Shown piece by piece: positions 1-64,000 of a stretch of 64,000 nt of DNA. The position numbers were made by a program, and so were the translations under genes. Source of the stretch: the human T2T-CHM13v2.0 reference genome, Homo sapiens; assembly GCF_009914755.1 (NCBI RefSeq), contig NC_060930.1; one strand, given 5' to 3'. Within the stretch, counting starts at the first letter, position 1. Every line of letters begins with the position of its first letter. The notes below the pieces were generated by a model. It searched no databases, was not told where the DNA came from, and saw nothing but the letters and a program-made list of their open reading frames with translations.

Positions 1-830
<830 letters not shown>

Positions 831-2280
831 AACATTAACAAAATCTTAAAGAAATATGCGATTATATAAAGCAACCAAATCTAGGAATTACTGGCATTCC
901 TGAGAGAAAAGGAGAAAAAGTAAACAACCTGAAAAATAGATTTGAGGGAATAATTCAAGAAAATTTCCCTAATCTTGCCACATCAAAATTTGGAAAGATC
1001 TCAAATTAACAATCTAACATCATGCCTAGAGGAACTAGAGGAACAAGAACAAACTAAACCTAAAGCTAGTAGAAGAAAATAAATAACTAAAATCAGAGCA
1101 AAAGTGAATGAAATTGAGACCCAAAATTCTGCACAAAGAATCAATGACATCAAAAGTTGGTTCTTTGAAAGAGGGAACAAGATCAATAGACTGCTAGCTA
1201 GATTAACAAGGAAAAAGCAAGAAGAACCAAATACGCACAATCAAAAACAACAAAGGTGATGTTGCAACCAATTCCACAGAAACACAGAAGATTCTCAGAG
1301 ACTATTATGAACACCTCTATGCACATGAACTAGAAAATCTAGAGAAAATGGATAAATTCCTGGAAACACACAACTTCCCAAGATTGAATCAGGAAAAAGT
1401 TGCAACCCTAATAAGAACATATTAACTTCCAAAATTGAATTAGTAATAAAAACCCTACCAACCAAAAAAATCCCCCAAAAACCCAGAAAATGGATTCACA
1501 GTCAAATTCTACCAGATGTACAAAGAAAAGCTGGTCCATATTCCACTGAAATTACCCCAAAAAAAATCAAGGAGGAGGGACTCCTCCCTAACTCATTCTG
1601 TGAAGCCAGCATCACCCTTCTACCAAAACCTGGCAAAGACACAACAAAAAAAGAGAAAACTACAGGCCAATGCCACTGATAAGCACATATGCAAAAATGC
1701 TCGACAAAATACTAGCAAACCAAATCCAGCAGCACATAAAAAGTTAATACATCATGATCAAGAAGGATTTATTCTTGGAATACATAAACAGATTTAAAAA
1801 CAAAAACCATAGGATCATCTCAATAGATGCAGAAAACCTTTCAATAAAATCCAACATCCCTTCATTATAAAAAACCTCAACAAACTAGGCATAGAATGAA
1901 CATATCTAAAAATAATAAGAGCCATCTAAGACAAACTTACAGCCAACATCATATTAAACTGACAAAACCTGGAAGCATTCTCCTTAAGATCAGGAACAAG
2001 ACAATGATGCTCACTCTCCCCACTCCTATCCAACATAGTACTGCAAGTCCTAGCCAGATCAACCAGGCAATAAAAAGAAATAAAAGGCATCCAAATAGGA
2101 AAGAAGAAGTAAATAATCTCTCTGAGTAGTATTCCATGGTATATATTTATCACATTTAAAAATCCAATCATCTGTTGATGGACACTTAGATTGAGTCTAT
2201 GATTTTGCCATTGTGAATAGCACTGTGATAAACATATCAGTGCAGGTATCTTTTTCATATGATGATCTGTTTTCCCGTTT
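831..2280 (+). mobile_element. Old L1 (L1PB/L1MA-like) fragments: ORF1 piece joined to ORF2 piece at ~980, then a minus-strand 3' piece from ~2122
   Basis: Degenerate ORF1 (QENFPNLA) abuts ORF2 sequence; 2122-2280 reads as reverse-complement L1 (gagtagtattccatgg...). Confidence 0.75.
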
Positions 2281-2544
2281 TGTCTTTTCTTAACATTAGA
2301 CTGAAAATAAGTGAATGGGGGTATAATATATCACAAAACTGATTAATACGACAACCTTAACCAGCAGAGTATAATATATATTTAACAGTTATTGAAAATG
2401 TATGTGTATTAGGGACTGTTCAAAACAAAATGGATTGGTTTTTCTCTCTTTTATTCTTTTGCCTGCATCAAAAAGCATAAAAGCTTTAATTCTACTAGAC
2501 TGTCAGATAAATCTTAATGTAAACTGCTTTGAAACCAGAGATAA

Positions 2545-2960
2545 AGTGAATACATTTAACAAATTATAGTGAGTGCTTACTTGCAATCAGACTCTGGGGA
2601 TATTGCAGGAAACAAAATAGACATAAAAAATCCCTGCTTTTATAGAGTTTTTATTGTACTTGCTGAAGACAGATAATAAATAAGAATAAGTAAACTATGT
2701 ACCATGTTATAAGGTGATACATGCTGTAGAGAAGGAAGAAGGAGAAAGCCACTGTAAGATATGCAAATATTGAAGGGAAGTCTTCACTGAGAAGGTGACA
2801 AGTTAGTAAAGACTTGCAGAAGAGGAGACAGGGATAAAGAAAGGCATGGAGACACCTAGAGGAGTGTTCAGGTTCAAGAGAACAGCAAAAGCAAAGACCC
2901 TGAGGTGGGAGTGCACCTGAAGTGTACAAGAAATAGCAAGATTTGGAATGCCATTGAATG
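2545..2960 (-). mobile_element. L2 fragment
   Basis: catttaacaaattatagtgagtgcttac...gaaggtgaca...caaagaccctgaggtggga, typical reverse-complement L2 3' end. Confidence 0.7.
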
Positions 2961-3304
2961 AAACTTCTATTGAATTCACACACATTTCCTATTTGTTTGA
3001 ATTTCAAATACGACAAAAGATTATCAAACTGTTTTGTCTTTTTTAGGGAAGTTATGTTTAGGAAAAGAGGCGAATGCATAATTTTCAACTGAATAACCGA
3101 GTTTTCCATAGTTGTTTTTTCAGTTGTTCGGATACGGCTTATCTTCATGTTTAAAATTCAGCCAAAAGCATACAGTCATTGTCATTTCTATTTTCACATT
3201 ATACCAAAAGTGGTGCTTATAAGATTTCCGAATTCAGAATGTACTAGAGATGCCATCCTGTTTGCACTTGACATATCTGAATAAGATTTCTTTAAATAAG
3301 ACAG

Positions 3305-3540
3305 GAGTGTCGTGCACTGATTAAAAGTATGGGCTCTGGAGCCAGAGAGTCTGGATTTCAATCTCAGACTGTCACTTTCTGATTGGGTGGCTATAATAAG
3401 TTACTCTGTGCCTCTGTTTTCTTACCCTGAAAAATTAAGATAAATAATTGTAAGTATCTCATAGTTGTTTTGAGAATAAAAATAATTTAAAGCATTTAGA
3501 ACTGAGCTTGGTACATAACTAACAAATGTACTAGCTGTGA
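3305..3540 (+). mobile_element. MIR
   Basis: gggctctggagccaga...ctctgtgcctctgttttctta...aaagcatttagaac MIR core. Confidence 0.75.
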
Positions 3541-4365
3541 CTCGTTATTAACATTGATGGAAGAGATCAGGTGGGTATTTTGATGTGTCATAGTCAAAAT
3601 AAGAAAAAATAATGCTTCTTTAACTTTTCTATTTTTCTCCCTTGATGTCAATAGTTAAAATCATTCTTCAATTCCTGAAGATTCAAATCCATGATAACAT
3701 TTGAATACATATCAAGTATTCATTCTTACACTTAAAGAGATATTTTTAAATATTGAGAAACAATGAGTTCAAATTAAGTTACCTTCTCATAATATCTAAA
3801 TTAGAAGAAAATATCCTTTTTAATACCTAATATTTATGAGTGCTCAGCAGTATATAAAAGGCATACTTGAAAGAAAATTCTTTTGCATTTATAACATTTA
3901 AGAGAAAAACACAAAGAAGTGATAAACACAGGAGCAGGCTGGCTATTTCAAGGAAAATGAGTTGTTACAAAGCATAAAATATTCCTGAAGAATGTATATT
4001 TATATTAAAATTTTCCTTGTAGCCTCACAGTACTCTATGACTATAAATAGCCCTCATGAACTACATCAGATGATTTTGAGTTACAGTGCAAGTACCCTTT
4101 CCGTAAAAGCAGCTTAAAAAGAAAGCATCAAATTGCATTGGAAAGTAAATGTTACATATTCAATCATGATATTATTAAGCACTTACTATAGGTATTAGTC
4201 CAAGCACTTTATATGAACTGTAAAAATAATAAAACAGGTTAGTATATAACACTAAATATTTCAACAATCCTTTAAAAACTGTTTTTATGAAAATTTTCAT
4301 CGACAAATACTAAAAACGTTTTTATTATGGTAAAAATATGTAACATTAATCTTATCATCATAATC

Positions 4366-10493
<6,128 letters not shown>

Positions 10494-12720
10494 CATCATA
10501 ATCATTTTTAAATGTACAGTTCAGAAATGTTAAGTGTATTCACAGCATCGTACAATGGATCTCTAGAACTTTTTCATCTTGCAAAACTGAAACTCTATAC
10601 TCATACTAATTCTCCCTCCTCTCTTCCCCCAGCTTTTGGCAACCACTTTCTAGTTTCTGTTTCTACTTTCTGTTTGTATGATTTTGCCTACTTTAGATAT
10701 TGCATATGTGTGAAATAATATTACAATTTTCCACAGGCAAAATTTTATTTAGGTATGTTTTACTGAAACTGAAGATTCAGCCATGCCTAGAGCTTTAACC
10801 AGAACAAAAAAAAATTAACTGAATAGAATAGAAATGAATTTTGCCCAGGAAATCAACTGCATAAATGTGTGGGATGGGGAAAGGGGTGAAATGAAGTAAG
10901 CGAAAGGAGCTGTCATAATGTATCTGCTTCTGACTCAGTTGTTTCACTAGATTTGCCTTCATTCCAGGGTATCTCCTCAATTTCTCTTTTGCCCAATTCC
11001 TATTTCCAAATGACATCTCTAACATACAAATTCTCCAGAGTCACTTTTATAAAAAACACCACTGAAGCGAGCTACTACACTCATTTTAATTCTTCTTTCG
11101 CATTTAGTTGTAGCATCTATTTACTCTCTGTGTGCACTTGAGATTTATATTAGCTATATATACTTCTAGGCAGAGACTACAGTTATAGTCTAATCCAGAG
11201 TTTAAATAAGAAAACTAAGACAGGGCTGAAGTTGGTATTATCCTCAACTATTTGTAACCAGAAAACAACATAAATGTTTGCATATTAAATTATATATTAA
11301 ATATGGGACATGGATGAAGCTAAACATTTACTTTCTGTGCAAGAAATTCTTTTGCCACTGAAATACATGCACAATACTTTTCCAAAAACACTGGACAAAT
11401 ATACAACTACTCTGTGTATTATTAAGAACTGCTAATTTTACACTGTAAATCATTGGAAAAAGAAACACTATTTCATCCAGAATTCTGAATTAATTTCAAG
11501 TAATCATCCAATTCCCTTAAGGTTACAGAGTCTTCAGATACACCATCTCTGACATTCCAACTCTAAGATTTTACCTCAGCCCTCATTCAGCAACCAGTTG
11601 TTGACCACCTAATAAATATTCTATCCGAGCTTGCAGCACACACAGTCACCATACAGAGAGGAGAATGGTCTTTCCTCCTGGTGAGCCCTCGATCCCCTGC
11701 TCCCCAACAAGCAGAGCCCCCTGCTCAGGCCAGCATTGCAGCCACCCAACCCCCTGGCTGAACACTACCAGTGACAGCAGCTAAACAATTCTTGGACGTG
11801 GAGAACCCAGGGGCAACCAAAAGCCCTTCTGCCACTGCCTCTGCAGTGGTACTGCCCCTATTGTCCTCAGAATGGGTAAGGAGCAAAGACCCTAAGTGCC
11901 TTATCCACATCTCCAGCAAGCTGCAGTTACCCCAAGGAGGGGAGGCCAATCTGTCTTCCACAGTTCCCCCCGACTCCCCCTGCTCCTCAATAGGCAGTGC
12001 CGCCCCCCATCCCAGGGCAATTGCACTGATAGATTGCAGCGCCACATCTCTCTGGGTTAGAGCCCCAGAAGAAAAGGGGAAGTGAGAGACCCTCAGCCAC
12101 AACCACTGCTGCTTCCAAGTTGGAGAAGGAACATAAACACTGAGATTGCTCCAGAACCGTGGTGTGCAGCCCCGGAGTGCCACACTGCGATCTGCAGCCA
12201 GCACTCAAATAGGAGAGGAACCCACTTTCAGAGCATTAAGAGGGAGCATGGCTGCAACTGTGGGTAAATATAGAGGAGCCACATGATTAAGAGCCTACCA
12301 ACTGACCATTATGCTTAAGTGCCACCTACTGGATCACACCTCAAAACTTCAACACCAAAAAATACTTTGGTAACATACCCCCATGTGAAACCAAAGACAA
12401 GAAGACAGCTAGAAATAAAGACTCTGCACAAAGGCTCAGCCCTCTAGAGACATCTAGAAAAGAATTCTACTGCCTGTACTCAATCTACCTGGCAGTTAAA
12501 GGAACACTCAAACACAGAGATGAGAAAAAACCAGAGCAAGAACTTGAGCAACTCAAATGGCCAGAGTATCTTCTGTCTTCCAAATGACCACAGAGTTTTC
12601 CAGCAAGGATTCTTAACCAGGATGAGATGACTGAAATGACAGAAATAAAATTCAGAATATGGATAGGAATGAAGATCATTGAAAGTTGGAAGAACATTGA
12701 AATCCAACTCAATAAATCTA

Positions 12721-12853
<133 letters not shown>

Positions 12854-14059
12854 TAGCAGAAGACAAGAAATAACCAAAATCAGAGCTGAACTGAAGGAGA
12901 TAAGACATGAAAAACTATTTAAAAGTTTAACAAATCCAGGAGTGGTTCTTTGAAAAAATTAATAAGATAGGCTGCTATCTAGATTAATAAAGAAGAAAAG
13001 AGGTAAGATCCAAATAAACACAATTAGACGCAACAAAGGGGATGTTAACACTGATCCCACAGAAACACAAATAACCACCAGAGACTATTATGAACACCTT
13101 TATGTACCCAAACTAGAAAACTTTGAAGAGATGGATAAATTCCTGGACATATAAACTCTCCCAAGACTAAATCAGGAAGAAACTGAACCCCTGAACAGAC
13201 CAATAATGAGCGCCAAAATTAAATCAGTAATAAATAGCCTATCACCCCCAAAAAAGCCCAGGAACTGAAAGATTCACAGATAAATTCTATCAAATGTACA
13301 AAGAAGAGCTGGTACTATTTCTACTGGAACTATTCCAAAAATTTGAGGAGAGTCTTCTCCTCATTCTATGATGCCAGCATCATCCTGATACCAAAAGCTG
13401 GCAGAGACACAACAACAACAAAAACTTCAGATCAATATCCCTGATTAGCACTGAAGCAAAAATCCTCAAAAAAAGAAAAAAAAGACTTGCAAACTGAATC
13501 CAGCAGCACATCAAAAAGTTACTCCACTACGATCAAGTAGGCTTCATCCCTGTGATGCAAAGTTGGTTCAACATGCACACATCAATAAATGTGATTCATC
13601 ACATAAACAGAACTAAAGATAAAACACATGATTATCTCAATAGATGCAGAAAAGGCTATCGATAAAATTCAACATCCCTTTCTGTTAAAAATGCTCAATA
13701 AACTATGTATTGAAGGAACATACCTCAAAATAATAAGAGCCATCTATGACAAACCAACAGCCAACATCATGCTGAATGGGTAAAAGCTGGGAGCATTCTC
13801 CTTGAAAACTGGCACAAGACAAGGATGCCCTCTCTCACTACTCCTATTAAACACAGTATTGGAAGTCTTGTCCACAGCAATCAGGCAAGAGAAAGAAATA
13901 AAGGCATCCAAATAGGAAGAAAGGAAGTCAGACTGTCCCTGTTTGCAGATGACATGATTCTACATGTAGTAAACACCATTTTCTCAGTCCAAAAGCTCCT
14001 TCATTTGATAAACAACTTCAGCCAAGTTTCAGGATACAAAATCAATGTACAAAAATCAC

Positions 14060-14360
14060 CTGTATTAAACATCTTTAGGGTGTTCCAACTTCAAGGTTCT
14101 ATTAAAGTGCTAAAAAATTGTATTTTGTTTCAACATTCAGGACTGGTTGTATCATAAAATTCAGTGATTCAGTGATACCTGTGATCATTATGAATCAGTT
14201 GAAATTGATCATCACAACGTATTTAACTCAGAGGAATAAACTTCTCATTCAACATTTTAAATGATTTTCTTTTCCATAAGAAAATAACATTAATAAACTT
14301 CAATAAACTTTAGATTCTCCTTGCTACCCAAGGGATGTAAAAGTACCTGCACATAAAAAT
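14060..14360 (-). repeat. Inverted two-segment copy of local intronic sequence (20690-20964 and 21094-21121)
   Basis: Manual alignment: reverse complement of 14121-14331 vs 20690-20900 is 189/211 identical, ungapped; reverse complement of 14333-14360 vs 21094-21121 is 25/28. Confidence 0.95.
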
Positions 14361-14790
14361 ACACCAACAGCAGCCAAGCTGAAAGCCAAATCAGGAACTC
14401 AATCCCATTCACAATTGCCATAAAATGAATAAAAAAAAACCTAGCAATACAGCTAACCAGAGAGTTGAAAGACCTCTATACTGACAACTACAAAACACTG
14501 CGGAAGGAAATCAGAGACAACACAAACAAATAGAAAAACATTCCATGCCCATGAAGAGGAAGAATCAATATCATTAAAATGGCCGTACTGCCCAAAGCAA
14601 TTTAGAAATTAAATGTTATTCCAATCAAACTATCAATTACATTCTCCACAGAACTAGAAAAGGCTATTGTAAAGTTCATATGGAACCACGAAAAAACCTG
14701 AATAGCCAAGGCAATCCTAAGCAAAGAGACTAATGGAACAGTGTAGAGAGTCCAGAAATAAGGCTGAGCACTTACGACCATCTAATCTTC

Positions 14791-16138
14791 TTTTTTTTTA
14801 AATATTATTTAAGTTCCAGGATACATGTGAGGGATGTGCAGGTTTGTTACATAGGTAAACGTTTGCCATGGTGGTTTGCTACACCTATCAACCCATCACC
14901 TAAGTATTAAGCCCCGCATGCATTAGCTATTTACCCTGATGCTCTCCCTGCCCCGACACCCGACAGGCCCCAGTGTGTGTTCTTCCCCTCCCTGTGTCCA
15001 TGTGTTCTCATTGTTCACCTCCCACTTATGAGTTCCTGTGTAAGTTTGCTGAGGATAATGGCTTCCAGCTTCATCCATGTCCCTGCAAAGGACATGATCT
15101 CATTCCTTTTTATGGCTGCATAGTATTCCATGGTGTGTATGTACCACATTTTCTTTATCCAGTCTATCATTGATGGACATTTGGGTTGATTCACTACCTT
15201 TGCTATTGTGAATAGTGCTGCAATGAACATACGCTTGCATGTATCTTTATAATAGAATGATTTATATTGTTTTGGGTATAAACCCAGTAATGGGATTGTT
15301 GGGTCAAATGGTTTTTCTGGTTCTATATCTTTGAGGAATCATCACACTGTCTTCCACAATGATTGAACTAGTTTACATTCCCACCAATAGTGTAAAAGAG
15401 TTCCTATTTCTCCACAGCCTCACCAGCATCTGTTGTTTCTTGACTTTTTAATAATCACCATTCTGACAGGCATGAGATGGTATCTCATTGTGGTTTTGAT
15501 TTGCGTTTCTCTAACAATCAGTGATGTTGAGCTTTTTTTCATATGTTTGTTGGCCACATAAATGTCTTCTTTTGAGAAGTGTTGGTTCATGTCCTTTGCC
15601 CACTTTTTGATGGGGCTGTGTGTTTTTTTTTATTGTAAATTTGTTTAAGTTCCTTGAAGATGTTGGATATTAGACCTTTCTCAGATGGATAGATTGCAAA
15701 AATTTTCTCCCATTCTGTAGGCTGTCTGTTTACTCTGATGATAGTTTCTTTTGCTGTGCAGAAGCTTTTTAGTTTAATTAGATTCCATTTGTCAATTTTT
15801 GCTTTTGTTGCAATTGCTTTTCATGTTTCTGTCATGAAATCTTTGTCCATGCCTATGTCTTGAATGGTATTACCTAGATTTTCTTCTAGGGTTTTTATAG
15901 CTTTGTGTTTTACATTTAAGACTTTAATCCATCTTGAGTTAATTTTTGTATAATGTGTAAGGAAGGGGTCCAGTTTCAGTTTTCTGCATATGGCTAGCCA
16001 GTTTTCCCAGAACTATTTATTAAATAGGGAATCCTTTCCCCATTGCTTGGTTTTGTCAGGCTTTTTGAAGATCAGACGGTTGGAGATGTGTGGTCTTATT
16101 TCTGAGATCTCTATGCTGTTCCATTAGTCTATGTGTCT

Positions 16139-16184
<46 letters not shown>

Positions 16185-17309
16185 AGTACTATGCTGTTTT
16201 GGTTACTGTAGCCTTGTGTATAGTTTGAAGTAGGGTAGTGTGATGCCTCCAGCTTTGTTCTTTTTGCTTAGTATTTTCTTGGCTATTCGGGCTCTTTTTT
16301 GGTTTCACACGAATTTTAAAGTAGCTTTTTCTAGTTCTGTGAAGAATGTCAATGGTAGTTTAATGGAAATAGCATTGAATTTATAAATCTACAAATTACT
16401 TTGGGCAGTATGACCATTTTCACAATATTGATTCTTCCTATCCATGAGCATGGAAGGTTTTCCATTTGTTTGTGTCATCTCTTACTGCCTTGAGCAGTGG
16501 TTTGTAGTTCTTCCTGAAGAGGTCCTTCGCTTTCCTTGCTAGCTGTATTCCTAGATATTTTATTCTCTTTATAGCAGTTGCAAATGGGAGTTCATTCATG
16601 ATTTGGCATTCGTCTATTTTTGGTGTATAGGAATGCTTGTGAATTTTGCACACTGATTTTGTATCCTAAGACTTTGCTGAAGTTGTTTATCAGCTTAAGG
16701 AGCTTTTGGGCTGAGACCATGGGGTTTTCTAGGTATAGGATTACGTTGTTTGCAAGCAGAGATAATTTGACTTTCTCTCCTTCTATTTGAATACTCTTTA
16801 TTTTTTTCTCTTGCCTGATTGCCCTGGCCAGAACTTTCAATACTAAGTTGAATAAGAGTGGTGAGAGAGGGCATCCTTGACTTGTGCCAGTTTTCAAGGG
16901 TAATGCTTCCAGTTTTTGCCCATTCAGTATGATATGCACTGTGGGTCTGTCATAAATGGCTCTTATTATTTTGAGATATGTGACATCAATACCTAGTTTA
17001 TTGAGAGTTTTTAACATGAAGGGATATCAAATCTTATCGAAGGCCTGTTCTGCTTCTATTAAGATAATCACACGGTTTTTGTCTTTAGTTCTGTTTATGT
17101 GATGGATTTCATTAATTGATTTGTGTATGTTGAACCAGCCTTGCATCCCAGGGATGAAACCGACTTGAATGCGGTGGATAAGCTTTTTGACGTGCTGCTG
17201 GATTCGGTTTGCCAATATTTTATCAAGGATTTTCGCATCAATGTTCATCAGGGATACTGGCCTGAAGTTTTCTTTTTCTGTTGGTTTTCTGCCAGGTTTT
17301 GGTATCAGG
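14791..17309 (-). mobile_element. 5'-truncated L1PA10/11-like element nested antisense in the L1PA15-like host
   Basis: Poly(T), reverse-complement 3'UTR and ORF2; TSD ccatctaatcttc at 14778-14790 and 17313-17325. Confidence 0.92.
16140..16182. repeat. Pure T43 homopolymer inside L1 ORF2 sequence
   Basis: Direct count; replaces the short T run of the tctgttttggtaccag context seen in the other L1 copy at 5725-5740. Confidence 0.95.
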
Positions 17310-17858
17310 CAGCCATCTAATCTTCAATAAAGCTAACAAAAACAAGCAATGGGGAGAGGACTCCCTATTCAATAAATGGTGCTGGGATAACTGGCTAGCC
17401 ATATACAGATTGAAGCTAGACTCCTTCTTTACACCATATACAACAATCATCTTAATAAAGACTTAAATATAAAACCCAAAACCATAAAAACCCTGGAAAA
17501 TAACCTAGGAAATATCATTCTGAACATAGGATCTGGCAAAGATTTCATGACAAAGATGCCAAAAGCAATCACAACAAAAGCAAAAATTTATAAATAGGAT
17601 CTAACTAAACTAAAGAGCTTCTCCACAGCAAAAGAAACTATAAACAAAGTAAACAAAGAACCTACACAATGGGAGAAAATATTTGTAAACTATGCATCTG
17701 ACAAGGTCTAACATCCATTATCTATAGAGAACTTAAATCTACAAACAAAAAACAGCCCCATTAAAAAGTAGGCAAAGGACATCAACAAATATTTTTCTTT
17801 TATTTTCCTTTCTTTCTTTCTTTTTTTTTTTTTTTTTTTTTTTGAGATGGAGTTGTGC

Positions 17859-18412
17859 AGGATCTAGAACTAGAAATACCATTTGACCCAGCCATCCCAT
17901 TACTGGGTACATATCCAAAGGATTGCAAATCATGCTGCTATAAAGACACAAGCACACGTATGTTTATTGCGGCACTATTCACAATAGCAAAGACTTGGAA
18001 CCAACCCAAATGTCCATCAATGGTAGACTGGATTAAGAAAATATGGTACATATACACCATGGAATACTATGCAGTGATAAAAAAGATGAGTTCACGTCCT
18101 TTGTAGAGACATGGATGAAGCTGGAAACCATCATTCTCATCAAACTATCGCAAGGACAGAAAACCAAACACTGCGTGTTCTCACTCATAGGTAGGAATTG
18201 AACAATAAGAACACTTGGACACAGGAAGGGGAACATCACACACCAGGGCCTGCCATGGGATGGGGGGAGTGGGGAGGGATAGCATTAGGAGATATACCTA
18301 ATGTAAATGACGAGTCAGTGGGTGCAGCACACCAACATGGTACATGTATACACATGTAACAAACCTGCACGTTGTGCACATGTACCCTAGAACTTAAAGT
18401 ATAATAATAAAA
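17859..18412 (+). mobile_element. L1PA5-like 3' fragment with a very long TSD
   Basis: aggatctagaactagaaatacc...accctagaacttaaagtataataat; flanked by duplicated aaaaagtaggcaaagga...gagatggagttgtgc. Confidence 0.9.
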
Positions 18413-18421
18413 AAAAAGTAG

Positions 18422-18898
<477 letters not shown>

Positions 18899-21284
18899 TG
18901 AAAAAAGTTCAATATCACTGATCATTAGAGAAATGTAAGTCAAAACCATAATGAGATAACCATCTCACACCAGTCAGAATGGCTATTATTTAAACATCAA
19001 AAAACACAGATCCTGGTGTACTTTCAGAGCAAAGGAAACACTTATACACTGCTGGTGGGAGTGTAAATTAGTTCATGCTTTGTGGAAAGCAGTGTGCAGA
19101 TTCCTCATAGAGCTAAAAACATAACTACCATTCAACCCAGCAATCCCATTACTGTGTATGTACCCAAAAGAATATAAATCAATGTACCATAAAGACACAT
19201 GCACATGCACACGTTGTTCACTCCAGCACTATTCAAAATAGCAAAGATATGGAATCAACCTAAATGCCCATCAATAGAAGACTGGATAAAGAAAATGTGG
19301 TACATAAGCACCATGAAATACTATGCAGCCATAAAAAAGAATGAGATTATGTCCTTTGTAGGAACTTGGATGGAGCTGGAGGCCATTATCCTTAGCAAAC
19401 TAATGCAAGAACAGAAAACAAATTACCACATGTTCTCACTTATAAGTGAAACCTAAATAATAAGAACATGTGAACACAAAGAAGGGAACAACAGACACTG
19501 CAGCTTACTTAGAGTAGGAGGTTGGGAGGAGGGAGAAGAGCAAAAAAAAAATAACTAACGAGTACTATGCTTAGTTCCTGGGTGATGAAATAATCTGTAC
19601 AACAAACCCCCATCATACAAGGTCACCTATGTAACAAACCTGCACATGTACTCCTGAACTTAAAATTAAAGTTATTAAAAAGAAGTATCACAGTAACAAC
19701 ATATATTATAAAGGAAGAGAGAAAAGAATGAGGCCCTGACCTCTAATATCTTGATGACTTAATGCTAAGTCAAATAAATACATATAATTACAATACAGTG
19801 TGATACATGCTATTTTGGTGTATCCATGCTAGGATACTATACAGAAAACTTCTCTAATCCAGTCTAGATATTTAACCTGAGTTATGAAAGATAAGCATGA
19901 ATTAAATAAGCAAAAGCACTGGGGGAAGAAGGAGCAGTTTATACAGAGAAGAAGTGTGACAGAACAATGACATGTGCAGCCAACTAAAACTATTTATTTA
20001 TACAATGGTGTAAAGGATACACGGAGGGGTGGAGGATGGCAGACAGGAAGGTGAAGTGCATGGGCCAGATCACAAAGGGATTTATATGTAGGTGAAAACA
20101 GTCAATAGCAGGGTAAAGGTAAGTTCCTGAATACTTATTAATATGATCCTAAAGAAAATCAGAAGTTACCGAGATGGTGTAAAGATATAAAATGGTGAAG
20201 TTGGGTTATGATTATAGAAACTGGGTTATGGTTATAGAAATGGATCAAGGACATGATAGAGGAATTGTCTGGATAGATTTAATAATGAATCTGATCTTGA
20301 GATAAATGCACAGGACAATAATGGGGTCACAGAAGAGACCCAAGAATAATAAATTATTTCCATATCTGCTTTAGGATACAATCAGATGATACTGATACAG
20401 ATGTTTCAAAAAAAGAGAGAGTTGAGAACTGGTCTAGTTAACTGGCATAAATGGCTTATGTAAACCCACATCTTATTCTTTGCGAAGTTAATTTGCTAGT
20501 TGCTTGTATCTATGTACCTTTTTTATTGTGAAAGTAATTTTTACTACAAACTTACTTTGAAGCTAACTGTACAATTAATATGTAGCATAGGGAATAGAAT
20601 GCAAAGCAAATAAAAACTTCTTGTGAACATTTTTTCTCTTGAATTATTTAACTTGCCAATTGTCTCTTGAGCTCTTTATGAAATAAACTTTGGGTAGCAA
20701 GGGAAAGCTAAAGCTTACTGAAGTTTATTAAAGTTGTTTTGTTATGCAAAACAAAATAATTTACAATGTTGAATGAGAAGTTTATTCCTCTGGGTCAAAT
20801 ATATTGTGATGATCAATTTCAACTGACTCATAATGATCACAAGCATGGCTGAATCACTGAATTTTATGAAACAACCAGTCCTGAATGTTGAAACAAAATA
20901 CGATTTTTTTTTTACCACTTTCATAGAATCCTAAAGTTGGAACACTTTAGAAACATTTAATTCTAATCCATCATCTCACATAAAAGTAGAAATCTTTATA
21001 TCTTTAAGCACATCTGTCCATGTTCTCAGAGTGATGGAGAGTTCACAAATAATATTAACAACAGAAACAATAAGGAATAACAACCTCTGAGTAATTTTTA
21101 TGTGCAAGTACTTTTATATACATTATTTTCTTTGGGGACAATTCCAACTATTAAATGCTCTATTTAATATTAAGCCAAATTTGCCAGCCTACATCTTTTA
21201 ACTAAATTATGGTCCTAGTAATCCTTCCTGAAAAATAAAAATTATAGTTACTATTTATAGCACTTGATAAAAGTAATTTGTTTT

Positions 21285-21470
21285 ATATGTTTTCTCTCAA
21301 TCATCATAACAACTGTCTGAAGGTACTACTGAAGGTACTATTAGCATTTTACCCCAATTTACAGGCAAGAAAATTAAGCCTTGAGGAAGGTAAGTAATTT
21401 TTCCAAGGTTACAAATGTAGTAGTTGGTGGAGCTGAGGATTGACTCCAAAGTGCAAGTTTTACTTATCAC
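21285..21470 (-). mobile_element. MIR
   Basis: cccaatttacaggcaagaaaattaagcc...aggtaagtaatttttccaaggttaca...agttggtggagctgaggattga. Confidence 0.7.
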
Positions 21471-22379
21471 ATGTACCTGAGATATGAGCTTTGCAAGCTG
21501 TCAAAATTAGATTTCTAAACTTCCTGAGCTGAGAGTCAGGCTCCAAACCATGGTAAATTAACTGAATTAAGAAATGTCATTCTATGACACCTCTGAAGAA
21601 ATGGACTGCAAACCTGTCCCAGGCAGCACCATTCCAACCTGTGCTCAGTAGGATGAGCCTTTCTTTCCATCTAAATTTCGACACATCTCAATCTAACAAT
21701 ATTGGTCAACAAAACTTTAACAATAGCTTATTTTGTTTTCTATTCACAAATGTGGCATTTTTACCATGTATATACAGAATATGATATTATTTTCATGAGG
21801 ATATGAAAAAAGTGGGTCACCATCTGTGGATACCACAAAGAAAAACACTCTTGAGAATTAATCACTACATATTGGTAAAATAAAAAACATGGCACACTGT
21901 GTTAATTCTGGCTTGCTTTATAGTTAGTGAAATAAAAGTAACAGTCAAATCATGGAAAATTGAGTTAGCCAGAATGTGATCATCTTGGCAACAGGAATGA
22001 TTATTTTGTTCTTACATTTTGATTATGGCAAATTTTATACAAATTTTGTTGTAGCTTTAAATAATGAGACTTTGACATATGTCAGCTCAAACAATATTTA
22101 CTACCAACTTGCATTAAATGTCGTTAGATTACTCTATGTAACATGCTAACTTTAGAACTAACCTCTAATTCCTTGAGGGATAATCTGCTTCTGGGACCTG
22201 AGACAATCGGGTATTCATTACTTACCATGTGCTGATGGCTCTCCTTTCCATATAAAAATGATGCTAGTAATTCAATAAAAATAAGACATGTTTAAATGAA
22301 ATAATTTTCTAGTAATGGTGAAAGATTTCTGCAAAACCACTCACATTGTCTTGTGTGGCCTCCCTTTAAGTATCTCAAT

Positions 22380-22920
22380 TGAGTTCAACAAATATTTATT
22401 GTTTATCTACTCTGTGCCAAGCATTGATACAGGAAGGAACTTGTTCATAAAATGAACAAAGTAGATCCCTGTCCTTGACAGCATATCTTCTAGTGGAAGA
22501 AACACACAATAAGCATAAACATAATAAATGAATAATGGTAATAAGTGGTATTTTAAAAAAGGAAAAGTAGAGCAAAACAAGGGTGATCAGGAGAGCCAGG
22601 GTGGGGAGAAGATGGGACAGGTTTCAGTATTACATAGGGTAGTCAGGGTAAACCTCAAAAGAAGGTTAAGATTTGAGCTAATATATGAAAAAGATTAAGT
22701 TTTTAACCAAACACATTTCTGGGAGAAGAATATTTTAGACAGAGGGAAAAGCAAGTGAAAATATTCTAAGGAACATGCCTTGAGAGTTCAATGACAGTAC
22801 AGGCAGCGTGGAGAATGTGGGTGCAGGAGAGTGAGCACATCATAGAGGTCAGGAAGGGGGCCACATCAGGGCTTGAGGGCCATTATAAGGACTTTGGCTT
22901 TCATTAACTGAAATGCACTG
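22380..22920 (-). mobile_element. L2 fragment
   Basis: ttcaacaaatatttattg...tactctgtgccaagcat...ggccattataaggactttggcttt. Confidence 0.75.
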
Positions 22921-25857
22921 ACTGTCAATACTAATGTTAGGTCCAGATACGATATTAGTTGCAATTAGGGTTTCAATTTCCTACAGAACCAAAAAAGTAC
23001 CCTTAATTTCTGACCTTACCCCCAAATCAATTTTCTAAGTTTGCCTCTTTAATTATTCTTTTCCTTTCCGCATCTTTAATCTCTAATAATTAAAATATAT
23101 GTACTTCATTCTAATATTGTTATAAGATTTCCCCAAACCAGCCACATAGATGGTCTTTCAAAAGGAAAAGTAAATTGCTTTCACATGTTCATACCTGCTT
23201 TACCTTTGTCTATAAACACACGTAAATTAAGGATGGCAAGAAAAAATATTATAAACAAAAGACCTTATTTTAACCTACAAGATATTGCTATTGATAGTGT
23301 TTTTTGTTTTGTTTTTAGGTTGATCTATAACTCAGGAAATCATATTGAATCTTCTTTTTTTATGTTACCAATGAGCGGATGTATCATTCTTATTTTCTAA
23401 TTTATTATATGTGGGACTATAGATGGAAAACAATAAGAAACACAAGCTTTTAAGAAACTGGGCTTAATCTTGCTAAATTAAAGTTAAGAGAATAAAAAAG
23501 GAGAGAGATACAGAAAAGAAACATGGTATACAGATTATTTTGAAATCATAATGATTATCTTTAATAATCTAATTTTCAAATCGTAATGATTATCTTTAAT
23601 AATCTAATAATTTAGCTTTAATAAATTCAGATAAAATATTAAGGGCTTTCTCTATATAAATCTCAATGTTTACAAATTCTAAGAGAAAAAGATAGGTAAC
23701 AATGGATACAACAGGAATTTATTAAAATGTTTCTTTTCTTTAGATAAAAGTTACAACCTAAAACATAAATGTATCCATATAATTAAAACTCAAATCTTTA
23801 GTTTACTATAGGCAGAGACTCTTTATTTGGAAAACTGTGTCTTTCTCTAGTTTATGTTGGGGAGCTACCTTTACTTCAGATATATGCCACTGTAGTTTCA
23901 AGAACATTAGACTCAATGCTTAAATAATGCTTTCAACAGCAGTTATTTTATGCCTACTGTAGGGTAAAATATAATATGGGATAGTCAGAAAAAAGCAATC
24001 CCTTGATAATACAGTACTTTTTCTAACACAGCTTATATTCTAGTAAGGAAAATAGGGTTAAATGAAATAATGCATGCATAAGACTCATGTAACCAGAACA
24101 AAAACAGTGTAAAACATTTATATCCATATTAAAGGAATGGTGGAATTAATGCAATTGATTAGAATAAAATGGAATTAGGCACAAAAAGCATCTAAAAGGA
24201 AGAGTTGTAAACCATGTTCAGAATGAAACAGTAAACTTGACTTGCTAAAGTTCTGGCTTCTCCAAGGTTGGACTGGGATACTGACAGGGATGCAAATCAA
24301 ATATCAAAATACTGAAGTATACATCCACTTTAAATCCATTATGGAATATAAGTGCACATGTTTTTACACATACATACACATAATGCATACCTTTAGATTT
24401 CTAATTCTTTCATGACCCACCATTTTTGTTCACTTGAAAAAAAAAAGTAGAGAGAATGGTATAAATAGAAATAGTTGGGATTTTAAGGAAAATATGGCTA
24501 TAGTTAATTGTGAATCTGATCTTTCTTTGGATGGGAAAATGGAAAAAAATTCTGAGTCAGAAACCTGATTTGAGTCATGTTCCCTAGTAACATGACTGCT
24601 GATTTTTCTCACATTGACAGACATTCTTTGCATTTTATTTTTTTCACCTGGTTATTTCACCCTGGGTCCACAGGGAAGAATAGCAGGTGGAATCCCATAT
24701 AATCATATGCTTTCATTAAATTTCTTATGAAAAGCAAAGTAACTCATGCTGATCAAAGTGACAGGTGGAATCTAAAGAGCCTCACAGACTTATAGATAAA
24801 ATCACGTAAGTTATAAATATATCCCCGTCATCTAAAAAATGATCAGGCATAAAAAGCAATGATTAGAACAGGTAGAAAAAGGTAGTACAGAAAGTTAGCC
24901 ATGAAATTAACTGCAGAAGAAATGGAGAAAGAAGGAGGGCAGTAGAAAAAGACCCTTCCCTGTTGGGAAGCCAGGGATTTAGTGTAGAGTTGGACGAAAC
25001 TCTATCTAACTGCAACCCTGAATAAGGGTGAAGAGCACATATTAATTTACATATTTGATGCCTTCTTTAGAAAAGATGATATTAATAATTAAAGAAATAA
25101 ATTTAGTATATCTGGCCATGATAATTCACAGGCTATATATCTTGAAATCTGATAAGTGACCCTCAAGGACTATTACCAACTTGATAGTATCTCTGACTAG
25201 TCTGGTCTGTTTCAGGCACACAGCCAAGACTTTTGTTCAACACTACTCAGCAAAAAAAGCATAATTGTATGAAAACCTCATTATCACACCTGGCAGCAAA
25301 TGGCAGATGATATGGCTTCAGACTAAGATTATTTCTCTTAAACTTTATGTGACAGATCACAGAACAATTTGTGATGGCAGCCAAGGTTGAAGGAGGGTGT
25401 AGTATAATAACTACGTTTGTGGCCATTCCTAGTGCTTCCCAATAACTTTTAATTTTTGTCATTTAAAATAAAAAAGAACACAATTTTTAAATATAGTCTT
25501 TGTTGAATATTAGCTATTTATTCCATTTAAAAAATTTAATATTAGTTCTTAAAAGCTTACTTGAGGTAAAGCTTTTGTTCTCATTTAGTTAATAATCATT
25601 AATGAAATTCTAATATAGAGAATTTTAGGCAGTAAAGCTGAAGCTGTCTCTATATTTCTATTAATTTTCAGGGGCAACTGATTCTGTAAAAAAAAAAAAA
25701 GGATACTATAAGGAGTACAACTACAAAAACAAACACACATATTTAAGAGCTTTAATATTTCCTGAAATTAAATCACATGAAAAGAAATTCTAATAAGTTC
25801 TTCCATTCATACTTTTCATTTTAAGCTATATAAACAAAACAAATCAAATTTTACCAT

Positions 25858-27110
25858 CATTTAACAAATATTTATTGAGTACTTATCACATACTAGATAA
25901 CTTTTTAGAAACTAGGGATATGGCAGTGGAGGAAAAAGAAAACTCCCTGCTTTCATAGAACTTAACAGTATATGAATAGAGACAGAACATAAATAATTAA
26001 ATATCAAATATGTCAGATATTTATAAATGTATGAAAAGAGGAAAGTGGGCTGAGGGTAAAATTTTACATAGGTTGATCAAAGAAGGCCTTATTGAGAAAA
26101 GGATATTTGAGGAAATGTTAAAGGAGGTGAGAGAGCTAGTCATGTGGAAAACTGGGCAGAGGCAGGTATGGTGAGGATGTCAAGTAGACAGAAAGACAAG
26201 CTTTGACCTAGTTTGAATTAGAAAAATAGCAAACAGGCCACAACAAAGTGGGCAAGGGGGGAAACTAGGAGGAGATAATGTGAGAAAGGTAACAGGAAGC
26301 CAGAAGTCTCAGGGCCTTTTACACTATTGCAAGAATTTGTTTTTATTCTGAATAAAATGATAAGCTTTCCTGGGGTTTTGAGCAGAGAAATTACCTCAGA
26401 ACCATCACAGCTTTTGTGTTGAGGACAGACTAAAGGGCAATAAAGGAGGAAGCAGTGAAACAGAATTTTCAGGCTAAAGGGCAATAAAGGAGGAAGCAGA
26501 ATTTCATTAACAGTTAAAAAATTGTTACAATAATCCAGGTAAAAGAGGTTCAGTTAAGAGAAGTAATGATACTGACAATGAGAAAAGGTTAGATTCTGGA
26601 TACATTCTGTAGTTAAAGCTACTAAGTTTTGTAGGTGGCCTGGGTACAAAGTGGTAATTCCAACATTTTTAGTCACAGGAAGAGGAAGAATGGGGTTGTC
26701 ATTTACTGAGATGGGAAAGGCTGCAACAGGAGCAGGGCTGGGAGTCAGTGGGAGATTGGGAGTCCAAGTCTGGACATGTTACATATGCTATGTCTATTAC
26801 AGATCTGAGTATAAATGTGAAGTGGAGTTTTACCACGTGATTCTGAAGTTCAGAGAAGAGGTACAGGTTAGAGATAAAGATTTGGGAGTCACAAATATAA
26901 AGATGTATGACTTGATGAGATTACCAAGGAAGTGGAGATTAATAGCAAAAAGAAAAGTTTCAAGCTTCAAGCCCCGAAGCATTCTAATGTTTACAGCTGG
27001 CAGGGAGTGGGGAAGATGAAAAGGAATAAGCTGAGGAAAACTACGAAGGAACAATCAGTGAGGCAGGAGGAAAGCAAGGGGAGTGTGCTATCCTGGAAGC
27101 AAAGAGAAGA
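25858..27110 (-). mobile_element. L2 fragment
   Basis: catttaacaaatatttattgagtacttatc...gattctggatacatt...gttgtcatttactgagatgggaaag. Confidence 0.75.
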
Positions 27111-27332
27111 AATTCTGTATGTTGGGCTTCAAATTTTTCCTTTACCTATATTCTTATTTTAAAGTATTTTCTTAACCTATATACTCAGATGTAGAATTAC
27201 TAGGCCCAATTGATAAATTTGTTGAACAGGCCAGTACTAGGAAATGGATTTGTGCTACTCCACTAGAGATGCTAATTAATATCCAAGCTAATTAATCAAT
27301 ACTTTCTGAATTGAGAAATTATGCTGAATATC

Positions 27333-30322
27333 ATGATATGCCCCTCGGATCCCCCACTGTTGTCCTGGGGGTTGCCTCAGCTGCAAAGAGTCGTTTCACC
27401 ACAGACCACGACCTATGCTCTTTCCCAGAGTGACCCACATCCACATCCAGTGACTAATTGATGCAGGAATATAAAGCCTTGACCATCTCAGCCCAACTGG
27501 TAACAACTCTGAAAAGCCACTGTAGCTTCAGAGTTCCCCACGGGATCAGGGAAAGCTGTCATGGTGCCTGCAGGCAGCTCAACTTCTCCTTCTGCCCATT
27601 CCTGCTTCCTTTGTTATTTCTTCCACAGAGTTTAATCTCAAGGGCACTTCTTACAAACCTCTTAAACACTAAACTTCATTTCCGAATGTGCCTCCCAGGT
27701 AACCTAATCTTGGAATAGTCTGAGAAAGCTGGTAATAAGATGGGGCTTTGGCACTGGTTAACTCACTGCTGCAGTGGTAATGAGGACCCCACCACTGGTA
27801 GAAGATGGAGCACATGCCCGGTCCAAGGTAGCAGTCCAACTATTAAAACTCACCAGAGGTGAGTTGAGATGTTGGGAAGGGAACATCTTAGCTAGAATGA
27901 TATTTCAGATGTTTGAGAAATATGAGAGAAGTAGAGTAACTATAAGGACAATGGGAAAAAAAACACAAAAAGCTCAGAGAAAGTAATTGCCAACAAGAAA
28001 GCCAGAGGCCCTCCTTTGTAGATACAAAGATGTTCTCAGCTTCTGTAGCTGCTGGGTAGAGAAAGCTTATGTCCAGAAACAGGGCTCAATCATCAGAATA
28101 TTCAAGCTCCCAAACTCAAGGAAAGCAGATCTGCTAAGTCAGAATCCTAGTTACAAAAGAATGGGAATTTGCCACATGGAATGGGATGTCTGGTTTGATG
28201 TCTGTCGAAATCCTGAATCCCCAGATTCCCCCAGAGCTTTCGCATCTCACAAAGTGGCCTTCCCCTTCTTTCTTGGGATGATAAGGGTAGAGATTTCACC
28301 CCCATAAGTTAACATGTGCCCCTTAACTACCATCTACCTCTGCCTCCCCTCCAGATCCCTGGGCCAATAACTAAGGTTTTATCACAATATAACCTATCTG
28401 GGACATACTAGAGTTGATAAAGGAAGAAAGAGACTTTACCCCAAAGGAGCCACAAGACCAGTATTTGTATTAGCCAGGAGAATACATGTAGAATTAAATT
28501 CTGAGGGTGTTTGATTAAAAGGGCTGGAACCTAGGAAAAGGGAGAGCTTACTGATTTGCAGGCACTCTCCTGAGATACAGGATTTAACATGTGGCAAGAA
28601 TCCCAGAAGATGGTGCAAACTCATTGCTAGGATGGTTCCTAGAAACATGGACAAATTAATGGCTGATACTAATATGACTGAAATGCCAGGAATGCTGTGG
28701 CAAATGACAGAAGAGGGGATTGCGAGGCTCAGAGAACTGGGCAGTCTGGTATATAGACACATGTAAAAGCCAGAAAATCCATAAGATGAACATATTCCAC
28801 AGGAAGGCCCAGAAAACACACCATTTCCCAAAGCCATAAGGAATATGCCAATGAGAAGACATCAACATTACTAAAAATTTCAGTGGTGGTTCTCCCCTGA
28901 AGGTCAGGAGTGACAGAAGAAAAGGATGATATATAACCAGCCTGACTGATAGCAATAAGGATGCTAAGACCAGGTGAGAATGCTTAACAATCAGAAGCCA
29001 GATGGACACAATTATCATAAGAGTGGCAAAAGTGGGGTGTGTGTGGCTAACCCACAAAATGTTTTTGAGATAATTAACGGAATCTTGCATCCCTAGAGGC
29101 AAAACGGAGAGCTAACAAAGCTACTACTCAATATTTACTATCAAAAGAAACCAAAGATGAATGACCACAAAGTTGAGTGTAGCTGCCCCAATGAAGTCAC
29201 AATCTCTTGCTCAGCTTCCGAACCTGAGTTAATTTTTAGACCCAGAACCCATAAACTGAAGAAGAGGCCTAGTTCCCAGAAGAAAGAACCTTATAACACC
29301 ATGACAAGAATACAGGGTAATAATCCCCCTAATCTTTATCCACAGGGAACTACAGCCCTTTACCCAAGTAACTATGCACTGGAGAAGGACTATTCAAATG
29401 TCTGAGAACTAATGAGCACACAGTTGACACTGATACCTGGAGACTTGAAGCATCAAAACACTGTTCCCCTCTCCCTGTTAGAGTAGAGGCATACAGGAGC
29501 CAGTAATAAATGGAGCCCCAGCCAAGTTCTGGCTCATAATAGGTCCACTGTCACCACAGACCCACCTGGTGGTGATTCCTCAGACCCTAGATGTGTAATC
29601 AGAAAAGACAGACTTGGTAAGTGCCACAAGACCCATATCAAATCCTCAGCCTGTGAGTGAAGAGCTCTCATTGTGGAGAAGACCGAGAGGAAGAATTTGA
29701 AGCTGCTCTACCCTAAACCTGCCAAGATGGCAAATAAAAAAAACCAACATAGCATTGATGGAGAAAGAGGGGGAGGTTGATGGGCATTGAAGGAGAAAGA
29801 GAGGGAGGTTGATGGGCAGAAATTAGTGTCCATGTAAGTATCTAAACAGCAGGCAGGGGTAATCCCAACTAAGTTATCCATGGCTATTGGTGGGTCCATG
29901 TTGCAGTATAACCTCTGTACTATGTCCTCTCCTCCAAAGAGGTTTATCCCAATGGGTACTCCTTTTTTTTTAATTTTTTTAAGAAAGAGTCTTGCTCTGT
30001 TGCCCAGGCTGGAGTGCGGGGTGGTGTGATCTTGGCTAACTGCAACCTCCGCCTCCCAGGTTCAGGCAATTCTCGTCTCTCAGCCTCTGAGTAGCTGGGA
30101 TTACAGGCATACGCCACCATGCCTGGCTAATGTTTTTGTATTTTTTAGTAGAGACAGGGTTTCGCCATGCTGGCCAGGCTGGTCTCCAAATCCTGGCCTC
30201 AAGTGATCTGCTTGCCTCGGCCTTCCAAAGTGCTGGGATTAAAGGTGTGAGCCACTGTGCCTGGCCCAAGGGTACTCCTTAATAAACTCTATCTCAGAGT
30301 CTGATGTCTAGGTAACCTGTAA
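27333..30322 (+). mobile_element. Ancient ERVL-class provirus remnant: LTR16-like 5' LTR (~27333-27716), degenerate internal region, and partial 3' LTR split by an Alu
   Basis: LTR16-type motifs (cttctccttctgcccattcctgcttcc...tcccaggtaacctaa); the LTR end recurs at ~29920-29962 and 30267-30322 (aataaactctatctcagagtctg...ggtaacct); purine-rich decayed gag/pro-like interior. Confidence 0.65.
29963..30266 (-). mobile_element. AluS (Sx/Sz-like)
   Basis: Reverse-complement dimer; TSD gggtactcctt at 29954-29964 and 30270-30280. Confidence 0.92.
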
Positions 30323-31459
30323 CAATCATTTCCCACTTTGAATTTAAGTTATGTTTCTTTTTAAAATAATCTTGGGTTTATCTTCACTACAACTTCCCAA
30401 TTTAATTGGGTAGTGTTAGGTTTCACATCTAGATCATTTTCCTGAAACAATGTTATGACAGAAAGTATTTTTTTAGTCTTTGGCATTTTTCTCTGGAAGT
30501 ACAAACCCTGATTCATAGGTGCTATCTACATTTAAAATTATTGTTTACACTTGTCAATCCCTGTTTCCTTACAAAGAACTAAGGTAACTCCTCAATTCCA
30601 CATTTAAAAAAAAAACAGTTTTCTTCATTCTGGATTGATATAAAATATTCAAAATTTGTTCGTATCTCATTTTTTCCCAAAACTTTTCATTGATTCCCAA
30701 TAATAAAAACTCCTTCTCCCCTTATTTCATCAGCGTTTAAGTGCACCTAACTTGTTAGCAGCGTCTGTTTGTTAAAGTTGTCTTATTTAGATAGACTTTA
30801 TTCCAGACTGCATTTCCTTTCCTCTTATATAGCCTTACGGTATTATCTATACAATCTCTTGATTAATGTTGCTACTGAGGAAGTTGGATAATTTCAAAAC
30901 CTTACATGAGCGTTTCACAAGATAAGGCACTTTAAGTATAAAAAACTATTAGAAATTAACTGTATTATGTGATCTCAAACTGCAGAGTTTCTCAACTATT
31001 TCTATAAATAAGTATAGTTCAAATAATTACAATAAATAAATCAAGCATGTGGTTCTAAAATGTAGTCCATACTAATTGGCAAATGTACCCAGCATTAAAA
31101 CCTTGAGTAATGAGAGGTTCAATGCATTCTAAATGTTGTGCAAGCTGATGAAAGCACTTTCTGCTGTTGGATAAAACTTCTTAAAAATAAACATTATAAT
31201 AAAAAGAAACCAGAAGTGCATCTCTAGTTAGAGTTAATTCTAGTGATGACTTTATTTCTAAGAAAAACCAAGGCAACATATGTGTTTTTAAATAGTATGT
31301 GGTTTCTGTGGCTACACAGTAACCAAGGGATGACTGTCAGTGTGATAAAATTCTCTTAGAATATATTACTAAATTATGGTGGGAGTCTCTTTTCTGAAAA
31401 AAAATGGAAAAATTTACAATAGCATCTGGCCCACAATCAAATGCTAACTTAAAAAGATA

Positions 31460-31956
31460 CAGGTTGAGCATCTCTAATCCAAAAATCCAAAATCCAAAAT
31501 GCTCCAAAATCTGAAACATTTTGAGCGCTGATATGATGCCACCAGTTACCCTGAACACATTATTTTTTTCATTGCATTAATGGTATATTATGTTTTATAC
31601 TGTTAAGGATTTATGCATGATAAGTGCAAAAAATGATTGCTTATTGCTAGCATATAAAATTCAGAATCAGGGATAATGGTGATGCCAAACAACCATACAT
31701 TGTCCACATGGGTAGCTGAGACAGTGACATCTTTGCCTCTGATGGTTCGATGTACATAAACTTTGTTTTACACACAAAATTATTTAAACTTTTGCATAAA
31801 ATTACCTTTAGGCTATGTGTATATGATTTATATGAAACATAAATAAATTTCTTGTGTAGATATGGGTACCATCTCATTATATATATATGCAAATATTTCA
31901 AAATCTGCATAAACACTAATGGTCTCAGGTGATTTGGATAAGAGACTCTCAACCTA
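31460..31956. mobile_element. Tigger4 (Zombi)-type non-autonomous Tc1/mariner DNA transposon
   Basis: TA-caggttgagcatctctaatccaaaaatcc ... ggataagagactctcaacct terminal inverted repeats. Confidence 0.8.
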
Positions 31957-32519
31957 CATAGCACTGCATTTTAATCAAATATTATAGATTTAATCAGAGA
32001 TGCATGGATCATGATGGAATGCCCTGTCCTTGCTCCATTCTGGACCCCTGTGGACTGTACCAACTCATGCTCAATCCCCACCTCTTTTTCTGCTTTTCCT
32101 TTGTGGCTGGTGGTTGACCATAAGAGAGTCAAATACCAGCTACAAAGATGACTGAAGATCAGATTTTATCATCAACCAGAAAGTACAGATTGTCGATAAA
32201 TGTAAAAAGGTTTGCAGGTAATTTAGTCACTGGTCACTGCCTCCTTTACCATAATCATGCATTTCAACAGCCACAGGTTCTAAAGGTTCTTGTAAAAAAA
32301 AAAGTATATTCAGGGACAGCAACAGAAATAATCTATTCTGGATAGACACATGATATTATCATTTGTCCATTAACAGTTATGAGGAAATAGATAGGATATA
32401 TGCATTTTTCATTCAAATTACTTCTAATTATTAAACCATATTGCATAAATCTTGGATTTTTTAATAGTCTGTTATGTTATTGTTACTGACTAAAATATAG
32501 GTTAAATAAAGATACATAC

Positions 32520-32623
32520 TTGGAAGAAACTGCCTCCATGAATTCGTCCAAAAAATCATCATATTCAGAACCTCTTACTCTTCTCTGCCGTAGTCCAATG
32601 TAGAGTGGATCTTTAAGTAACTC
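32520..32623 (-). CDS. ME1: Malic enzyme 1 internal coding exon (likely exon 6), 104 nt, phase 0/2
   Basis: ttttttaatag|GAGTTACTT...TCTTCCAA|gtatgt. Translates [34 protein letters not shown] plus AA of a split Lys codon, continuing in frame from the 63384 exon across a 30.8-kb intron. Confidence 0.97.
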
Positions 32624-32826
32624 CTATTAAAAAAAGTTACCATAAAAATAGAAATAACTATAACCAAATCATTTATTGAGCCTCAGTTTCTTCATCTGTA
32701 TAAAAGGGACAAAAATAGAAATAAAATCTTACCATACTGATTCAGAATTAACCTACAGGGTAATTACTTAATGTTACATAGAATATACCTGTAGTATTTA
32801 TACACCAAATAAGAAAAATAATTTCT

Positions 32827-33156
<330 letters not shown>

Positions 33157-33574
33157 TTAAAAACATTCTAGATTATTCTGAGGAAAAGAAAAAAATAAAA
33201 TATTTCATTTGTGTTAATTAGAAAAGTGCAATTCAGATTTTACAGACAAAGGTAATCACACAGAGAAATAACATTTAGTTTTGAAATATTAGCTTAAGGA
33301 ATGGAAAGATAGCAATTCCTTTCTTAATTTTCCACTTCCGAAAGCAAAATTATCAAACAATGGTTTTACTTTACCTTTACTATGATAGTTAACAGACTTT
33401 AAAATAAATTTTTTAGCCTTTACTAGTGTTTTCTTAAATTTTTTAACTTTACACAGTTTAAGTTGTTTCTTAAACTGATATATCTGAGAATGTTGCCCTG
33501 TGTAAATTTTGGTATATATAATATGTAATATCACTTTTATTAAATCAGTTTTGAAATTGAGATATAATTTAAAT

Positions 33575-34145
33575 ATAACATACCCATTCATAACAAAAGC
33601 TCTCAGTAAACTAGAAGCAGAAAGGAACTTCCTTAACGCAATAAAGGACATCTATGAAAATCCCACAGCTGATAGCATATTTAGCAGTGAAAGACTGAGT
33701 GCTCTTCACTTACGATAGGGAACAAGACAAGAATACTTACCTTCATCACTTCTACTCTACACTATACTGGAGACCCTAGCTATTACAATAAGGCAAGAAA
33801 AAGAAAGAAATATAGATTGAAAAAAAAAGAAGCAAAACTTTTTTATTTGTACACATATAATTGTGTACATAGAAAATACTAAGAAATCTACCAAAAAAAA
33901 TCCCAGTAGAAAAAAATACATGAATTTAACACAATCACAGTTTATAAAGTAAATATACACAAATCAATTTTACCTCTATACACTTGCAATGGACAGTTAA
34001 AAATGAAATAAAATATACAACTCCATTTATAATACCAGCCCAAAATGCAAAATTCATAAGGACATATTTAAGAAAATATGTGTAAGACCTGCACACTGGA
34101 AACTACAAAATATTGCTGAAAGAAACTCAAAAAGACTTAAATTGG
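33575..34145 (+). mobile_element. Old L1M ORF2 fragment
   Basis: Degenerate RT-region translation (PFITKALSKLEAERNFLNAIKDIYENPTA). Confidence 0.75.
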
Positions 34146-34189
34146 GAATAACCTGCAAAAAATAAAAATAAAAAAAAAAGACCAAAGTG

Positions 34190-37440
<3,251 letters not shown>

Positions 37441-38061
37441 AGGGTGATGTTAAGAAGGTTAAACCTTCAGATGTTAAGAATAATCTGAAGAGGAGTTTAC
37501 TTACAGGCAACAGAAATTATAGCCCAGTTCTTCACACTTGTTGTCCTGTTGTAATTAGTAATGGCACCCTCTGTCGTTGTGAAATTGTCTTGGTTTGGCC
37601 AATATATCTTACTTATAATGTATTGCATAAGAAGAGTTAAGGATTTCCAGCTAGCTGAAAGTTAACAAGTTATATCATATAAATATATTTCAGATGAAAT
37701 GTAAAATCTGAAATCAAGTGCCGCTGTAAACTGCAGCTGTTCCTTAAGGCATAAAAACTTTAAACAATTACTGGCAGGCTTCTGAGCAGCTGAAGTTGAA
37801 GTGCCAATGTGCTACTAATGGCTGCCAGAATTAAAATACTTTCTCCATGTCTAGAATATATTTAGACTTCTAAAATGTGAATTAGAAAAATTACACAATT
37901 GAGAAAAAAATGCTACGTTTCCCCTTCTCTTTTCTCCCTCCTTTCCCATGTTAATAATTAAAGTATACACCATAAAGAAGTCTGACTACAATGTAGTCGA
38001 TTACAAAGATTTATGAACAAGATAGAGATTCTGAAGTAAATCAGAAAGTTAAAAAATTATC

Positions 38062-41000
38062 GATTCCCAGGTAAGATGACCAAATAGGAACAGCTCCGGT
38101 CTGCAGCTCCCAGCAAGACCAATGCAGAAGGTGGGTGATTTCTGCATTTCCAATTGAGGTACCCGGTTCATCTCATTGGGATGGGTTAGACAGTGGGTAC
38201 AGCCCACAGAGGGCAAGGAGAAGCAGGGTGGGGCATCGCTGCACCCAGGAAGCGCAGGGGGTTAGGGAACTCCCTCCCCTAGCCAAGGGAAGCTGTGAGG
38301 GACCCTGCCCTGAGCGACTATGCACTCTGGCTCAGATACAACACTTTTCCCCATGGTCTTCACAACCCACAGACCAGGAGATTCCCTTGGGTGCTTACAC
38401 CACAACAGCCCTGGGTTTCAAGCACAAAACTGGGTGGTCATTTGGGCAGACACCAAGCTAGCTGCAGGAGTTTTTTTTCCATACCCCAGTGGCACCTAGA
38501 ATGCCAGCGAGACAGAACCATTCACACCCCTGAAAAGGGGGCTGAAGCTAAGGAGCCAACTGGTCTTGCTCAGCAGATTCCATCCCTATGGAGCCCAGCA
38601 AGCTAAGATCCACTGGCTTGAAATTCTTGCTGCCAGCACAGCAGTCAGACCTGGGACACTCGAGCTTGGTGTGGGGAGGGATGTCCATCATTACTGAGGC
38701 TCGAGTAGGCAGTTTTCCCCTCACAGTGTAAATAAAGCCACTGGGAAGTTTGGACTGGGTGAAGCCCACCACAGCACCACAAAGCCACTATAGCCAAACT
38801 GCCTCTCTAGATTCCTCCTCTCTGGGCAGGGCATCTCTGAAAGAAAAGCAGCAGCCCCAGTCAGGGTCTTATAGATAAAACTCCTATCTCCCTGGGACAG
38901 AACACCTGAGGCAAAGGGCAGCTGTGCGCACAGCTTCAGCAGACTTAAACTTTCCAGCCTGACAGCTCTGAAGAGAGCAGCACATCTCCCAGCACAGCAT
39001 TTGAGCTCTGCTAAGAAACAGACTGCCTCCTCAAGTGGGTCCCTGATTCTTGTGCCTCCTGACGGAGAGACACCTCCCAGCAAGGGTCAACAGACACCTC
39101 ATACAGGAGAGCTCCGGCTGGCATCTGGCAGGTGCCCCTCTTGGGGGAAGCTGCCAGAGGAAGGAACAGGCAGCAATCTTTGCTGTTCTGCAGCCTCCGC
39201 TGGTGACACTAAGGTAAACAGGGACTGGAGTGGACCTCCAGCAAACTCCAGCAGACCTGCAGAAGAGGGGACTGACTCTTAGAAGGAAAACTAACAAACA
39301 GAAAGGAAGAGCATGAACATCAACAAAAAGGACAACCATGCAAAAACCCCACGCGAAGGTCACCAACAGGGAAGACCAAAGGTAGATAAATCCATGAAGA
39401 TCAGCAAAAACCAGCACAAAAAGGCTGAAAATTCCAAAAACCAGAATAACTCTTCTCCTCCAAAGGATCACAACTCCTCACCAGCAAGGGAATAAAACTG
39501 GATGGAGAATGAGTTTGACTAATTGACAAAAGTAGGCTTCAGAAGGTGGGTAATAACAAACTTCTCTGAGCTAAAGGAGCATGTTCTAACTCAATGCAAG
39601 GAAGCTAAGAACCTTGATAAAAGGTTAGAGGAATTGCTAACTAGAATAACCAGATTAGAGAAGAACATAAATGACCTGATGGACCTGAAAAACACAGCAC
39701 AAGAACTTCATGAAGCATACACAAGTATCAATAGCTGAATCAATCAAGTAGAAGAGAGGATATCTGAGATTGAAGATCAACTTAATGAAATAAAGTTTGA
39801 AGACAAGATTAGAGAAAAAATAATGAAAAGGAATGAAGAAAACTTCCAAGAAATATGGGACTATGTGAAAAGGCCAAACTGACGTTTGGTTGGTGTACCT
39901 GAAAGTGATGGGGAGAATGGAACCAAGTTGGAAAACACTCTTCAGGATATTATCCAAGAGAACTTCCCCAAACTCACAAGACAGGCCAACACTCAAATTC
40001 AGGAAATACAGAGAACACCACAAAGATACTCCTCGACAAAAGCAACCCCAAGATGCATAATCGTCAGATCCACCATCGTTGAAATGAAGAAAAAAATTTA
40101 AGGGCAGTGAGAGAGAAGGGTTGGGTTATCCACAAAGGGAAGCCCATCAGACTAACAGTGGATCTCTCTGCAGAAATTCTGCAAGCCCGAAGAGAGTGGG
40201 GGCCAACATTCAACATTCTTAAAGAAAAGAATTTTCAACCCAGAATTTCATATACAGCCAAGATAAGCTTCATAAGTGAAGGAGAAATAAAATCCTTTAC
40301 AGACAAGCAAATGCTGAGGGATTTTGTCACCACCAGACCTGCCTTACAAGAGCTCCTGAAGGAAGCACTGAATATGGAAAGGAAAAACCGGGACAGGCAC
40401 TACAAAAACAAACCAAAATGTAAAGACCATTGACATTATGAGGAAACTGTATCAACTAATGGGCAAAATAACCAGCTAGCATAATAATGACAGGAGCAAA
40501 TTCAAACAACAATATTAACCTTAAATGTAAATGGGCTAAATGCCCCAGTTTGCCAGACACAGACTGGCAAACAGGATAAAGAGTCAATACCCATCAGTGT
40601 GCTGTATTCAGGAGACTTATCTCACATGCAAAGACACACATAGGCTCAAAATAAAGGGATGGAGGAAGATTTACCAAGCAAATGGGAAGCAAAACAAAAA
40701 CAAACAAACAAACAAAAAACAAAAAAAAAACCCCAGAGGTTGCAATTCTGGTCTCTGATAAAACAGAGTTTAAACAAATAAAGATCAAAAGAGACAAAGA
40801 AGGCTATTACATAATGGTAAAGGGATCAATTCAACAAGAAGAACTAAGTATCCTAAATACATATGCACCAATACAGGAGCACCCAGGTTCATAAAGCAAG
40901 TTCATAGAGACCTACAAAAAGACCTAGACTCCCACAAAATAATAGTGGAAGACTTTAACACCCCACTGGCAATATTAGGCAGATCAACAAGACAGAAAAT

Positions 41001-44000
41001 TAACACAGATATTCAGGACTTGAACTCAGCTTTGGACCAAGCCTACCTAATAGACATCTACAGAACTCTCCATCCCAAATCAACAGAGTATACATTCTTC
41101 TTAGCACCACACAGCACTTATTCTAAAATTGACCCCACAATTAGAGGGAAAACACTCTTCAGCACATGCAAAAGAAAGGAAATCATAACAAACACACTCT
41201 CAGACCACAGTGCAATCAAATTAGAACTCAAGATTAATAAACTCACTCAAAACTGCACAACTACATGGAAACTGAACAACCTGCTCCTGAACGACTACTG
41301 GGTAAGTAATGAAATTAAGGCAGAAATAAATAAGTTCTTTGAAACCAATGAGAACAAAGACACAATGTGCCAGAATCTCTGGGACACAGCTAAAGCAGTA
41401 TTTAGAGGGAAATTTATAGCACTAAATGCCCACAGGAGAAAGGGGGAAAGATCTAAAATTGACACCCTAACATCACAATTAAAAGAACTAGAGAAGCAAG
41501 AGCAAACAAATTCAAAATCAAGCAGAAGATGAGAAATAACTAAGATCAGAGCAGAACTGAAGGAGATAAAGACATGAAAAACCCTTAAAAAAATGAATGA
41601 ATCCAGGAGCTGGTTTTTTGAAAAGATTAACAAAATAGACTGCTAGCCAGACTAATAAAGAAGAAAAGAGAGAAGAATCAAATAGAAACAATAAAAAAAT
41701 GATAAAGGGGAGATCACCACTGATCCCACAGAAATACAAACTACCATCAGAGAATACTACAAACACCTCTACAAATAAACTAGTAAATAACCTAGAATAT
41801 CTAGAAGAAATGGATAAATTCCTGCACACATACAGCCTCCCAAGACTAAACTAGGAAGAAGTCGAATCCCCGAATAGACCAATAACAAGTTCTAAAACTG
41901 TGGTATTAATTAATAGCCTACCAACCAAAAAAAAAAAAAAAAAAAAAAAAGCCCAGGACGAGATGGATTCACAGCCGTATTCTAACAGAGGTACAAAGAA
42001 AGAGGAGCTGGTACCATTCCTTCTGAAACTATTCCAAACAATAGAAAAAGAAGGGCTCCTCTCTAACTCATTTTATCACATCAGCATCATCCTGATACCA
42101 AAACCTGGCAGAGACACAACAAAACAAGAAAATTTCAGGCCAATATCTCTGACGAACATTGACACAAAAGTCCTCAATAAAATACTTGCAAACCGAATCC
42201 AGCAGCACATCAAAACTTATCCACCATGATCAAGTGGGCTTCATCCCTGGGATGCAAGGCTGGTTCAACATATGCGAATCAATAAATGTAATCCATCACA
42301 TAAACAGAACCAATAACAAAAACCACATGATTATCTCAATAGATGCAGAAAAGGCCTTCAATAAAATTCAACAACCCTTCATGCTAAAAACACTCAATAA
42401 ACTAGGTATTGATGAAACATATCTCAAAATAATAAGAGCTATTTATGCTAAACCCACAGCCAATATCATACTGAATGGACAAAAGCTGGAAGCATTCCCT
42501 TTCAAAACTGGCACAAGACAAGGATGCCCTCTCTCACCACTCCTATTCAACATAGTATTGGAAGGTCTGGCCAGGGCAATCAGGCAAGAGAAAGAAATAA
42601 AGGGTATTCCAATAGGAAAAGAAGAAGTCAAATTGTCTCTCTTTGCAGACGACATGATTGTATATTTAGAAAACCCCATTGTCTCAGCACAAAAACTCCT
42701 TAAGCTGATAGGCAACTTCAGCAAAATCTCAGGATGCAAAATCAATATACAAAAATCACAAGCATTCCTATATACCAATAATAAGCAAATAGAGAGCCAA
42801 ATCATGAGTGAACTCCCATTCACAATTGCTACTAAGAGAATAAAGTACCTAGGAATACAGTTAACAAGGGATGTGAAGGACCTCTTCAAGAAAAACTACA
42901 AACCACTGCTCGAGGAAATAAGAGAGGACACAAACAAATGGAAAAACCTTCCATGCTCATGGATAGGAAGAGTCAATATCATGAAACTGACCATAGGGCC
43001 CAAAGTAATTTATAGATTCAATGTTATTCCCATCAAACTACCACTGACCTCCTTCACAGAATTAGAAAAAACTACTTTAAATTTCATATGGAACCAAAAA
43101 AGAGCCCATATAGCCCAGACAATCCTAAGCAAAAAAAACACAAAAAAACGAAGCAAACAAAAAAAAAAAAAAACAAAGCTGGAGGCATCATGCTACCTGA
43201 CTTCAAACTATACTACAAGGCTACAGTAACCCAAACAGCATGGTATTGGAACCAAAACAGATATATAGACCAATGGAACAGAACAGAGGCCTCAGAAATA
43301 ACACCACACATCTACAACTATATGATCTTTCACAAACCTGACAAAAACAAGCAACGGGGAAAGGATTCCCTATTTAATAAATGGTGTTGGGAAAACTGGC
43401 AGAAAACTGAAACTGGACCCCTTTCCTTACAACTTATACAAAAATTAACTCAATATGGATTAAAGATTTAAACATAACACCTAAAACTATAAAAACCCTA
43501 GAAGAAAACCTTGGGAATACCATTCAGGCCATAGGCATGGGCAAATATTTCATGACTAAAACACCAAAAGCAATGGCAACAAAAGCAAAATTGACAAATG
43601 GGATCTAATTAAACTAAAGAGCTTCTGCACAGCAAAGGAAACTATCATCTGAGTGAACAGGCAACCTACAGAATGGGAGAAATTTTTGCAATCTATCCAT
43701 CTGACAATGGGCTAATATCCAGAATCTACAAGGAACTTAAATTTACAAGAAAAAAACCAAAACACTCCATCAGAAAGTGGGCAAAGGATATGAACAGACA
43801 TTTTCAAAAGAAGGCATGTATGTGGCCAAAAAACATAAAAAAAAGCTCATCATCACTGGTCATTAGAGAAATGCCAATCAGAACCACAATGAGATATCAT
43901 CTCATGCCTTTTGGAATGGTAATTGTTAAAAAGTCAGGAAACAACAGATGCTGGAGAGGATATGGAGAAATAGAAATGCTTTTACACACTGTTGGTGGGA

Positions 44001-45680
44001 GTGTAAATTAGTTCAACCACTATGGAAGACAGTGTGGCGACTCCTCAAGGATCTAGAAATAGAAAAATCATTTGACCCAGCAATCCCATTACTGGGTATA
44101 TACCCAAAGGATTATTGTTGCGGGAAGTCAGGGACCCCAAACAGAGGGACCGGCTGAAGCCATGACAGAAGAACGTGGATTGTGAAGATTTTATAGACAT
44201 TTATTAGTTCCCCAAATTGATACTTTTATAATTTCTTATGCCTGTCTTTACTGCAATCTCTAAACACAAATTGTAAAGATTTCATGGACACTTATCACTT
44301 CCCCAATCAATACCCTTGTGATTTCCTATGCCTATCTTTGCTTTAATCTCTTAATCCTGTCAGCTAAGAAGGATGTATGTCACCTCAGGACCCTGTAATA
44401 ATTGCGTTAACTGCACAAATTGTACAGCACAGCATGTGTGTTTGAGCAATATGAAATCTGAGCACCTTGAAAAAAGAACAGGATAACAGCAATTGTTCAG
44501 GGAATAAGAGAGATAACCTTAAACTCTGACCATTGGTGAGCTGGGCAGAACAGAGGCATATTTCTCTTCTTTCAAAAGCGAATGGGAGAAATATCACCGA
44601 ATTCTTTTTCTCAGCATGGAATATCCCTGAGAAAGAGAATGCGCACCTAGGGGTAGGTCTCTGAACTGGCCCCCCCGGGGCACACCTGTCTCTTATGGTT
44701 GAGTCTGCAGAGATGAAATAGACTCCAGTCTCCCATAGCGCTCTCAGGCTTATTAGGAAGAGGAAATTCCCGCCTAACAAATTTTGGTCAGACCAGTTGA
44801 TCTCAAAACCCTGTCTCCTGATAAGATGTTATCAATGACAATGGTGCCCGAAACTTCATTAGCAATTTTAATTTCGCCTCGGTCCTGTGGTCCTGTGATC
44901 TCACCCTGTCTCCACTTGCCTTGTGATATTCTATTACCCTGTTAAGTACTTGATGTCTGTCACCCACACCTATTTGCATACTCCCTCCCCTTTTGAAAAT
45001 CCCTAATAAAAACTTGCTGGTTTTTGTGGCTTTTGGGGCATCACGGATCCTACCAACATGTGATGTCTCCCCCGGATGCCCAGCTTTAAAATTTCTCTCT
45101 TCTGTACTCTGTCCCTTTATTTCTCAAGCCAGCCGATGCTTAGGAAAATAGAAAAGAACCTACGTGATTTTTGGGGCAGGTCCCCTGAAAGATTATAAAT
45201 CATTCTATGATAAAGACACATGCACACGTATGTTTATTGCAGCACTGTTCACAACAGCAAAGACTTGGAACCAATCCAAATGCCCATCAATGTTAGACTG
45301 GATAAAGAAAATGTGGCACATATACACCATGGAATACTATGTAGCCATATAAAAGAATGAGTTCACGTCCTTTGCAGGGACATGGATGAAGCTGGAAACC
45401 ATCATTCTCAGCAAACTAACACAGGAACAGAAAACCAAACACCGCATGTTCTCACTCATAAGTGGGAACTGAACAATGAGAACACATGGACACAGGGAGG
45501 GGAACATCACACAGCGGGGCATGTCAGGGGGTGGAAGGCAAGGGGAGGGATAGCATTAGGAAATACCTAATGTGGATGACGGGTTGATGAGTGCAGCAAA
45601 CCACCATGGCACATGTATACCTATGTAACAAAGCTGCATGTTCTGCACATATATCCCAGAACTTAAAGTATATAAAAAAA
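38062..45680 (+). mobile_element. Full-length L1PA7-like element with disrupted ORFs, carrying a MER11 LTR
   Basis: Long 5'UTR (aagatgaccaaataggaacagctcc), ORF1 remnant from ~39400, ORF2 remnants 40487-45470, 3'UTR. Confidence 0.92.
44116..45190 (+). mobile_element. MER11 solo LTR (HERV-K HML-8 group)
   Basis: Begins tgttgcgggaagtcagggaccccaaac; 1075 bp; aataaa near 45005; 6-bp TSD gattat at 44110-44115 and 45191-45196. Confidence 0.9.
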
Positions 45681-47034
45681 TTCTTCCAATCATAATAATG
45701 TCCCTGTTAAAAATTAGTTTTTTTAATTTCATAATTTTAATTAAGATAATCAAGGCTTGAATAATTAGTGCATTCTCAGAGATTTGGCTGACAAAAAAAT
45801 TAGTATCTACAAAAAGCAATTTAACAACATTATTCAGTTTTGATAATGGTTCCACAGACAAAGTAGACTGGCACAGAAGTGATATTAATTTACTGGATTA
45901 AAAACTTCTTATGGTCAGGAGCAAACACTCAATAGATCACTGTTAGAGAATAAATACTTGGTATTAAGGAAGCACTTAAAAAAGGGTGGAACTTCTTTAG
46001 CACTAGGTGTTACACTAAATGCATGTGGTGCCACTGAAGACTTATGAAAATTTACAAGCCTGAGAAAAGGAAAAAGACTGGGGCAAAAGTAAGGAATAAG
46101 ACATATGGAAATATAAGAGAGCTCAAAAAAAGGAGATAAGGAGGGTATATATTGGTAATTATACTAATGATCTTACTATTCACATTATCTCAATTCTGCA
46201 CCCTTCAGAATTTATAACTGAAGCATCTATTTATTTGAAGTTAATAGTAATCACTATCAAATCTCACCTTGTTTTTGTCTCCCACATTTCTATCTTTACA
46301 ATCTGACGTGTCTGAGAATTTAAAAATATTATCTTAATATTATAAGTATTTTTCTCATCACAAAAGCAATATTTGTTTATCAGAAATGTTTGAGAGCACT
46401 GAAAAGTAAAATTAAAACCAAAGAATACCAATAATCTCTACCCATTCAGAACTACCCAACATTAGCACCTTGATGTATATTCTTCCAGGTCCTTTTCTTT
46501 GTATCTATGCATATATAAGATTATCTGTCCAAATTTGGGATGATAGCATAGAGTATATTTTAACCTCTTTTCACAAAGGAATATATGATGAAAGCTTTCG
46601 TGTCAATAGACAAACATCTGTACTGGTACTCTGCTCTCCTAGAATGTATGAATAAATTAACAGCACCTCATCACACCTCCAGTGGTATATAATAAGTATG
46701 TCTATTTTGTTGCAGTCTCAAATAAGGTATCTTTTCATATCATGCCTATATCATGAAATATACATATAAATATATAAGAAGTAACAATAAATTCATATCT
46801 GTACCTGCTATATGTGTGTCTCTGTGTGGCACATAGGCACAAAACTGTTCTCAAGCAGCATTCATTTATATTCCTTTTATATTACTGTTGTGCATTTTTT
46901 CATAAGTTTATTGACCATTTTTATTTCTTCATTTGTAAATTATCTGTGTCCATATGTCCTTAGGCAATTTGTATAGTGGAGATTTCACATTTTCTTACTT
47001 ACTTTAAAGTGTTCTCTTTTTTTATGTCTTCTTT

Positions 47035-47330
47035 TAAAATTATTTTTTAGAGACAAGTTCTCACTCTGTTGTCTATCCTGGAGTGCAGTGGCATGATCAT
47101 AGACAGCTCACTATAGCCTCGAACTCCGAGACTCAAGGAATCCTCCCACCTTGGCCTCCCAAGTAACTAGGACTACAGGCACCATACCTGGCTAATTTTA
47201 TTTTAATTTTTGCAGAGACAAGGTCTTGCTTATGTTGCCCAGGCTGGTCTTGAACTCCTGGGCTCAAGTGATCCTCTCACTTCACCTCCTAAAGTGTTGG
47301 GATTACAGGTGTGAGTCACTGAGCCTAGTC
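47035..47330 (-). mobile_element. AluJ, embedded in probable L1ME remnants (~46320-47430)
   Basis: Diverged reverse-complement Alu dimer (gaactcctgggctcaagtgatcc). Confidence 0.85.
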
Positions 47331-48346
47331 TAATATTCTCTTACTGACCTGAAAGTATTCTTTAAATATTAAGAACATTATACACCTTTATCTTCTATAC
47401 TGATGTAACTATTCCTCATTCTAGCATTTATTTTTAAACTCAATTTATAATCTACAGAAAATTATTTTCTTTGTTACCATTTCTCATTTTTTGTTATGGA
47501 TTCTATAAATAAATAATATATAACTTTTGCTGTTTTGTTGCCTCATGTCATCAATAAGAATAAGCAAAGTAACCATCACATTCAGGTAAGAGTCTAAAAC
47601 CAGTACCACTAAAATGTCAGCATGCATATGAGCTGGCATGATTATTAAAAAGTGCTAGAAATAAAAATGATTAAAATTTAGTTGTGATTCAGTATGTCTG
47701 GAGCAGGGTGCAAAATTCTGCATTCTTAACACATGCCCCTGATAATTCTGAAGTGGTGAGAACTTGTATTATTAAGTTATTTCGAACTTGTATTATTAAG
47801 TTAAAATAAAACCATTCTACTTCCTACTAGGTTTCTGTCTCATTTAAATAAATTTTCCATTTTGTTCTATACAATCAGTATTTCTAAAATTTACATAAAA
47901 ATTTCAAGGAGTTCCTGCTAGTTATAGTGTGCATAAAATCAAACTAAAGAAAGACCCCATTCTCTTTCCCAAGGCACTAGTGTAGTGTCTCAGGAAACAG
48001 ATAAATAAATTCTTGATAAAATCTATTAAGATCTTCTAATTTAGAGAGGGTGGGGCAAAATGAGACCACAAAGAGCAAGCAAATGAAACTCCAAGCCAAA
48101 CTCCTGGGAGTTGAGAATTTTCTTCTCTCCCCTGGCTTTACTAATGATGACTGGTATTCATTCCAATACAGGATCACTTGTCTGAAGTGGCAAGGGTACA
48201 CTGTACACATCAACCAGAGGCCAGACTAAACATAAAACTAGACACAGAAAAGCTGAGACCTGGAGCAATGGTTTAATAAGCAAAGAATACGCAGAAATCA
48301 CATTCTCCTACTCATTCTGCCCGTGACCTCTTGAGGACTGATCATG

Positions 48347-49037
48347 TGCTATGGGTTGAAAGGTGTTGCCCCCAAATTCATATGTTGAATCCCTAATCCC
48401 AGTACCTCAGAATGTGACGTATTTGGAGACAGAGTATTTAAAGAAGTAATTAAGTTGAATGAGGTCATTAGAGTGGGCCCTAATCCAATATGACTGGTCC
48501 TTTTAAGAAGAGGAAATTGGCCGGGTGCGGTGGCTCACGTCTGTAATCCCAGCACTTTGGGAGGCTGAGGCGGGTGGATCACGAGGTCCGGAGTTTAAGA
48601 CCAGCCTGGCCAAGATGGTGAAACCCATCTCTACTAAATATACAAAAATTAGTCGGGCGTGGTGGTGGGCGCCTGTAATCCCAGCTACTCAGGAGGCTGA
48701 GGCAGAGAATTGCTTGAACCCGGGAGGCGGAGGTTGCAGTGAGCTGAGATCATGCCACTGCACTCCAGCCTGGGCAACAGAGCAAGACTCCATCTCAAAA
48801 AAAAAAAAAAAAGAAGAGGAAATTAGGATACAGACATACACAGAAGAAAAACTGTATGAAGACACCAGAGGAAGACGGGCATCTACAAGTCAAGGACACA
48901 AACCACAGAAGAAACCAACCCTACCAACACATTGATCTTGGACTTCCAGCCCCCAGAACTGTGAGAAAATAAATTTCTGTCAGTTAAGCCACCTAGTCTA
49001 TGGCTCTTTGTTACAATAACCCTAAAAAAAAGAATAT
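48347..49037 (+). mobile_element. MLT1B-like solo LTR interrupted by an Alu
   Basis: cccccaaattcatatgttgaa...cctcagaatgtgac...ccagaactgtgagaaaataaatttctg. Confidence 0.85.
48519..48810 (+). mobile_element. AluSg-like
   Basis: Full dimer; TSD aagaagaggaaatt at 48505-48518 and 48811-48824. Confidence 0.93.
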
Positions 49038-49429
49038 CCCATATAACGTATGAAAAGGTTCTTTAAGACATAATAATGTCCAAACAAGCAGGAAGGGAAC
49101 ACAAGGAACATCTACTCAAATTATTTTTAGTCAAATAGCAAGCCTCAATATTAGTCATATACAAGAAAAACAGACATATAATCAACATAATTTCTATGAA
49201 AAGATTTGGCAACAGCAAAAAAAGAAGGAATTAAACATGACATGTTCTAAAGAAAATTTACTTCACGTAACAAGTAAACTTTATATAGCAACTGCTTCAC
49301 AATTAAAGAAAATATGGACTGTGAAATAACAGAGGAAAGATGAGATGAAAATATAAACACAAACACCCTACCTAATTTAATACTTAGTATTATTAACTTA
49401 AAGAATAAGAGTATTTTCCATCTAAACAA

Positions 49430-50135
49430 AATCAAAATGGCCATTATTTTAAAGTCAAAAAAAACAATAGATGTTGGCACCATGTGGTGAAAAGGGAAAA
49501 CTTATACACTGTTATTGAGAATGTAAATTAGTATATCATCTATGGAAAACAACATGGCGATTTCTCAAAGAACATAAAGTAGATCTACTATTCAATCCAG
49601 CAATCCCACTACTGGGTATCCACCCAAAGGAAAAGAAGCCATTATATCAAAAAGACACCTGCACATGTATGTTTATCACAGCACAATCCACAATTGCGAA
49701 GATATGAAATCAACCTCAAGTGCCCATCAACCAATGAGTGGATAAAGAAAATTTTCACATATATATCATAGTATACCACTCAGTCATAAGAAAGGATAAA
49801 ACAATGTCCTTTGCAGCCACTTGGATGAAACTGGAGGCTATTAACCTAAATGAAATAACTTAGGAATGGAAGACCAAATACTGCATATTTTCACTTATAA
49901 GTGGGAGTTAAGCTATGGGTACATAGGAGTATACAAAGCAGTATAATGGACACTGGAGACTCAGATGGGAGGAGGGTAGGAGGTAGGTAAAGGATAAAAA
50001 ATTACCTATTGGGTACAATGTTTTTCAGGTGATGGGTACACTAAAAGCTCAGAGTTCACCATTATATAATTCATCCGTGTAACCAAAAACCACTTGTACC
50101 CTTAAGGCTATTAAAATAAAAAATAAAAATAAAAA
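49430..50135 (+). mobile_element. L1PB-like 3' end
   Basis: Decayed ORF2 C-terminus, 3'UTR gtaaccaaaaaccacttgtaccc, A-rich tail. Confidence 0.8.
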
Positions 50136-51161
50136 AATAAGAATATTTTTTAGCCAAGTACTTCTGTGTACTTCTGTTTTGGCATCTTAGTTCCTTAAAT
50201 TTCCTTTAGTTGAAAGCTGCAGAAGCTTAAAAGCAGTCAGGCAAGTGTATCTTTATGGCAAGTGAAGACTGTCTTATTAACTGGCAGCTAATTCCATTTC
50301 TATTTTCATTACTATCCAGTACATGTAGGTATGATAAAAGAGGAAAACATTTATAATTTGTATTTAAAGGGGATTTACTTTTATTAAAATTTGCTAGGTT
50401 ATTCTGGATAAGAAACTAAGTGATATTATCAAGCAGTTTCTATATTTTTATTATTAAGTGTAAAATATGCAGAGATTCAAAAAAGCAATTAAGATTAAAA
50501 ATTAGTACTACAGGAACATTTTGACTAAAATCAGTTTTCCATATGTGAAACTGCCACTACATAAAAACACCATTACATTTTAAATGAACTCATAGACTCA
50601 GTCATAATTAAGTTTTCCTTCCTGTCTTCTCAGTAAAGCAGCAGTGAAAGAATAAATACAAAAAATACAAAATGTCAGAATGAATAAAATAAGAACATTA
50701 TGAGTAGCAACTCAGTTGATTCCAAATATTTTTCTATTCTTCACACACATTATGAGTTAAAGACCATAAAAATTTAGATTAGGATGTTTTACAGGTTACA
50801 ATATTACTAACATATTTTGAACTCCAAGAGCTCAAATGGAGAAAGTAATATGTTGGAGCATTTCTATCTATTTTAAGCAACAGAAAAGTTAATCCAGAAT
50901 CTTAAACAACTTCTATTTTTATCCTGAACAGCACTGTATTGCTAACGGAATACAGTTGATATGTGTAGCCCGAAAGTCAATAAAATTAAGGGCAAATTGA
51001 GTCAAAGATGAAAACATATTTTGCTTAATAAATACAACACACCTTGATCAGTTTTTAGAAAAAAAATACTTGCCCCAAAATTAATTATTCTGATTAACCA
51101 AATAATATGTAACTATTTCTTTGCTTAGAAATGTGAAATACTGATATAAAACTCCAAGTCA

Positions 51162-52068
51162 GGGGGGGAGGAGCCAAGATGGCCGAATAGGAACAGCTCT
51201 GGTCTACAGCTCCCAGCGTGAGCGACGCAGAAGACGGGTGATTTCTGCATTTCCATCTGAGGTACCGGGTTCTTCTCACTAGGGAGTGCCAGACAGTGGG
51301 CGCAGGCCAGTGTGTGCGTGCACCGTGCGCGAGCCGAAGCAGGTCGAGGCATTGCCTCACCTGGGAAGCGCAAGGGGTCAGGGAGTTCCTTTTCCGAGTC
51401 AAAGAAAGGGGTGACGGACGCACCTGGAAAATCGGGTCACTCCCACCCGAATATTGCGCTTTTCAGACCGGCTTAAGAAACGGCGCACCACGAGACTATA
51501 TCCCACACCTGGCTCAGAGGGTCCTACGCCCACGGAATCTCGCTGATTGCTAGCACAGCAGTCTGAGATCAAACTGCAAGGCGGCAACGAGGCTGGGGGA
51601 GGGGCGCCCGCCATTGCCCAGGCTTGCTTAGGTAAACAAAGCAGCCGGGAAGCTCGAACTGGGTGGAGCCCACCACAGCTCAAGGAGGCCTGCCTGCCTC
51701 TGTAGGCTCCACCTCTGGGGGCAGGGCACAGACAAACAAAAAGACAGCAGTAACCTCTGCAGACTTAAGTGTCCCTGTCTGACAGCTTTGAAGAGAGCAG
51801 TGGTTCTCCCAGCACGCAGCTGGAGATCTGAGAACGGGCAGACTGCCTCCTCAAGTGGGTCCCTGACCCCTGACCCCCGAGCAACCTAACTGGGAGGCAC
51901 CCCCAGCAGGGGCACACTGACACCTCACACAGCAGGGTATTCCAACAGACCTGCAGCTGAGGGTCCTGTCTGTTAGAAGGAAAACTAACAACCAGAAAGG
52001 ACATCTACACCGAAAACCCATCTGTACATCACCATCATCAAAGACCAAAAGTAGATAAAACCACAAAG
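51162..52068. promoter_or_regulatory. L1 5'UTR CpG-rich bidirectional promoter; the antisense promoter fires in the ME1 sense direction
   Basis: Intact YY1 site (caagatggcc ~51175-51184) and CpG-dense UTR; antisense promoter activity is established for L1HS, not shown for this locus. Confidence 0.8.
51399..51614 (-). CDS. ORF0: L1 ORF0, intact, 71 aa
   Basis: MAGAPPPASLPPCSLISDCCASNQRDSVGVGPSEPGVGYSLVVRRFLSRSEKRNIRVGVTRFSRCVRHPFL*, gcaATGg context; donors CAG|GTGTGG (51509/51508) and CAG|GTGCGT (51424/51423). Confidence 0.85.
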   Translation of the reverse strand: MAGAPPPASLPPCSLISDCCASNQRDSVGVGPSEPGVGYSLVVRRFLSRSEKRNIRVGVTRFSRCVRHPFL

Positions 52069-53085
52069 ATGGGGAAAAAACAGAACAGAAAAACTGGAAA
52101 CTCTAAAACGCAGAGCGCCTCTCCTCCTCCAAAGGAACGCAGTTCCTCACCAGCAACGGAACAAAGCTGGATGGAGAATGATTTTGACGAGCTGAGAGAA
52201 GAAGGCTTCAGACGATCAAATTACTCTGAGCTACGGGAGGACATTCAAACCAAAGGCAAAGAAGTTGAAAACTTTGAAAAAAATTTAGAAGAATGTATAA
52301 CTAGAATAACCAATACAGAGAAGTGCTTAAAGGAGCTGATGGAGCTGAAAACCAAGGCTCGAGAACTACGTGAAGAATGCAGAAGCCTCAGGAGCTGATG
52401 CGATCAACTGGAATAAAGGGTATCAGCAATGGAAGATGAAATGAATGAAATGAAGCGAGAAGGGAAGTTTAGAGAAAAAAGAATAAAAAGAAATGAGCAA
52501 AGCCTCCAAGAAATATGGGACTATGTGAAAAGACCAAATCTACGTCTGATTGGTGTACCTGAAAGTGATGTGGAGAATGGAACCAAGTTGGAAAACACTC
52601 TGCAGGATATTATCCAGGAGAACTTCCCCAATCTAGCAAGGCAGGCCAACGTTCAGATTCAGGAAATACAGAGAACGCCATAAAGATACTCCTCGAGAAG
52701 AGCAACTCCAAGACACATAATTGTCAGATTCACCAAAGTTGAAATGAAGGAAAAAATGTTAAGGGCAGCCAGAGAGAAAGGTCGGGTTACCCTCAAAGGA
52801 AAGCCCATCAGACTAACAGCGGATCTCTCGGCAGAAACCCTACAAGCCAGAAGAGAGTGGGGGCCAATATTCAACATTCTTAAAGAAAAGAATTTTCAAA
52901 CCAGAATTTCATATCCAGCCAAACTAAGCTTCATAAGTGAAGGAGAAATAAAATACTTTATAGACAAGCAAATGCTGAGAGATTTTGTCACCACCAGGCC
53001 TGCCCTAAAAGAGCTCCTGAAGGAAGCGCTAAACATGGAAAGGAACAACCGGTACCAGCCGCTGCAAAATCATGCCAAAATGTAA
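52069..53085 (+). pseudogene. L1 ORF1 (338 codons) with three in-frame stops
   Basis: TGA 52396-52398 (R110*), TAA 52414-52416 (E116*), TAA 52681-52683 (Q205*); no frameshift. Confidence 0.95.
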
Positions 53086-53124
53086 AGACCATCGAGACTA
53101 GGAAGAAACTGCATCAACTAATGA

Positions 53125-56976
<3,852 letters not shown>

Positions 56977-58139
56977 ACAATGAGATCACATGGACACAGG
57001 AAGGGGAATATCACACTCTGGGGACTGTGGTGGGGTCGGGGGAGGGGGGAGGGATAGCATTGGGAGATATACCTAATGCTAGATGACACGTTAGTGGGTG
57101 CAGCGCACCAGCATGGCACATGTATACATATGTAACTAACCTGCACAATGTGCACATGTACCCTAAAACTTAGAGTATAATAAAAAAAAAAAGAAAAGAA
57201 AAGAAATGTGAAATACTATATAACATTAGAAGAATAGCAGAATAGAATATTGTTGCTACTGTGAATGAGTTAATTTTTAACTGGTTATTACAAGTACATA
57301 GAAAAGCTATTAAGTTTTGAATATTTGTTTTATAGGCAGCCACTTTACTGAGTGCTATAATTTGACCACAGTATTTTTTAGTTGGTTTTCTTGAGTTTCA
57401 GTAATAGATAAACATATTACCTATAAATAATGATAATTTTGTCTTTTCCTGTCAGTTATATCTCCTTTGTTTTATTGTCTTATTACACAGGCTAGAATTT
57501 TCTGAATAATAAAAAAGAAAACAGCAGTGATAACGGGTGTCCTGTCTTTTAAAATAATGCCTCTAATATATCACCATTAATTATGATGCAGCTAATGGTT
57601 TGAATAGATTTCAAACATTATTTCAACATTAAAATATTCTGCAAGATTTTACTTGCCAGTATTTTATAAAGAACTTTTGCTTCTACATCTATGTTCACGT
57701 GAGGTAACATTTACCAAGTGCTTTCAAAATGCCAGTCACAATTTTAAGCATTCTAAATGTATTAAACCATGACACCTCTATGAGGTAAGTACTCATTTTA
57801 CATGAGCAAAACACAGAAACACCACTAGTAAGTGGTGAAACTGGGAGCATGGGTAAATATGAGACTAATTAGCAATTTCTTGTTATGTGCTATTTTTTTT
57901 TTTTTACCAAGTTTGGATATCAAGGTTATGCTCTTTTTAAAAACTGAAATGTTAAGCTGTCAATTTTAGTATGCTCTGGGACAGTTTATATAGCATAGGA
58001 ACTATATTTCCTTAAAAGGTTGATGATCAAATCCTTAATCTTATCTGAGCTTAAAACTTAATTCTGCTTAATTAACAATAAAATTTACATCTATTTTCCT
58101 TTTTGTCTGTTTGCCTCTTATATTTCTATTTATTCTGTG

Positions 58140-58700
58140 GATGGACTCTGGTGACAGTTGACAAGCATTCAACCAGTTTGAATAAGGGCCTAATCCTTTT
58201 ATCTAGTAGCTTAGCGACCATAACTGAGAGTCACCGGGTGAACGCTGGCCATGCCAGAAAGACTAACCATGTGATCTGGGGTAGGGCATCTGCGTCATAC
58301 AGTATCGGTCAACCTGGAGACTGAGTTCAACCACCTGGGCAATCAATCAATCAATCAATCATGACTAGGTAATGGAGCCCCAATAAAACTCTGAACAGTG
58401 GGACACATGTTGATATTTCATATCCATACTGGAAGGGTAACATGTCCTGATTTTATAGGAAAATGGACACTTCACATTTGGGACTCTTCTAGACTCTTCC
58501 CTATGCATCTCTTCTTTTGTGAGATTTTAATGTGTATCTTTAGCCCATAATACACTGTAACTGTGAGTACAATAGCTTTCAGTGAGTTTTTTGAGTCTTA
58601 GCAAATTATCAAGCCTGAAGTTGGTTTCGGGAAGCTCTTCAACTTGCAGTTGATGTCAGAAATGAGGGCAGTCTTGAAGAGTACGTATACCTGTAAACTC
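58140..58700 (+). mobile_element. MER21-like LTR fragment
   Basis: ctggagactgagttcaacc...(caat)n...aatggagccccaataaaactctg...gcaaattatcaagcctga. Confidence 0.65.
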
Positions 58701-58891
58701 TGTAGTTTAACTCTGGGTACAGCTAAACTACCTTTTATAAAGGGAACAAATAATTTACTCTCCTTTTAGAACAAGAACTCTAGTTGATCATTTACTAGTA
58801 TACATTTTTACAATTAAATTCCCAAAATATGATTTATTTAAAAAGACAAGATATAAGAAGATAACAGTAATACAGAGTTTAAGACTAAGAA

Positions 58892-59563
58892 TGAGGCAGG
58901 AGAATAGGGTCTGGAGGCGGGGAATCTAAGGCCGTTTTGCACTGACTTCCTGGAACAAAATTGAAAGGAAAACCCTAACTTTCTACGCCTAAGTAACAAA
59001 ATGACCAGAGGCTACTCCCTTTGCAAACCCCTACCTTTTCTGCTGGCAGATGAGAAATTGAAAGTACCTCTGACTGGTTGGTTTTTGCAACCAATCAGAC
59101 GTTTGCATAGGAGTGTAACTTTGTAACTTCACATCAGCCTCTGATTGGTTGCTGTCCCCAACCAATCACACTGACTGTGGGCCAAGTCTTCATTTGCACA
59201 GAAGGGCAGCTTTGTAACTCCACTTTAGCCTCAGATTGGTTGCTTTCCACAACCAATCAGATGTTTGCTAGGAGTGTGACCTTTGTAACTTCACTTCAGC
59301 CTCTGATTGGTTGCTTTCTGCAACCAATCAGACTGATTGCAGGCCACCACTTCATTTAAATGGGGTGAACACTAATTGGCCAATGGGAAACCTCTAGCGG
59401 GTATTTGGACCTTAGAAGATTCTGTATCCAGGTCCTTGAGCGGCTGCTCAGGCCTGCTCCCACCCTGTGGAGTATGCTTTCATTTTCATTAAATCTCTTC
59501 TTTTCTTGCTTTATTCTTTCCTTGCGTTGTGTGTTTTGTCCAATTCTTTGTTCACCAGTAACA
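58892..59563 (+). mobile_element. MER51-like ERV1 solo LTR with a CCAAT-box array
   Basis: TG...CA ends (tgaggcaggagaatagggtctggagg ... ccagtaaca); near 4-bp TSD agaa/agag; repeated ctgattggtt...aaccaatca units. Confidence 0.85.
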
Positions 59564-59769
59564 AGAGTATATAATAACTGTCAGAGAATTGGTTTGCTAA
59601 ATGCCTTCAAAAGCCTTTACCAAAGAAAGCAATTAATACATACTGCAACTAGTTACATGTGTATCTCCTCTTCTAGATTCAGAGCATCCTGCTGGCAAAA
59701 TCTAGTTTCTTACACCGATATTACCTAGGCTTTGCTTAGGCTTTGATAGATAGCAGATATTCAATACTT

Positions 59770-60520
<751 letters not shown>

Positions 60521-61239
60521 GTAGGTACTCAATGTTGGTCTAATTCAATTAAATCTACCAAATGCAATTTGAGGAGTTTCAGAAAGGTCTCTCAAAGACC
60601 TCTGTCACTCTCAAAGTGACAAAGGTATTCTCCGGTGACCTGTCAAAGAGTTAAAGGTTCACCATTCACTTAATTTTCTGCCCTTAATATTCCTGAAAGT
60701 CGAATGGCAGTAAGCAAAATCTCTACAAATAATACACAGCATTTTAACAGTAGATTCATTTAGATAATCAGATTATTTTCTAATTATCAGCTTAAAAATT
60801 TTGAAATGTAGTATGAACCAGACATGTCTTAATAAAAAGAGAGAGAAAAAGCTAGATCTACAGCTGGTTAAAGTAAGAAATTTCGTGAAGGATAGGTGGA
60901 TGCGTTCTGCAGGCTGAGGAAGTAAGATACTGGATAGAAATGTAATAACATAAAAGCAATGAATACCAAAACAGGAAAGAAACATACACTAAACAGAGAT
61001 AATGTGGAAAATTCAAGACAACCATCAATTTGGCTATTTTAAGACCTACTTTCATGAAATCAACTCTTTCATATAATACAATCTCTCTCATGAAATCAAT
61101 TCTTTCATATAATACATATCTATCAATGCAAGTGTCCTAGTGTTACAGTTTCACTAGTGCACAGCTTTTTTTTAATGTCCACATTATACAAACAATCTCA
61201 ATAAATGGCCAAGGTTTAAAACTGTTTAAAACTTCACTG

Positions 61240-61516
61240 TTATCCCAGTGAAGCAGGAGGATTGTTTGATACCAGGAGTTCAAAACCAGCCTGAGCAACA
61301 TACATAGCAAGACCCCGTCTAAAAAAAAAAAAAAAGGTTAAAAAAAATTAGATTGGTGTGGTGGTGCACACCTGGAATCCCAGCTACTCGAAAGGCTGAG
61401 GCAGGAGGACCACTTGGGCTCAGGAGTTTAAGGCTGCAATAAGCTATGATAGTGCCACTGCACTACAGCCTGGGTGGCAGTGCAACATCCTATCTCTTAC
61501 AAAAAAAAAAAAAAAA
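61240..61516 (+). mobile_element. AluJ, 5'-truncated
   Basis: gcaggaggattgtttga...aggaggaccacttgggctcaggagttta...A tail. Confidence 0.85.
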
Positions 61517-61630
61517 GCCAAATTCTAACATTTTTGCATGTCTGTTTTGTTGTTATATATTCCTCCTCATTTCTCCACAGGATTTTTAAGATATATTACA
61601 TATTTTTGTGATTTTTAAAATTTGATTTCA

Positions 61631-61810
<180 letters not shown>

Positions 61811-61812
61811 TA

Positions 61813-62138
<326 letters not shown>

Positions 62139-62199
62139 TCAATGCAACTTATCACATAACAATTTTTAAAATATATTTTTAAAATAAAGAAGAAATATA

Positions 62200-62375
62200 T
62201 TTATTTTATTTTAATTTAAATTTTTTAGAGCAGGGTCTCACTCTGTAGCCCAGGTTGTAGTCCAATTGCGCGATCATGGCTCACTGCATCCTGAATCTCC
62301 TGAGTTCAACCAATCCTCCTACCTTCTAGCCTCCTGAGTAGCTAGGACTGTAGGTACACACCACCTCTCCTGGCT
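62200..62375 (-). mobile_element. AluJ right-arm fragment
   Basis: agggtctcactctgtagcccagg...gatcatggctcactgca. Confidence 0.8.
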
Positions 62376-63365
62376 TAAAGAGGAAATGTTAATGTTCAAT
62401 GTATACACACAATTTTAGGACAATTGTTTAAAGAGGCCAGCTTTGATAATTTCTAAGCCACTTCTATTGGTATTAGAAAATGCCAGATAAGCAATGTATT
62501 TTTATTAAAATGTATCCTTTGATAAAGGTTAAGTGAGCATTCATGCATAGATCAAGTTAAACATTGTAACTTTCTATGTGTAGGTTAAAAACATAACTGT
62601 TTAAGTCACTATCTGTATTTTTGCTCATGCAAAAATATATTTCACATTACTTACAGATCAAAAGTTATATCTTCAATTGTTTTAGAAGGAGACAAAGAAA
62701 ACAAACATAATGCATGTATGTATTTGTGTCAAGGTCTTATTTGATGATATATCTGTTTGGGACCTAGGTCTGAAATTTGTAAATAACTTTTTAAAAGTTC
62801 ATCCTTAACTGACTATTATCTTTCATTTCTATTTCAGAGAATTCTATGTTTAACTTCTAGTATCTAGTTAGCTAGTTAATCCTAAATATTAGCAGTAAAG
62901 GATGAGCAAAAAAAAAGTAGTACTTAACATCTGACTTTAAGATTCTAAAATATAAAGTCATGATTGAGAAAAGTTAAACTCCAAATGATCTATTTTAGGT
63001 TCAATATGGTTTTTAAAACAAGAATATTTCAGACTGATTAAATTTAATAAATCCCATGGTATTAGTTCCTATATAATAAAAAAATAATTTTTAAAACTAT
63101 TGCCTTAAAGTAAAACATATATTCTATAGAATAATGGTGTAAATACATATCAAAGCAACATAAGGCACTAGGGAAGCAAATAAAAGATTAATCACGTTAT
63201 TAAGATGGGAAAAGGAGAACAGGAGAAGTAATTTTCTTACAACAGTAAAGGGCAGATTTGGAGAGAGAAAGAGAACCAGACAAAAAAGAATGAATTTTAT
63301 GAGTTCCTGGAATAAGTTCAAAATGCAAGAATTGATGCCATTTTTAAAGGTACATAGCTGCCTTA

Positions 63366-63563
<198 letters not shown>

Positions 63564-64000
63564 TTACCTATTAACAAGTTTTCACAAATCCTGAGACACA
63601 ATTTCTGACTCTATTTCTGAAGTTACTACTAGTGAAATAGTAAGCTGTTAAAAAACATAAATTGAATATTTATGAAAAAGATTTTATAAATTGTAATTGT
63701 GGAAGAATAGGGTGAAGAAATGAACTTGATTTATAAATATGCTTAATTAGGTTATTTTAAAAAGAAGGGCAAGTGTGCACATAAAGATTCAAACATACCA
63801 AATAACTTTTCAATCAAGAAGAGCAAGTGGGTAAAGTATAGGGAAATAAGAGCTCAGACTGGGAACCAAAAGAAACACAGGGTGGTTTTGAGCAAGAGTG
63901 TCCTTAGTAAAGTACTGCATAGTTACTGAAGAGATTGAGGAGGTTATATCTCTGCCCTAAATGCTCTGATCTTCAGTTTATGCATCCTGGCCCTATCCTC

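What the first reader, a model, noticed from the sequence alone, without database searches (positions are those of the whole stretch)
14060..14360. Two-piece inverted copy of neighbouring ME1 intron DNA captured inside an L1 ORF2
Seen: L1 ORF2 stops at ...caaaaatcac (14059) and resumes at atacaccaac (14359), losing ~10 nt. The ~300-bp filler is not L1. 14060-14331 is the reverse complement of 20690-20964 (189/211 identical over the ungapped core), and 14333-14360 is the reverse complement of 21094-21121 (25/28). The pieces are out of genomic order, there is no TSD or poly(A), and the right junction has 2-nt (AT) microhomology. The donors lie 1.0-1.4 kb beyond the host L1 3' end. Inference: serial template switching, either DNA repair (MMBIR/Pol-theta-like) or reverse transcriptase jumping onto ME1 pre-mRNA, since the insert is ME1-sense sequence in L1-sense orientation. 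About 10-13% divergence between copies looks too low for an event as old as an L1PA15-like host, favouring later repair or gene conversion. It leaves a largely non-TE inverted repeat that can pair across ~6.4 kb in pre-mRNA.
Basis: partly seen in the sequence, partly recalled or inferred. Interest (0 to 1): 0.78.

Follow-up and report, generated by a model that had tools for sequence, protein, structure and literature searches.

The report
Old break patched with nearby DNA
An ancient break inside a dead L1 element in an ME1 intron was mended by copying about 300 bases, in two pieces and inverted, from DNA a few kilobases away, which is a well-documented and ordinary kind of repair scar in primate genomes.

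Summary
Window 14064-14331 is the reverse complement of 20690-20961: 234 of 268 aligned bases match, with one 4-nt gap. Window 14335-14360 is the reverse complement of 21094-21124. A search of the whole assembly found only these two local copies. All 29 related L1 copies examined run straight through the site without the filler.

The host is an old, nested L1 (L1-A, + strand). It breaks between ORF2p residues 738 and 743 and has lost 3-10 nt. There is no target-site duplication and no untemplated poly(A).

Each junction shows short homology:
- Left: ATT, from TAGCATT in L1 relatives and TAGAATT in the donor.
- Internal switch: CCCAAAG lies at the end of donor A and again 6 nt before donor B.
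- Right: AT.

The copies differ by K2P 0.141 ± 0.025, about 0.07 per lineage. L1-A's own branch is 0.11-0.13, so the event probably postdates the L1 insertion. This conclusion is not airtight.

The best reading is break repair by serial, microhomology-guided copying of nearby DNA. This matches the "repair-mediated duplications" of Pace et al. 2009, who found more than 1,000 in human TEs, including two-donor chimeras. This locus is not in their Table S1. It is a new member of a known kind, of low interest.

The parts
12835..14059 (+). Host L1-A, left part (ORF2, reverse-transcriptase domain; ends at ORF2p residue 738, 36 aa after FADD)
   Evidence: blastn to the full-length L1 at 51161-57217, 79.7%. 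ORF2p match to PDB 8sxt residues 686-738.
14060..14063 (+). CTGT at the left junction, matching neither L1 relatives (TAGC/TAGT) nor the donor (TAGA)
   Evidence: Alignment with 26 L1 relatives. Donor sequence.
14064..14331 (+). Filler piece A, an inverted copy of 20690-20961. Its first 3 nt (ATT) are shared with L1 relatives, giving left-junction microhomology.
   Evidence: 234/268 identical, one 4-nt gap, K2P 0.141 +- 0.025. Only 2 copies in the genome.
14332..14334 (+). GGG at the internal junction, unassigned. It is possibly a diverged remnant of the CCCAAAG...ATGT stretch of donor B.
14335..14360 (+). Filler piece B, an inverted copy of 21094-21124. Its last 2 nt (AT, 14359-14360) overlap the resuming L1.
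   Evidence: 25/26 with gaps. The 22-mer is unique in the window, with 0 of 100 shuffles matching.
14359..14729 (+). Host L1-A resumes (ORF2p residue 743 onward)
14778..17325 (-). L1-B, a later 5'-truncated L1 nested in L1-A. It has a 13-bp TSD (CCATCTAATCTTC) at 14778-14790 and 17313-17325, and its poly(T) starts at 14791.
   Evidence: Own branch <=0.084-0.099.
17315..17797 (+). Host L1-A, continued
17798..18851 (.). Alu (- strand) carrying a young L1 3' fragment (L1-C, + strand, 17860-18439) and T/C-rich simple repeats. It is nested in L1-A with a 15-bp TSD at 17783-17797 and 18852-18866.
   Evidence: Rfam SRP/Alu hits at 18569-18851. Sequence. L1-C best genomic pairs are 92-94% identical.
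18853..19680 (+). Host L1-A 3' part, ending in a short degenerate A-rich tail
20690..20961 (-). Donor A. It is unique ME1 intron DNA, and its - strand is ME1 sense.
20688..20694 (-). CCCAAAG at the point where copying of donor A stops
21130..21136 (-). Second CCCAAAG, 6 nt before donor B. These are the only two on this strand in 20-22 kb. Expected number in a 20-nt stretch is 0.003.
21094..21124 (-). Donor B

Best explanation
This is an ancient germline repair scar. Well after L1-A had inserted into the ME1 intron, a double-strand break or collapsed fork arose inside its dead ORF2. One broken 3' end paired by a few bases with nearby chromosomal DNA, 2.7-6.3 kb away at the time. It copied about 270 nt from the opposite strand. 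It then slipped at a CCCAAAG repeat to a point about 440 nt away in the same donor region and copied about 30-45 nt more. Finally it re-annealed to the other broken end by 2-3 bases. The L1 lost 3-10 nt.

The mechanism is synthesis-dependent strand annealing or MMBIR-type serial template switching. The product is a 'repair-mediated duplication', with no function implied.

Shown here: the two-copy status, the anatomy of the junctions, the absence of retrotransposition hallmarks, and the relative ages. Inferred: the break itself, a DNA rather than RNA template, the direction of synthesis and the polymerase involved.
For: 1. Copy number. Only two copies exist in the 3.1-Gb assembly, both local (the first look gave 2 candidates and both were scored).
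2. Other L1s. 29 of 29 L1 relatives are contiguous across the site. The 26 that were aligned read ...TCAC TAGCATT CCTATA CACC....
3. Size of the loss. L1 lost only 3-10 nt. A two-ended break gives this automatically.
4. No TSD and no untemplated poly(A/T).
5. Short homology at every junction. On the left, ATT lies within TAGCATT (L1) and TAGAATT (donor). Internally, CCCAAAG occurs at 20694-20688 and 21136-21130, with a chance expectation of 0.003. On the right, AT.
6. Short unassigned filler: CTGT and GGG.
7. Both donors come from one 447-bp stretch, in the same orientation but out of order. That fits repeated switching by one polymerase better than ligation of loose fragments.
8. Age. The pair distance is K2P 0.141 +- 0.025, while L1-A's own branch is 0.110-0.117 (K2P star) or 0.130-0.142 (ML). 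If the filler were as old as L1-A, the probability of 34 or fewer mismatches in 268 is 0.0002-0.006.
9. Match to a described class. Pace et al. 2009 (PMC2671141, sections 6-8 read) report microhomology of 2-9 nt, deletion of 1-15 nt, filler of 1-68 nt and length up to 619 bp. They found 20 chimeric acceptors with two donors. Their 'all primates' events listed in part 1 of Table S1 mostly show 3-16% divergence.
10. Inverted orientation close to the template, with microhomology and several switches, is given as the MMBIR signature in PMC8421209 (passages seen).
Against: - The dating is not decisive. If L1-A's true post-insertion divergence were as low as the shortest branch in its cluster (0.080), the probability rises to 0.27. 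L1-A's branch may also include differences inherited from its source element.
- Only 40 of 13,017 candidate L1 relatives were scored, so the closest relatives may have been missed.
- The filler has a lower GC content (29%) than the L1 flanks (37%), which could slow its divergence slightly.
- Today's donor distance of 6.33 kb exceeds the 5-kb cut-off that Pace et al. used for confident calls. It drops below 5 kb only if L1-B predates neither... that is, only if L1-B inserted after the event; removing the Alu/L1-C composite alone still leaves about 5.26 kb. L1-B's order relative to the filler is unresolved, and only L1-C looks clearly younger.
- CTGT differs from the L1 relatives at 3 of 4 positions, so the left microhomology is inferred from relatives and not observed directly.
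- Nothing here separates a DNA template from an RNA template.
- No orthologous primate sequence was available to show an L1 without the filler.
Confidence: 0.72

Rival explanations
1. RNA-templated patch. The break in L1-A was repaired by reverse-transcribing nascent ME1 intron RNA made in cis. This would be a class 2 'templated sequence insertion' or transcript-templated repair. The enzyme jumped once within the RNA at CCCAAAG.
For: - The filler's + strand is ME1 sense, so the right-hand break end could have primed on ME1 pre-mRNA (coordinates; ME1 lies on the - strand by the hub annotation).
- Class 2 TSIPs lack a TSD and poly(A), and show microdeletion, microhomology and non-templated bases (PMC5110952, passages seen).
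- Transcript RNA can template break repair in human cells (PMC12065846, abstract only).
Against: - Either orientation of the filler could arise from RNA, so the ME1-sense orientation is not diagnostic.
- TSI donors mapped across 18 of 24 chromosomes with no preference for nearby DNA. Here both donors lie within a few kb.
- That proximity is the pattern Pace et al. assign to DNA-templated SDSA: 824 of 1,136 donors lay within 5 kb.
- Intron RNA is short-lived (background knowledge, not tested here).
Confidence: 0.12
2. L1 reverse transcriptase made an excursion during the original integration of L1-A. The growing cDNA left the L1 RNA, copied ME1 pre-mRNA or the nearby - strand in two steps, and returned to the L1 RNA.
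For: - The donors lie 1.0-1.4 kb beyond the L1-A 3' end, on the flank that primes target-primed reverse transcription.
- If L1-A's true branch were about 0.08, the ages would be compatible (P = 0.27).
Against: - The enzyme would have to re-enter the L1 RNA within 3-10 nt of where it left. Nothing I read describes this. As I recall, not from a call, L1 chimeras made by template switching do not return to the L1.
- With the measured L1-A branch (0.11-0.13), a filler of the same age is unlikely (P = 0.0002-0.006).
Confidence: 0.06
3. Loose DNA fragments were captured. Two separate fragments released from the donor region were ligated into the break by end joining, with no copying.
For: - Short unassigned bases (CTGT, GGG) at two junctions resemble end-joining additions.
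- Capture of extrachromosomal DNA at breaks is known (PMC5110952, introduction passage).
Against: - The donor region is intact and contiguous, so any fragments would themselves have had to be copies.
- The CCCAAAG repeat lies exactly at the internal switch, which argues for homology-guided switching rather than blunt ligation.
- Both pieces share one orientation and come from a single 447-bp source.
Confidence: 0.05
4. An unrecognised low-copy repeat or transposon inserted independently at both places.
For: The genome search skips very common words and scores only the best candidates. Very old copies, more than 25-30% diverged, could therefore be missed (tool text).
Against: - Only two hits were found, even at E <= 10 with the 1-kb donor region as query.
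- There is no TSD and no terminal repeats, and the host lost bases instead of duplicating them.
- The two-piece, out-of-order structure relative to a contiguous donor is not what a transposon insertion gives.
- No Rfam family matches above threshold.
Confidence: 0.02

Closest known systems
[quoted passage not shown]
   Same: - A transposable element is interrupted by 50 bp or more of non-TE DNA that has exactly one other genomic copy nearby on the same chromosome.
- There is no poly(A) tail.
- The junctions show microhomology (2-9 nt), a small deletion (1-15 nt) and filler (1-68 nt).
- The length is within the reported range (up to 619 bp).
- Two-donor chimeric acceptors are described: 20 cases, 5 of them with the second donor within 3.5 kb of the first.
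- The divergence of about 12.7% falls within the range of their 'all primates' events.
   Different: - The donor is 6.33 kb away today, beyond their 5-kb 'proximal' cut-off. Part or all of the excess is later nested insertion.
- The second donor is only 133 bp from the first, closer than their reported range of 289-3,432 bp.
- The locus is not in their Table S1. Searches found no 'ME1' and no coordinates beginning 8400, 8401 or 8404-8407 on chr6. The expected hg18 position was recalled from memory, not computed.
MMBIR / FoSTeS templated insertions (MMB-TI; PMC8421209)
   Same: An inverted copy of a nearby template, microhomology at the junctions, and more than one template switch within one event.
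   Different: - The catalogued MMB-TIs are short, and by the search tool's definition their template lies within 100 bp. Here one piece is 268 nt and the template is kilobases away.
- This is a fixed, tens-of-millions-of-years-old germline event, not a somatic or cancer event.
Class 2 templated sequence insertion polymorphisms (Onozawa et al.; review PMC5110952)
   Same: A patch at a break with no TSD and no poly(A), and with microdeletion, microhomology and non-templated bases.
   Different: TSI donors are distant, often on other chromosomes, and are thought to pass through RNA. Here the donors are local, and no RNA step is needed to explain them.
'Doublets', short paired local duplications (Thomas et al. 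2004, as cited in PMC2671141)
   Same: A short non-tandem duplicate lying close to its source. Pace et al. say doublets share many attributes of RDs.
   Different: I did not read the doublets paper itself. It is known here only through the citing passage, which describes those surveys as covering duplicons under 100 bp that are identical or nearly so.

Membership tests
Repair-mediated duplication (Pace et al. 2009) | A TE is split by >=50 bp of intervening sequence, with the consensus positions of the two TE fragments within +/-30 bp of each other | tested here: met
   L1-A stops at 14059 and resumes at 14359. Ten reference bases are skipped. The same is seen in 29 of 29 relatives. ORF2p residues 738 and 743 flank the gap.
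Repair-mediated duplication (Pace et al. 2009) | The inserted sequence is found at exactly one other place in the genome | tested here: met
   The whole-assembly search gave self plus 20690-20961 only. Sensitivity is limited to BLAST-level similarity.
Repair-mediated duplication (Pace et al. 2009) | The donor lies on the same chromosome within 5 kb (their confident 'proximal' class) and more than 50 bp away | tested here: inconclusive
   The gap is 6,329 bp today. Removing the Alu/L1-C composite leaves about 5.26 kb, and removing L1-B as well leaves about 2.7 kb. L1-C is younger than the filler. The order of L1-B relative to the filler is unresolved.
Repair-mediated duplication (Pace et al. 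2009) | No poly(A/T) tail and no retrotransposition-type TSD | tested here: met
   The A5 at 14355-14359 is templated by the donor. Host bases were lost, not duplicated.
Repair-mediated duplication (Pace et al. 2009) | Junctions carry microhomology, a small deletion and/or filler | tested here: met
   Microhomology: ATT on the left, AT on the right, CCCAAAG internally. Deletion: 3-10 nt. Filler: CTGT and GGG.
Repair-mediated duplication (Pace et al. 2009) | An empty (uninterrupted TE) site in an outgroup species | not testable with these tools
   No primate genomes are held. The only substitute is relative dating.
MMBIR-type templated insertion | An inverted copy of a nearby template, with microhomology at each switch, and possibly several switches | tested here: met
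   Feature list from PMC8421209.
MMBIR-type templated insertion | The template lies within about 100 bp (operational definition of MMBSearch) | tested here: not met
   The template is 2.7-6.3 kb away.
L1 reverse-transcriptase template-switch chimera | The foreign segment is acquired during retrotransposition, and so is as old as the L1 copy | tested here: not met
   P(<=34 of 268 mismatches) is 0.0002-0.006 for an L1-A branch of 0.11-0.13. It would be 0.27 if the branch were 0.08.
Transposable element / repeat family | Multiple dispersed copies, with a TSD at the insertion | tested here: not met
   Two copies only. No TSD.

The most novel reading that the evidence does not exclude
The patch was reverse-transcribed from nascent ME1 intron RNA made in cis. 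The enzyme would have been either a repair polymerase acting on RNA at a break, or L1 ORF2p making an excursion and returning. In that case this is a fixed germline fossil of transcript-templated break repair that used non-homologous local RNA. The ME1-sense orientation and the location inside a transcribed intron are compatible with this reading, and nothing measured here excludes it.
Probability: 0.15. Interest if true: 0.6.

Novelty: new member of a known kind. Interest (0 to 1): 0.18.

Why it matters
It matters little on its own. It is a clean, well-resolved example of a two-donor local repair duplication, with readable microhomology at all three junctions, inside a nested-TE stack that gives a relative time scale. 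It could serve as a teaching case or as a test locus for pipelines that detect templated insertions. It also shows that the 5-kb distance cut-off used for such catalogues can miss events whose donor distance was later stretched by nested insertions. The inverted pair adds one more potential double-stranded RNA segment to an ME1 intron that already holds several L1 inverted pairs of similar predicted stability. Both arms lie in the same intron, with no exon between them, so no special effect on splicing is expected.

Tried and rejected
- The Rfam scan of 13900-21400 at E <= 1 gave nothing for the filler. For the donor it gave only two sub-threshold archaeal C/D-box hits (20802-20854, E 0.5-0.8), taken as chance. 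So this is not a small-RNA retrocopy.
- A link to the L1-B insertion 370 bp away was considered. It was rejected because L1-B has a clean 13-bp TSD and poly(T), so it is an ordinary insertion.
- 3' transduction or read-through from L1-A was rejected because the filler is the reverse complement of the downstream flank.
- Gene conversion between the arms was considered as the cause of the low divergence. Mismatches are spread along the alignment, and the longest perfect run is 31 nt. The first 56 aligned bases are more diverged than the rest (12/56 against 22/212, Fisher P = 0.04). This is weak and does not support a conversion tract.
- Ordering the filler relative to L1-B failed. L1-B's branch is only an upper bound because all 29 relatives recovered are younger.
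L1-C was therefore dated only from the listed identities.
- Pace et al. Table S1 was searched for this locus without a hit. Only part 1 of 15 of the table was read directly.
- Not done: A-to-I editing and RNA duplex maps, orthologous primate loci and a repeat-library (Dfam) check. No tool was available for any of these.

Full report
**What is there**

The sequence at 14060-14360 interrupts an L1 ORF2. I used the full-length L1 in the same window (51161-57217) as a ruler. On that ruler the region is a stack of nested elements.
- An old + strand L1 (L1-A) runs 12835-14059, 14359-14729, 17315-17787 and 18853 to about 19680.
- L1-A is split by the filler at 14060-14358.
- It is split again by a - strand L1 (L1-B, 14791-17308). 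L1-B has a 13-bp target-site duplication at 14778-14790 and 17313-17325.
- It is split a third time by an Alu that itself carries a young L1 3' fragment (L1-C). This composite spans 17798-18851 and has a 15-bp target-site duplication.

**The match**

The repeat finder and a gapped alignment give the following.
- 14064-14331 is the reverse complement of 20961-20690. Of 268 aligned bases 234 are identical (23 transitions, 11 transversions), with one 4-nt gap in an A-run. K2P is 0.141 ± 0.025.
- 14335-14360 is the reverse complement of 21124-21094, with 25 of 26 aligned bases identical once a TA-repeat gap is allowed.
- The 22-mer at 14339-14360 has only one other match in the 64-kb window (≤3 mismatches allowed). 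That match is at the donor, and none of 100 shuffles matched.
- In the donor, read on its - strand, piece B lies upstream of piece A. In the filler it lies downstream. The pieces are therefore out of order, in the same orientation, and come from one 447-bp stretch.

**Copy number**

A search of the whole 3.1-Gb assembly with the 301-nt filler found itself and the donor only. A search with 1 kb around the donor at E ≤ 10 found the same two places, plus the short piece B. The tool skips very common words and works at BLAST sensitivity, so very old diverged copies cannot be excluded. The 'many copies' refutation nevertheless fails. A search with the left L1 flank recovered 40 L1 relatives out of 13,017 candidates. 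In all 29 fetched loci the L1 runs straight across the site, with the left and right matches 10-16 nt apart in the locus. The filler is therefore private to this copy.

**Junctions**

Twenty-six aligned relatives read ...CAAAAATCAC TAGCATT CCTATA CACCAAC.... L1-A reads ...CAAAAATCAC CTGT ATT-[piece A]...[piece B]-AT ACACCAAC.
- Left junction. The donor's - strand reads ...GGAT TAGAATT AAATG.... The inferred precursors therefore shared TAG(C/A)ATT. ATT (14064-14066) survives as microhomology, and CTGT now matches neither sequence.
- Right junction. AT (14359-14360) is shared by the donor and L1.
- Internal junction. Copying of donor A stops inside CCCAAAG (20694-20688). A second CCCAAAG lies at 21136-21130, 6 nt before the first matched base of donor B. 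These are the only two occurrences on that strand between 20 and 22 kb, and the chance expectation for a 20-nt stretch is 0.003. The filler now reads CCCAA GGG ATGT there. This can be derived from CCCAAAG AAAATA ATGT by a small deletion and two transitions.
- L1 loss. L1 lost 3 nt if ATT is counted as L1, or 10 nt if it is not. At the protein level, ORF2p residues 738 and 743 flank the gap, 36 residues after the FADD motif of the reverse transcriptase.
- There is no target-site duplication and no untemplated A or T run.

**Age**

I estimated L1-A's own branch from 1,192 aligned columns against 26 relatives.
- The least-squares star estimate (K2P) is 0.117, or 0.110 without CpG-like columns.
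- The ML terminal branch is 0.142, or 0.130 without CpG-like columns.
- In the tree, L1-A sits among the older copies. Its cluster has terminal branches of 0.080-0.146.

The filler-donor distance of 0.141 corresponds to about 0.07 per lineage. If the filler were as old as L1-A, 50-57 mismatches would be expected in 268 bases, and 34 are seen. This gives P = 0.0002-0.006. If L1-A's true branch were as low as 0.080, P would be 0.27, so the test is suggestive rather than final.

For the other nested elements:
- L1-B's branch is at most 0.084-0.099. This is an upper bound, because all 29 relatives recovered are younger. Its order relative to the filler is open.
- L1-C's best genomic pairs are 92-94% identical, so it is younger than the filler.
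- The donor was therefore between about 2.7 kb and 6.3 kb from the break when the event happened.

In Pace et al.'s Table S1 (part 1 of 15 read), events shared by all primates surveyed mostly show 3-16% divergence. The 12.7% seen here fits that class.

**Mechanism**

A two-ended break explains why the L1 resumes within 3-10 nt of where it stops. A reverse transcriptase leaving L1 RNA would have no reason to return there. The evidence points to one polymerase run primed from a broken end that switched template at short homologies:
- short homology at all three junctions;
- small unassigned fillers;
- a small deletion;
- both donors from one nearby stretch;
- inverted orientation.

This is synthesis-dependent strand annealing or MMBIR-like repair. 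The direction of synthesis cannot be told. Priming from the left end would use the donor's + strand DNA. Priming from the right end would use the donor's - strand DNA, or equally ME1 pre-mRNA. An RNA template therefore remains possible, and I give it about 0.12. I give the L1 reverse-transcriptase excursion about 0.06.

**Comparison with what is known**

Pace, Sen, Batzer and Feschotte 2009 (PMC2671141; outline, sections 6-8, passages and Table S1 seen) searched human TEs for exactly this configuration.
- They found 1,136 cases, 824 of them with the donor within 5 kb.
- Proximal duplications averaged 162 bp, with a maximum of 619 bp.
- Junctions showed microhomology of 2-9 nt, deletion of 1-15 nt and filler of 1-68 nt.
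- Twenty acceptors were chimeras of two donors. In five of these the second donor lay 289-3,432 bp from the first.

The present locus meets every sequence criterion except the 5-kb cut-off, and it exceeds that at least partly because of later nested insertions. I found no row for it in Table S1. There was no 'ME1', and no chr6 coordinates beginning 8400, 8401 or 8404-8407. The hg18 position I expected was recalled from memory, not computed.

Two further comparisons apply. The MMBIR templated-insertion signature (inverted, near the template, microhomology, several switches) is described in PMC8421209 (passages). Class 2 templated sequence insertions are described in PMC5110952 (passages). Short-range template switching in great apes (PMC7954356) was seen only as a listing and abstract.

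**RNA pairing**

In ME1 pre-mRNA the two arms are predicted to form 245 intermolecular base pairs.
- Cofold energy is -329 kcal/mol, or -233 net of self-folding.
- Twenty shuffled controls averaged -107 ± 6 kcal/mol.
- Three inverted L1 pairs taken, lying only 1.5-2.9 kb apart, give net values of -196 to -237 kcal/mol.

The filler pair is therefore one of several comparable potential duplexes. Both arms lie in the same intron, with no exon between them.

**Verdict**

The thing is a repair-mediated local duplication, a known and common kind of event. This instance appears to be uncatalogued. Interest is low.

Noticed in passing
window 14778-17325: L1-B is a 5'-truncated - strand L1 nested in L1-A. 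It has a clean 13-bp target-site duplication (CCATCTAATCTTC) and poly(T) at 14791-14799. It also carries an internal T-run near 16053-16081, which splits NCBI's masked intervals.
   Followed up: partly
window 17783-18866: This is a three-level nest. An Alu (- strand) inserted into L1-A with a 15-bp TSD (CAACAAATATTTTTC). The Alu is itself split by a young L1 3' fragment (L1-C, 17860-18439) between direct repeats of GAGATGGAGTTGTGC (about 17844-17858 and 18571-18585). About 130 nt of T/C-rich microsatellite (18440-18570) sits where a poly(A) tail would be expected, which is odd for a + strand L1.
   Followed up: partly
window 14729-14790 vs 17315: L1-A appears to lack about 100-150 nt of ORF2 relative to the reference L1. 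Reference positions 55741 to 55889 are not covered by the blast hits, although L1-A sequence continues up to the L1-B target site. This could be an internal deletion or simply a very diverged stretch.
   Followed up: no
window 51161-57217: A roughly 6-kb, apparently full-length + strand L1. It was used here only as a coordinate ruler. It is 89% identical to L1-C and 78-82% identical to L1-A and L1-B. Its ORF integrity was not examined.
   Followed up: no
window 20802-20854 (+) and its copy at about 14170-14220: The duplicated segment contains a small near-palindrome (TGTGATCA...TGATCATCACA). This drew two sub-threshold archaeal C/D-box snoRNA hits (E 0.5-0.8), judged to be chance.
   Followed up: no
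L026 and L028 (own genome, chrY-numbered C24 and C23 loci): Two of the L1 relatives fetched are nearly identical to each other, with terminal branches of 0.002-0.006. This suggests they lie in a recent segmental duplication shared between the two contigs.
   Followed up: no
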